Origin: Eledone cirrhosa
Taxonomy: Eukaryota
DNA length: 64,000 nucleotides
Reading direction: 5' to 3'
Assembly (NCBI GenBank): GCA_964016885.1
Contig: OZ024742.1
Location: 113,646,001 to 113,710,000, forward strand
The notes beneath the pieces are model-generated. The model had not been told where the DNA came from, made no database searches, and saw only the letters and a program-made list of their open reading frames with translations. This document shows positions 1 to 64,000 of this stretch, piece after piece. Within the stretch, counting starts at the first letter, position 1; each line of letters opens with the position of its first letter. The position numbers and the translations under genes are program-made.

Positions 1-125
1 AAAGATGCACGTGTGTGTATTCATGTTCTTTCTTGATCATGGTGGATCTTGTTGTCTCTTGAGGTCACTTGTGACTCGCTGATAACTCGTATGAACATAA
101 AGCAAGATAAATGCAACTGTAATAT

Positions 126-308
126 TAATTGTTTCTACTTTTGGCACAAAGCCAGCATTTACTGAATACATTACTGGTACTTTATTTTATCGACCCCGTA
201 AGGATCAAAGCAAAGTTAACATCGGCGGGATTTGAACTCTGAATGGCAAGAGCCGTAACTCTATGTGTCAAATCATGGCGTCCGACCCCTACCGATACTG
301 CCAATCCA
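126..308 (-). mobile_element. tRNA-derived SINE, family A
   Basis: Minus strand reads TGGATTGGCAGTATCGGTAG (A-box-like) ... GAGTTCAAATCCC (B box) ... CCTTTACGGGGTCGATAAAATAAAGTACCAGT; nine similar copies in the window. Confidence 0.9.
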
Positions 309-410
309 AACTAATAATAATAATAATAAATGTGAAGAATAAAATCCAAAGAGGGCTCGATAAGGATAATATATATATCAAATATATAAGAACCCTAGAG
401 CAGGTGTTTA

Positions 411-1381
411 TTAAAATAATAGATTAAAGTGTAAGCAAAGAATCGCTGCTTTCACCCTTAACGGGAACTTCTGAAACGAAAAAAAATCGGTCTGTGAACG
501 CAAAAGTAAACATTTAGAAAAACGTTGCAACCGAAGAAAAACTGGAAGACGATACTTTGCTTCGTGAAGACGTTCCCTGGCAATGAACGGAAACAAGCGA
601 GGAAAATACGTCGTTATGTGGATCAATGAGAACAAATACACATACAGAAAAAACCACGTTAGTCTTCTAGACTAATATTCTATTTAGGAAACCCAATGAT
701 TCTCGGCTGCGGAGTTAAGACAAATGTAAGTAAATTAGTAGAACAAAAATGACAGAGGTTATTGTACGTTTGGTGAACATGTATTTTTACCTATTGCTAT
801 GTGTGTGCGTGCTTTATATACGTTTATATAATTATATGTATATACACACACACACACATACATTTTATATGAGTATTTGGTGTACACGTTCGAATATGTG
901 CGCGTGTTTATGGCTGCGTACATGTTTTTTGCATGCATGGCATAAGTGTTTGCGTATGCACGTGTATGTATGTATTATGATGTGTATATACATATATTAC
1001 ATTATTATTACTTTAATAACCTGTCATTTTCGTTCTACTAATTTATTTACATCTTTCTTAAATCCGAAGCCGAGAATCATTCGGTTTCCTAAATCATATA
1101 TTAGTCTTTTATTTCATTCATACTATAAACGTGATTTTGTCTTTGCGTGTATGTTTTCTTACCGCTCCATATAACGACGTAATATACTCGCTGTTTTTGT
1201 TCCGTTCATTGCCAGGGAACGTCTTCACGAACCAAAGTATCGTCTTCCTTTTTTCCATCGGTTGCAACGTTTTTCAGCACATTTACTTCTTTGATGACAG
1301 ATAGATTCTTTTAGTTTCTGAAGATCCCGTTAAGGGCGAAAGCAGCGATTCTTTGCTTAAACTTTAATCTGTTATTTAAAT
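411..1381. mobile_element. PLE pseudo-LTR fragment (direct about 765-1381) with inverted upstream copy (411-765)
   Basis: 411-625 is the reverse complement of about 1170-1381; 722-763 mirrors about 1010-1055; the same sequence forms the 3' UTR of the GIY-YIG fragment at 38710-40235. Confidence 0.75.
1313..1363 (+). ncRNA. type I hammerhead ribozyme-like motif (variant)
   Basis: AGTTT-CTGAAGA-tCCCgttaaGGGc-GAAA-GCAGcgattctTTGC-TT-AAACT: stem I AGTTT/AAACT, stem III AGCAG/TTGCT, CUU triplet; base pair 10.1-11.1 is mismatched. Confidence 0.6.
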
Positions 1382-1436
1382 AAATATATATACATATATT
1401 TACACTCATGCATACATTTATATATATATGTATATG

Positions 1437-1509
<73 letters not shown>

Positions 1510-1563
1510 GTGGGAAAGTAAGACATCGGAGAATAGACCGTTAAAACATGTTTATTTAGAACA

Positions 1564-1606
1564 GCACCTACGTATGTTTCGCCCAGTTGGGCTTCTCAAG
1601 GGTATA
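1564..1606 (-). ncRNA. minimal type I hammerhead ribozyme, U3-A8 core variant
   Basis: Minus strand TATACCC-TTGAGAA-GCCCaactGGGC-GAAA-CATACG-TA-GGTGC, in sense orientation in the PLE 3' UTR. Confidence 0.7.
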
Positions 1607-1833
1607 AATAATCAAAAGTGTTCCTTACATTGCTCGGAAAGAGTTTTGGGGGTTAAATCCACGTCAAGGTTCATTGCTCGCAAAAATAGCTTGTTTTAAT
1701 TTTGCAGCAGGTCAAGGGAGGTAACTCTGACCGGTGTTAGGGCAGTCTTTCCCGGACAAATGTTGTTTTATCTGCTACGAGATGAGGTTACAACCTTACC
1801 ATAGTCGATACGCATGTAATCAACGCTTATCTT

Positions 1834-1864
<31 letters not shown>

Positions 1865-1973
1865 GTCGTTTGAGGCTGTGTCTGGTATGCAATGATTCTT
1901 TCCTGGGTGTTATTTTGCAGCGCCTGCCCGCCGGGGTGTTAAGACTCGTTGTAGGGAGATCCGGTGCACGGTT

Positions 1974-4580
1974 TCACTCCTCAACCTTAACCCATCTGAA
2001 GAAGGATATTTTTAAGCGATGTGTGAAACTTATCGCTGTTACAGCTCTGCTGTTGATAAGCTCGTTGGGTGCAGTTATGATGTGGTAAAGCTCCATGAGG
2101 AAAAAATCGCATTTCCTCTTGAAGTTGTACGGTGCAGCCCTGCCGACAATCTCCCAGTGCGTGGAGAAGCTGATGTTTAAGTCCTTTAGTGATGTGATGT
2201 AGTCCGCGAGCGAAGTGGATTGCCTTAGTTTTCTATTTTTGGAAGAGTGGAGATGTGTTCGAAACCTAATTTTGAACGGGCCGGAAGTAGCCCCTATATA
2301 ATGTTTAACGCTATTGTGGCTAGTAATAGTGCATCTATATATAACTCTATCAGTCAAACAGTATTCTTTAAGGGGGCAGCGTCCTCTCTCGCGGCAGTTG
2401 CAATTTCTGTCGCGGTTCCGTCTATTTCCCACGGTAAGGTTATCATTGTTGCTGCCTACGTTGTTACCTACGCTACCGCAGTTGTCGTTAGCACCATTAC
2501 AACCCACAGCACGCGGGGTGGTGCGATTGTTATTCCGCACGTCATGTCCTGCATGTTCCCCAGTCATTTCGCGGTTATGCTGGTTGCGTCTGCGGATGCC
2601 GTTGCCCACTATTGGATGCTGCGAGGGAGTTGTTAAGGCAGATATAGTTATTGTTAGGTGTAGGTGCGTCTTTGTCGAGGTGCTGTGTCTTGGTGATCTT
2701 ACTGTGGTTCGTTGTTCCTATGATGTCTGCTAGGTTAGGAGTAGTAGAGAAGGATATTTGTTATATTGTTCCTATTAAGAATGTTTCTATACCTATGGTT
2801 GGGCGGGAAGTTCTTCTCGAAGGCTTCGAAGCACATCCGGGGTATGCGGGTGGCCACACTCCGAGAGTTTGGGTGGTGGAACCATAGGACGTACGGTGGT
2901 GATTACGTGTCCTTATACGTTTGCTACGGGTGGTTCCATCTAGGTGCTCGTTCTTATGTGTGTTAATGCGCAGTCGCCCGTTCGGTACCCCTTTCAATTT
3001 ATGCTCGGGTGCACTCTTCCTACCTCTTCCATGTTTATGTACAGGAAGATGTTGGTTGGAAGGCGTTGGTAGTAGGCCGTCGCCTTTGTTGGTTTTTGTA
3101 ATAGGGGAATAGTTCGAGTAATCTACAGTGGTCACCGTCACCGGGGTCGTGATAATTAATGCGGTTAGCTATTCTATTATATCCTACTTCAACGAGGTCG
3201 CCGCGTGATCGGTTATAGGTATGGCTTACTATAACGTTCGTTTTATGAGGGGGGGGGGGTCTAGAACCAGCGTTAGGGATGTAGGAAATTCCTCGGTTAA
3301 AGCCGGCGCTTATCAAGGCCTTATTGTAGTAATCTGCCGCTTGGTTGAAGATATTCATTGGCGGATAGCCTCGAGATTCTATGTGAGATACCATAGACTA
3401 TGGAGTTGAGAGTCTGCATAGGGTGGTTGGAGGCATAATTAATATAAGAGAGGCACTCTCCAGGCTTATGGTATGGCTTGTATAAGCCCGTATTCAAATC
3501 CAGGGTCACGTCTAGGAAGTTGACAAATCTGTGGTTGAGGTCCATAGTTACGGATAGGCCGTATGACTTGAAGAACCTGTGTATAGGTTTCTTAAGGTTC
3601 TCTATCCTACGGGGGCTATTGTTCCAAACGGAAAACAGGGCGTTGTCCCTATATACACCTCCTTGTAGGGCCGGTATCTCTTCCCTAAGTTTATGTAGGA
3701 TGTATATCCCGACCGGGTCAGTTGCTTGCGCTGAGTCACTGGACCCCATCATGACATCTAAGTTATCAGGACGGTTGGTTCTGGTCCAGTGGGAGCCTTC
3801 GAACTGGATAATGGTTCGACGCGCCGCTAGAATTATGTCTATTACTTTTTTTAGTGAGGCCAGTGTTAGATTTAGCTAAGATAAGTGCCTTATTTAAGAG
3901 TATGGGGGAGATAGAGGCGTAGTAACTATCTATGTCAAACTGGATGAACTTCAGGGTGCCTTTATCCGGCAACTCGGTGAACCAATTTATGACCTGGTCG
4001 GTGTTGCCCCAGAGGCCGACCTTAACCTTTCTATTAAGCTCCAGTAGTACTCTGTCGAGGATGACATAACTAATCTTACCTATATCTGATGTAGAGGGGC
4101 CTATTAGTCTAATAGAGGGGCTTTCATTAAAGTCATATTTGTGATCCTTAAGAGAGAATTTAGGCGTCAGAGGGACGTACGGGTTAGTGTACTTTTCTCT
4201 TTCTAAGCTGGTGACTATATCCTTCCCTACTCTATTTATGTAATTTAGGGTACTAGAGGGTGTCTTTTTGTAGTCTTTGTGTAGTTCCTTATAGATGATT
4301 TTTTTAATACTTACTCGCGTCCATCTTGTACAGCTTTTTGGTTTTGTCGGAGGTGACGAAGAGGTGCGGGTTATTCTTGATCTTATTTATTAGTGTATCA
4401 AGGGACGTTCAGAATGGATTGCTGCATTCGTGTTTCTCTCTGAATTTAACGTGTTTGATCATTTTCAGCAGGGCCTCTTCAAAGGAGTCCAGTAAGGTGT
4501 TGTGCGGTGGGTTTCGGTATGTTTTGAAGCCATACCTCTCTTTGGGTTCAGGAAGGTTACGGGGGTTCTTATCCACGTTG
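1974..4580 (-). pseudogene. disrupted PLE RT-endonuclease ORF
   Basis: Multiple frameshifts split it into ORFs 4409-4594, 3766-3972, 3321-3752, 3035-3394 and 1974-2609; the catalytic YRDD reads YRDN. Confidence 0.9.
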
Positions 4581-4659
4581 TATATATTGTACATCCAAAT
4601 TTTATTACATATATATAGTTACATATTTTATTAGTATTATAGTTTTATAATATATATAG

Positions 4660-5180
4660 AGTTATATATTGTATTTTATATATTTTTATATATTTTTAAA
4701 TATTTTTAAATATACCTACCATACTTCTATATACATGTTTCAAATATAGAGAAAATATCCAAACTAAAAATTATTATAGACATTATTTTGAATTGTATAC
4801 ATGCACTCATTGTTCGTTATTCTTATATGTATGTTTATACATATTTAAATGTAGCACGTTGTTAAGAGTATAACTGTTATCATTTACCTAAAGTATACTA
4901 CATCAATAATACCTAATATATATCTAGTTATATATTGTAATTTATATATTTTTAAATATTTTTAAGTATACCTACCATACTTCTATATACTTGATTCAAA
5001 TTTAGAGAAAATATCCAAACTAAAAATTATTATAGACATTATTTTGAATTTTATACATGCACTCATTGTTCGTTTTCCTTATATGTATATATATATATAT
5101 TTAAATGTAACACGTTGTTAAGAGTATAAATGTTATCATTTACCTAAAGTATACTATATTAGTAACACCTAATATATATC
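4660..5180. repeat. tandem duplication of about 260 bp (AT-rich)
   Basis: 4660-4925 and 4926-5180 share long runs such as TATACCTACCATACTT and GAGAAAATATCCAAACTAAAAATTATTATAGACATTATTTTGAATT. Confidence 0.9.
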
Positions 5181-5904
5181 TATATATATACATCGCTATA
5201 TCTAATAATATGTTGATATCTTGGTTGAAGAATAATTATAAATATCTATAAATTTTGTTCGTAACATATTTTATTTTATTTTTACCTCATACATGCTGAC
5301 TCATTAATATATACATATATACATAATAGTTATTGAAATATTTACAACAATAAGTACTTTAAAAGATTTACATACCTAATATGTTGAGATATTTGTTAAA
5401 GTTTAGATTTAGGTAATTAATCAACAGTATAATATTTCATTCTTTACGTGCCAGCTAAATCCTTTAAAATGTTATTCTCAAAAGTTTAGAAATGATAACA
5501 CACTTATAGAATTTATATAAATAATATATAAATAAATAGCAAATAATCCTGAAATCTGGAGTCTTCACATTAATATTATAAATTAAATATTTCCAAATTC
5601 TAACCGATTAACTTTCGAAAAGAAAACCCCACACATTATCTTTCCCTCCTTATACATCTTTTTCCAGTGGCTATCACTGGCTGTTATGATTTTAGGAGAC
5701 GTTTCCCTAGATGTAGTATCATACAATTTAAAATTTTAGAACACTTTAAGTATGCAACGTTTTTTTCTTCTTACTCACACATTCTCTAATGAATTCATTA
5801 CGTTTTCGCACTCCAACACAAATATTATATAAACAAAATGTTCTATCGTATAATCACTACCTTGATTAAATCTTAACCATGTAACATCTCAGGGTATGTC
5901 ATGT

Positions 5905-5974
5905 ATCATTATATTGTATCTGATGAGGACGTACTCTTGTACTTCCGAAATATGTATGATAAAATGTAATTGAT
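5905..5974 (+). ncRNA. type I hammerhead ribozyme (probably inactivated cleavage triplet)
   Basis: ATCATTATATTGTAT-CTGATGA-GGAcGTACtcttGTACtTCC-GAAA-TATGTA-TG-ATAAAATGTAATTGAT; long stem I; triplet is AUG rather than NUH. Confidence 0.7.
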
Positions 5975-6026
5975 CAAAAGAACATCTATTTTATTAATAC
6001 GTATATTTGAATATATATATATATAT

Positions 6027-6106
<80 letters not shown>

Positions 6107-7650
6107 ATATATATATATATATTATATATATTGTATATATATATTATATATATATAACGAAATTATAGAGACAACGTAGACTGTGTTTAGGGAAGTAAAG
6201 CAAGATAAATAGATGAATTTATTAAACCTTGGTGCTCTCGGCACCAATATATTTGAGAGAGGAAATCGTTTGAGTGATCTAGGAACTATTATTTCATTTA
6301 TATTTCATCACTTAGTTCTTTGATTTTAACATCCTCTAGCTTTATATTGGTACCAAGAAGAATTTAACGAGGAAAACAGCGTACGATGTACACAATTAAT
6401 GTTTTAGTAATGGGAACTATATCTGAATGCACTGTAACACCAATGAAGTAAATATGATATACATACTTAAATGTGAATGAATGTAGGAAAATAAAGTAAT
6501 TAATATAAATGAACGGAACAAGACGCTTCGAATATAATTAAATGTACCCCAGTTACAATATTATGTAATACCGGGAAAAAGGTAAATTGGTGTAGTTGAT
6601 ACAAATCAGTTCTTGATATAGAGATGTGTACGCAAGATCTAGCACGAGATAGTATTATACGTTTATGCCTATCAAAACTAGCAGCATATATAAAATAATC
6701 TAGTCATAAAATAACATTCATATACATAATAGGATATACTACATTACGAGAATTATATTTCGAAGTAGCCCGAAGAACATCCATTAATGTCCTGCAAATC
6801 TACTAACACTGCAACGGCACTTTGGAAATTGAAGACGATTACATATACATTATATACTGCAGTAATATCCGAATTGGTAAATATGCCTCAGAAACCATAT
6901 ATACACATATTTTTAGTGAGGCTGAGTATTAATTAAATCATGTTAAAATGTATGTACTTCTAATCAGATTCTATAGTGATACGTTGCCTTAACTATGCAT
7001 TTTATCCAATAGGATACATTCCATCCAAAGAGTTCAGTTACAAGGATGTATATTAAACAATATTAAGGATTGCCTCGCACTCGTATAGCTACGGAGACCT
7101 TACAATTCAGACGCACGGACTTAACATAATTCCAAAATATGTAGAATAGATTCTGTGACGTTAAAGTTAAAGACTATTTATCACTTCAAAACTTGGGTAG
7201 AAAAGGGTTAAATATTAAGTTTTAATTAAATATATATAATTCTTAGATCTTAATTAAAATGATCAGTGTTCAATAATTTAAACAAAAATACATGCGAGAT
7301 ATATACATAGGTTATATTATCACGTTTAGAAAAATGTCCGTACTTCCTCTGACTTCTACATTCACCCTACTGAGATCGCACGGAAATACATCACCTAGTT
7401 ATTAGGCTTAAGTCTAATCGGTTCGTTGTAACTTATTCTATTTTTTCCTCGGTTACTCACTTGCATGTGCCACTGTCCTGTGTCTCCCCTCCATTCAGTT
7501 TGTTTACTTCGTTTTTTCATCTTTCCTTTTTCCTTCTTCATCCCCTCTCTTCACTATTTTTTTCTTTTCTTACCCTCATGGCCTTTTCTTTCCCTGATGG
7601 CAGTCCAAATGATATTAGTATTAGTGTCACGCTTGAGAGTGGGGGATGGG

Positions 7651-7685
7651 GACGAGGTGTCGGGCATAAGTCCTTCATCAGGAGA
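7651..7685 (-). ncRNA. degenerate minimal hammerhead motif
   Basis: Minus strand CTGATGAAGGACTTATGCCCGACACCTCGTC; GAAA has decayed to GACA. Confidence 0.4.
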
Positions 7686-8171
7686 AAAGTGGGTAGGAAC
7701 GAGTTCTCTTCTAAATGTATAATGCTCTTAGGATGTTTTCTTTTAAAATATGTTTTCTATGAATTCAAAATCAGCAAATGCATGCTTACATTATTTATTA
7801 AACATATTCAATATATAAGATATCTCCAAATCAATAATACGTAATATCAATCCAGGAAGATATATAATTATAAATCAATGACATTCTCACAGAACACGGA
7901 AATCTTGTATTAGTTTACTTTATGAATTTATGAAAACTAACGTGTTCTTTAAGGAAGTCATTAGTATTGTAAAGTGTCAATTACTGCAAATCTATAATTT
8001 TGTTGTTTCAATTCATTCAAGAAATAAACGTAATTATAATTTAACTCGAACCGTACTTGTATAAATATGAACATATTTCAATACTCTCAGACACCCATTC
8101 ATAGACACGCACATAAAATGACGCATACGCCAACAATAACACCAATACACACACACACAATCACACACACA

Positions 8172-8687
<516 letters not shown>

Positions 8688-8825
8688 TTAATATAGATGA
8701 TATTCTACAGGACTCGAACTGTTTCATTCTTTATAAATCTTCAGGAATCTGGCTTTCCAAAAATAAATGTTGTGGTAGTTATATCTTTTAAGGTGGTAGA
8801 AGGAGAGGGTGGCGAGTGGGATCGG

Positions 8826-9136
8826 TGGAGGTCATTGGTTGAAAGAAAAGGGAATTCATTAACAGCTAATTCTTTAAGGCTATACTTTATATTTAGAGTG
8901 ACAAAGGCAGAACGAATTCTATAAACAAGTTCAGAATGGGGTGCCACTCCTTATATTTAAGTTTATCTTAAGCTAATAATGCCTATATGTCAGGTGTCTA
9001 TAATATCGTTGGGGGTCAGTCATGGTTGATGGATTTAAAGAAAAGGGAAATTCCTTAAAAGCTAATACTTTAAAGTTCTACTTAGAGTGACAAAGGCCAA
9101 GAGAATTCTATAAACCAGTTCAAAATATTGGGTGCC
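8826..9136. repeat. diverged tandem duplication (period about 190 bp)
   Basis: AAAGAAAAGGGAA...AGCTAAT.CTTTAA...TTAGAGTGACAAAGGC...GAATTCTATAAAC.AGTTCA...GGGTGCC occurs twice. Confidence 0.75.
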
Positions 9137-9213
9137 TATCATATCATTATCATCAAATTTCTCTTAAGTTATATTCCAGGTGTCGAAAGACACATTCACA
9201 GCTCCCCCCTCCC

Positions 9214-9342
<129 letters not shown>

Positions 9343-10527
9343 CTTTTTCTGACCGATAAAACTAACAAACCTACAGTCCTTTACATCTTTGAAGTCTGAC
9401 ACCAGCCATCCCTCCCTCACCTGCGCAACCACACACTCCGAGCAACTACCCACAATTCCTTTCTCATTTCCATTTAGGTTTGCCTTTCTACTATTATGCA
9501 TCCATCTAGTCCATTTACCTTGTTTTCATGTCTTTCGACATCACCTGGATTATACACATCGTGGATCTTATACACAGGCACCCACGCCCACACCTACACA
9601 TGCAACTACATATATCACACCAACCCCTGTACACACCTACAAATGCCACTAGGCATCACACACCTACCCCTGCACAAACATAAACATCACACACCCATCC
9701 CTACACAAACCTAAACATCACACACCCACATATTCACATACATACACAAACAAATACACAGCACACACAAACAGCGGCGCACACATTATACATGTAAATA
9801 CACATTACACACCAACACCAGCACACATACATGCACACTCCCACACTTATACACCTATACATACAACCAAGCAATACACGCCAACAACCACACATCCCTG
9901 CCATAGACACATACCAACATATACTCCCTCAACCATATATACGTACACACACCTCCCCCAACAACACACTTAACACCCACACGCACGCAAACGAACCGTA
10001 ATATGCACCAACCCACACAGAATCAAACACTGAACGGTGGCTACTCCACACCTGGATCCCGAACTACTCTCACTCTCTCCGCCTTTATATTTTTATTTTT
10101 TGAAATTTCCTTTTAACATTTTATTTATTTTTATCGTTATTTATTTTTATCGTTATTTTTTTACATTTTTCATTTTTTAACATTTTTTTTCTGGCTGTTG
10201 TTGCAAATGCCCGATACGTTGACTATGTAACTCATTTTCTTTCCACAAGCGTTAAACTAATACACTTCAGGTTATTGATCCTCTTTATTGCTCGCTTCGT
10301 GTTTCCTTATTAAATTATATATTTAGTCTTCAAATTTATTATTATCATCTTCGTCATCATCACCATCGTTTAACTTCCATCTTCCACACTAGCATGAGTT
10401 AGACGGTTTTGTTTCATATGATGCGGGAATGGTCGGGCGACGGTGTCCCGGTCATACGGAAGTGTTTTTTACAGGTTTTGTTACAGCTGGATGCCCTTCC
10501 TAAAACCTAATATAAATAAATAAATGA

Positions 10528-10568
<41 letters not shown>

Positions 10569-10770
10569 TCGTTTGGAAGCCTCGACAATGCAAATGGGTA
10601 AAACTCCGGGTAACAATGTCCGGTGGTGGAGAGAGAGATGTAAGTGGGTGTACGTTCAGATGCGTGGTGTCTATAAGATGTCTGAGTTGTGTAGAATGGA
10701 TGGAAGAGTAAAAGGATAAAAATAAAAATAACAACACAAGAGAGAGTTACCTTGGGAGAGATTTAATAGT

Positions 10771-10819
10771 CCCTATATATTTCGGATTCACATCCATCAA
10801 CTGAGGTTTTTTTCAGGGG
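10771..10819 (-). ncRNA. atypical hammerhead-like motif with core insertion (mirror copy at 12379-12427 +)
   Basis: CCC-CTGAAAAAAACCTCAGTTGAT-GGATgtgaATCC-GAAA-TATA-TA-GGG. Confidence 0.45.
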
Positions 10820-11473
10820 TGGGGGAAAAGGTGGTCTGTTGGACAAGTCCGGAAGGCGTCTTTCGCTGTTTGCTGATTTGAATATCTGAGGTATTCGGCA
10901 GAGCGCGCGTGCGCGTGAAATGGGGTCGGTCGTACAAAGGTCAGCGGCCGAATGAGGGAGTGGGATGGCGCTAGCTGTCAGTCCATTCTCTGCCTGTTTG
11001 TTAGATGTTACTGTGTGTGTGTGTGCGTGTGTTGTTGTCTCGCTTGAGTGTGTGTGTGTGTGTGTGTGCGTGTGTTGTTGCCTTGTTCATCTGTATTGGC
11101 AGTGTAGTATGTTCGTATGGTGGAATGCTACAATGTGTGTGTGCGTGTTTGTGCGTGTGTGTGTGTGGTTGTATCGTTTGTGTGTGTGTGTGTGCGTGCG
11201 TGTGTTGTGTGTTGTTGCATCGCTTGTTAACTTAAACCAGCCATTTCATTTCGCTTCTCTCTGATCGGTTGTTTATTTGCGGTTGCAGGCGTTTGATAAA
11301 AAATGCTTGCTTGATACGTAACGTGCCGACGTTTCTTTCAGTCGCTAGAATTGTGACAATGGGCCTTCCGTCTTTGTTTCCGCATTTGTTTATGTGTTTC
11401 CGGAAAGACGAGGCCCTGGTTTTAGTGTGTTCCTTGATCCGGATGTGCAAAGGTCAAATTGTGCTACCTATGT

Positions 11474-11982
11474 TACAGAGAAACACCCAAGGCAAGTGCT
11501 TCCTTAAAATGCCACACCTGGGCGAGAAAACCACCAACGCTATCCGCAAGGCTATACGGAGGGAGGGCCTCGACATCCACCTGGCCCACTCGGGCCCCTC
11601 CCTGCGAAGATGCCTCTCCAGGAAACCCGAAAAATCTATTGACGCATGCTCCCTCAGAGAATGCCCGACACGCCATGCTAACTGTTGCCTACGCACATAC
11701 GTCGTGTATGAGATAGAATGTGACAGGTGCAACCAATACTACATAGGTAGCACAATTCGACCTTTGCACATCCGACTCAAGGAACACACTAAAACCAGGG
11801 CCTCGTCTTTCCGGAAACACATAGACACATGCGGAAACAAAGACGGAAGGCCCATTGTCACAATTCTAGCGACTGAAAGAAACGTCGGCACGTTACATAT
11901 CAAGGAAGCACTTTTTATCAAACGCCTGCAACCGCAAATAAACAACCGATTAGAGAGAAGCGAAATGAAATGGCTGGTTTAA
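11474..11982 (+). pseudogene. PLE C-terminal GIY-YIG endonuclease fragment
   Basis: CSLRECPTRHANCCLRTYVVYEIECDRCNQYYIGSTIRPLHIRLKEH...LHIKEALFIKRLQPQINNRLE. Confidence 0.9.
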
Positions 11983-12007
11983 GTTAACAAGCGATGCAAC
12001 AACACAC

Positions 12008-12041
<34 letters not shown>

Positions 12042-12679
12042 AGACAACCACACACACACGCGCACACACACATTCCAGCATACGAATATACTACACTGAC
12101 AATACAGATGAACAAAGCAACAACACACACACACACACACACACACACACTCAATCGAGACAACAACACACGCACACACACACACGGTAACATCTAACAA
12201 ACAGGCAGAGAATGGACTGACACCTAGCGCCATCCCACTCCCTCATTCGGCCGCTGACCTTTGTACGACCGACCCCATTTCACGTGTACGCGTGCTCTAC
12301 CGAATACCTCAGATATTCAAATCAGCAAACAGCGAAAGACGCCTTCCGGACTTGTCCGAAAGACAATCTTTTCCCCCACCCCGGAAAAAAACCCCAGTTA
12401 ATGGATGTGAATCCGAAATATATAGGGACTATTCTCTCCCAAGGTAACTCTCTCTTGTGTTGTTATTTTTATTTTTATCCTTTTACTCTTCTCTCCATTC
12501 TACACATCTCACATATCTTATACACACCACGCATCTCAACGTACACCCACTTACATCTCTCTCTCCGCCACCGGACCTTGTTACCCGGAGATTTACCCAT
12601 TTGCATTGTCGAGGCTTCCAAACGACTTATAGATATTTACTTATTGTTCCACAATGCTTCAAGCAAACTTCAATACTCT

Positions 12680-12718
<39 letters not shown>

Positions 12719-12822
12719 CATGGAGTTTTATATCTGGCGACATGAGGTGTGTTTATAGATAAACATTTTGCAAGCCTTCCGCTGTGAATTAGAAAACTGA
12801 CATAGTAACGTTTTCTGACTTG

Positions 12823-13002
<180 letters not shown>

Positions 13003-15619
13003 CGTACATATATGTTTCGCAGCCGTGAAGCATATCTATTTCTGATTAAGAAGATATGTAATATATACTTATTTCAATCTTTTTGAATTCTGTTTTTATA
13101 GATTTGATATTTGATAAAGAAATCTTCGTCAGAAGACACTCGGTACAAAACACTCATTTTCTGTTTAGTTTCAGATACGTTTGCAGTTATGGCTAGGAAA
13201 TTTATTTTTGCGATGGCGTAGCTTAAACATTTCTTCTTTAGCATATGTTTCTTTATATTTTTATAAATTGTTTACTTTCTAAAAATGATGCCGTGTATAG
13301 GTGTAACTATTTCATTGTCAGTTAAAATCTTTATCATTTGCATATTGTAGTTTACACATGTTAACAATAGTTATCATATTGGCGCACAAACGGGAAAGAT
13401 GAAACCACCTTATCTCCAGTTCTCATCCGTTGCAGTACTTGCTGGAGTTGTTTCATTGGTCATAGCAGTGAAATCCAAATTAAAGAGTTTGGCGCCAACG
13501 CACGATCTTTGTTCACAGCACAATGAATAGCGAAAGGGACTTGAACATTTACATTGAAAACAGAATTTTCAAGAGTGACTAACAAATCAGCTGGAAACCT
13601 GTTACGTCACTACGAAAGAAAATCTATCACCTATTTCCTTAATGCCCCGAACTGGTCTGCGCTTATGGTGAAACATTTCTCAGTAGCAGAATAGAAGCAA
13701 TCCTTATTTCGCCCGTTAGAGAATTGTGGTTGAACTTCATTCAGAATGTAAATTCAACCAACTACACATGAGTTTACCTAAGCGTTTCTGAGATAAGGAG
13801 TGCTATTTCTTAAATATATTTCCTAATCCCAGATGATAGGTGATTGTTAACTGAAAGATGGTTTAACCTCTTCCCAAGAAACTTGTCGTGGTAGAAACTT
13901 GGCGGGGTGATTGTTCTATGGGAAATTAATTTTGTTCAGGCTGTTTGCGGATATAAACATCGGACATTATGAAGGGATAATCTGTCCAGCTGTCACCACT
14001 ACACGTATTTTTATTAAAGCTTCCAGCTTGCCTGTCTTTACTTCTGATGATGCTAGTGCAATGATCTTGCATATCATCTTTCCAGATACGTGTAGGGTGG
14101 TGGTATGACATATTTGTGATTACAAGTTCATGGACAATGCATTTTCTGAGTGAAGTAACACATGTCAGAGCCATTCATTTCAATGATGAATCCCCGAGTC
14201 GGGTAACCTACACCCAATACGTCTTTGAACATCTCAGGGACAATACTAGCCTCTGACCGTGTTACAGCTGCTAGCGAAGCCTCACGTTATTCGTACTATT
14301 TATATTTAATGTCATCTTAGTTCATGACTTTTATTTTTATGACATATACACCGATCAAAAAAAAAATACGTTTCACCAAGAGTGAGCTGGCATATCATTG
14401 ATGCTCCCTGGTGAGTTTACAAGTCACATAGGATAGGTTGACAAATCCAAAAATTGATTTGCGCAGTTCAGTTTGGCGGCAGCTGCTCCAGATGGTGTAG
14501 GCGTCATTAAAGTTTGTAAGATGGCTTTTTTCCCGGTAGGCGTTGTTCTCTAAGTGCTGCAATATATAAATTGCAGGAGACGAGCCCTTTGATGTCCAGT
14601 GCATTTCTTTCTCCTGGTTTATGCCAAGTTTGAGAACCTTCCCTTTTACTTTGAATTTCTTTCTTTTCTGACAGGTACGATATCCCTACACTTACAGCTG
14701 TAGTGTGCTGGCTAGTGTGAGGTAAATCAGTCTATATTCTGGCACATTTTAGAGCCTCCTCCTCCAAGGAGGTGAGAAGAACGATTCCTAGAGAGAGCTA
14801 CTCAGACTCCAAAAGGGCTGCCGAATTCTGTTGATACTTTATTTTGTGCAGAGTGGCGCTATGCCATGAATCAATAGTGTGCACGTGTGTGCCTAAAGAT
14901 TCCAGTGCCACTGCACTTGTGCCCATCAACACATGACCTGGAGTAGTTACAATAAATATACCGCTTTAAATAATGCCAGTTGTAGTTTAACAGCTCAAAA
15001 CTAATAGAGACAGATGAGATTAGAACTAAGATTTTGATTACCCTGTCATGCATTTGTAATCTCGAGCTCCGCTATGAAAGCAAAAGCACAAGTGATTCTT
15101 CCCACCTCCGGGATGCAATAAAAGATAATTATGTATAGGTTAATTGCATCAGTACCTTAATCGAGGATCTACTTCTTCGTTTTAAATTCGCATGGTCTTT
15201 ACGTGCAGGCATTTGCTCTGGTGATAATCGTACTTAATAAGATATGAGATTATTTTCAATATCAATGAATTTCCCTATGCGTCTGACGAACAGTGGCAAA
15301 ACATAGGCTATAATTTGAACAACACAGTGGATTGTGTTAGTTCTACACCCGAAACATAACTCCTCTGAAATTAATATCAGACATGATTTGAATAAGGTCG
15401 TGTTCTCTGACATATTAATCTTTGATTACAATATACTTTAACGTTGGAATGTTTATTGGTCGCTGGACATTTTCTTTGATGGTGCTTTATCATAATTTCT
15501 TCGTCCAGCCGTACTACTAACATCTTACGTGACAATTTTTTGCATTTATTTCAGAATCAATATTAGTGACTGGTTCTTCTAAATAAATATATTCATTCAC
15601 AAATATGCATTGGAACGGA

Positions 15620-15940
15620 AACTCCTCTCATCCGAAGATCAGTGTTCCAGTGTTTCGATCAACGAAACAGCATGCTCATGAAATTAACGTGTAAATGACT
15701 GAACATCCCACAGACACGTGTATCGGTAACATTCAAGAGGTAACAACGTGAAAGAGTCAGTGTGAAGGCCGACACTTTGAATTAATTGCATTGTGCATTT
15801 GGCGGGCTTCCACCAGTTTCTATATACTCAATTTTACACTCAAGTATGATTTGTCCCAATATTATTTTATATGGCTTTTGCTTAAGTTTCTAACGAAAAC
15901 GTATTGACTGTGAAGCAAATCACTTGACACTTTGGCCATG
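15620..15940. mobile_element. old SINE remnant(s)
   Basis: Resembles octopod SINE sequence as I recall it (GATCAGTGTTCCAG...CACAGACACGTG...; the minus-strand end CATGGCCAAAGTGTCAAG is tRNA-head-like); diverged. Confidence 0.4.
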
Positions 15941-16318
15941 TTATGTCCACTAACTTAGAACTATAATGAAGTAGTAAGTATTTAAACAAAAATTATATAG
16001 AATAGAATATTGAACTCATTCAATCATTAGAGACTTTTGTTTCTCTCACTGTTTATTACCAAAATTATATCCAGCACCATTATCTGACACCTAGTTCATC
16101 ATCATATTTATTATATTCAATATATTAATATAGTAGTGCCTCTATTACGATAGATTCAGACATTTTTATGTCATTATATGGAGGATGGTTTGTAATAAAC
16201 AGTTCAAATGAGAAAGAGAGCGAGAGATAAAGAGAGTGAGAAGAGAGAGTGAGAGAGAGTGAGCAAGAGAGTGAGATAGAGAGAAATGGTGTGTGTGCGT
16301 GTGAGAGAGAGAGAGAGC

Positions 16319-16354
<36 letters not shown>

Positions 16355-16369
16355 TAAACTCGATGTATT

Positions 16370-16425
<56 letters not shown>

Positions 16426-19400
16426 CGATGTATTTAGTGAGATAGAAAATGAAAGGAGTTACCGAAAGACATGTAAAGGTACTACGTATTGTTTCACAGT
16501 TATAGTGATCAATATACAAACAAGGTAGTAGTGTATTCAATACAGGCATTGGCAGAACTTTAAATGAGTTTAGTTACGAGTCAGCATTTGGAGATGTATT
16601 AGCAATATTTACTTAACTAAGAATTATCCAAATGTGGTAGAAGGAATATGATTTCTCACAGAAGAAACAGAATAGTTTAACCCTTTTGAAGGATGTATGT
16701 TCAAATTCTACCTGCATTGAAATGAATGAATGGAATTTTGGGAGGATAGTTTAGGATCGGTGGTTGAAATCTCATAGAAATATAATCATTGGCTTGGATA
16801 TAAGTGTTTGAAATTGATATTCGAGTTTGATAATTATATATGAGATGTTTGTAGTATGTGTTTGTGTATGAGAGTTTGAGATTGTTGGGTGTCTGTGGCG
16901 TTCACTGACGACACAGAGTAATGTCGTTCGATGTGAAAGGTATGCATTCCATGCGATATTCGAATGCTTATTATACGATTTCCAGAGATCAAAACATTTA
17001 AAAGAGGACGGAATTTAACTTTGCAAATGTTGGAATCAGTAAACATCGTGGCATCAGATGAATAGAAGTAGCAGAGGAAGGATTGTGGATAGGACAGATA
17101 ACACACCAAATGTGCCAGAGATTTCGGAAATTGGTCTGTTAAATATTGACGCGAGAAATAAAGTTAAATAGCTTATATGAATACAAATAACTCAAGATAA
17201 CGCACTCCTCCTGATGCCATAATTTAACTATTGACCGTAACATTGGTTATTTCTTCCAACTTGATTATGCAAAACTATTTCGATTTCAACATAGAATAGG
17301 AAATGATGGGTAATTTATTTACTCACCCTACAAATGTGTACAGATGCCATTCAATCATCACCCTTTCTACCAAGGTGATGCCAAATATTCTATGCTGGTG
17401 TTCTCTGGTGTTTTGGGGCTCGAATTAGCATTTCGACATGTTCGTTGGTGATTTATTGATGTCGATACATTAATATTGATGAGGATGTTGGTTTTCTGGA
17501 TGGTGGTCATGGGTGCCATCATTATGATGATTTTGATTATAACACTTGTGTTAGAGGTTATGATCTTTACGTTAATATGTGGCTGATGATAGCATGTTTG
17601 ATGTAGTTTAGTAAGACTGTTTATGACCATTGTTGTGCTGTTGGTTTTTATGACAAGGTGATGGTGTAATTGGTGCTGCTATATTGAGAAACGTTGGCAG
17701 AAGCAAATATAACTGCTTCTGCCCAAACAAGCAACACTTCACCCACCACTACTGTTTTATTGTTTCTTTCTGTCACATAAATTCAATATTTTGTCATCAT
17801 ATATTTATCACCTTATCGCAATTCATCTAGAAATACTCCAGCAACACAATGGTTCCCACGCAATATACTAACTACACTATTATAATTGTTTGCAAAGATA
17901 AGATTAATTCACGGGAAAAAAAACTAATTATTACTTGTTTCACTGTTATTTAATTATTTATCAATGCAAATGATATAAAGATAAACATGACATTGCTGTA
18001 TGATAATTTTGAAAAATTCGTAAATACGTAACCACCAACATAGAAAAGATATAAGGTGAGATGATAACAAATATAAAACCAGAAATCAAACAAAGAGGAG
18101 ATAAGAGAGTAGTAAGTTATTGTAAGGTGTGAGGAATAAGAAAGTGGTTGATGCCACGAAATATATAAACCTTAAAAAATAATCTTATCAGAAATGTTGG
18201 GTATCCTACATTAATAATATCGGCCGACGTCCTCATACCGATGTACAATCCATATCCTCACGATAGTTTCTTTCGCTGAGTTAAATTATTGTTATACTAA
18301 AATATTTTACATGAAAGTCCGATCGTTACTTCATCGCCAATGAACATAATATTGAGTTATTTATACATACTGACATAAACGATAGTGTAATTAACATAAA
18401 TAAAAGTCGTGTTAGGCGTCAGTGTAACAGTCTTGTAAAAGTTGGCTTCCATACTTACTTGTCATTTGATTAGTGGGAAGAAAGGAGTCGAAAGTTCGGA
18501 TCTGCTTTGTAATTCCATATCTAAACCATGCTATCCAGCGTACACCCATTTGTATTCGTTTTCAGAGAGATCTTGGTGCCAAAGACTAATAACAGATTAT
18601 CCGATATTCTAACAATAAAACGCATTTAATATTTAGAAATTGATATTTATGCGTCGAACTGAAACAATGGAATGCGAAATCGACCTCGGCACTATTTTCA
18701 ATCAGAGCAAAAAGCCTCCGTATGAGTAGAGTGGCACTGCCAATTCCCTGCATATAGACTGCAAGACAACTATGAACATAATGGAAAACAAGAAAGCGCT
18801 GTGTATGAATGCATTATAGTGAAATTGTGTGCATAATACATACAGCGATAGTGGAATTATTATCAAAATATGATATAATATTAGTAGCATCTTGCAATGC
18901 ACATTATTATATTTTAGGGAAATATAACACTGTACTACACCAACAGCTTTTCATTTCTATAAATCTAAGATTCATATTATGTGAAGATAGGGAGCATCCA
19001 TCTGATTTCTAGATGTGTATTATTATTTCCATTTGATGGAGATGTGATTAGATCTGGAAACTTGGTTTGAATTTAGCAAACCGTCAATGAAACAGCTTTG
19101 TTCATCTGAGAAACCGGATGGATTGAAATATAGAAAGGTGTAGTTAGGTAGGAGTCACTGAATATAGGGAAGGCATTATTTCCATACGAGAGTATGTTTC
19201 TACTACTCTGTAGTATTACGTAACATTTACTGAATAAATGCCGGATGGCGCACTGCCACATAGCCGTGATGATAGGCGTGGTCGATCATTTCTGATACAT
19301 GGCTAATCAAATATAGAATATCAGTAAAGCATATCGTATTTAATGTTTCTGTGTGGATACTACATTACAGAACATATGTTCTGTTAGTCACGGTAGCATT

Positions 19401-20039
19401 GCAGTCAGATCTCCATCAGATACCAAACATAGCATCATTAATAAATAATAGGCACGTTCGATAATATATATTAACACACGTTAATAGAATATAGATTGGT
19501 CATATGTGGTATGCATTTGATCATAGATCAACATTAACCCACCGGACACAGGATTTAATACCAACAGCAACAATTTTAGTTGTCGATTGAACATTACATT
19601 TGACGCTTCATTCCCTGCAAACAGTTTAATTTAAAGACAACAGCCCAAACACAACTTATATACATTCCGTTGTCCTGTATTTGAATCGGAGATTAAATAT
19701 AAATTATCGCAGCAGAAATTTGAGTAATAACGAGCACATTCACACCGGCATAAGAAAAGATCCCGCCTTTTCGGGAATCCCCCCCCCCCCCCCACCATCC
19801 ATACCCTAGCACATAGATACCGCACGCCCTCTCAAGTCAACAGGGAGGGAGGTGGGGTGGGGGTGGGGGGTTAGGGGGGGGGGGGGGGGGGGTAAAGTTC
19901 TCTGGTGTGGGGTTTGAATAGTTTTTAGGATTCCCCAGTTCAGCAGCCAGTAAGTTAAAGACAATTTATAGTTACAACAATAAATGCTGAACAGAGAACA
20001 CAATTTTTAACAAACAATAATTTGTACAACCATAATGGA

Positions 20040-20560
20040 AATTCCAAGTAACAGAAAATATATAAATTACATTGTTAGAGCCTCAGAGTATACAATATTT
20101 TGTGTTCGGCCCTCCGGAGCAAAGATGAAGAGAATGTTTGGCGAGCTAACCCTAGAATATCCTACATACAATTGACCATGCGAGAATCACTTATCTCGTA
20201 GCTCGTCTAGCGGAGAAGTTCTATAGACGTTGACCTCTGGAGCAGGTAAGCTGTAGTGATTTAGAGGCCTACCACCAATCTCCAGGACACTGTTTGCAAG
20301 ACATCGTATGTTACGTTCGGATTGTGTCTGCGTGTGCGGTGGAGGATGCCCTCAGCTAGACTTTCGCGGGGGTTGTTCCACAATGCGAGAGAGTCGGCAA
20401 GATTGCAGTTGTGCAGCATAATAGGAAAAAGTTTTCAAAGCTGAGAAGGGACTTTAGCAGTTGCTGCTTCTTGCAGGGTGAGGTGCCAATGGGTGTCATC
20501 GTGTAACATTACACGCATCTGGCAAGCCAAACGAAACGGTAAGCCAAACGGTAATTGATG
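20040..20560 (+). mobile_element. possible decayed LTR-retrotransposon gag remnant
   Basis: GC-richer island with frameshifted gag-like words (RESL.., EDAL..); no intact ORF. Confidence 0.25.
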
Positions 20561-20703
20561 GCCATTGATGGTTCTCAGATCTTGGAAAACTGTGTTCCTC
20601 TAACCTCGAACAGTAACAATGACCTTAAGCCGTCTGTGCCTTCGTGAAATAAATATGTTTTTGCTTTTGTGTATGCAAAACAATCAGTACACGAATATAT
20701 ATA

Positions 20704-20806
20704 TTAAAATAACATATTAAAGTTTAAGCAAAGAATCGCTGCTTTCACCCTTAACGGGATCTTCTGAAACTAAGAGAACGCAGAAGTAAATATTTCGAAA
20801 AACGTT
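20704..20806 (-). mobile_element. pLTR end fragment carrying the CAGAAGA hammerhead variant
   Basis: Minus strand AGTTT-CAGAAGA-TCCCGTTAAGGGT-GAAA-GCAGCGATTCTTTGC-TT-AAACT, same family as 411-1381. Confidence 0.8.
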
Positions 20807-21613
20807 ATCTAATGCAGACTACTGGCATACAGACTAAGAAAAAGAGGGGAATGTTGTGCGACGCCATAAGAAAAGGTGAGGAATGACGTATAACCGGAAG
20901 TGTTGACATTTGACATTTTAAAGAAGTGAATATTTAAATAATGTATTTAATCTTTTAACAAAATTCAGTAGACAAAAATACTTTCAACTTTTTACTTGGA
21001 AACAGTTACATTTATGGTGCAAAGTTGGTTCTGTTTGGTTCAGGTGTTTGGCGAAAAGTTTGTTACCTACATACGGCCGTCAGCTTTATAGTATAGGTAA
21101 TATATATGAATGCATTTGTTCAGTCGCACAATCAGGAGTCAATATCAGAGATTAGAATGTCGAAAATAAGAGGGGGTGCACCACGCAATCACTTGCAATA
21201 TCCAAATGCCAAATTCCATAACATTACCCACTAAGCATTTCCAAATGAAGGATAACTCATTCTATAATGTAAAATGGATATGCACAGATAAGAGGTAGTT
21301 ACTGTCAAATATCTTAAACAGAGATATGTTCGATTATAGCCTGAGGTTAAATAGAAGCAACATATTTCACCCTGCAAGCTGTGCAAAGCTAATATACTGT
21401 TACAATGTTGATGTTTCCACTGGAAAAATGTTTTTGACAATATTAAACTTACAGAGCCTCGCCACTTTATTTTGATTATAATAATTATGGTATCAGACAT
21501 AGCTTACCCTGGATATCTATTTTCTTCTATAATATTTAAATATTTCTTTGATCAATGTATTTTCTCTACACTGTAAAATGAGAGCGTGCCTATTTGTATT
21601 TATTTTATTTATC

Positions 21614-21654
21614 TTTTAAATTGTTGCCAAATAGTTGTTGGCAACAATTTAAAA
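21614..21654. repeat. perfect 17-bp inverted repeat
   Basis: TTTTAAATTGTTGCCAA-atagttg-TTGGCAACAATTTAAAA. Confidence 0.9.
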
Positions 21655-23378
21655 ATGAGATGAATCAAAACATCTTGTCAATTATATTAAAGAAACGTGT
21701 GATTTTTTTTAATTTTCTGTAATTTTCGAAACATACCACAATGGTATTTCTTCAAAGGAAAAAAATTAACATAATGATCAACCATTTCATATGCACCTGA
21801 AACATGCGGTCATATTGCTCTGACTATTGCTAAACCGTTACTTATGAATTTAAAATAAGTGGTGGGAGTACTTAACCTCAAAACATTGAGTTATTTTTTG
21901 CGGAATCCGATAGTCTAAAACAACATGCATTGGTGTATGTTTTCTGCTTATTGTGTCTTATGTTCAATATCACCATTATTCATCTATAATTTTCAACATT
22001 TTGGGGTCCGACAAAATGATTTACAGACCAGTCATGTTGTTTTAATGATATTTGATACACCAACAACAAGCAGTAAACTGGAACCACTATATTTACCAAA
22101 GCAGCATATATATGTTAGCATTATCCAGCTGGACCTGATGGAACCCCAGACATGTGCAGGCAGCTCCTATACTTTAAGAAAACCGTCAACCGTCCACGAG
22201 ATGTGGATTGTTAGTAATCACACGATTTGTATTTCATTATTTATCCCGGGCCTTCCCTTAACATGTTTATATTCCCATGCCTCATACCTGAGTGTTTGAA
22301 ATAGATTGTCAACCAGTATATACCATCACTAGATTTCTAACAAACTGTAGAGTAATCCATATGATTGCACGAATCGATCACATATTCCTGCTTTGAGGAC
22401 GCTTTCCTTTTTCATCCCGCAAGTCTTACAGGTTCTAAACTTAAAATATATATTAAGTTTCTTTTGTGTTTGTTTGTATAATAATTAATACTAGAGAAAT
22501 TAATACCCCCAAGTCTATTAGTGTTATAAATAGAAGAGATTAATGAAGCCGTATTTGTAAATATTAAAAGTAGCAAGATTTAAATTTGGACAATCAGGAA
22601 TTCACAGTTGTAGTAAAAAGGGTGATCTTTCAATTTGATATGGATACCCACTTCCCATACCGCCCTTCGCGTAACACATTGTTTGGGAATGCGATTTTAG
22701 AATGATTCCAAAATGCAAAAAAAATAAAAAGGGTAAACAACAATAATCATAAAGATGATTCTGAGTAGTTATTAGCGCTTATCATAGCATCATTAATACA
22801 TTCAAACTCAATGTTGGCATCACTATGAAACTCAATATGACCTGAATAAACCCGATTAACTTGTTTTTGTTTCTATTAGTTGGTGTCGCTTGATCATTTT
22901 CTACAGTCATGTTTAACGGTTACTACTTAACGGGTACTGTGTGGTAATTTCCTTATATTCTTTCTGTCCAGTTCCGATGAGTATAGACATTGCTAATGAG
23001 ATTGAATAAGATAGCCTCTACATATTACAGAACACTAAATGATGTGATATTGTAAATTATCTACCTTGAATTCTGTGATGTTTGGCAGGCTATACAATAA
23101 CAAATTATCAGATATAGTTGGATGTTGTAACATAAGTACAGCTTTGTGAACTATATTTCTAGCACAAACATCTTTCTTAACATTATGTTAAAATGATAAT
23201 CAGATATATATTTAGTACTATAGATTTATATTGTTTATTGACTATTCATCGTAAGTCTCCAGGGGTGTTCTACATCAACACGTCTCACAAGTTTTGAGAA
23301 ATAATTTTGTTTGCAATTGGACTTGGAAAACACATATAACTGTATATTTTACTACGATCTTCATATTATATTTCACGT

Positions 23379-23484
<106 letters not shown>

Positions 23485-25863
23485 GGGGAAATCATGGGGT
23501 TGATGCAAAATACATGCGCATTATTGTTAGATATATATAATTAGATATGAAATAAATCATTTATATTTTATTATTCTACATATTGTAGCGTTTGTTACCT
23601 TACCTAGGCAGCTATCCATTGTGGTTAAACTTGCTAATTAGAGCTGCAAGGTGTCCTAACTTAAAGTTCATGTTAATATAGATTTTAGGATTAAGCATAT
23701 ATCGTGCAGCGTTATTTTGATTTCAAAATGCAAATATATATCATCTCTTAATTAATTCTTATTGTAATTGGCACTAAATTTCAGTAATCATTAACTTACA
23801 TAGACGTAAACTGTCTAAGTTCATGTACTCGTTGGATATTTTTAAATATTCCTCATGGAATATGCATTATAGAAGGCAATGCTTACTGTCATCACCGCAA
23901 TATGTTATTTCCACTGTTTCTCGCATTCGCAGATCTTATTTTTTCTCAGTGCGACTGTTCATATTTTCCTCTGATTATAGAGTCTTTCTTTAAAAGATTG
24001 CTTCTGTTAGAGCTTCCATTACTAATAATTACATATCATTTTATATTGAATAACCTTAAAGGCATTCAGTACAATTTGATGTAGAAATAAATGCTTCGGA
24101 TTCCTTTCATCCAATATGTTCGCAATGTAACCAGACCTCCAATGCTTAGTGTTAGATATGAATGAGTGATTCATAGAAAACGCAGTGAGTTTGAGAACCT
24201 CGTTACTGCGCGGTTTATTATTTCAATCTATGTGGAGAATTTCGCGTGAGTTATTCAGACACAAGTTACACAAAGTCCATAGCAACCTTGCTGAAAACAG
24301 CCCATGGGTCATTAACACACGGGAAAGTTTACAAATCTACGGATCTATAGTTGGTAATAATATTTTCGATGTTGAGATTCTTACAGGAAGAATCGTCATC
24401 TAGATGTGTACGGGATATGTCTGTAAGAATATAATCAAGTATTGATAACATATAAATGGATAATAGAGTTTATGATATTATGCATATTTATTCATTCTAT
24501 TGTCCCAGATTTTATAATTAGTGATATAGAGCTATATTATAAAAGACACATTGCCTTTATTTGTCGTTGCTCTACAGTCATGTGAGGGAGAAAATGTTAG
24601 ATATATGTGCACGACATTCAAGAAAAGGCTGCATTTTCTTTCTGGCTCACCACATTGATGAATATATATATTTATGTCGTATTGTTTGCAGTTGTTTATC
24701 TTCGTCGTAAGCCAGTGTGGAAAGCATATGAAGACATGCATTTCAGCCAACCCTATTTCGTTTTACAACCATATTTATTATAATTAGATTAACATTACTG
24801 AGTCTCAGATTCCCTGTGGCTAATCCTAGGTTAGATCTAACTGAATAGGTTTACATTGAAAGAAAGATTCGTCATCACCAATTAATCTCATATTCATGCA
24901 TAACATTTATTTGATAACGATATCTAACCGATACCTCCGCCTGGAGGTTGGACAGTAATTAGTCTAAATAAAAATATGTTTCTGCGAAAACTCCTTTACA
25001 TTACTTCCAAACACTTTCAAAGTCATCATTGTCGAATGGAGATTTTATTGATTTTAATTTTAGTTTTTTATTTATTTTTGAGTATCATTGGTTCAAGAAT
25101 CAACGTGTATATAAGAGACGTTTATATACATGTTAATTCAATTAATTACACTCGTATATTACCGTCCCATCACATGTATATGTATAGTTTAGTATCCGAT
25201 GTGTCCACGTTTCTTACTGATGATCAGTGTCTAAGATATTATCTGGCAATTTGTTTTATTATTATCACTAGGCAACAATGTATCATAGCTGTTAAATAGT
25301 TTTATATTGCTGTGCATCGATTCCAGAGATATTGTGTGCTATTTTTAGTAAATCAAGTTAACATGTTAAAGCCGAATCAATCCTTTCCTCCCTTCTTATT
25401 TTCTCTTAAATATCTTCTTTTCATGTTCGCATTTTACCCCTTTTTTTTTCCATCCCTTTCCTTTTCTTTTCCATCCCTTTTCTAGTCAGTTCCTCCGCCC
25501 TCGTTCCATACCTCTAATATTATTTCGATCTTCCCAGAATTCACCATCAATTCGTTATTCTTTTAACACCACGTTCATATCATTCTTCTTCTCCGCCTGA
25601 CATTCTTCCATATATAGACTCTCTTTCCATTCTCTAAAGATTTAGCCTATTCTGATTACATGTGATTACTTAAATAATAAGCTCCAATGTAAAAAAAAGA
25701 ACACATAAAACAAGAAAACACAAATTTGTCTTTAATGTGGTAGTTGATATTTAATATGGCATAGTTACTTATTCAAGGGAAGGTCAATAATACGGCTGTG
25801 CATACGTCCACATACATACGCACACATATTGCAGGAACACATACACAAGCACCCCCCCCCCCT

Positions 25864-25905
<42 letters not shown>

Positions 25906-28146
25906 AACGGAAGAAGTTGAGAATTATTAAAACCTTATGCCATCTGTTCCCCAAGTGAACGCCCGAATGACATAATAACGCGCAGACATTCGTCTGCCTT
26001 TTTGGTGCATTGCCAGCAGCCCATCAATACATTAAATAATCCAATAAACCAAATCACATTCTCATCAATCTACTTGATATATGAAGCAATGAAATATAGA
26101 CATAATTAACGCCATCTAAATCTGTTGCAGACTTCGTGTCTCCCACTCTTAGTTGCGCATGCCTAATATATGCCTGTTGTGTATTTGTGTGCACGCTGCT
26201 GCTTTTATGTGTCAGCATATATATATATATGCATGTATCTCTGTGTATCTATGTGTACTCATATATCTGCGGAATTTTGTATGTATGCGTTTGTATGTGT
26301 AGATTATTGTTGAATGTTTCATGCTCTAAACTGAAGTGTTTTTTTTTTATAAAATTTCCGCTTACTCAATATCTCTACGGATAATGGATTACATCAATAT
26401 TCTCGGTGTTTAGACTATTTCGATTTTCCAATTTAAAAAATTCCTCTGAAACTGATATAAATCTATAGATTTCATCTCTGTAGAAAATTCCTTCTGCTGC
26501 TAAAATGGAAATATTTAATTAACATCTTCAGAATCACGATTTTTCCTCAGTAAAATTCACACTACCACATAATACACTCACCCCACCATTCAAACCTTAC
26601 TTAAGCGAAGGTTTCATTGAATCAATTACAGTTTATGTCAGAAGGAGTTTCAGAATAGTATGATGGTTTACAATATAATTTCAAACAATCATAAAGTGCT
26701 CAACAGAACAATAAACCAGGACAATTCATACTTAAATTATTGGAAAATATATATTCTAACGTTGGAAATGATTTCTCTATTTCGAAAACTATGTAATTAA
26801 GAGAAATTTTACGATATTCAGATCGAGTATTCTGAGATGAAAAATTCTATATATTTTCTAATGTGAACGCGTTTAAAATTGATGACAAGAAAAAACGAAA
26901 TTTATTGGAAAATAATAATTGAATATGAGATGATAAACAAAGAATATAATATTGAAGGCAAAACGCATATTATATATATCACGAACCAATAAATGAAAGC
27001 ATACATTAGACATACATTTAAAATTAATAAATGAATATTTGGCACATTATAATATCAAAGGTTAATGACCCTAACATTTTAAATAGTGTTAAGATGAGGT
27101 AAATCATCCTCTAAAAGAGCAATAGAATGAACGATATAGTATCCTAATTATACCAGCCTATTAAACAGGACAGAATTCAACTATAGTTGAAATATTTCTT
27201 ATGCATTTCATTCACATTCTTCTTAATATTCTTTTTATTTATCTTGACACGTTAAAAGATTTTGCTGAAGTAAAACTTAAGGATGAAAAAAATAATAATG
27301 ATATTTAATAGTGGGATTACGTTTTGTTGGGTTGGTGTTGTACGAATGATGACATCTTTATTTTGGGAATGAAAGCTCAAATCCCCGTCCTCTTTGGAAG
27401 TAGCAAACTCACCATCACCAAATCTTTTCTGAGGCCTGTTACGGATATCAATTCACTCATATTCAGGAATATATTTAACAGGCCCTACCTGGATTTCATT
27501 TACTTCAATTTTAAAAACAGAGGGATATTATTTTTCCACCATCGTCAGTAGAACGTAGAGCCAAGTATTTTGTTTATTCTAACCAGCCAGCACCAAAAAC
27601 AAATTAAACGGTGACAGTAAAAGACTCATCAAATAATGTTATAATTTGTTCAAATTTCGTTTGGTGACTAAAGAGAATAATATTATATAAATTTAACAAA
27701 GTATACAATCAGGAATATCTATACAACATGAACGTGTCAAAATATACGTTTGAGTAAATCCACATGAGCTTGTAATATCGAATAATTTGAGATATAGATT
27801 ATATAATCCATTGAAAACAGAACTCTGAAACGCGTAAACAGATTATGTGTTGTATATTTTGAGATCAGGAAAATATATGAAATTCAACTCAATAAATGCC
27901 AGAGTGTATGGTAATCGGAAGATTAGATGTATCATTAGAATTCTCTCCAAAAGCAGAAAGTATAAATATCGTTATTTATGTCAAACACAAAGAATGTTAT
28001 CATGGCACAATCAATATAACTAAACTGCGTTCACTCATATTAATCGAACCACGGTGATATATTTATGTAATTCATATAAGGTGTTACGATATTTATTTAT
28101 TACAATTATTCATTGATATACTCTCACATTCGCATGGAGTAAACAC

Positions 28147-28210
<64 letters not shown>

Positions 28211-28216
<6 letters not shown>

Positions 28217-28396
28217 GTTTCTACTGTTGGCGCAAGGCAAGTAATTATGCCAGTGTGTTACTCGTGCTTTATTTCATCGACCCGTAAGGCTGAAAGTTAA
28301 CCTCGTGAGGATTTGAACTCAGACCATAAAGGAACATAAATATTTGCTGCAAAGCATGGCGTCAGACCCTCTACCAATACTGCCAATCCACTGCCC
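28211..28396 (-). mobile_element. tRNA-derived SINE, family A
   Basis: Matches 126-308 including the GAGTTCAAATCC B box. Confidence 0.88.
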
Positions 28397-28420
28397 ATCA
28401 TTATATATATGTACAATGTG

Positions 28421-28620
28421 AAGGCATGTAAGTGAGTGACTAGAGAATTTGATTCGCAATCGTGAGGTCGTGCATTCGATTCTTGGGGCAGGCGATGCAT
28501 TATGTCCCGAGTAACAGACATTATTTCACGTTGTTCATTCAGCCTGGATTTGCGACTGGTAGACGCTATTTGCAATATTAAAAACCAATGGAAACATTGT
28601 TTACAAGTCCGATTTCACGA
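28421..28620 (+). mobile_element. old CORE-type tRNA SINE
   Basis: tRNA-like head with CATTCGATTCTT B-box remnant, followed by CORE-like TTATGTCCCGAGTAACAGACATT. Confidence 0.5.
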
Positions 28621-28729
28621 GCTATATAGAAGATGTGTATATGTACATTTCAATTACGTGTATGCATATTTATACACACACACGACGCACACTCACGCCC
28701 GCCTATATTCACACACACACACACACATG

Positions 28730-28788
<59 letters not shown>

Positions 28789-28806
28789 CACACACACACA
28801 CATATA

Positions 28807-28850
<44 letters not shown>

Positions 28851-29048
28851 TAAAGGGAAGTAAGGTTCCATACAATACAATGGATATAGTGAAACGGTGA
28901 ATTTGGAAATAGCACGGAAAATATATTTAAGGGTCTGTTATTCTTTTGTGTTTTGTCAATGTGACACTATCGAAAAGACAACATTGGAAAACATAATATT
29001 CGTTTTAAAAAAATAAATGTTATAATGTATATAAAGTATATATTTATT

Positions 29049-29093
29049 GTATTACCGGTTTCGATGTATAATTAAAATTCATTTTATCAAATG
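29049..29093 (-). ncRNA. minimal hammerhead motif, U3-A8 variant (decayed)
   Basis: Minus strand AT-TTGATAA-aATG[13 nt]CATc-GAAA-CCGG-TA-AT; palindromic CCGG stem III. Confidence 0.5.
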
Positions 29094-29604
29094 TTGAGTA
29101 TCGAAATAAAAATTAAAAAGGACTTAAATAGAAAAAAATAAATAAGAGTTAAAAAGAAAAAAATAAGGATTTAAAATTAAAATCAAATGTTGGAGTAAAT
29201 TTTCATCCATCCTTCTTGCTCAAAATTTGCTGATAAGTGAATATAACGGTAGACGCGTATCTTCACAGAACAGAGATGAAATGACACGTGTATATATATA
29301 TAAATATACACACACACATATACATATACATATGTGCGTGTGTGTGTGGATGTGCGTCATATATTTCCTATATATTTTTTATGTAAGATACTATCATAAG
29401 AATTGGCGAGTGAAAAAATGTAAGATCAATAGGTTTATGCACTTCAGCGAGATGAAATAAAACGGGGAGTGCTTTTAGAATGATTGCAAACTAGAGCTTT
29501 TCATAGAAACTAATTTAATACGACGGTTAGTTGTTCTTAAATCATTTAATCCTTAATTATTTAGGAATCTTTACATTAATTTCTTATATATATAGTTTTA
29601 TATA

Positions 29605-29880
29605 TGGTTAGAACGTTTGGTTCGATTCTCGGACTGGTTGCTGCGTTGTGTCATTGTCTAAAACACTTCATTTCCCATTACAAGAGTTTAGTCAGCTGTA
29701 GAAATGAGTTCCAACGTCACTGGTGCCAAGCTGTATAGGGTGTTGCCTTCACCTTGGAAAATATCGGTAGATTGGAGTGGGGAGTTGTTGTGCATGGTCA
29801 ACAAGAGGTCATCCCAAAACTATCTTTCCCACATCACAAGTTTATTCGTGACAGAAACTTGTCATTACACTTTTCTCTTG
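29605..29880 (+). mobile_element. CORE-type tRNA SINE (family B)
   Basis: GGTTCGATTCTC B box, then TTGTGTCATTGTCTAAAACACTT CORE-like segment and AGTCAGCTGTAGAAATGAGT. Confidence 0.6.
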
Positions 29881-29919
29881 TTGTATGTATATTATTAGTA
29901 ATCAAAGATACAATGAACA

Positions 29920-29981
<62 letters not shown>

Positions 29982-30072
29982 CGAAGGAAATGTGGTAAGG
30001 AACCAGGTGGACCATAACGCACCAAAGTACTCAATACTTGAGGTAGTAGAGTGGGTAATAGGAACCAGTAAG

Positions 30073-30166
30073 ACCCCGACAGCTGAGCTCAAGCCGTTTC
30101 GACGGCTAATTCTGGACTAAATGAACATTTATCCTGGTATTTAAATAGCCGATCTTCTCAAGGGGT
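30073..30166 (-). ncRNA. type I hammerhead ribozyme (U3-A8, extended stem II), inverted pLTR copy
   Basis: Reverse complement of 31405-31498. Confidence 0.85.
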
Positions 30167-31404
30167 AATTCCATATATGGTCAAAGTGATTGTCAAAAAT
30201 CAGTAGTAATTCTGTGGTTGCAAATTAGTGGGGAGATGGTGGCTAAACCTGCCAGTAGGAGAAAGAGGGGAGGGGGTGGAGTAGACCCAATCAAGCGTTG
30301 GTAGTGCCAGCTACAGCTGGGCATGAGGTCAAAGAAGATACAGGGGAGGGGGAGGGGGAGGAAGTCGGAACGGTAGGTAGAACAATGGGGGGTAAAGATA
30401 GGAAAGAAAAAATACTGAGAGTGCAGAAAAGCAAATAAGTGTAAAGAAAAAATTAAATTCTACGACCTAGGTGTCAGGTTATTGTTAAGCGAGAATAAAA
30501 TAAAGAAAGAAAGAAAGAAGTAAATAAATAAATAAATAAATAAATAAGGAAATAAGTAAAAGAACTAGGTGGGACGAATTAGGCAAGGACCCTTTTAAGA
30601 GGTATAAGTACGTAAATGATACGGTGACTGGTCAACAAAAGGGGCCAAAATACTAAAGAGACTACCACGAAATAAACAATAAAGGTTTCCATCCCGGGCC
30701 AGCAACGACCCAGTGCAGCAAAGTGAACTTGTACGACATAATAATTCTGAGTCCCGGGAAAAATATATACTAATGCTAACTCTAAAAGATCTAAAACAGG
30801 CTACATGAAAGTTCGTACGAAATAAAGGTAGAATACGGAGAAATAAGTTCAGAATCCACCCCGCCCAGAAGAAAAGCGAAGCAAGAAATACTGAAACGAA
30901 AAAATAAGGCATAAGTGCCACTAAGAAATATAGAGGGCACAGAGAATAGTGGGAGCGGTCGGAAAAGGGGGGCAAGTATCCGGGGTCTAAGCCAACTGCT
31001 ATAAAGGGCGGAGTCCGCCAAATCTATCAAAGACTAGGGGAGGGGGGAGTGGGGGTACTAAGGCTACATGGGGCCAAAGGAATTTAATTTTTTGGGATGT
31101 TCTTGGTAGAGAATTTAATTTTTTCTTTACACTTATTTGCTTTTCTTCACTCTCAGTATTTTTTCTTTCCTATCTTTACCCCCCATTGTTCTACCTACCG
31201 TTCCGACTTCCTCCCCCTCCCCCTCCCCTGTATCTTCTTTGACCTCATGCCCAGCTGTAGCTGGCACTACCAACTCTTGATTGGGTCTACTCCACCCCCT
31301 CCCCTCTTTCTCCTACTGGCAGGTTTAGCCACCATCTCCCCACTAATTTGCAACCACAGAATTACTACTGATTTTTGACAATCACTTTGACCATATATGG
31401 AATT

Positions 31405-31498
31405 ACCCCTTGAGAAGATCGGCTATTTAAATACCAGGATAAATGTTCATTTAGTCCAGAATTAGCCGTCGAAACGGCTTGAGCTCAGCTGTCGGGGT
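31405..31498 (+). ncRNA. type I hammerhead ribozyme (U3-A8, extended stem II), 5' pLTR copy
   Basis: ACCCC-TTGAGAA-GAtCGGCTA[37 nt]TAGCCGTC-GAAA-CGGCttgagctcaGCTG-TC-GGGGT; GUC cleavage predicted after 31493. Confidence 0.85.
31424..31456 (+). promoter_or_regulatory. candidate Pol II core promoter (TATA box + initiator) inside hammerhead stem II
   Basis: TATTTAAA at 31424 and Inr-like TTAGTC with A at 31453 (29-nt spacing); short family copies start at this A/G. Confidence 0.55.
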
Positions 31499-31683
31499 CT
31501 TACTGGTTCCTATTACCCACTCTACTACCTCAAGTATTGAGTACTTTGGTGCGTTATGGTCCACCTGGTTCCTTACCACATTTCCTTCGTTATCTAGCTC
31601 CTACTCCCGTAGTAGAGCACTTTCCGACCCTACCACGCCGTATCCAGACTTTTCCGCTAAGCTCAATTCATTTCACCCGCACC

Positions 31684-33837
31684 ATGCGAAAACACAACAT
31701 TGACTTCTCTACCAAGAACATCCCAATCCCACCGAAAAAACTTTACCTTCGGATGCTCACGCAAAAAATTGATCTATTTGCGAAAAGACTTAGATGGAGA
31801 ACTTTTTTCTATGACAGATATTGCGACAACCAAGACTTCGGCACCAAGGAGAGATTCGGATTTATTACCTACAAATCTCCGCCCCTGAACCCCTTGCTCG
31901 CACCCTTCGAGAATGACCTCTTCCAACTGGTCAAGAACATTAAATTTAAACCCAGACACAACCGATTCCTACAAAAACTCCGTAGCAACTTAACAGAGTA
32001 TGATAACACAAATGACATCATGGTGCATTCGGATAAAACTGGGAACCTATACTTTGTCAACCCTGACAGATACCACACACTGATCAGGAGCAGCCTAAAC
32101 TCCACCTATAAAAAGGCCAACCACTCTTGCATCGAGGACATAAATCGAGATGGACAACAAATCACCTCCAGCCTCGGGGTCGCCGACCGCACGGAACCTC
32201 TAGACCCACGGACACCATACTTCACACTGAAGGACCATAAATCCGATTTTGACCGTAAACCCTCCATCAGGCTTATTAACCCAACGAAGTCCGACATAGG
32301 GAGAATCAGCAAAAAAATCCTAGACCGCGTGATACCAAAAGTCAAGCAACACACCCGACTTAGCCTATGGATCAACACCCAGGAAGTAATCTCCTGGTTC
32401 AGCAATATGGAGGATAAACGAGAAACTAAATTCATACAGTTCGACATAGAGAGCTACTATGCTTCAATCACCTTACCGCTACTTACTGCCGCCTTGGACT
32501 TCGCCGAAACACTCGTGCCCATCACCGACCAGGAAAGAAAAATCATCCTCCACGCCAGGAAGACAGTCTTACTCTTTGACGACTCTAAATGGATAAAAAG
32601 AGCTCCCGACTCACCCTTCGACGTCAGCACGGGCGCCACAGATTCGGCGGAGGTCACTGATCTTATAGGATTATTCCTAATAGCCAAACTCACTGATATG
32701 TTTCCTGCATTCGGTGGTGGATTGTACCGTGATGATGGGCTCCTTACCCTTAAAGGGTACAACCCCAGTAGTACAGATCGGGTCCGGAAACAATTAATCA
32801 GATTCTTCCGCGACTGGGGATTTAAAATAACCCTACAAACGTCCCTGACCCGAGTAAACTTCCTGGACGTAACCCTCGACCTCGAAAACGACCTGTACTA
32901 CCCATACAGGAAACCTAATGACAATCTGCACTACATCCACCGCCGATCAAACCATCCTAGGAACATCACAAACAACCTGGTCAAAAACATCTCCCTCCGC
33001 ATATCCCGTTTGTCAGCTAATGAGCGGATATTCGATGAACATGCGCCTTATTACAACCAGGCCCTCAAGCGGAGTGGTTTCCGGGAGGAAATATCCTACT
33101 GTCCAGATCCCATTAGCGGAACCAGCAGGAGACACCGCCGCTCACGCAATGTAACATGGTTCAATCCTCCCCACAACGCAGAGGTGACTACTCCCATCGG
33201 GAAACTATTCTTTAGGCTCATTGAAAAACACTTCCCATTACAACACCGCTACCACAACATAATTAACAAAAATACCATCAAACTCTCTTACAGCACTACA
33301 CCAAACTTCGCACAAAACATCGTCTCCTCTAACAACAAAAAACTCAACCCCGATGGCAGAAATAACCTAAATAGCAGTGGAGAACCGACCAGGAGGTGTA
33401 ACTGCCCGGATAGATCTATTTGCCCACTCGACAATAGATGCAGAGACCGTAATGTGATCTACCAGTGCAACGTGAGGACGGATACCTCCAACAAAGCCTA
33501 TATAGGACTTACCGCATGTGACTTCAAGACCCGGCTATACCAACATAGACATACCTTCCGAAACCCGGCCCGGCGTCACGCCACTACACTTTCGGGCCAC
33601 ATATGGGACCTCAAGGACAACAACATCACCTATGATCTCACTTGGAGATTACTGTCCAGAGCCAATTCTTACACGGGAGGACGCCGTCCGTGCAATTTAT
33701 GCTCGGAGGAAACTTTACAAATGCTGTTTTCGACGGACCAACTCCTAAACAAGAAAGATGAACTGGTTACTGCATGTAAACATAGATTGCGTAGGACTTA
33801 CCTCGCCCTCAAACCCCATAATGACCCGGGGGGGTAG
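31684..33837 (+). CDS. PLE polyprotein: reverse transcriptase + CxC zinc linker + GIY-YIG endonuclease (717 aa from the first ATG)
   Basis: RT motifs FIQFDIESYYASI, GLYRDDGL, VNFLDVTLDL; linker CNCPDRSICPLDNRC; EN VIYQC...AYIGLT...FKTRLYQH...CNLCSEE...CKH; ATG at 31684 lies within the 31537-33837 open frame. Confidence 0.95.
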   Translation: MRKHNIDFSTKNIPIPPKKLYLRMLTQKIDLFAKRLRWRTFFYDRYCDNQDFGTKERFGFITYKSPPLNPLLAPFENDLFQLVKNIKFKPRHNRFLQKLRSNLTEYDNTNDIMVHSDKTGNLYFVNPDRYHTLIRSSLNSTYKKANHSCIEDINRDGQQITSSLGVADRTEPLDPRTPYFTLKDHKSDFDRKPSIRLINPTKSDIGRISKKILDRVIPKVKQHTRLSLWINTQEVISWFSNMEDKRETKFIQFDIESYYASITLPLLTAALDFAETLVPITDQERKIILHARKTVLLFDDSKWIKRAPDSPFDVSTGATDSAEVTDLIGLFLIAKLTDMFPAFGGGLYRDDGLLTLKGYNPSSTDRVRKQLIRFFRDWGFKITLQTSLTRVNFLDVTLDLENDLYYPYRKPNDNLHYIHRRSNHPRNITNNLVKNISLRISRLSANERIFDEHAPYYNQALKRSGFREEISYCPDPISGTSRRHRRSRNVTWFNPPHNAEVTTPIGKLFFRLIEKHFPLQHRYHNIINKNTIKLSYSTTPNFAQNIVSSNNKKLNPDGRNNLNSSGEPTRRCNCPDRSICPLDNRCRDRNVIYQCNVRTDTSNKAYIGLTACDFKTRLYQHRHTFRNPARRHATTLSGHIWDLKDNNITYDLTWRLLSRANSYTGGRRPCNLCSEETLQMLFSTDQLLNKKDELVTACKHRLRRTYLALKPHNDPGG

Positions 33838-34940
33838 ACTAGGGCTATAACACCCCAGTTGCCGATTTTGCAATGGGTAACCCCTGCTTGCCAAGGAAGA
33901 CGTAAGATCTTCTTTGTATTCTTTTATCGCATCCTTTATTTCCTTCCCCCCTCTCTCCTTTGTCCTTCTACCCCAGCTCTTCTCCTTTGTCGGCGTCTTT
34001 TCTCGCCCACCCGAGTTTGCCCTTTGGCCCCATGTAGCCTTAGTACCCCCACTCCCCCCTCCCCTAGTCTTTGATAGATTTGGCGGACTCCGCCCTTTAT
34101 AGCAGTTGGCTTAGACCCCGGATACTTGCCCCCCTTTTCCGACCGCTTCCACTATTCTCTGTGCCCTCTATATTTCTTAGTGGCACTTATGCCTTATTTT
34201 TTCGTTTCAGTATTTCTTGCTTCGCTTTTCTTCTGGGCGGGGTGGATTCTGAACTTATTTCTCCGTATTCTACCTTTATTTCGTACGAACTTTCATGTAG
34301 CCTGTTTTAGATCTTTTAGAGTTAGCATTAGTATATATTTTTCCCGGGACTCAGAATTATTATGTCGTACAAGTTCACTTTGCTGCACTGGGTCGTTGCT
34401 GGCCCGGGATGGAAACCTTTATTGTTTATTTCGTGGTAGTCTCTTTAGTATTTTGGCCCCTTTTGTTGACCAGTCACCGTATCATTTACGTACTTATACC
34501 TCTTAAAAGGGTCCTTGCCTAATTCGTCCCACCTAGATCTTTTACTTATTTCCTTATTTATTTATTTATTTATTTATTTACTTCTTTCTTTCTTTCTTTA
34601 TTTTATTCTCGCCTAACAATAGCCTGACACCTAGGTCGTAGAATTTAATTTTTTCTTTACACTTATTTGCTTTTCTTCACTCTCAGTATTTTTTCTTTCC
34701 TATCTTTACCCCCCATTGTTCTACCTACCGTTCCGACTTCCTCCCCCTCCCCCTCCCCCTCCCCTGTATCTTCTTTGACCTCATGCCCAGCTGTAGCTGG
34801 CACTACCAACGCTTGATTGGGTCTACTCCACCCCCTCCCCTCTTTCTCCTACTGGCAGGTTTAGCCACCATCTCCCCACTAATTTGCAACCACAGAATTA
34901 CTACTGATTTTTGACAATCACTTTGACCATATATGGAATT

Positions 34941-35034
34941 ACCCCTTGAGAAGATCGGCTATTTAAATACCAGGATAAATGTTCATTTAGTCCAGAATTA
35001 GCCGTCGAAACGGCTTGAGCTCAGCTGTCGGGGT
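34941..35034 (+). ncRNA. type I hammerhead ribozyme (U3-A8, extended stem II), 3' pLTR copy
   Basis: Identical to 31405-31498; cleavage predicted after 35029; the element ends 19 nt later at (TA)n. Confidence 0.85.
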
Positions 35035-35044
35035 CTTACTGGTT

Positions 35045-35086
<42 letters not shown>

Positions 35087-35119
35087 TTTCTATATATATA
35101 ATTATATATATATATATAT

Positions 35120-35327
35120 GAAAATGTTCAAGACCCCATCGGCAGAGCTAAAGCCGTTTCGACGGAGTCCAGAAAGCCGTTCTGGAGTCCAGAAATAGCT
35201 GTCGTAACGGCTTGAGCTCTCTGTCATCGAGGACTTGAACATTTTCCTACTACCCACTCTACTATAATTAGTATTGAGTACTCTAGTGCGTTGTGGTCCA
35301 GATGGTTACTTAACACACTTCCTTCGG
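35120..35327. mobile_element. diverged head-to-head pLTR fragment of the same PLE family
   Basis: Minus arm 35120-35165; plus arm starts AGTCCAGAAATAGCTGTCG at 35186 and ends CTTCCTTCG at 35326. Confidence 0.85.
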
Positions 35328-35793
35328 TGTGTAAGGCGGACCTTCGTAAATACCTGAAAATCCGCCTCTTCATTGCTGTAGTGGACTCTGTGATGTTGTG
35401 CGGGACTGAGACTTGGACACTGACCAAGAAACTCACTCAGATGGTGGATGGGTGCTACACGAGAATGCTTAGGAAGGTTCGGAACATTAATCAGTATTCA
35501 CTGAGGATGAAAAACTCAGAGCTGTATGGGAGCCTCCCAAATGTCAGCTCAAATGTGACACAGAGGAGAATTAGATTAGCTGGACATGCTCACCGACATC
35601 TAGAGTTGACATTGCACTCAGTGTTCCTGTGGGAGCTCCTACATGGACACACTGGAAGAGGAAGATCAAGGTTAACGTATGTCGATGCCTAAGGACTGAC
35701 ACTGGTATGTTGGAGTCGCAGGAAATGGCAGAGATGATGAGGGACAGCGACCACTGGAGAGAAGTCGTCCATGGATCTCGCGAATTTTACCCG

Positions 35794-35796
<3 letters not shown>
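35328..35796 (+). mobile_element. RTE-clade LINE 3' fragment
   Basis: LKIRLFIAVVDSVMLCGTETWTLTKKLTQMVDGCYTRMLR...RRIRLAGHAHRH...GRGRSRLTYVD; ends at (TA)n. Confidence 0.85.
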
Positions 35797-35884
<88 letters not shown>

Positions 35885-36083
35885 TGGTAACACAACCGAG
35901 AATAATTGTTTCGCATGAGCGGACCTTCAGATTCTACTCTGATGAACCGCTAATGTGAAACAATGGTTCTCGGTATGTTGAACTAACTGTGTTTCCAAAT
36001 CTACTTAACTCGTCCCATGGACTTAGTGCTCTACCACTACGGACATTACCTTCCAGTGTTCTCCCTCTATCTCTCGTTTTTAT

Positions 36084-36347
36084 TTTTTGTTCAGTTATAA
36101 TATACGGCTAGGAAAAGCGTTTTTCTTAGAGATAATTTACTGTAATCAGACTATTCTGAGTTTCTATCTCAATACATGCTTTGTTATATATATATATATA
36201 TAAACATACACATATAAATATAAATATAAATATATATATTTATATATATAAAAGCATCTATTGCGTTAGAAACTAAAAATAGTTTCATTACAGTAAATTA
36301 ACTCTAAGAAAAAAGCTTTTCCGAGCTTATTATAACTGAACAAAAAA
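36084..36347. repeat. about 100-bp diverged inverted repeat around a TA-rich spacer
   Basis: TTTTTTGTTCAGTTATAAT...AAAAGC.TTTTTCTTAGAG...ATGCTTT versus AAAGCAT...CTCTAAGAAAAAAGCTTTT...ATTATAACTGAACAAAAAA. Confidence 0.85.
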
Positions 36348-36510
36348 GAAAACCTAACGCAAACATTTACATATATGTGTTCAAATCGTAATGGACCAGA
36401 ATCGCTAAAGTGAAAAAAATACTAACTACAGACAATAGGGTTTGCCAAACTCAATTTAAGAATAAATCAAGAAAAATAAATACAAACCATAATTGTGGTA
36501 ACAACCAAAA

Positions 36511-36591
36511 ACCAGGACAGTTTTGATGAGAACTGTTTCGCAATATTATTTGTCAAAAGGAATTACCAAAGTCCTAGGCTCATCAGCGGGT
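36511..36591 (-). ncRNA. type I hammerhead ribozyme, canonical core, long stems II/III
   Basis: Minus strand ACCCG-CTGATGA-GC[36 nt]GC-GAAA-CAGTTctcatcaaAACTG-TC-CTGGT. Confidence 0.7.
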
Positions 36592-38031
36592 GAAGAAATT
36601 ATTAACCTTATAACTTCTAAATCTAATTAGAAACTGGATAATGTGTGTATATGTGACGCACATGGTTCCCAAATTTAGCGTGTATTGCAGACAATGGCCA
36701 CTAAAAATAGCACGTAAAGTTACAAGATGGACTATCGGCCAATACAAGCCCAAAACTCAGAAGAATATGGAGTATACATCTATTAAAGCTTAGGAAAGAT
36801 ATCAAGAAAAAGTTGGCTAAGATTATGAGTGAGCAGTTACAAACATATATATAGACCAAATAGCAAGGAAGTGATTAACATGTTGAACCCACATTGCAAA
36901 TATTGTATAATGCAAAAACTTGAAACAGAAAAGGTAATATAATGCGAGAATTACAGTACGATATATAATATAATATGATATAATAGATGGTGATAATAAA
37001 AACCTTAATATATGTATATATATATATCTATACATATACACATTAGTACACAAACTAACACTTATTAAGTATTTAAATATATATATATATATATTGTTGA
37101 CAGTATAATATAATAAAGATAAAAATAAGAATAAAGATAAAAATAAAAATAAAATATAATATATAATTCCCTGTCAGTGTGCATAAACAATATAAAAACA
37201 TTATAATAACATTATAATAACAATATTATAATATATTGGCATCAAAAGATATACAAAATTACATCATAAATATAATTCAAGGTTAACAAACAGCATAAAG
37301 TTTTACACAGGGTAAGAAAAAAACCATATAGAACTAAATTGTGTTGAAAAAATATTTATACCATTGTAACAAATACACGGAGGTCAAGTCATTTTACATT
37401 GGCATAAATATTACCAAAATATCACAAAATATTACAAAATATAACAGAACAGTACCTCAAATAACAGACATATATTAAAATCTATAATACGATTACATAA
37501 AAATGATATGATATAACAACGTTAATATCAAATAGCAAACAGAGTGTAAGGAAATGCTTAATATATATATTTACGTGGTTAACAAACACAGACATATATT
37601 AATGAAATTACATGATCAGACAGACAGCGTGTGGTAGTAAAAAAATAAATAAAATAAACCGAAGATCGAAAAACAAAAAAGAGAAAAGATAGAAATGTAA
37701 ACCGGCGAGTTGACTACAAAACCTTTTTAAATTAATTAATATTAAAAGTATTTAAAATACATATTTAGTCACTTAAAAATTGGCTAGTGTTTAAGTCATC
37801 AAAATCGTATAAGTTTAAGATATCTCAACAAAATTATCAAGAATAGAGTAAAATATGCTCCGTTCAGTCGAATAACGTTATCAAATAAAAGGACACTAAA
37901 TAGAACTATGGTAGACCATTGGGAACATAAAGAAGAGAGGTTATGGAGGATAGGAAGGAGCATAAAAGTAAAATCAATATATTATATAATATCATAAAAA
38001 GGAACATAAATATATATATATATATATAGTA

Positions 38032-38219
38032 ATAATTGCTTCTAGATTTGCTACAAAGCCAGCAATTATCCAGTACATTACTGGTACTTTATTTTATCGA
38101 CCCCGTAAGGATGAAAGGCAAAGTTGACCTCGGCGGAATTTGATCTCAGAATGGAAAGGGCCGTAACTCTATGCGTCAAAGCATTACGTCCGACCCGCTA
38201 CCGATACTGCCAATTCACC
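38032..38219 (-). mobile_element. tRNA-derived SINE, family A
   Basis: Matches family consensus. Confidence 0.9.
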
Positions 38220-38469
38220 TTCTTCTTCACCCATTTATTCCTGAGAGGGTTGTGGGGCCAGAGTCTTCAAACACTACCTCCAGTGGGTCTTGTCAGAAGC
38301 AACCATCTCCAAATGATCTGGCTGGATCCCCAAACAAGTCCAGTCAATCACAGTAATAATAATAAATTTGAAGACTCGATAAGCAGCAATCCTTTGCTTA
38401 ATCTTTAATCTGTTATGTTAATATATATATATATATGTGAGAAAAACCACAGACCCTCCATCTCTACTT

Positions 38470-38507
38470 TACTTTTGAAAAGCAGAACTGCGAAATCGGT
38501 AAAGGTA
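38470..38507 (+). ncRNA. minimal type I hammerhead, U3-A8 variant
   Basis: TACTT-TTGAAAA-GCAgaacTGC-GAAA-TCGG-TA-AAGGTA. Confidence 0.65.
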
Positions 38508-38571
38508 CCAAATATATATATATGTTTTTTTAAATAAGACTCCAGTTGCATTCTCGATTTCATCTTTTTTT

Positions 38572-38682
<111 letters not shown>

Positions 38683-38709
38683 TTTATATTTTTGTTTATT
38701 TATTTATTT

Positions 38710-40235
38710 ATTAAAATAACAGATTAAAGTTTAAGCAAATAATCTCTGCTTTCAGATTTAAGAATCATGTAAATAAATTAGTAGAACGAAAATGACGGAG
38801 GTTATTGAAATCCACAAAAATTAAATATATGCATACATGCATCTATATACTTACATACATATGCATACGCAGAACACCCGCCATGCATGCATATACAAGC
38901 ACGTATAAATAAACACCCGCACACATACATAAACCCGCACGACACCTATACCCGTACACATACAAACGTATACTCCAAACACATTAAAAAAATAATAAAA
39001 AAAATAAAAAAGTAACAAAATAATAAAAATATATATATATATGTGTTTGTGTATACATGTAATTATATTAACTTACATAAATATACACACATACACATGT
39101 AAATACCGCACGCACACAGGTATCTACAGGTAAATACACATGTTCACTAAACTACGGCAGCCAAAACACGAACTACACGTATACACACCTTACATACGGG
39201 TCAACACGCATAAACACACAAACCCAAAATACGCATTATACACATAACCATATACACAAGTACCAGTATATATAATTGTTTCTCCTTTTTGGCACAAGGC
39301 CAGAAATTTATTTAGTTCATTACCGGTACTTTATTTTATCGACGCCGTAAGGATGAAAGGCAAAGTTAACCACGGCGGGATTTGACCTCAGAATAACAGA
39401 GGCGGTAACTATATGCGTCAAAACATGGCGCCCGAACCTCTACCGATACTGCCAAACCACCGCCATTGTACCAGTATATATAATATAATATATACACCAA
39501 TAACAAATACAAGCAGATATACGTACGAGAAAGTATACGTACCATCACAAAACATACGGGTAAGGTATACTTACCTATAGAAATTAGTAATGGTATAAAC
39601 AAAACATATACTTAGCTACCACATCAATACGTACCACATCAAGACAAATTATCCGCGTATTGTTCGTACTATCCGTTAGTGTATAATGTGGGGCTGTAAT
39701 ACAGGAAAGGGTTATGCAATTTACGTTTACAAGCCGAAATTGCCTCACATTTTTTGTTTAAGATGTGGTCATTGGAGCAGAGTATTACCAGGGATTCAGC
39801 GGCGCAAATATAGCATGGTCTTTAATTTCCGTTATGCGATCTAGCCCTAGCTAAGATCTCCAAGTGTAACCTATATTGGGTGTGGTTTTCTTTTACACTC
39901 CAGATATAAGCTGAAAGTGACGTCATATTCCTTCTAAAAGGGTGACGAAAAGAATGGGTGTGTATGTAATGACGCTGCTTGAATCTATTGGCGGTTAACC
40001 CTATGTACGCCCTACGTGGGTGTTTCGACCTTACATTTGTAGACAATGTTACTGGAGAAGCATTTCCCGGATAGAGGGCAGTCAACCCGATTCCTACTAT
40101 TAGAGTTACTACTAGCTACAGAGGTGTACGTGTTCCTACGGTTAGGTAATTTAGATAAATTTGAAGCAGTGATGTTATGTGTAAGTTTAGGAGTCGTAGA
40201 ATAAGATATTTTAATGTTTTTTCTATTGAACATGT
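38710..40235 (-). mobile_element. 5'-truncated PLE: GIY-YIG remnant (39700-40235) plus 3' UTR/pLTR
   Basis: NIKISYSTTPKL...DCPLSGKC...IVYKC / AYIGLTANRFKQRHYIH...TSLSAYIW; the UTR ends in the 411-1381 pLTR family sequence. Confidence 0.88.
39272..39464 (-). mobile_element. tRNA-derived SINE, family A, with target-site duplication
   Basis: Family consensus; GTACCAGTATATATA on both sides; nested in the PLE UTR. Confidence 0.92.
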
Positions 40236-40269
40236 TATTATATATATATATATATATATATATAATAAA

Positions 40270-41081
40270 CCACCATTCTAAACCTTGTTTTTAGTAACCA
40301 CACAGCTCCTTTCATTTCATAATGTTTGTATTTACCGCTGTGACCCTACCTGCTTTGGTCGATCAGTGTACCCTCCACACTTCCGCATCACCCATCCTTC
40401 CCTCTTCCCTTCTCCTCCTCACTCTCGTTTTCTTTCTCCCTTCCCCCCTCTCTCTCTCTCTATCCATCCGTTCGGTTTTGTTTGTTTACATGTTTACATG
40501 TGCCGTGGTGGCCTCTCTTTCCGCAATCGTTAACAAAAAACATTCTGGATTATCTCCCTTTCCTTCTCTTCCTCACTCTTGGTTGCCCGTGTCTCTCTCT
40601 CTCACTTTCTCCGGAATGTGTGAGAGGCAGCACGATTATACCAGCTGTGAGTCGTAGCTGACCACCAGGCTAAAGTCTCGCAAGTTGGCCACAACGTAGT
40701 TTCTCTATTTTTCCACGGTTGCTTTTTTGCATGTTTATTTCACCTGTGTCTTCCCACTATGGGATCTGTACACTTGTTTTCTTCTATTCCTTTCCTATTT
40801 TCCCCTTCTTCCTCTCATCTTTTTCCCCTGTTTTTCCTCCTTTCCCTCTCTTTCCTTTTCTCTCTTTCTCTCTCCTTTTCCACCTGAACTTTTGCTTAGT
40901 AAAAGGCCTCGGGCGCACCCAAACTACACCGATGTCCTGTAATTCAGCGCCGAAACATCGGTTCGGGATACATTTACAGTTGACGATGGAAACTCCTTTC
41001 TTCCTTTCTCCTCCTGTTCCGTCCCAATCACCATCCTAAACCTTGTTTTTATTAACCACACAGCTCCGTTCGTTTCATAAC
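40270..41081 (+). mobile_element. probable pLTR unit bounded by about 53-bp direct repeats
   Basis: CACCAT.CTAAACCTTGTTTTTA.TAACCACACAGCTCC.TTC.TTTCATAA at 40270 and 41029; pyrimidine-rich like other pLTRs; flanked by (TA)n. Confidence 0.55.
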
Positions 41082-41085
41082 TCTT

Positions 41086-41130
<45 letters not shown>

Positions 41131-41716
41131 TTCAAGAGTAACCAATCTTAAAGAGAGGGAAGGAGATAGGAGAGGAGATATGGAAGGAGAAATTGGTGAA
41201 TTAGTTAGAAGCCAAAGCGTAAAGGCTCAATGTGCAGTATGCAGTAGAAAGCAGCTAGATAGCTGGGTTCTGGTTACCCATAGGCAGGTCTCACACAATT
41301 CATCCTCAACAGATGAATACTGCTTGTTTATGGCTGACAACTTATGCACCCAAAGCACCATAGTGAAAAACCAATATATGGAACATTATATTATGTAACA
41401 TTCTCTCATTATTTTAATTTATATTCCTTTGAAGTTACGATGAGCCGCTGTTTTTTAAATATGTTAATTATTTTCAACTGAACCAGATCAATTATGATAT
41501 ATAGTCATCTGATCCAGAAATATTATATGGAGTAGCGAAACAAATGTAAACGGACTTTATTATTATTAATATTATTATTATTATTCTCTACATTCCTAAA
41601 TATCAAACTGAAATATGTTGACAATCTTTTAATAATGTCCTCCTTGTGAAATGTATGGTCTCGTATGCTTAACTAATGAATATATATATATATATATAGC
41701 GAGAGAGAGCGAGAGA

Positions 41717-41814
<98 letters not shown>

Positions 41815-42189
41815 TTTCAATGAAGACAGAATGCCAGATCGCAAATGATCTTTGTTTCGAAGGCGTATCGTCGTCACTGTTAGACTGCCTCACGTGCCGT
41901 CTCCGAAACAATTCTATACTCTGTTCATGCTTGCGCTAATTTAAAGCTGATGACATCGAAGAAATGCTTAGGTCACGATGTGATGCAATAAGCAAATGAT
42001 ATCATTTCGTATTGTGACTGTTGCATCATTAAAAGTATGTTTGGAATGTAGCCCTGTTTTCAATGATGTATTCAATCCGTTCCTGCACCAACCACTTGAC
42101 AACGGATCTACGATGGATGATTTGCATAACCTAACATACTAAAGGGAATACACAAATGTAACCATTAGTCTACCCATCCAGCATAAATG

Positions 42190-42221
<32 letters not shown>

Positions 42222-42299
42222 GTGTGTGTGTGTGTATGTGTATACATGTATGTTTGTGTGTGTTGTGTGTGTGTTTGTGTGCGTATGTGCATGTGTTTT

Positions 42300-42476
<177 letters not shown>

Positions 42477-43124
42477 GTCTGCATATGAACAAATATATAA
42501 CCAACATTTAGTAGTACTACTCTCTTTAATTCGTTACGCATATATTTATTCAAATATAGAAGTAGGTTGTATGTTCTTAATAATTTGTCAACTAGAATCT
42601 CTAGACTTTCGGCTAATAATGATATTTCACCCCAAATGCCATATATTTTTATGGTGCTCTTTCCAGATCTGGCTATAAGGATAAAATACGGTTCACGCCT
42701 CTATGTAAATTAGCTAATAGTGGGATTTATGTACATAAATGTATTTTTAAACCTATTTGTATTATTGTGCACAAATATAATTTACTTAATGCTAATGAAA
42801 ATTCTAAAACTGTAAAAATAATAGATATTGTAATATTTAACGAAAAATAATAATTTTAATAAGAACATAATACTAAACTACAAGTAAATCTCTTGACAGT
42901 CAAACGTTAAACAAATAAATTAAATAATACTGAGAGGAAGGGAGAGAAACATATATAAATATTAATAACATATATGGAATTCAAATAGCGTCCCATACAT
43001 CCCAGATAATATTTAGTATGTTAAAAAAAACGTTTTACCCCAAGGACATAAATACTACACTGTAATAAACAAAAATATTGGTAAATTATCTTTCTCCACT
43101 ACATTTATTTTAGTTGAACTATAA

Positions 43125-43312
43125 ATAATTTTTTCTACTTTTGGCACAAGGCCAGCAAATACACAATGTATTACTGATTCTTTATGTTATCGACCCTGTA
43201 AGGATGAAATGCAAAGTTAACCTCGGTGGGATGTGAAATCAGAATGGCAAAGGCCGTTATTCTATACGTCAAAGAATGGTGCCCGACGTTCTACCGATGC
43301 TGCCAATCCACC
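43125..43312 (-). mobile_element. tRNA-derived SINE, family A
   Basis: Matches family consensus (diverged). Confidence 0.85.
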
Positions 43313-43539
43313 ATATTAACTTATATAAACTGGAACAAAAAACGTCCGGCACGAAACCAGCTCGAAGACGGGGATAACGTTAACAGTAATATTACTATCT
43401 ATTGTGTTGATATTAATGAACATTATAATGGGGACAATTTTAATTACAATAAGATAACGAATAGTGAAAATTATCTAACTTAACAGGGTAATATCTAAAT
43501 AATCTCTTAATAAGAAAAGTCTACTAACCAAATGAAATT

Positions 43540-43925
43540 GTAGGATCCTTGACATATGCCTTCTTAGAGGAGATTATCTTAGAAGAAATTTAATGGATAA
43601 TTGCAAGGAATTATCTCGCCATAAATCGTTTAATTATATAGAGGCCGCTACTAATATATATGTTTAAAGAATACTGTGCACATATACACGCCTTTAAGGT
43701 TGAAAAATAAAGTAATTCAACCTCAGTAGCTAAACATTTTTGGTCTCTAAAGAAATATAGTATTCAGTACACTTTGAGATAGAATAGTATTAATTCAGCA
43801 ATATCCTATAATGGGAGCAGACCTAAATTAAATATTTGTGAACGAAGCATTAGAAAGAGTAACGTGTAAGATTAGTCTTCTTAACTCTAGAAATGAAATA
43901 GTACATTCGCGAGTGCATAAGAGCT
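43540..43925 (+). pseudogene. heavily decayed PLE GIY-YIG remnant
   Basis: Frameshifted words ICLLRGDYL, YIEAATN, NSTSVAKHFWSLK..SIQYTL, AISYNG, LLNSRNEIV parallel the intact ORF C-terminus. Confidence 0.65.
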
Positions 43926-44223
43926 TTAATTATTCATTTTATAAAACACTCGAGCCTAATTAAAGTTTGAATTTGCTTTCACCTTTACATTCATGTTAAT
44001 TGTCTACTTTCCTTTCTTCATTCGGTACTTAATTAAACTTGGAAGTTTGACCCGCCTATTGATTGTACTATCTGGTAATGATTATTATTAGTACGTACGT
44101 CGCTTCATACATTTGTGTGTTCATATGTGAAATGTTCCTCTTTCTCTCTCCATCTCTCTCTCTCTCACTCTCTCTCTCTGTCTCTCTATTTCTCTCTCTC
44201 TCTCTCCTTCTCTCTCTCTCTCT

Positions 44224-44310
<87 letters not shown>

Positions 44311-44314
44311 TTTA

Positions 44315-44455
44315 TTAAAATAACAGATTACATTTTAAGCAAAGAATCGCTGCTTTCACCCTTAACGGGATCTTCTGAAAAAGTAACGTGTAAGATTAGT
44401 CTTCTTATTTATCCTGATCGAGCCCTCTTGGAATTTTAATCTTCAAATTTATTAT
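44315..44455. mobile_element. short pLTR-end derivative (CAGAAGA hammerhead family)
   Basis: AAAATAACAGATT...GCTTTCACCCTTAACGGGATCTTCTG joined to TCGAGCCCTCTT...TCTTCAAATTT; similar junctions at 38365-38420 and 51835-51905. Confidence 0.75.
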
Positions 44456-44458
44456 TAT

Positions 44459-44514
<56 letters not shown>

Positions 44515-44536
44515 ATGTGTGTGTGTGTGTGTGTGT

Positions 44537-45026
44537 GCAATCTGAGTTTTTCGAATATTAATAATAACATTAGATTCGTTTGCAATTATGCAAACAAGCC
44601 TCAATTCTATAACCATGTCAGTAGAATTAACACTTCATTCTTGCTTTATTTAAATTTGGCAAAGTCGGCCATTTATCGCTCGTATACAGGAAACTGACTG
44701 GCCAGTCTGCTGATGTGCAAATCTGGCTGATCACTGGATCTGCTAATATGTATATCTGACTGATCAGTCAGTCTGCTAACGTACACATGTGGCCGGTCAG
44801 CCACTGTGTAATTTGAAAATAGCATATATTTGGCGGGTGATCAGTGACCTATACTGATGAAGGTTGATGCACAGAAACATTAGTGTCTGCAGTTCTGTTC
44901 ACATAGTAACCCAAGAGCAAGAATGAAGGGTTCATTCTACTCACATGGGTATACAATTGAGGCTTGTTTGCATAATTGCAAACGAATCGAATATTGTTAT
45001 TAATATTCGAAAATTGCAGGTTGCAT
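44537..45026. mobile_element. about 490-bp element with about 110-bp terminal inverted repeats, internal about 33-bp tandem repeats and a decayed hammerhead
   Basis: Arms 44537-44646 and 44916-45026; CTGATGA...GAAA-CATTAGTG-TC at 44849-44892. Confidence 0.7.
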
Positions 45027-45118
45027 TTATTGTATCCAGCCATGTAGAGCGGAAATTTCCTTTTATATAATTATATATATATAGAGAGAGAGAGATAGAT
45101 ATATAGGAAGAAGTATGA

Positions 45119-45153
45119 CTGACGAAGGCCGGTTAAGCCTGAAATGCATAGAC
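45119..45153 (+). ncRNA. minimal hammerhead motif (stem I lost)
   Basis: CTGACGA-AGGCcggttaaGCCT-GAAA-TGCA-TA; palindromic TGCA stem III. Confidence 0.55.
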
Positions 45154-45629
45154 GGTTGTCTCCCTTGCTTCTGCTGGAACTCAGCACAGGGCGTTAGCCC
45201 CCTGGTGTTTGCATAGCTACGGCTTCCTAAAACTGTATTTCTTTGGAGATAGGAAATGTTTATACATATTGTATAAAGCTATGCTTGAAGCGAAATCCTA
45301 TTTCTGTTATATATATATATATATCATGAAACGCTGTCGAAATATTCGATAAATATTCCGCTACGGCCGACGCGAAGCGCTACTTTCGGTTATTTGTCGG
45401 AGATTCCTTCATAGAAGCCTCATTCGTATAGCTTGGTCTATTCGATTTCTTATATAGTTAATTATGCTAATTGGGAGAGGAAATAGTTTATATTTTATCT
45501 TGTGATTCTATATACATGTTTTATGATATATAGCTCTAATTGTTTAATTTATTAATTTCTCATTAAGCCACAAAGTGATCAGTTGCAAAACACGTATATG
45601 TATGTGTATGTATATATATATGATGTAAA

Positions 45630-45802
<173 letters not shown>

Positions 45803-45956
45803 TTATATATATACATATATATGTATATGTATATATATAAATATATATATATATATACATATTTATATATGCATATACATATATATATATATACATATAT
45901 ATATATAAAATAAAGTTAAATAAAAGTCAAATGATTAAAATTTAGCTTCGTTTATT

Positions 45957-46011
45957 ACTGCTATATATATTTCAGTGACAGCCATCTTTGGCTGTGACCT
46001 CTTCAGGCAGT
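45957..46011 (-). ncRNA. minimal type I hammerhead, canonical core
   Basis: Minus strand ACTGC-CTGAAGA-GGTcACAGCCAaagaTGGCTGTcACT-GAAA-TATATA-TA-GCAGT, followed by AATAAA. Confidence 0.85.
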
Positions 46012-46182
46012 TTGAATTAGTATGGTATAGACAAGTACATATGTTGTTTAGGTGTATGATATTGGTCAATACTCTGATATGCCCAGTTCCTTGTTGGGTT
46101 GTTAATTCACTGGGGAACTGGAGTCGAGTGCTCCAGCCTGCATACTGAGGTGTTGGTATACAACCAACATAAACTCAAAATC

Positions 46183-46354
<172 letters not shown>

Positions 46355-46377
46355 AAATATAGAGAGGTGAGGCACGA

Positions 46378-46438
<61 letters not shown>

Positions 46439-46441
<3 letters not shown>

Positions 46442-46933
46442 TGGCTGCCAACTCGTTTTCGAGTACGGCCACTACTTTATATCCATGTAGGAGAACCCCG
46501 ACCGATGCGCTGAACGAGTGTGACTTTTGAGTCCAGCCAGCGACTTGATAACTCTGGTACAAACACTACACTTGTGACAATTATTGACACATAGTGCTGG
46601 GCCCGTGGTACCATGTGACAAGTGCAGAGATCTCCAGATATAAAGCAATGCCTGTGCCATGAAGCTTTTATAGTGAGCAAAGGCATTGCACAGAGCCAGT
46701 CCCACTCTCTTAACCAAGATGATATTTACCAAAAAGTAGAACAAGTCAACATCATTGGATACCATCAGGGTTGCAGGTGTTATATCAGAGTTTTCCTTCT
46801 CCTAGAATTCTGCCTTGACAAAGGCTAAGGGGTCATCTCTCCCGGTGAGGAGGGTGACTTTGGACATCCTGCAGGACTAAAAACAAAACCTGTCAAAGGG
46901 CAAAGGAGCTCTTAAGAGTCAATGGCCATCCAA
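46439..46933 (-). mobile_element. short RTE-LINE-derived non-autonomous element
   Basis: Minus strand starts with an RTE-like 5' UTR (TTGGATGGCCATTGACTCTT...GACAGGTTTTG) and ends with a C2H2 finger [22 protein letters not shown] plus a short UTR; inserted in (TA)n. Confidence 0.65.
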
Positions 46934-46954
46934 AATATATATATATATATATAT

Positions 46955-46996
<42 letters not shown>

Positions 46997-47296
46997 GTAA
47001 AAAAAACAAAAAAAACGCAGTAGTAAAGGCTAAAGCGACTTTCTCTCAGAATAACTTCGAAAGATTTATCTACTATACAGGAATTTCCGCATCATTTGTA
47101 CCGGTTTCAGCATGTGCGCCTTTTCACACTACGGAATTTTACTAGGTAATTCTATTGAATATAAATAAGAACAATATAATATACATCTTTCTACGTAGTT
47201 ATTTTGCTTTCTGTGTTAGTGCTGGCCTTAGCCGTATCCCCAGCAACACTGTTGATGGTGTGAGGGCTAAGTTTAGCACTAAGAGAGAAAGAATGA

Positions 47297-47487
47297 ATAA
47301 TTGCTTCTATTTTTGGCAGGAGGCCAGCAATGATCCAGTACATTACTGGTACTTTAATTTATAGACCCCGTAGGATGAAAGGCAAAGTTAAACTCGTCGG
47401 GATTTCAACTAAGAATTGCAAGGGCCGTAACTCCAAGTAGCAAAGCATGGCATCCGACCCTCCATCGATACTGCCGGTCCACCGTCC
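47297..47487 (-). mobile_element. tRNA-derived SINE, family A
   Basis: Matches family consensus (diverged). Confidence 0.85.
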
Positions 47488-47643
47488 AATACCAAGAGAA
47501 TAACATAGACAAATATTACTACTTGCCTTCATATAGCACACTCTGCCCTGGCATGTGACCTAGACTGGAACTGTATAGGTGAAAACCATGGTCATTATTG
47601 ACCGAAATTGCCAACTCTACACGCCCACACACACACACATACA

Positions 47644-47692
<49 letters not shown>

Positions 47693-47752
47693 AGACACAT
47701 ATATATATATATATATACATATATACATATATAGAACACACACACACGCCTA

Positions 47753-47787
<35 letters not shown>

Positions 47788-48218
47788 GTATATATGTATA
47801 TATATATATATATATATATACATATGTGTGTGTGTGTGTGTGTATGTGTGTGTGTATGTGTGTGTGAGTTGGTATTCTTATTTTCATACATTCATAATAT
47901 GATCCAACATATAATTTCATTAAATGTAATTTTAATATGAAGGGTGAAATCTCTTTCAGAAATATTCTTATCTAACCGTATTTTAAAATGAGTTGAGATT
48001 AAACGCAGTAGAATATTGTGTAGAAAATGATTGCCCCAAATGCATCATTTGATATGATATTCAGAATCAAGTTGATTTTAATGAAATATATTTGAAACTA
48101 ATATTAATTGTGTAGAACAGAAATAAAATTAATAATCGTAGGTTTAACTATTTTCTAGAATGAAAAGCATTGACAAGTTTGCGACTGCTAAGAATATTAT
48201 ATATATTATATATATATA

Positions 48219-48286
<68 letters not shown>

Positions 48287-48289
<3 letters not shown>

Positions 48290-48449
48290 CGAAGGAAATG
48301 TCGTGAGGGACGAGATGGACCATAACGCACCAAAGTACTCAATACTTAGGGTAGTAGAGTGGGTAATAGGAACGAGTCGGACCCCGACGGCTGAACTCAA
48401 TCCGTTTCGACGGCTAATTCTGGTCCAGAATTAACCGTGGAAACGGATT
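48287..48449 (-). mobile_element. short pLTR unit of the 30-35 kb PLE family with short inverted head
   Basis: Reverse complement of 31455-31592 (48287-48423), followed by GTCCAGAATTAACCGTGGAAACGG on the plus strand. Confidence 0.9.
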
Positions 48450-48520
48450 TATCGTTTTCGAAATTGTATTTCACAGGATATATGGCAGTAATTATAGATA
48501 ACATTATATATATTTTATAA

Positions 48521-48700
48521 GGGCGGTGGATTGGCAGTATTGGTAGAGGGTCGGACGCCATGCTTTGCAGCAAACAGTTACGTCCCTTTATGGGCTGAGT
48601 TCAAATCCCGCCGAGGTTAACTTTGTCTTTCATCCTTACGGGGTCGATAAAATAAAGCTTGGGATAATTGCTGGCCTTGTACCAAATGTAGAAAACATTA
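48521..48700 (+). mobile_element. tRNA-derived SINE, family A
   Basis: GGGCGGTGGATTGGCAGTATTGGT...GAGTTCAAATCCC; AACATTATATATATT on both sides. Confidence 0.92.
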
Positions 48701-48715
48701 TATATATTATACAAT

Positions 48716-48872
48716 AGGAATCAATGCCGGTTTAAATAAACCTATCAAGGCCGGATACAAGAGACTAGGGATCAGTGCCGGATTAAATATACTAGAGATC
48801 ACTGCCGGATTAAAGTTACTAAGGTCGATTGCCGGAATGAAAAAATCACTAACGATCAGTGTCGGACTAAAG
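48716..48872. repeat. minisatellite, about 27-bp unit x6
   Basis: Repeating (AG)GATCA.TGCCGGATTAAA...ACT. Confidence 0.85.
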
Positions 48873-49201
48873 TGTGAGTGTTTTTCGTGCCGAGACATAA
48901 CTTTTCATCTACATGTACTTATAATATTTACATATTGAAAAATTTGATCAGAGACGAACAAATCTATTGTTTTCCTTCTTTGAAATATAAATCAAAATGA
49001 TCGTGTTGTTTACGAAGGCATTTGGATACATCAATAAGTTTCATACGAGAAGAATCCGGTGAAGATAAATCATACATAACATTGTACGTAAACAACTTCC
49101 AATATATTTTTCTTTTTTTTATTGATTTTCATTTATCTTCGCCATAGTGAATATATATGTACATAGATACATGCACACACACACGCACAGGCAGATACAC
49201 G

Positions 49202-49232
<31 letters not shown>

Positions 49233-49277
49233 GCACACACACGCGCGCGCACACACACACACACGCACACACGCACA

Positions 49278-49342
<65 letters not shown>

Positions 49343-51480
49343 ACACACATATATATGTATATGAGTTTGTATGTCAATACATATGTCTGTCTGTACATAT
49401 ATATATATACATACCAGTTTTGATGTATTTCCGTCATAAGCATAAATACCACCAAACGCCTAGTGGAAAAAAATCGTTTTTACTAACTTATTAGTTCAAA
49501 TAGGAAGATGTCAATTTGTACATAATTTCGCATCTGATATGGCACTGTTGGTGATTGTTTTCATTTTCTGTTTATTATTTTCTTATTCTCTTTTTGAAAG
49601 GTAGCGGAAGATCAATATCAAATTCGATTCGACGTTTTCGAAAAGTTCAATGATCTTTTTCCCTTTTTTATACATTTTATAATCTTTGATTTGCTCCTCC
49701 TTCCACGCTTCCTAGTCAAACATACTTTTGATTAAGCATACACTTTATATCACCAATATCTGCTAAACTTGAAAATGTTGGTGTTTATTTTTCTTTAATT
49801 TTACAACAAATATTTTGTGATGTGGTTCTCGATGTCGGAAACGTATTTATGTCCACACTAATGATGACTGACATGGAACAAAATATGTGTTATTTTGTTC
49901 TATTTGAAAGCGGACTTTAGAAACTGAAGTAATATACTTGACTCCATCTCCTTTGTTTCCGTTTCATAAACGTGAGGGTTGGACCGAAATAAAACAAAGA
50001 AACGAGAAAATGAATCCCAAAATGAATTATATCTATGTTTTTCATATATATACGAGGATACAATTTTCAAATTACAACCTTTCATAAATTACAAAACAGA
50101 AAATAGAATAAATGTGATACAAAACCTTCTACGTGTTGTTGTATCCAGCAGGGGGTTGAAAATCATATATTCTAGACTGTTTATATTTGAGTAAACCGGG
50201 TGAAAATCTGAAATACTACTACGTTATATACAATACTACTACGTTATATACAATACAGTTATATTGTCTTTCAAAAGAAATTTGGCGAAATATTATTTGT
50301 TTTCTTGCAAGGTTTTTGACATGAAAAAAAAATGGGGAAGGACAACACATGGTAGGACAGCCAAGGATACAAGTCAATACTCTCATGCTCCTGGATGCAA
50401 CACCCGTAAGGAAACTAGCTAGTCGAATGCGGAGGGCCCTAAGTATGACATATTAAAATATTAACGTGGTAGAAAACCCTGGAACTCCCTTATAAGTAAA
50501 CGTTAACCGTTTAAGAAAATCGGCTTTTCGAATATGAAATGTGTAGTATGTATATTAAGTCTACAAATAAATTGTAAAAGTAGAAATGTAGTCTATAGCT
50601 AAGATATACAGAAGGTGCCTGCAGATACATGATAACGACATACGCAGGAGAGAGAGCCCATAGCATAGTAGAGAGTATAGATGAACCATTGAGTGAACGA
50701 AAAGGAAAACACGACAAATTAATACAATACGAATATTGCAGATATATAATAGACAGCATAGACGTTAAAATAATATCTAAGCATAATACAATTCAGAAAT
50801 CCTAGGCCAAACAGAAAACATGAGTGGAATAGCAACATGCATACATAAACACACACTAGTGACTAAAGATAGACTATAAATATAAACAGATAAAATAACA
50901 ACACCGACATGCAACCCACACAAGTGACCAACGTTTGAATATAAACACATAAAATACGTGGGCTTTAGACAATCACACGAACACACACCAAATAAAACTC
51001 ACGCGCAGACACGCATGCGCAAACAAAGACAAAAATAATAAAAGTTACAGAAATTAAGCGATAGTAAATGAATATGTCACAGGAATGTGTAATGAAGTAA
51101 CTTTGATAAATTATAATTATATTTTTAACTGTTGGTCAATCAATGTTAAACATTGATTGCCAGCTAATTATTTTTATGGATATACGGAAGGAAAAGTCAA
51201 ACTAAACTGTGAGTGTGTTTGGCTTTTTTTTAGGAATTTCGGGGAAACATGAACCTCTACACTTGTATAAATAGACATATCTATTTGAATTCATAATAAT
51301 GTGATATCGTGCGTTCCAGATGCTGTTTACTAAAACCATCCTCGCAATGCATCTTTACGAGTATTAATCATTTCCCAATGTATTAGTGGTTTCCGTTTAA
51401 ATGATGTTGGCTTCTATCATACGGTCACAACAATTCCGAATATAAATGGAATCAGTGAATTTTGTATAAGTATATATAAG

Positions 51481-51514
<34 letters not shown>

Positions 51515-51729
51515 TATGTATTGTTATACTTGGGGAGGGTCATCCGTGTGTAATATTGCCAGAATCAATAACAGAACACACTAACTGTTTGGTTGGTTTT
51601 CGCTTTTCGCTTCTGTGTCTTTTATATCGGTAATCTAATTGATTCGGTCCTCAATGTTGCCATTGAACACATTCATATGTATAATAAATCGAATCGACCT
51701 GAAATATATAATAAGATTTAAATTGTATA

Positions 51730-51781
<52 letters not shown>

Positions 51782-51904
51782 TATAGTAATAATAGTAATA
51801 ATAATAATAATTATTATTATAATAGTAATAATAATAAATTTGAAGACTAAAATCCAAAGAGGGCTCGATAAGCGATTCTTTGCTTAAACTTAAATCTGTT
51901 ATTT

Positions 51905-51953
<49 letters not shown>

Positions 51954-53339
51954 TTAAATCTTATTATATATTTCAGGTCGATTTATTATACATAAAAATC
52001 GATATAACACTAATTATTCCACTATCTATGTATACTGTCGTTTCTTTGCATATCTAACATCCATTTGTATGTATAATTATTGATATATAATTCTATTTAT
52101 TTTTAAAATGTGCATTTGTTGTGTGTACCTGAGCATCAGGTTTAAAATATTTACTTCTTTTAAATAAACCATGAAGTTTGGAACAAATGCCATTCCTAAT
52201 ACAGGTTCATCCAAATTGGCTTTGAAACTTTGGAACTTTGCTATAAAAAATTATTGTAAATGGACTACGTCTAAATTTCAGCTACTCTATTGATAAACTG
52301 TCAGAAGTCATAAATTGAAATAAAACTAGTCCAAACTGTCAAACACTCATCTGGCTAGGTACCCAGGAATAAAAGTATGAGCTCTGAAGTGTATATGCAA
52401 TATTTTCGAGAAGATACTACAGTGATGAATGATGTACATAATATCTATGAAGAAAACGAATGCTATTTCAATTTGTCTGTTTACATTTTAAATTATTTTA
52501 TATAGTATTTTTAGAACTCAAATAAGCTAGTCTAGGCAATCTGTCTTCGAGAATATGTTTTGATACCTGGCCCCAGAAGAATATATGCCATAAAAATGAC
52601 AATGTGTGCATTGTGTTATAAAAAAGTATTCTAACATGAATTTAAATGTAGGTAGTAAATATAACATATTAGACATTGAAACATGACCATATATAAATAA
52701 GTTTCTACTACAAAAAATAATACAAACTGTTCTAAACATGGAAAAAAAGAAAACAAACTAAAAATATGTAATTTGAGAAATGAACTAAGTAGCATAAAAA
52801 CTAATTTTCATGGTTTACTGGAAACAAAATATGATATGTTATCTTCAATACTCACTGAAATATATTGCTATAAATAAGCAAAAAACTAATTCACGTTTTT
52901 ATTTGGAAAACTCCTTTTCCCTCGATCGTATCTGTTGCAGATTTTGCTGATAGTATGGTGATTGCTGATGTTTCTGGTGGTTTTTGTAGACGTTTGTCTG
53001 AAACTGGTGTATGATGTGCTTCATAATTACATCAAGTTAATGGTAGTAGCTGGGTCCATATAACTGGATATGTAACCCTGTAATATTCTCCACATCAAAC
53101 ATCTGGATTGTGATGAGTTAGAAGCATTGCAATATAGACAGATTCGTGTCCCGTATTCTTATGTAGCTGTTCACCTAGATATTTCAAAATATCCCTTCTA
53201 AATCATGAAAAACAGATGCTGCAAGCCAAAAGGTATGCAGGTTTGGTGAACAATCCATTACCGAAACTTAAATTAATTTCTAATTTAATGATAGGATGGA
53301 GAAATATATCTTGTAGTTGATTCGTGAAGAGGAATTAAA

Positions 53340-53860
53340 TTTAAACAAGACAGACAGAATAACCCATTGACACATTGGATAGATGGAAGAAGCACAATGT
53401 ATGGTCAATTCATACGCCTGAGAAAGTTGACAAAGATAGGAACTGGGAATGGACTAGGGAAACTTACTTAAGAGTTGAAACTAAGGCCAGGAACAGGCAC
53501 TGAAAAATAACTCTATCAAGACCAATATTAATTAGTGAGTGAATTACCCACTTTATAGGTTGTGTGGTGGGAAAACTGAAACAATAAACCGCATCTTTAG
53601 TGATTGTAATATGCTTGCACAGAAATAATACAAGAGGAGGCACGACAACATTGTCAGGTTGCTTCAATGAAAGCTCTGACATAAGTATTCGCTGAGCAGA
53701 TAGGGTGGCCGAAAATGAAGATTATAACATCTTCTAGGACCATCCAGTGTGACCATGGCGATTGTAGTTGGATCTCTGAGAAGAGTATTTTTAGAAGTTT
53801 GGATGTCGGGCTTGAGCATCTAGGAATAACCGTCAGGAGAGGATTTTTTGCAGAAAACAA
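53340..53860 (+). mobile_element. decayed R4/Dong-like (RLE-type) LINE 3' fragment
   Basis: Frameshifted MYGQF..., KVDKDRNWEW, RVETKA..., PLYRLCGGKTETINRIFSDCNMLAQK*YKRRHDNIVR (decayed CCHC finger + RHD motif). Confidence 0.75.
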
Positions 53861-54499
53861 TGAATAGCAATGGTATAAGCATGAAGCTATATGAACTTCA
53901 GATATTTCATGCTGCAAAATGTATTTCAATTGATTATTCAATTTTAAATGACTTCATTGTAATTCATTTTATTTCATTTTACTTCATTTCATATCACTTT
54001 TCTACACAAAATGATGAAGAAGTTGCCTGTCTCACTCTCACTACCTTCTCTTTCTGGGTTACTTGGCTCCCTCCCTCTGACACACTAATAGTTGTATATG
54101 ATGCTTTTGATTTTAATTTACCTACAATACCACCACCAGGCGTCTCCGCTAGACTTATAAAATACAATGGATGATAATAGAAGCCTCTTGATATGACCAA
54201 TGAAATATTTGGTTGCCCAGAATTAGAATAGTGGCTGAAACATCTTACATTGCCTGAAATGCCGCTGAATTAATTATTCACAACAAGATTACTGATGGTA
54301 TGAACAACACCAATGTTAATTGTGATAATAGGATAATTAATAACGATAGTGATCGAGATGATAGTGATATTGTATTTACTGACCACAAAGAGTTTACATG
54401 AAGAAAACGTTAAGGCCAGCACTAATAATAATAAAGCCCATGACACTCGGTTGTGAGAAGATGTGTCTCGTGGGAAATACGATCTCACTAATATTGGTT

Positions 54500-56350
54500 T
54501 ATAATCGTCCTGGAGGTGGTAACCTGAACAAAAGTACCGCTTGGCGGTGAGGGATAAAATGCATGAAGACACGATAAAAAACACCCCACAATAACTATAG
54601 ACAAACCACATACCGAATACGGTCGTCGCCCAAGTCCACATAGACTGCGTCCCTGGGGATGAATAAGACTAGAGTCGAATGGCATATAGATGAAAAAAGG
54701 GATTCTCCAAGTACGTAGTGGAATGGTAACTTGACCGAAAATAATCTAAACTAAAGCCCTTCACTTTCAACACAAGAAAGAAAAAATCCTCAACGTATCA
54801 AATGGATCCAAGATGAGTATAACAAGTGATATACGCATTATAGCACTCATTGAGCAACCTATGGGAATGAGGACATAGAGTAAATTAATTATGGTTCAGA
54901 GTGAATATGATCCAGAAAGGTGACCAAACCAGGATGAAAACAAACGTGTAAATGTAAGAAGAGATATTCTTAGAAACAATCGTCCAACAGATGCAGAGTC
55001 AAATGACATTAAGACGAATATTAAGAAGATTTGAAAATACAAATATCAGAAAGGGATAGAAATGTATATGTGACCGCAACCTGGTCGGGCTGAGGAGGCA
55101 AAACTCTCCAAATACCGGTCGATCTCCGACAGGTTTGCAGTCTTACCTATGGCAGTGGACACTTCTGGTGTCCTCGGCCCTAGGGCAACAACGCTACTCA
55201 CCACCATAGGCGCTGAGCTGGCCAGCGGCTTGTGTACGCCTGGCGAGTTGGAATGGCTCTTCCAGCGCGTCTCCCTTGTCGTCTTCCGGGGAAACGCCTT
55301 CTCCATTCTGTCCGCCCGGGATGTGGAAAGGCCATGAATATGAGTGACTGACTTGTCATTTTATCATGTACTTTTTACATATCTATATCTGTCCGATAAA
55401 ACAATGTTATACACCCACTGAAAAAAGTGTTGCGAGGAGCCGGTTCAAAAGTTTTTATATTTTAAATGGTTTTTGTTTTAGAATTTTGTACATTTTCTTT
55501 CCTTGTTGAAAGAGGGTAATAGTTTCTGAGAGACAAACAATAACATATTACAGAATACACTTTTAATAAATAAAAAACCTTTTAGACTATGATATCAAGA
55601 GTAATGATTACACGGAACATTGAGGGTATCAGAAACACAACAAAACACGGTCAAATTGAAAGAAAGATTGCGGATATGGATGAGGATACACATGAATATA
55701 AATATCACATAGAAAAAGAAACGAGAAATTCTCAATGGAGTTGGAAAAATAAAAAAAAAAGATAAACATTAGCGGGCAAAAAAAGACAAGCGACAGCCAG
55801 AACAAAACACACGTAAGATCATGAAATTAGACTGTTTAAGCAATTATTGACGGGATAAAACCTGATATATCAGATAGGAAGGAGTTTATTTATACAGCAA
55901 CAACGCTAATATAAAGGACATGTGGGTTAAGGACAAAGGAAATGGACAGATCCCTCACAAATATACCCTACAAGATATAAATTGAGGAGTAAATTGAAAT
56001 AATGAGACGACAAATATCGATCATGGATGAATTATGCACGAGGAAATCTATCAAGCAAGAAAAGGAAGGAAAGTGATTAGGAAATGCATAGTAAAATGGA
56101 AACCTGATATTCCGTCACTCCAAGAAACCCTGAAACTGAAAGTAAAGAAACAGAAGACTAAAAAGTCGAAATAGGTTTTACAGGCAAAATATTTTGTTTA
56201 TGTCAGATTTAACAACGTTTGATAGGGATATTGGATCATATATAATCGAAGTAATGTAACCTTCTTCAAATCGTGAAATTCAAGTGCTCTTGAGAACAGT
56301 ATGGTGTACTGATCTACACAACAAAGGGAATGCTGAATGGATAAAGAACA
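54500..56350 (+). mobile_element. possible old LINE 5' UTR/endonuclease remnant, interrupted by the CRE-like fragment
   Basis: A-rich sense strand with endonuclease-like words (FTFNTR.., IALIE); heavily decayed. Confidence 0.3.
55075..55405 (+). mobile_element. CRE-like (RLE endonuclease) non-LTR element 3' end
   Basis: AEEAKLSKYRSISDRFAVLPMAVDTSGVLGPRA...WLFQRVSLVVFRGNAFSIL is a typical CRE-clade C-terminus. Confidence 0.8.
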
Positions 56351-56367
56351 TGGGAAAAAAAACATAG

Positions 56368-56459
56368 AATAATTTAAAAAAGGCAGACGTTGCAGGAAAT
56401 GGCTATGGAGGAAAATAACTTTAAAAAGCAGACGTTGCGGGGCATGGCTATGGAGGAAA
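56368..56459. repeat. tandem duplication of about 45 bp
   Basis: ATAA.TTTAAAAA.GCAGACGTTGC.GG..ATGGCTATGGAGGAAA occurs twice. Confidence 0.85.
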
Positions 56460-57189
56460 TGGAGATAATAATAAAGAAAGCCAACATATGCAAATCCCCT
56501 GGCATTTATAAAATGCCAAACTTCTGGTTATCTTCTTTATCAGCTCTGTGATATGCTGGTAAATTGTTATAAAGTAATTATGTACTCTAATGATATAACC
56601 CTGATTGTTTTGCACAATATATAAAATAGCTCTTGACAAAATCGACATAAATGAATATTCCAAACTATTCGTCCAATCACTTGCCTTCCCACATCATAAA
56701 CAATTCTCACCGTCATTGTGACTGAGAAATTATATACATTTATGAATGAACATCATCTATTACGTATTGGGCGAAAGGTTATCACGGTGGGTCATACGGG
56801 TGCAAAGACCAACTTCTCATTAACCGCACGATTCTGAAAAAGACGGTCATTAAAATATTGAAATCTGAGTAATGCTTTGATTAACTATGAGATAGCATTT
56901 GATAGTTTTCAGAATTCACGGATTTTGAAAATTTGGATGTTCTGTGTGATACATACACCGTGTATGGTCTGGACATTTGTAATGGTTCCATTATTTGTAT
57001 GACAATTCATTGTAAAATGTGGATTATAATATTAATACTAATCTTTGCTTTATTAACTACAAAGGTGTTTACAAAAAGACACTGTGGACAACACAGGATG
57101 GAACAAATAAGGGCATATGTCTGTTTAAAAGAAAACAAAAACAAAGGATATAACACAAAATTAGAAACAAAGGGGCATTCCCAAATAGT

Positions 57190-57845
57190 CCGGGAGACTT
57201 CAAAGGGTCACTCGTTAAGAAAGCCCACAAATAGACACGGTTACCCTGACCACCAGCGAAAGTGTCTTTTCCCGCTTTTCCACCCCCAATCTACAGGCGC
57301 ATACACACAGCAAACCCATTCACTCAGACCATGCTTGCCTCTCTCACCCATCTTTCAACAACTTACTAGAAAAGGAGAACGTCCCTCTCCTCTCTTATTT
57401 ACCTTTTCAAATGAAATTGGAAAAAGATTAAGTCATATGTGTCCAACATGCGACCTCTTTTACCATGGCCACAAGAGAGATTAAAACTGCCTTCCCTTCT
57501 CGGCTAAAGGACGGCGGCGGTGCAATATTCAGGATAGTCTCAGCTGATAGCCGGATCTCTCCTACACGGGAGTGGATGTGTTCCACATAAACGCCTATTT
57601 CAGCAATGCTCGGACATTCGTCGAGAACATGCAGGAGGGTTTCGTCACACACCCACACAGGTGCATACCCGGGTAGGTTCGGCTAACAGTACTTTCATGC
57701 ATGTAGAATTTATTGTGAACTTGCAAAGCTCCTCGATAACACAGTCAGACCAGGTATTTCTCCAATTTTTCCATGGGCCCTAGTCCGAAATCTTTCCGTA
57801 GCATATCGGTTAGTTGATTTTCATCGGCAACATGGATCAAAATAA
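57190..57845 (-). mobile_element. L1/Tx1-clade LINE 3' fragment
   Basis: C-terminal zinc-knuckle region C..C...DETLLHVLDECPSI, followed by a T/G-rich 3' UTR. Confidence 0.65.
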
Positions 57846-58014
57846 GAAAACATTGTTATTTTTATTATATTCTGCTCCTCACAATTGTTCTAACCAACAA
57901 CATCAGAGAAATTAAATAACCATATTTATTCCATATTAGTACTAATGGCTCCAAATAATTTCATTTATTTTCTTGAACAGAAATTAAATGCCGTGTCATA
58001 TATATATATATATA

Positions 58015-58084
<70 letters not shown>

Positions 58085-58280
58085 CGTGTGTGTGTGTAAA
58101 ATGATTGCCACGTTTTTTGTCATAAATTTATTCTGATCTGTAGGGCATGATGAAAGATGATTAAATTAGTGTTTGTTCAAGAATTTAATATGCTCCTAGC
58201 ATGCATTGATTTAACCCTCCCTTCCTCATAATCATATAATCATATAATCATTTATTTCTAATTAATGGTATTCTATTAAA

Positions 58281-58469
58281 ATAATTGTTTCTACTTTTTG
58301 GCTCGAGGCCAGCATTAACCAGTGCATTACAGGTACTTTATTTTACCGACCCCCGTAAAGATGAAAGGCAAAGTTCACCTCGGTGGGATTTGAACTCAGA
58401 ATGGCAAGGGCCGTAACTCTATGCATCAAAGCATGGCGTAAGACCCTCTACCGATACTGCCAATCCACC
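58281..58469 (-). mobile_element. tRNA-derived SINE, family A, with 13-bp target-site duplication
   Basis: Family consensus; CTATTAAAATAAT on both sides. Confidence 0.93.
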
Positions 58470-58836
58470 TATTAAAATAATGTTTGTAGAATATTAGCGA
58501 AATAGGTTGCTTGTTATCAGTCCCATAGCTCTTAGAATTTGTGTCGCCTTAGTGTTACGCTAAAGGTATATAGACCAACCATTGTTGAAGCGAGTAATTA
58601 CAATATATTGTGCGGCTCTAGGTGTATCTGTGTGCTCCTTACTACCAGATGTTGCGTTGAATAATTTTCGAAGAAGTTAAATTTACTATGATTTCACTAG
58701 TGCTAAATACTCAACCATGACATATTATATTCCAAGTTCATAATTTTCCTTTACGTTGGTAATCCCTTTAACTTCGGCAGGTTATTCCAGGAATCTAACT
58801 CACTCTGTCGGTCTCTCTCTCTCTCTCACTCACTAT

Positions 58837-58975
<139 letters not shown>

Positions 58976-59350
58976 TGTATATATATATGCACTATGTGCT
59001 TTGAGAAAAGAACACCATACTTCAGCACTGAGCATATCAACAAGTCGAAAAAGAAGATGTAAACATTATTGCATCATTATATTTTTCTGGTTTTTCTGTT
59101 CAAAATCTAGCTGGCTCATGAGGTCATAGCTGTGGCTCATGAGGTCATGGCTATCCCCGAAATGTGTATAATAAAACAGCTAATATAAATAAATTAAGTT
59201 ACTTTTAACCAGCTGAGTTTCACTTCTTGCTATTAATTACTCTGGAGTAAAATATCCATCTGCGCACTTCGTTGATTGCTCTGCCCTGCATCCTGAAATG
59301 TCGGCAATTGACCAACAGATGGTCGAATTAATATATATATATATATATAT

Positions 59351-59750
59351 AATATATTATAAAGAAATAAGAAATAGTAGACATAAATAAATACCCACTT
59401 TTTCTTAAAATTCCCGACTGTACAGTTTCGTGGCTACTATGCAAAAATCCTATATCTGTAAAAATTCCTATATTTTGTCATTGCTACAAGGGATTTAGCC
59501 ACATTTCCTGACCACTGTATCACGTGATAGGGACTCCCTCCGCTCTTTCGAGATTCTTTCGCGCGATGCAGAACTGTTTTGAAATGTGTTCATAAGGTTT
59601 CCCTTGAAAAGTCGGCATACATCACATAAATGTTACATCTCTATGATATAGGATTTTAACATAGTAGCCACGAAACTGTACAGTCGGGAATTTGAAGAAA
59701 AAATGGGTATTTATTGATGTCTAATATTTCTTCTTTCTTTAAAATATATT
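59351..59750. mobile_element. pLTR fragment with about 105-bp inverted arm
   Basis: 59351-59456 is the reverse complement of 59645-59750. Confidence 0.85.
59599..59690 (+). ncRNA. type I hammerhead ribozyme, U3-A8, extended stem II
   Basis: TTCCC-TTGAAAA-GTcGGCaTAC[43 nt]GTAGCCAC-GAAA-CTGTACAG-TC-GGGAA; GUC cleavage predicted after 59685. Confidence 0.85.
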
Positions 59751-59936
59751 ACATAGCTCTCATATAGTCTCAATTTAATTATTCCGATTATCTTGTCTCT
59801 CATAGTCATAGAGCAACACTAGTTAAGGTTGACAACACACAATCTCACATACGTGTGAAAAATGTATGTGTATATATGCATGTATATGTATGTATACAAA
59901 TATATATGTGTACCTCTCATTATTGTATATATATAT

Positions 59937-60126
59937 GGGCGGTGGATTGGCAGTATCGGTAGAGGGTCGGACGCCATGCTTTCCAGCATAGTTACGTCCC
60001 TTTACGATCTGAGTTCAAATCCCGCCGAGGTTGACTTTGCCTTTCATCCTTACGGGGTCGATAAAATAAAGTACCAGTAATGTACTGGGTAATTGCTGGC
60101 CTTGTGCCTAAAGTAGAAACAATTAT
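59937..60126 (+). mobile_element. tRNA-derived SINE, family A
   Basis: GGGCGGTGGATTGGCAGTATCGGTAG...GAGTTCAAATCCCGCCGAGG...GGGGTCGATAAAATAAAGTACC. Confidence 0.93.
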
Positions 60127-60160
<34 letters not shown>

Positions 60161-62654
60161 GTATATATATATAACTGTGTGTGTGTCTCTTTGTGTGCGT
60201 ATGTGTGTGTGCCTTGTGTGCATATGTGTATGTGTGTGTAATATAATTAGACACGCATACACATAATCAGGATCATTTTCACAGAACAGCAAGTTCAATA
60301 TTTTATGAAGGCTAGGATGTTATGTTCAAATTCTTAAGCAGTCCTTAACCAGCCACTAATTCCATTTGTACATTGTCTTCTATTGCGCCCTATATCATGT
60401 GTTGATCTTACTTCTATACATCGTTTGCTTCGAATTTTTCACATGCCTATATAATATTGAAGACATTTACTATTGGTTTGCATTGTCATGAAATTGAACT
60501 TTCGATTCACGGAGGCGGTATGTTGAAATAGCCACTTCTAAAATATTATTTTACTATACAGTAATGGGAGCTATTATGAATAGAAACCAAATCTATAAGC
60601 AATAATCTAGTTGTCTTAAAATATGAAATATAAATGACGTAATAGAACCCGAATAAAAGAAAACAAATGACGCAGCAGCTGTGTTTGAATTGCATTTTTG
60701 AGTTTAAAGAAATAGATATGATGTTTTATGATAAAAATGTTGAGGTACATAGGTTGAGATGACAGGAAACCACGTCTCCATTCATATTTTCAGGACTAAT
60801 TAAATATGATATTTTTTTACTGAAATCAATTTTTCATTGTTTCACTACGATTTTTTCATTTTTTCACTAAAAACATCAATATCCTTTGTGTGCAATTTGG
60901 ACATTAATATTCTCAATACTGATTACTCTATAAAATTCAACAACCTAACTATAAAACTATATTATACATACTGTGTATCCATGGAACACTGTGCATTATC
61001 TGCTGAAAATGTATTCCTCAGAATTAACGTTAACTCATGTAATGCTATGATGAAATGCTGTGTCATGTTCTACTCCAGCGACGATCTCCATCTTCTATTT
61101 TCCCTTTGTTCTAAAACTTTTATCAGTTTATCTCCCAATTTCGCCCTGTTTCTCTTACTTCCACTCTTTCATTGATTATCTCACTATTCATCTCTCGTCT
61201 CCATTCTCCCTAGCGTTTAGCTCCTTGTTCGGTCTTGTGTTTCTCAGTCCTGATGTCTTATAGACCCCTTTAATTCAGATCCCAAACCTATCGCCAGAGG
61301 AAATTGAAATGTTTAAATTGTTCATTCATTGTAGATTTAAAATATGTTTCTTTGTAGATTTCACGTTTCACATGCGCAGTTCGTCGTCTATTTCATTCTC
61401 ATCGTCCATCTCAATCTCACATATTATATTTGTTTTAACGAAAGAAAACCTGAAATATGTGGCCATGTTGTACCATTATAGTCACACATGCATCATAGTA
61501 GCTGAGCTATTTTCCAATTGCTGATAAAACTGCAAGTGGGAGTACAATAGTTCATCTTAATGTGTCAAATTGCACGCTAATATATTGGGTATTGTAGTTA
61601 AAGTCACCGCTCTCCCTCAATCTTATATAATGGATCATTTGCACCTGATACCCTGATTATATATATGTTAACGCTAGCGCGTGTTATTGTAAGGGAACCC
61701 GTTATGCTTTAACGCATCCATCTATTGCTCTTTCTCAGTAACCCCTCTAATGCCATTCCTCTATTTCTCAGATTTTCATCTTTCGTTCATTTCTTGATTC
61801 ACCCATTAAGGTTCTCCCATCATCTCATCTGTCTTCAGTCTGAAGCTTGTCAATTTTCGTAGGAAGCAGACATATTTCTTTAGCTCTCTTATACAACTAT
61901 ATTTACATAACGAAAGAAAATGCGTTTATATATTCCTTCCTTCCACAGTTAATATGTTGTACGTTTTATATACTATACTCGTTGTCAGTTCATCGGAGCC
62001 GGAAAATGTTACGTATTTATTTGTTTCCATCTAAAGTGACCCGTTCATTTATATCAGTATTCATTATTTTGCTAGCATCAGAGATGAATCATACAAACGG
62101 ATACGTTTACAACCACTTGCTTAACTGACTTTGGATGTACAATATCGTGTTAATGCATGAAATTGCGTGAGACAAATTCGGTTGACGAGGTAAAAAATGC
62201 AACTCTGATCGGAGTATGTAATTTTATATATTGACTGGTGCTAATAGAGAAACCCACACTTATATATACACACACATCTATATGTGCGAGAGCGCGCCCG
62301 TGTATGTGTGGATGTGTTTGTTGCGTTAGGTGTGATTTGTGTGGGTATATGTGCATAGTATCAGCAGTAAATTCGCACAATTACATAAAACGATCAGGAA
62401 GTTGCATTATTATCATGTAAGCCGAAATGCTCTTCTGTAATTCCACGCATTAACAGATTATTGTTCGTGCAAAGCCAGCTTACGGAACATATATAACCTG
62501 TCTGCATATATATATATATATGGGGGGGTATGTGTATGTGTGTGTATGTGTGCGCGCGCGCGTGCGCGTGTGTGTGTGTATGTGTGTGTGTGTGTGTGCG
62601 TGCGTGTGTGTTTACGTGTGCTTAGGAAAACAGGATAAATAAACATATAAAACT

Positions 62655-63000
62655 ACAAAACCATCCACATGGACTGGATATACGACTACCTCACTCTGGC
62701 CTCTTACTGCAAGGATGCCTATCTAAAACGAGATCCTTTTGACAAGATAAACCAATGTCACTGAATAACTGCCCTGACTGCGCACACATGTATGTGCCAG
62801 CGGATTGAATCTAACATAAGAAGTATAGCCTGACCACTCCTCGCCCGCATTAAAGGACAATTCAGAACACATGCAACCACATTAATAACAAGTCACATTG
62901 ACACATTCAGAAACACCAATTAAAACATGATAACCAATATGGAAGCCAAAGAGAGAAATATGGTCAATTTAAGGCTAAAAGAAACAACAAATTGATATTC
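62655..63000 (+). pseudogene. decayed GIY-YIG remnant related to 11474-11982
   Basis: HSG..., PLLARIKGQFRTHA...SHIDTF...MEAKERNMVNLRLKE parallels RPLHIRLKEHTKTRA...KHIDTC...LATERNVGTLHIKE. Confidence 0.6.
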
Positions 63001-64000
63001 AGCACACAATACCTAACATAAAAGCATAGAATAACACGCAACACAAACACAAATATTTACATAATAAATTTGATTCAATGGAATAATAGATATATATATA
63101 TTGACGTCATATTCCTTCTCCTCGTAGAAAATACAGGAATCGTCAAAGTCAACGTTTGAAGGTGGTTTCTAAATATTAAATTAAAATTTATTTCACAATG
63201 AATTGACCAGAACACTTTGCTCTCGATATCTATACGAGCCGTATATATACATATTTAAAAGATATATGTAGACAAAGGAATCATTGAGAGATACAAAGTA
63301 GTTTGTACATGTTTATAAAGAACAAATTCCTTTCAGAAAAATATACAGAATTTACGACGGTAAAGATGTCATTTTTCCCTTACAGTATTGTTTCACAAAG
63401 CAAAAGAACGGAGAAAAAACATTGATCTAACTAATCAATTATCGTTTACAAACTATCGATTTGGTTAAACAATCGAAAGAAAATGCCTATTCATCTGAAG
63501 AATTGTCTTAACATTTGTCCCCAAAAAGTATTTAGATCTGTCGAGAGCAGAGAGTCTGTTTTAAATCTCTACTCCACTTGCTCTCAAAAATCTTTAACGG
63601 TCAGGAGGGATTTAAACAGGACTGGTCGTTGTAGGAGCTAGAATGAACACCCACTCATAATAGTTGAAACACACCAAAAATAATTCTTAAATTTTGAGTA
63701 CTGATAATGTATCGATATATATATGTATCAATACATATTTAATATGAATGATTATCATGTTTTACAATAAATAATCTCAATGGACCTCAGTTCAGAGCTT
63801 CAATTATTCAAACGTAAAATCTATATGAAGAGTGAGAGAATCAGATCTTTTGAGAAACACATGGTCATGTATATATATATATATGTATATATATACAGTG
63901 CAAGTAATATTTTAAGATGGAAAAATGGTGCAAGACTATGTTAAAATATTGGGTTCGATACTGCAGAAACAATACGGCTCTTGTTTCGGCAATCCTTATA

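What the first reader, a model, noticed from the sequence alone, without database searches (positions are those of the whole stretch)
31405..31498. A promoter nested inside a hammerhead ribozyme: TATA box and initiator within stem II
Seen: a complete type I hammerhead (U3-A8 core, GUC site) whose stem II is extended by 37 nt. This region contains TATTTAAA (31424) and TTAGTC with A at 31453, 29 nt apart. Short family copies at 8.4, 35.2 and 48.4 kb begin at this A/G. Established: TATA about 30 nt upstream of a TCAGT-like Inr is the standard metazoan Pol II core promoter, and PLE pLTRs contain hammerheads. Inference: transcripts starting in the 5' pLTR carry only the 3' half of the ribozyme, so they keep their cap and are not cut. 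The downstream pLTR is transcribed whole and self-cleaves to make the 3' end, and host read-through RNA is cut at the 5' copy. One 94-nt module would act as both promoter and terminator; the half-ribozyme 5' leader might also be cleaved in trans by the 3' pLTR half. I do not know of this arrangement being described.
Basis: partly seen in the sequence, partly recalled or inferred. Interest (0 to 1): 0.9.

Follow-up and report, generated by a model that had tools for sequence, protein, structure and literature searches.

The report
Retrotransposon start site inside its ribozyme
A jumping gene carries a hammerhead-type ribozyme sequence with an unusually long loop, and thousands of its short copies stop inside that loop, likely because its RNA starts there and so would escape cutting itself; the proposed TATA box is not conserved.

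Summary
31405-31498 is a type I hammerhead (U3-A8 core, 37-nt loop II) in the pseudo-LTR of a young Hydra-clade Penelope-like element. TATTTAAA (31424) and TTAGTC (A31453) are present.

Genome-wide, most sampled copies are ~200-nt head-to-head hairpins: 84 of 96 arms end at 31447-31470. In hairpin joints, arms ending at A31453 often carry an extra G that the element does not encode (55 of 63). One independent test did not show this. Long copies run through the same site (23 of 25), which argues against reverse transcriptase stalling. A capped RNA 5' end inside the ribozyme is therefore likely, but no RNA data were available.

The TATA box is not supported. Its first five bases are stem II and covary with their partners, and other subfamilies read TATTCATA, TATTTATT or TAGATTCC while TYAGTY is kept. 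The terminator role is untested; 0 of 108 copies end at the cut, so templates for insertion are uncut or rejoined there. Verdict: new variant of a known kind.

The parts
31405..31498 (+). Type I hammerhead ribozyme motif with U3-A8 core, 37-nt loop II and palindromic loop III (GAGCTC, 31481-86); predicted cut after C31493
31417..31428 (+). Stem II 5' strand; pairs with 31460-31470 and contains the first five bases of the proposed TATA box
   Evidence: compensatory changes at alignment columns 19/68, 24/63, 25/62
31424..31431 (+). TATTTAAA; present in subfamilies A1/A3 only, not conserved in A2, B or C
31437..31457 (+). Weak inner hairpin of loop II (-3.4 kcal/mol); candidate stall site in the rival reading
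31447..31456 (+). Overlapping initiator-like words TCA(31449)TTT and TTA(31453)GTC; inferred RNA 5' end, main site A31453, possible second site A31449
31464..31479 (+). Alternative 6-bp hairpin predicted in an RNA starting at 31453; it hides the stem II 3' strand and GAAA
31510..31513 (+). Short 3' end of copies (first inferred RT start site), 17-20 nt past the ribozyme cut
   Evidence: 52 of 108 arms end at 31510-13
31590..31593 (+). Long 3' end of copies (second inferred RT start site; about 80-nt tail), 97-100 nt past the cut
   Evidence: 47 of 108 arms end at 31591-93
31110..31513 (+). 5' pseudo-LTR (upstream partial unit)
31684..33837 (+). Intact 717-aa ORF: RT plus C-terminal GIY-YIG endonuclease with Hydra-clade motifs (RWR, DKT, CxCx5C, CxxC, CxH)
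34640..35049 (+). 3' pseudo-LTR with a second hammerhead (34941-35034, predicted cut 35029), ending in (TA)n; unit length 3536 nt
29975..31080 (-). Inverted 5'-truncated copy with the long tail and a third hammerhead (30073-30166)
8361..8560 (+). Short head-to-head hairpin copy in (TA)n; arms end at the equivalents of 31454 and 31457
8217..8345 (.). Short copy: inverted arm to the equivalent of 31454, joined to 31526 onward
35117..35326 (+). Older family B short hairpin-type copy; forward arm starts at the equivalent of A31453
48283..48449 (-). Short hairpin-type copy; arms end at the equivalents of 31454 and 31456

Best explanation
This is the hammerhead of a Hydra-clade Penelope-like retrotransposon whose RNA likely starts, probably capped, at an initiator-like site (A31453) inside the ribozyme's enlarged loop II, so that the mRNA would carry only the 3' half of the ribozyme and would not be cut at its 5' end. 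The promoter is inferred to be initiator-type and not to need the TATA word. The element's RT is inferred to prime internally, on both nicked strands of a (TA)n target, at two sites about 60 and 140 nt from this 5' end. Both cDNAs would run off the RNA end and be joined head to head, giving the many ~200-nt hairpin copies. Long and tandem copies run through the site, so they would come from longer RNA (read-through multimers or circles) that is uncut or rejoined at the ribozyme. Whether the downstream ribozyme cuts the mRNA 3' end is open. Shown: the motif, breakpoint positions, joint letters, covariation and 3' ends. Inferred: transcription start, cap, priming order and any cleavage.
For: (1) Position. 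84 of 96 arms in a position-ordered sample end at 31447-31470. In 25 of 34 hairpins the further-reaching arm ends at 31449-31455, and in 16 at 31453-54. Of 79 arms with T at -1, 49 stop by -6, one near -21, and 29 continue as pLTR. DNA contig depth rises about 8-fold at the 31452 bin in run X1. (2) Arms primed about 60 and 140 nt away stop at the same place; 34 of 34 hairpins pair one short with one long arm. (3) Extra G at -1. The single base between a +2 arm and a +1 arm is G in 55, A in 6 and C in 2 of 63 joints genome-wide; the control joint one base along has G 5, T 14 of 19. After arms ending at +1, by hand count of the first 100 of 898 rows, 24 cDNA-C against 4 cDNA-G remain once 72 fillers that copy element sequence are dropped. 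After arms ending at +2, 45 of the first 100 of 584 rows continue G-C, which again puts C at -1. No full copy has G at -1 among the 12 hits. These joints occur in three subfamilies and both orientations (40 loci). An untemplated 5' G is read as a copied cap in L1 (PMC9341517, passages). (4) 23 of 25 long copies that reach the ribozyme pass the site (15 of 17 independent loci), against 12 of 96 arms overall (Fisher p about 1e-9). (5) TYAGTY is kept in families A, B and C although the loop around it differs, and family C copies also stop at that A. (6) The ribozyme looks selected: position 7 varies freely and stem II covaries.
Against: There is no RNA evidence of any kind. The edge is not one base: of 16,133 arms reaching A31453, 7,821 have TTT before it, and about half of those stop at -3 to -6. 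This needs a second start at A31449 or slippage on the U run. The cluster also coincides with the 3' arm of the inner hairpin (31449-57). Copies joined straight to (TA)n show no G excess: G 20, C 29 among 83 hits (confounded by microsatellite variants). Before dropping element-like fillers, one search is only 60 C to 40 G. The G could also arise by slippage onto a nearby GAC-G. Family C arms ending at +1 were preceded by C in 7 cases, not G. Only 1-2 of 17 long loci end near +1, although a linear +1 RNA read through a downstream tail should give such copies. No good DPE sits at +28. The long-copy sample is subfamily A1 only, while the 96 arms are mixed.
Confidence: 0.62

Rival explanations
1. 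There is no start site here. RT stalls in the inner hairpin or another loop II structure of a longer RNA soon after priming, and the two cDNAs are joined.
For: Breakpoints span the 3' arm of the inner hairpin and fall to almost none beyond its loop. No G excess in (TA)n-joined copies. Many arms reach -3 to -6.
Against: The hairpin is weak (-3.4 kcal/mol) and stronger stems are passed. 23 of 25 long copies pass the site. Family C has a different loop yet stops at the same A. Other hammerhead-bearing hairpin families in this genome include the whole ribozyme. A stall does not explain a C fixed at -1.
Confidence: 0.13
2. The 5' end at about 31453 is real but made by processing (an endonuclease cut or exonuclease stop, perhaps with recapping, or RT's own end additions). 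Transcription starts upstream of the ribozyme, as in D. virilis Penelope.
For: In D. virilis the start is at 371 and the ribozyme begins at the end of the intron (416-491), so the start lies upstream (PMC2377424, PMC4209133). The NbRZ1 retrozyme start is also upstream of the ribozyme cut (PMC12029980). DNA copies cannot tell how a 5' end was made. RTs can add untemplated bases at any template end (recalled).
Against: The end falls on a conserved initiator-like Y-A. The added C is tied to position -1 even when the +1 base is miscopied. Family C's second cluster also falls on a T-A, at -11.
Confidence: 0.14
3. [quoted passage not shown]
For: The words and the 29-nt spacing are present in the youngest subfamily (21 of 32 full copies read TATTTAAA). 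The 3' UTR has no AATAAA or ATTAAA. An mRNA cut at 35029 would keep only the leader's RT start sites, which fits the excess of hairpin copies.
Against: TATA is not conserved and overlaps stem II. 0 of 108 arms end at the cut, and 0 genome-wide in the one (TA)n phase tested. 6 of 32 full copies have a C3-A8 mismatch in the core. In the anole element, cleavage is dispensable for insertion in vitro and no reads ended at the cut (PMC11167929).
Confidence: 0.08
4. The short hairpins are a self-propagating non-autonomous family copied from a few masters, so their shared breakpoint reflects ancestry rather than an RNA end.
For: Some joints recur many times.
Against: Joints are very diverse. The same joint occurs in three subfamilies and both orientations.
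Confidence: 0.03

Closest known systems
Hydra clade of Penelope-like elements (Craig et al. 2021, PMC8557442)
   Same: RWK-like, DKT, CxCx5C, CxxC and CxH motifs; C-terminal GIY-YIG without CCHH; (TA)n targets; hammerhead near the 3' end; pLTR, inverted copy and tail.
   Different: The six Hydra hammerheads I saw in its supplement have a canonical core and a 4-9-nt loop 2. Relatives in metagenome contigs have 10-25 nt between A9 and G12 (28 of 78 loci), against 54 nt here. The unit is 3.5 kb against generally under 3 kb.
Penelope of Drosophila virilis (PMC2377424, PMC4209133)
   Same: The start lies in the pLTR, the promoter is TATA-less with an initiator, and a hammerhead sits in the pLTR.
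   Different: Its start is about 120 nt upstream of the ribozyme, with an intron between, so the RNA holds the whole ribozyme. Here the inferred start splits it.
Poseidon PAc of the green anole (PMC11167929)
   Same: Two internal RT start sites define the tail, both target strands are cut and extended, and ribozyme cleavage is not needed for insertion.
   Different: There the start codon overlaps stem II and the work is in vitro. Here 34 of 34 genomic hairpins use one start site per arm and stop inside loop II.
Pr77/L1TcRz of Trypanosoma cruzi L1Tc (PMC3383444)
   Same: One short sequence is both internal promoter and self-cleaving ribozyme.
   Different: It is an HDV-like ribozyme that cuts just before +1 and stays whole in the RNA. 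Here the start would remove half of a hammerhead.
Retrozymes, e.g. NbRZ1 (PMC12029980, PMC7229834)
   Same: Terminal repeats hold both a promoter and a hammerhead. NbRZ1 shows the cost of starting upstream: the cut RNA was not translated.
   Different: They are non-autonomous and start upstream of the cut. The circles shown for retrozymes are only a possibility here.

Membership tests
Hydra-clade PLE | RWK motif and DKT in place of DKG | tested here: met
   RWR at residue 37, DKT at 117 (definition)
Hydra-clade PLE | C-terminal GIY-YIG without CCHH; CxCx5C linker; CxxC and CxH | tested here: met
   CNCPDRSIC 572, VIY 591, YIG 606, CNLC 670, CKH 698; Pfam scan itself gave 0 families
Hydra-clade PLE | Insertion into (TA)n; pLTR, inverted copy, tail | tested here: met
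Hydra-clade PLE | Placement in an RT tree with reference Hydra families | not tested
   No tree built; nearest database proteins are 38-53% identical and unnamed as PLEs
Type I hammerhead ribozyme | Core with a 3-8 pair, GAAA, NUH, three stems | tested here: met
   U3-A8 core, known from Schistosoma PLEs; 26 of 32 full copies keep it, 6 have C3-A8
Type I hammerhead ribozyme | Covariation in stems | tested here: met
   3 stem II pairs change on both sides; 0 of 500 shuffles reach the covariation score; 13 related, hand-picked sequences
Type I hammerhead ribozyme | Match to an Rfam hammerhead model | tested here: not met
   No hammerhead among 102 matches at E<=1; the long loop II may be why
Type I hammerhead ribozyme | Self-cleavage | not testable with these tools
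   Needs an in vitro assay
TATA-Inr Pol II core promoter | Conserved TATAWAWR about 30 nt upstream of +1 (consensus recalled) | tested here: not met
   1 mismatch in A1, 2 in A2 and B, 4 in C; overlaps stem II
Initiator-type Pol II promoter | TCAKTY-like word with A at +1 (consensus recalled) | tested here: met
   TTAGTC, TCAGTC and TTAGTT in A, B and C; one minor variant reads TCAGTA
Initiator-type Pol II promoter | Capped RNA 5' ends at the word | tested here: inconclusive
   Indirect only: G at -1; not; no RNA reads
Initiator-type Pol II promoter | DPE at +28 to +32 (consensus recalled) | tested here: not met
   TGAGCT for +1=31453, GGCTTG for +1=31449

The most novel reading that the evidence does not exclude
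This lineage has grown a transcription start inside loop II of its own hammerhead, so one module sorts RNAs by origin. RNA started by the element is half-ribozyme, capped and translated. RNA reading in from upstream holds the whole ribozyme and is cut, ending the mRNA and releasing unit-length RNA that can circularise and template the long tandem copies. The genome's many hairpin mini-copies are then a fossil 5'-RACE that records the cap and both RT start sites.
Probability: 0.3. Interest if true: 0.82.

Novelty: new variant of a known kind. Interest (0 to 1): 0.62.

Why it matters
What hammerheads do in Penelope-like elements is unresolved, and only two such promoters have been mapped according to PMC8557442. 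A start inside the ribozyme would solve a known conflict: a promoter upstream of an active hammerhead yields an RNA that loses its cap and is not translated (PMC12029980). It also gives a short, testable module. Apart from the promoter claim, the hairpin copies give genomic support for the two-site, two-strand priming seen in vitro for the anole element, and suggest how the inverted copies and tails of these elements arise.

Tried and rejected
No RNA holder was listed for window 31300-33800. The four runs laid were contigs and cannot show starts.

Rfam found no hammerhead and Pfam no family for the ORF. The protein search of the own genome returned only identical copies, so it gave no distant families. 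The earlier-findings look-up returned nothing.

The (TA)n-joined cap test showed no G excess.

Considered and rejected:
- Splicing or trans-splicing at TTTAG: short copies carry no upstream exon or common leader, only the inverted arm or (TA)n.
- Fold-back priming through the inner hairpin: the joints lack its loop and 5' arm.
- Generic A-tailing as the source of the TTT extension: only 2 of 52 truncated arms have TTT in the subfamily with C at -1 (hand count of the first 100 of 1,184 rows).
- A master element with G at -1: 0 of 12 hits.
- Naiad or Nematis clade: domain order and motifs fit Hydra.

PMC23255 (newt ribozyme) and PMC5785218 (PLE dimers) were not held. The newt satellite 2 precedent, a promoter-made 5' end shortly upstream of the cut, is recalled and unchecked.

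Full report
THE ELEMENT. The finding lies in the 5' pseudo-LTR of a Penelope-like retrotransposon. There is an inverted truncated copy at 29975-31080, a pLTR at 31110-31513, a 717-aa ORF at 31684-33837 and a second pLTR at 34640-35049, with (TA)n at both ends. The unit is 3536 nt. The protein has RWR, DKT, CxCx5C, VIY...YIG, CxxC and CxH, which match the Hydra clade as defined in section 11 of PMC8557442. I built no tree. The family is young: 40 near-identical hits, some in tandem arrays of four units. The 3.0-Gb host was not identified.

THE RIBOZYME. Across 13 hand-picked full copies from subfamilies A1-A4, B and C, 90.8% of cells pair and three stem II pairs change on both sides (related sequences, so the shuffle result is not a probability). 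Core position 7 varies among G, U and A, and the palindromic loop III is kept. U3-A8 cores are known in Schistosoma PLEs (PMC4209133). Rfam does not detect the motif. Six of 32 full copies have a C3-A8 mismatch, so full activity may not be needed for spread. The long loop is unusual. 28 of 78 related metagenome loci had a detectable hammerhead, all with 10-25 nt between A9 and G12 (2 of 78 on the reverse strand as control). The six Hydra rows I saw in the Craig supplement have loops of 4-9 nt.

THE TATA BOX FAILS. TATTT is the 5' strand of stem II. Family B reads GGCTATTT opposite AAATAGCC, and family C reads AGCTAGAT opposite ATCTAGCT. The eight bases read TATTTAAA, TATTCAAA, TATTCATA, TATTTATT and TAGATTCC, with 1, 2, 2, 2 and 4 mismatches to the recalled consensus. 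The initiator-like word is kept in all of them, and short copies of B and C stop there too. TATTTAAA may still help in A1, but it is not required.

WHERE COPIES STOP. A 30-mer from the ribozyme's 3' half has 33,210 exact hits; a family B pattern has 12,813 and a family C pattern 2,226. In a position-ordered sample from contig 1, 84 of 96 arms end at 31447-31470 and 12 go further. Most belong to ~200-nt head-to-head hairpins in (TA)n. All 34 hairpins parsed have one short and one long arm, and the further-reaching arm ends at 31449-55 in 25. With a fixed downstream anchor, 20,256 arms reach G31454: 4,123 have a base other than A next, 5,815 have A and then a base other than T, and 10,318 have TA; 7,821 have TTTA. 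Of 79 sampled TA arms, 29 continue as pLTR, 49 stop at -1 to -6 and one near -21. The edge is thus a window of about 13 nt followed by about 85 nt with almost no stops. In the subfamily with C at -1, TTT is rare (2 of 52 truncated arms, hand count), so the -3 cluster is templated or slipped. It may mark a second start at A31449.

IS IT AN RNA END? Two tests separate an end from a stall. First, long copies: of 30 sampled from 157 hits, 23 pass the site, two stop in or near it, and five stop further downstream. That is 15 of 17 independent loci against 12 of 96 arms (p about 1e-9); the samples differ in subfamily mix. Second, joint letters. Between a +2 arm and a +1 arm the single base is G 55, A 6, C 2 of 63; the control joint gives G 5, T 14 of 19 (T may be inflated by CpG decay). 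After +1 arms the first 100 of 898 rows give 60 C and 40 G on the cDNA strand; dropping 36 C and 36 G fillers that copy nearby element sequence leaves 24 to 4 (hand count). After +2 arms, 45 of the first 100 of 584 rows read G-C and 7 read C-C, so C again falls at -1 (hand count). These joints arose repeatedly (40 loci), and no full copy with G at -1 was found. This resembles the untemplated G attributed to copying the cap in L1 (PMC9341517). Against: (TA)n-joined copies gave G 20, C 29, family C arms had C before the A, and slippage could supply some Gs. I put a physical RNA end here at about 75%, and a transcription start at about 60%.

THE 3' END. Of 108 arms anchored upstream of the cut, none ends at 31493; 52 end at 31510-13, 47 at 31591-93 and 9 elsewhere. 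None was found genome-wide in the one (TA)n phase tested. RT therefore primes on RNA that continues past the cut, as in the anole element, where it starts at two internal sites and does not need cleavage (PMC11167929). This does not exclude cleavage of the mRNA's far end. The 3' UTR has no AATAAA or ATTAAA, and an RNA cut at 35029 would offer only the leader's start sites, which would yield hairpins. That step is untested. The two ribozyme halves can co-fold in trans at -23.4 kcal/mol, but the +1 leader forms a competing hairpin (minimum-energy fold; pairing probability about 0.33 with more downstream sequence), and the downstream 5' half has its own partner 60 nt away.

MECHANISM. Shown: motif, covariation, breakpoints, joint letters and 3' ends. 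Inferred: Pol II starts at A31453 in a pLTR; the capped half-ribozyme RNA is translated from 31684; the protein nicks both strands of (TA)n and primes at the two sites; run-off at the 5' end gives hairpins; priming on longer uncut or circular RNA gives truncated, full and tandem copies.

WHAT IS KNOWN. Promoters in pLTRs and hammerheads in pLTRs are both known. In D. virilis the start is upstream of the ribozyme and TATA-less (PMC2377424; PMC4209133). L1Tc has a dual promoter-ribozyme that stays whole in the RNA (PMC3383444). In NbRZ1 the start is upstream of the cut and the cut RNA is not translated (PMC12029980). Nine literature searches showed no start inside a hammerhead; the library lacks most subscription papers, and the newt satellite 2 work could not be read. 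What I saw of each paper: PMC4209133 parts 1-2 of 4; PMC11167929 parts 1-2 of 4; PMC2377424 parts 1-3 of 4; PMC12029980 parts 1-2 of 5; PMC8557442 passages, sections 3 and 11 and supplement passages; PMC9341517, PMC3383444, PMC7229834 and PMC6765202 passages only. Hammerhead numbering and the TATA, Inr and DPE consensus words are recalled.

VERDICT. Observation confirmed, interpretation partly supported. It is a new variant of a known kind, interest 0.62. The start inside the ribozyme is likely, the TATA box is not supported, and the terminator role is open.

Noticed in passing
L061-L130 (own genome, contig 1): 34 of 34 parsed hairpin copies pair one short-tailed with one long-tailed arm, which suggests each target strand is primed at a different RT start site.
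   Followed up: partly
L052, L054, L081, L140-type segments (e.g. L048, L081, L154, L179): Several other (TA)n-flanked hairpin families with canonical CUGAnGA hammerheads exist in this genome; their hairpin centres lie at or upstream of the ribozyme's 5' edge and could map other start sites.
   Followed up: no
L068, L130, L268, L296, L299, L308: A subfamily with a C3-A8 mismatch in the ribozyme core has still amplified (6 of 32 full copies).
   Followed up: partly
window 31464-31493: The 3' strands of stems II and III are near-identical 7-mers (identical in most subfamilies), as are their partners, which allows two exclusive folds like a switch.
   Followed up: partly
joints (e.g. L319-L325): The base opposite A31453 is often G instead of T before the added C, suggesting miscopying of the first nucleotide, perhaps a modified one.
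   Followed up: no
L351-L380 (family C): A second cluster of 5' ends at the A eleven bases upstream of the main one, also after a T.
   Followed up: partly
window 31399-31402 with 31507-31510: Stem I can extend past an internal loop, and the short 3' end of copies falls at the base of this extension.
   Followed up: no
window 31556-31597: An out-of-frame upstream ATG opens a 13-codon ORF in the 231-nt leader.
   Followed up: no
G000:C2:356030050-356031870: Seven matches to the leader spaced 299 nt apart: a satellite-like tandem of a pLTR-leader piece.
   Followed up: no
window 10550-12644: Another large inverted repeat (arms 10550-11473 and 11741-12644) around open frames at 11236-11982 and 12221-12745; possibly another retroelement insertion.
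   Followed up: no
window 212-310, 28293-28391, 38031-38224, 39273-39466, 43124-43317, 47384-47482, 58281-58474: A dispersed SINE-like repeat family.
   Followed up: no

Follow-up and report, generated by a model that had tools for sequence, protein, structure and literature searches.

A short, abundant repeat from the leader of a Hydra-clade Penelope-like element: a probable cDNA product started at hairpin-marked sites

The Hydra clade, the tail, internal initiation of reverse transcription, U3-A8 hammerheads and the idea of a circular template were already known. In the part of Craig et al. (2021, PMC8557442) used here, Hydra-clade Penelope-like elements (PLEs) are defined by the protein motif RWK, by the absence of GxKF/Y, by DKT, by CxCX5C, by CxxC and CxH around a conserved E and N, and by the absence of CCHH. 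In the sections of Frangieh et al. (2024, PMC11167929) that concern PAc, a Poseidon-clade element from Anolis, the tail is the stretch between two internal RT starts in vitro. Passages of two further papers report the U3-A8 hammerhead variant in PLEs (PMC4209133) and a TATA box plus initiator in pLTRs (PMC3846280). How the RT of a PLE chooses an internal start, and why only one arm of an insertion carries the tail, are described as awaiting testing in passages of PMC11167929 and PMC8557442.

We analysed a 64,000-nt stretch of AT-rich eukaryotic DNA (the window), which is dense in (TA)n tracts. An initial annotation had singled out a 140-nt unit in it (31453-31592) as a candidate structured small RNA or RT-recognition element. 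We find that the unit lies in the 5' leader of an element that, judged by its motifs, is a Hydra-clade PLE and that is inserted in (TA)n, the target that is a trait of this clade. The insertion has these parts:

29975..35049, unstranded: whole Hydra-clade PLE insertion (clade by motifs) in (TA)n, with an inverted left arm, a junction and a more-than-unit right arm (self-BLAST, inverted repeats)
29975..31080, minus strand: inverted 5'-truncated arm made of 3' UTR, pLTR and 80-nt tail, its distal-site end running into (TA)n
31081..31113, unstranded: head-to-head junction, a 14-nt duplication of the right arm's start plus a 22-nt inverted piece
31110..31513, plus strand: 5' pLTR, 98% identical to 34640-35049
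31684..33837, plus strand: uninterrupted ORF of 717 aa with RT (YRDD) plus, at the C terminus, a region of GIY-YIG type
34640..35049, plus strand: 3' pLTR, in which the hammerhead motif is complete (about 34941-35034); the proximal-site end of the pLTR runs into (TA)n

The domains and the clade of the ORF were assigned by motifs: YRDD and VIYQC...YIGLT read as a single ORF with RT plus, at its C terminus, a GIY-YIG endonuclease. (Pfam and PDB sequence searches gave no match for the 717-aa ORF or its alignment.) Among 7999 candidates scored, 2165 homologues were found at E ≤ 0.001, the best with 38-53% identity. The ORF agrees with all the protein motifs in the Hydra definition given in that part of PMC8557442. 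It has RWR where the clade, and the consensus of the homologues, has RWK; DKT, an altered DKG; CNCPDRSIC as the CxCX5C linker; CNLC as CxxC; CKH as CxH; and one Cys between the GIY and YIG equivalents. GxKF, searched for as G.KF, is absent from the ORF, as is CCHH.

The left arm (1.1 kb) is 99% identical both to 34021-35049 and to 31110-31596. The 22-nt inverted piece of the junction (31092-31113) derives from the start of the ORF (31705-31726), and the junction looks like the footprint of a template switch. The three pLTR copies of the insertion carry one private change each, which is the pattern expected from one template; the alternative would be a homogeneous tandem parent. With 3940 nt, the right arm exceeds the 3536 nt of one unit of the element, so the insertion would need continuation of the cDNA past the 5' end of the RNA.

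The 140-nt unit itself is real, abundant and sharply bounded. Self-BLAST recovered a copy at each of the three places named in the initial annotation: 8423-8562 on the plus strand (92.9% identity), 48283-48423 on the minus strand (90.1%) and 35186-35326 on the plus strand (79.6%). The last belongs to a diverged subfamily, with no CTTCGTTA terminus and no (TA)n after it. There is also a copy that the annotation did not list, at 29975-30118 on the minus strand, within the inverted arm of the full element. The single 3' end that had been supposed for the unit gave way to two fixed ends, 31513 and 31593, which recur in the window copies and in contigs from public sequencing runs:

31510..31513, plus strand: proximal insertion end, the putative RT start 1, with TAT microhomology to the target
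31590..31593, plus strand: distal insertion end, the putative RT start 2, with TAT microhomology; four window copies run from here into (TA)n
31514..31593, plus strand: 80-nt 'tail' between both ends, on one arm only in 4/4 two-ended window insertions

Four window copies stop at the equivalent of 31510-31513 (at 35049, about 8210, 8361 and about 35121). The public data are contigs from four runs (X1, X2, X4 and X5) that represent at most three samples from two studies, X1 and X2 being one sample. Loose ends in (AT)n occur at 31513 in at least 84, 8 and 82 contigs of X1, X4 and X2, respectively, and in none among the matches listed in X5. At 31593 they occur in at least 302, 16, 4 and 352 contigs of X1, X4, X5 and X2. 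In all four runs, the summed contig depth, which is no measure of copy number and which we rejected as one, rises 8- to 13-fold at 31453 and drops 27- to 56-fold past 31593, to levels over the ORF that are hundreds of times lower. (One X1 contig also connects 31723 to 31454; together with the junction piece, this suggests that the start of the ORF may be a recurrent switch point.)

That the unit extends about 100 nt past the ribozyme cut, and hence cannot come from a cleaved 3' pLTR, had been claimed and holds: its end lies 97-100 nt beyond the predicted cut. A tail between two internal RT starts, as already known, would explain this distance without a separate RNA. The unit is most likely a cDNA product and not a discrete RNA.

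The 5' edge of the unit falls inside a predicted ribozyme:

31405..31498, plus strand: type I hammerhead motif, U3-A8 core variant, with an enlarged stem II loop; predicted cut after 31493
31424..31433, plus strand: TATA-like box inside the stem II loop, with the 5' ends of the short arms about 30 nt downstream
31453..31457, plus strand: putative transcription start, +1 to +5, the 5' limit of the short copies

The hammerhead motif has a predicted three-way fold in which all three stems and GAAA/GUC are present and U3-A8 replaces the canonical core. Rfam gave no match to this region. A common variant, 31490 T>C (73% of X1 depth), turns a G-U pair of stem III into G-C. (Another, 31410 T>C, is at ribozyme position 3 and makes up about 27% of X1 depth.) From its position, the TATA-like box may act as a promoter. 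The stretch 31464-31479 can form a 6-bp hairpin with a CGAA loop, which in an RNA from +1 would mask the GAAA of the ribozyme; it is possible that this hairpin is a conformational switch.

Just downstream of each of the two fixed ends is a copy of one hairpin motif, RCWC-stem-loop-stem-NN-GWGY-RCU:

31519..31545, plus strand: H-A (RCWC-stem-NN-GWGY-RCU), 5 nt after the proximal end
31597..31621, plus strand: H-B, where the motif recurs; it begins 3 nt after the distal end, beyond the 140-nt unit

These are the only two matches in the 3.9-kb element, one behind each end (0.001 per shuffle, with a descriptor that was chosen after the motif had been seen). All 8 pairs of H-A are retained in 5/5 window copies, and the common read variants in it fall in the loop (31530 and 31531) and in the bulge (31538). 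As an independent test set we used 11 loci (L054-L064) that encode relatives 35-43% identical to the ORF. They are filed in bacterial bins and are probably host-animal DNA, given their (TA)n tracts and hammerheads. (The ribozyme of L054, whose protein is 43% identical, resembles that of Hydra-2_Amil by eye.) A descriptor fixed before these loci were seen matched in 6/11, and one widened by two observed variants matched in 10/11; the one miss is a contig that ends inside its ribozyme. The widened descriptor gave 19 matches in 51,955 bases, as against 0.56 expected from shuffles and 0 in 41,575 control bases; 4 of the 19 are outside the element, in an unrelated palindromic repeat of L055. A scan of metagenome contigs with an 18-nt pattern returned 53 loci, none alike beyond 18-29 nt, which we reused as a negative control, and two scans of viral contigs found no relative. 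Within File S7 of PMC8557442, we see the motif by eye in Hydra-2_Amil, in Hydra-2_Ajap and twice in Hydra-1_Ajap, and imperfectly in Hydra-1_Crog. In two of the six new Hydra consensus sequences of that file, Hydra-1_Amil and Hydra-1_Obim, we do not see it by eye.

The motif covaries. Because MAFFT does not align hairpins of variable length, we counted pairs from the two anchored ends: the first three pairs of the upper stem are Watson-Crick in 16/16, 13/16 and 13/16 instances (permutation means of 8.1, 4.6 and 5.7). Among 22 distinct anchor pairs taken with no filter on the upper stem, a 2-nt bulge gives 50/64 pairs and other bulges give 21-29 of 56-66. On a model-fitted alignment, which is biased towards the structure and has part of the upper stem out of place (54% paired in it), the covariation score exceeds 500/500 shuffles and all six slid controls, and the pair-type measures do not exceed them. 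When a covariance model derived solely from six sequences outside the window is run over the 64 kb, H-B scores highest (23.8 bits, E 0.006), with the H-A copies next. The predicted fold favours the hairpins only moderately, with pair probabilities for H-A and H-B of about 0.35 and 0.3-0.6 in 31453-31700, and of 0.0 and 0.05-0.1 in 31505-31630.

The hairpins also stand at a fixed distance from the ends. Of 17 instances examined, 8 (at 7 distinct sites) are matched by another copy with an end close by, and every one of these ends is 3-6 nt upstream of the hairpin. TAT occurs 2-6 nt upstream in 12/16 instances, where about 1 is expected from the local background, and microhomology of TAT with the target is clear at only 5/7 junctions. 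The idea that a UA end could pair with (TA)n is thus borne out, for UA(U), at both ends. Where two hairpins are present (the window, L055, L056, L062 and L064), they start 63-78 nt apart. Each hairpin is probably a candidate signal that tells the RT where to start.

The short insertions in the window repeat the same two ends:

8208..8350, unstranded: short head-to-head insertion, proximal arm (minus, from +5) plus 5'-truncated distal arm (plus)
8358..8562, unstranded: short head-to-head insertion, proximal arm (minus, from +2) plus distal arm (plus, from +5)
35121..35329, unstranded: short head-to-head insertion of the diverged subfamily, proximal arm (minus, from +14) and distal arm (plus, from +1), with a small duplication at the joint
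48283..48449, unstranded: short insertion, distal arm (minus, from +4, carrying the double change discussed below) plus 27 nt left of the opposite arm (from +2)

Of their eight arms, six begin at +1 to +5, one at +14 and one near +75-80. The five joints in the window all differ, so the insertions arose separately. Among the 11 two-ended insertions, nine have the proximal site on one arm and the distal site on the other: four of them in the window, one in L061 and two each in L057 (both short) and L063. The other two, the main insertion of L057 and that of L060, have the same site on both arms. At even odds, the binomial probability of this count is 0.03 (by hand); the cases are partly dependent on each other, and the count omits the 48.3-kb insertion and every locus of which a single end is visible. 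The count is in line with the statement in PMC8557442, in the part used here, that often just one end carries the tail. The insertions at 4520-4801 and 5205-5619 of L057 and at 5757-5860 and 5890-6190 of L063 are short and head-to-head, with one proximal and one distal arm. (By eye, L063 5890-6190 is similar to Hydra-2_Amil, and its end lies about 5 nt ahead of the hairpin of that family.) The arms of one short L057 insertion start well upstream of its ribozyme, so a fixed stop point is not universal for short arms.

To explain these observations, we propose that the Hydra-clade PLE gives rise to the 140-nt unit as a short piece of cDNA, started at hairpin-marked sites, and we consider this probable. 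Transcription would start from the pLTR promoter at about 31453, inside the stem II loop of the hammerhead, so that the RNA's 5' end would hold only half a ribozyme and stay uncut, while the complete ribozyme of the 3' pLTR could cut at +41. The RT-endonuclease would dock on the bulged hairpin, which is present twice in the leader (H-A and H-B) and presumably bound as RNA. Reverse transcription would then start 3-6 nt upstream of each hairpin, usually with UAU paired to the nicked (TA)n target. If the two target strands are usually primed one per site, the result would be a head-to-head insertion with the 80-nt tail on one arm. Most cDNAs would run off the 5' end of the RNA at +1 and then be joined, giving arms of about 60 nt and 140 nt. 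A minority would continue, either by jumping to the RNA's 3' end via the +1..+41 overlap that ribozyme cleavage creates, or on a circular or tandem RNA, and these would give the long and more-than-unit arms. (Immediately before +1 the contig depth is 7-13% of its value immediately after, which is no more than a rough hint on the size of the continuing minority.) Since 140-nt copies include neither H-B nor the TATA-like box, no further copying from the distal site is expected of them. The very abundant short repeat would then be a by-product and not a SINE or a small-RNA gene.

A more specific form of this proposal is possible, and we hold it only tentatively: a dimer of the RT-endonuclease might sit on the two tandem hairpins as on a landing pad with two berths, prime both cut (TA)n strands together via the 3-nt UAU patch, make strong-stop cDNAs up to the cap, and reach full length by a transfer at the terminal overlap that is set by the promoter inside the hammerhead. 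If so, replication in the sister group of telomerase would follow an LTR-like logic and use a defined RNA motif to bind the RT, and a single scheme would account for pLTRs, tails and inverted arms.

One alternative is that the hairpin acts as DNA: the GIY-YIG endonuclease would recognize it in single-stranded cDNA or in a cruciform extruded from some longer intermediate, cut 3-6 nt upstream, and trim the ends. The motif has few G-U pairs, so its pairing does not separate an RNA form from a DNA form, and trimming would explain the fixed offset equally well. Also, endonuclease-mediated resolution has been proposed as the origin of the tail (in a passage of PMC8557442), and the endonuclease from D. 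virilis is reported to have required the tail for cutting a plasmid (in a section of PMC11167929). However, the covarying inner stem excludes recognition of plain double-stranded sequence; in another PLE, the RT starts on RNA in vitro at both boundaries of the tail, according to the same section of PMC11167929; and trimming leaves both the arm stops at +1 and the UAU upstream of the hairpin unexplained. On balance, the DNA-level explanation seems unlikely.

A second alternative is the reading in the initial annotation, a discrete RNA of about 140 nt, or else SINE-like copies with an internal promoter, copied from the UA end. In favour of it are the sharp edges of the unit and the summed contig depth of its bins, which is hundreds of times that of the ORF bins (again, not a copy number). 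Penelope has an internal promoter (in a passage of PMC2377424), so transcription of short copies might be followed by a new round of copying that starts from a (UA)n read-through tail. In X1 and X2, one opposite-strand joint (31454-31547) turns up again with higher depth, so some short forms may amplify. Against this reading stand the second fixed end at 31513 and the use of the distal end by the 1.1-kb arm (29975-31080), and the short copies lack the TATA-like box and come as five insertions with five different joints. Also, the conserved hairpin that marks the end of the 140 nt, H-B, is outside the unit, so the template must extend beyond it.

Nor is the structure that had been described for the unit supported. 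It folds no better than its shuffles in 4/4 copies (z of +1.18, −0.58, −0.78 and +0.03). The complementary strings of the three hairpins named in the initial annotation are present in 31453-31592, but the first two fail as structures: their pair probability is about 0.05 in a fold of 31453-31700, the second is broken in 2/4 other copies, and the outer pair of the first is broken in 1/4 other copies and by 31546 T>C, which makes up 43-77% of the depth in the four runs. The third is predicted by folding:

31566..31578, plus strand: third hairpin of the initial annotation, 4 bp, 12 nt before the distal end, pair probability 0.82-0.99

It has a G-A mismatch in the 35.2-kb copy. The compensatory double change ascribed to it does exist in the 48.3-kb copy (31567 G>C and 31577 C>G), but it is a single event; 3-6% of random copies with 9-13 substitutions would carry a compensated, intact 4-bp hairpin. 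In X1, X2 and X4, 31567 G>C is under the 3% listing threshold, and the single G>C place of these runs is 31505. This hairpin is a possible minor element, for which the covariation is anecdotal. The expectation of a covarying hairpin in the region was correct in that there is one, but it is a different hairpin, which overlaps the first of the named hairpins in another register. Similarly, the region holds a candidate hairpin like an RT-recognition element, but this is not one of the named structures. The suggested likeness to telomerase extends to a short alignment patch, but not to a separate RNA with a reiterated template and a boundary element: the unit is copied once, within the element's own leader.

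We also looked for a Pol III B box, a T4 terminator and a poly(A) signal at the end of the unit and found none; the first T4 is at 31650, there is no AATAAA in 31453-31700, and there is one lone A-box-like match. A search of Rfam over the 64 kb gave no match at the gathering score, and one over 31300-31750 gave one chance match (E 2.8). We rejected a Pol III SINE for the lack of a B box and of T4 or another 3'-end signal, the two ends, and the shuffle-like fold. We rejected a MITE-like master for its asymmetric ends and five different joints, and a non-LTR retrozyme in view of short copies that are head-to-head, begin at +1 or later, and are without the 5' half of the core. For the unit itself, a small-RNA origin seems unlikely, slightly more so than trimming of DNA. 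Least likely of all is that +1 is not a transcription start and that the short arms reflect self-priming on an antisense template or stalling of the RT at 31464-31479, with all arms made from circular or tandem RNA: the right arm exceeds one unit of the element, and passages of earlier papers propose antisense self-priming for head-to-head PLE palindromes (PMC3846280) and circular templates (PMC4209133), but fold-back predicts symmetric arms, and the outer ends differ in 9/11, and the arms extend through the 31464-31479 hairpin to a stop 7-11 nt past it, some 30 nt behind the TATA-like box.

The window holds other repeats as well. A second, broken Hydra-like family (1508-4543, minus strand) is 32-50% identical to the ORF and has a (TA)n end, and near 1565-1605 is a compact hammerhead-like motif with the same start of the U3-A8 core. 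Old fragments of Hydra-like ORFs are found at 39690-40239 (minus strand, with (TA)n on its 5' side) and 43035-43839 (plus strand), with 34-57% identity in short stretches. A large head-to-head inverted repeat beside (TA)n (10550-12644) includes a GIY-YIG ORF (11236-11982; Pfam PF01541, E 7.6e-05) and is likely a truncated PLE of another clade; we looked for the Hydra hairpin in it and found none. At 35330-35790, adjoining the distal end of the 35.2-kb short copy, is a GC-richer stretch with an open frame and a (TA)n end that looks like the 3' fragment of a LINE and has no Pfam match. Finally, a dispersed SINE-like repeat of 100-200 nt (D17/D18), which may resemble a cephalopod SINE, occurs at 212, 28293, 38120, 39362, 43213, 47384, 58370 and 48480-48620.

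Compared with the Hydra clade as presented in the part of PMC8557442 used here, the element shares the protein motifs, a predicted hammerhead in the pLTR, the (TA)n target, the inverted 5'-truncated arm and the one-end tail. It differs in its unit of 3.5 kb (Hydra elements are mostly below 3 kb), in its tail of 80 nt (30-40 bp is quoted there for PLEs), and in its hammerhead motif, which has the U3-A8 core and, within its stem II loop, a TATA-like box. The words 'hairpin' and 'stem-loop' do not occur in the main text or the supplement text of that paper.

The likeness to PAc is in the mechanism. In the sections of PMC11167929 concerned, two internal RT starts downstream of the hammerhead bound the tail, the target is AT-rich, both strands are cut and extended, and a dimer is predicted, much as we propose for our element. 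In contrast, the PAc starts are inside an AC-rich stem-loop in the ORF and have no homology to the target, and the binding motif is placed only within the first 172 nt of the ORF. In the Hydra families here, the putative starts fall within the leader at a spacing of 65-78 nt where measured, each is just upstream of its own hairpin, and most have UAU microhomology. We did not find the hairpin motif in the published PAc stretch given in those sections.

Non-LTR retrozymes and SINE-like derivatives of PLEs, as presented in part of a recent preprint (bioRxiv 10.64898/2026.07.22.740005), are likewise short, non-coding, derived from pLTRs and very numerous. They are tandem units with a whole hammerhead, whereas the copies here are dispersed head-to-head pairs with only the 3' half of the ribozyme and without their own end-marking hairpin.

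New here are the hairpin that occurs twice, behind each end, the rule of one site per arm, and the strong-stop-like copies. We did not find these three in the open-access literature searched (Repbase and subscription papers could hold the motif), and no Rfam entry matched the twin hairpin. A covarying hairpin of 25 nt that keeps a distance of 3-6 nt from each insertion end, in families whose proteins are only 35-43% identical, is a concrete and mutable candidate for an RT-binding signal. The intact ORF alongside the hairpins makes the element usable for in vitro work, and the hairpin offset gives a rule for curating the ends of Hydra elements.

In retroviral minus-strand strong-stop DNA and in hepadnaviral epsilon priming, synthesis starts near the 5' end of the RNA by a protein-binding hairpin, a short cDNA is made up to the cap, and transfer at a terminal overlap is possible. 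Telomerase aligns its DNA primer on a template patch of 2-3 nt. The scheme proposed here would resemble all three, with nicked genomic (TA)n as the primer instead of a tRNA, a protein or a telomere, and with two docking hairpins; we mean a functional analogy, not a relationship of sequence.
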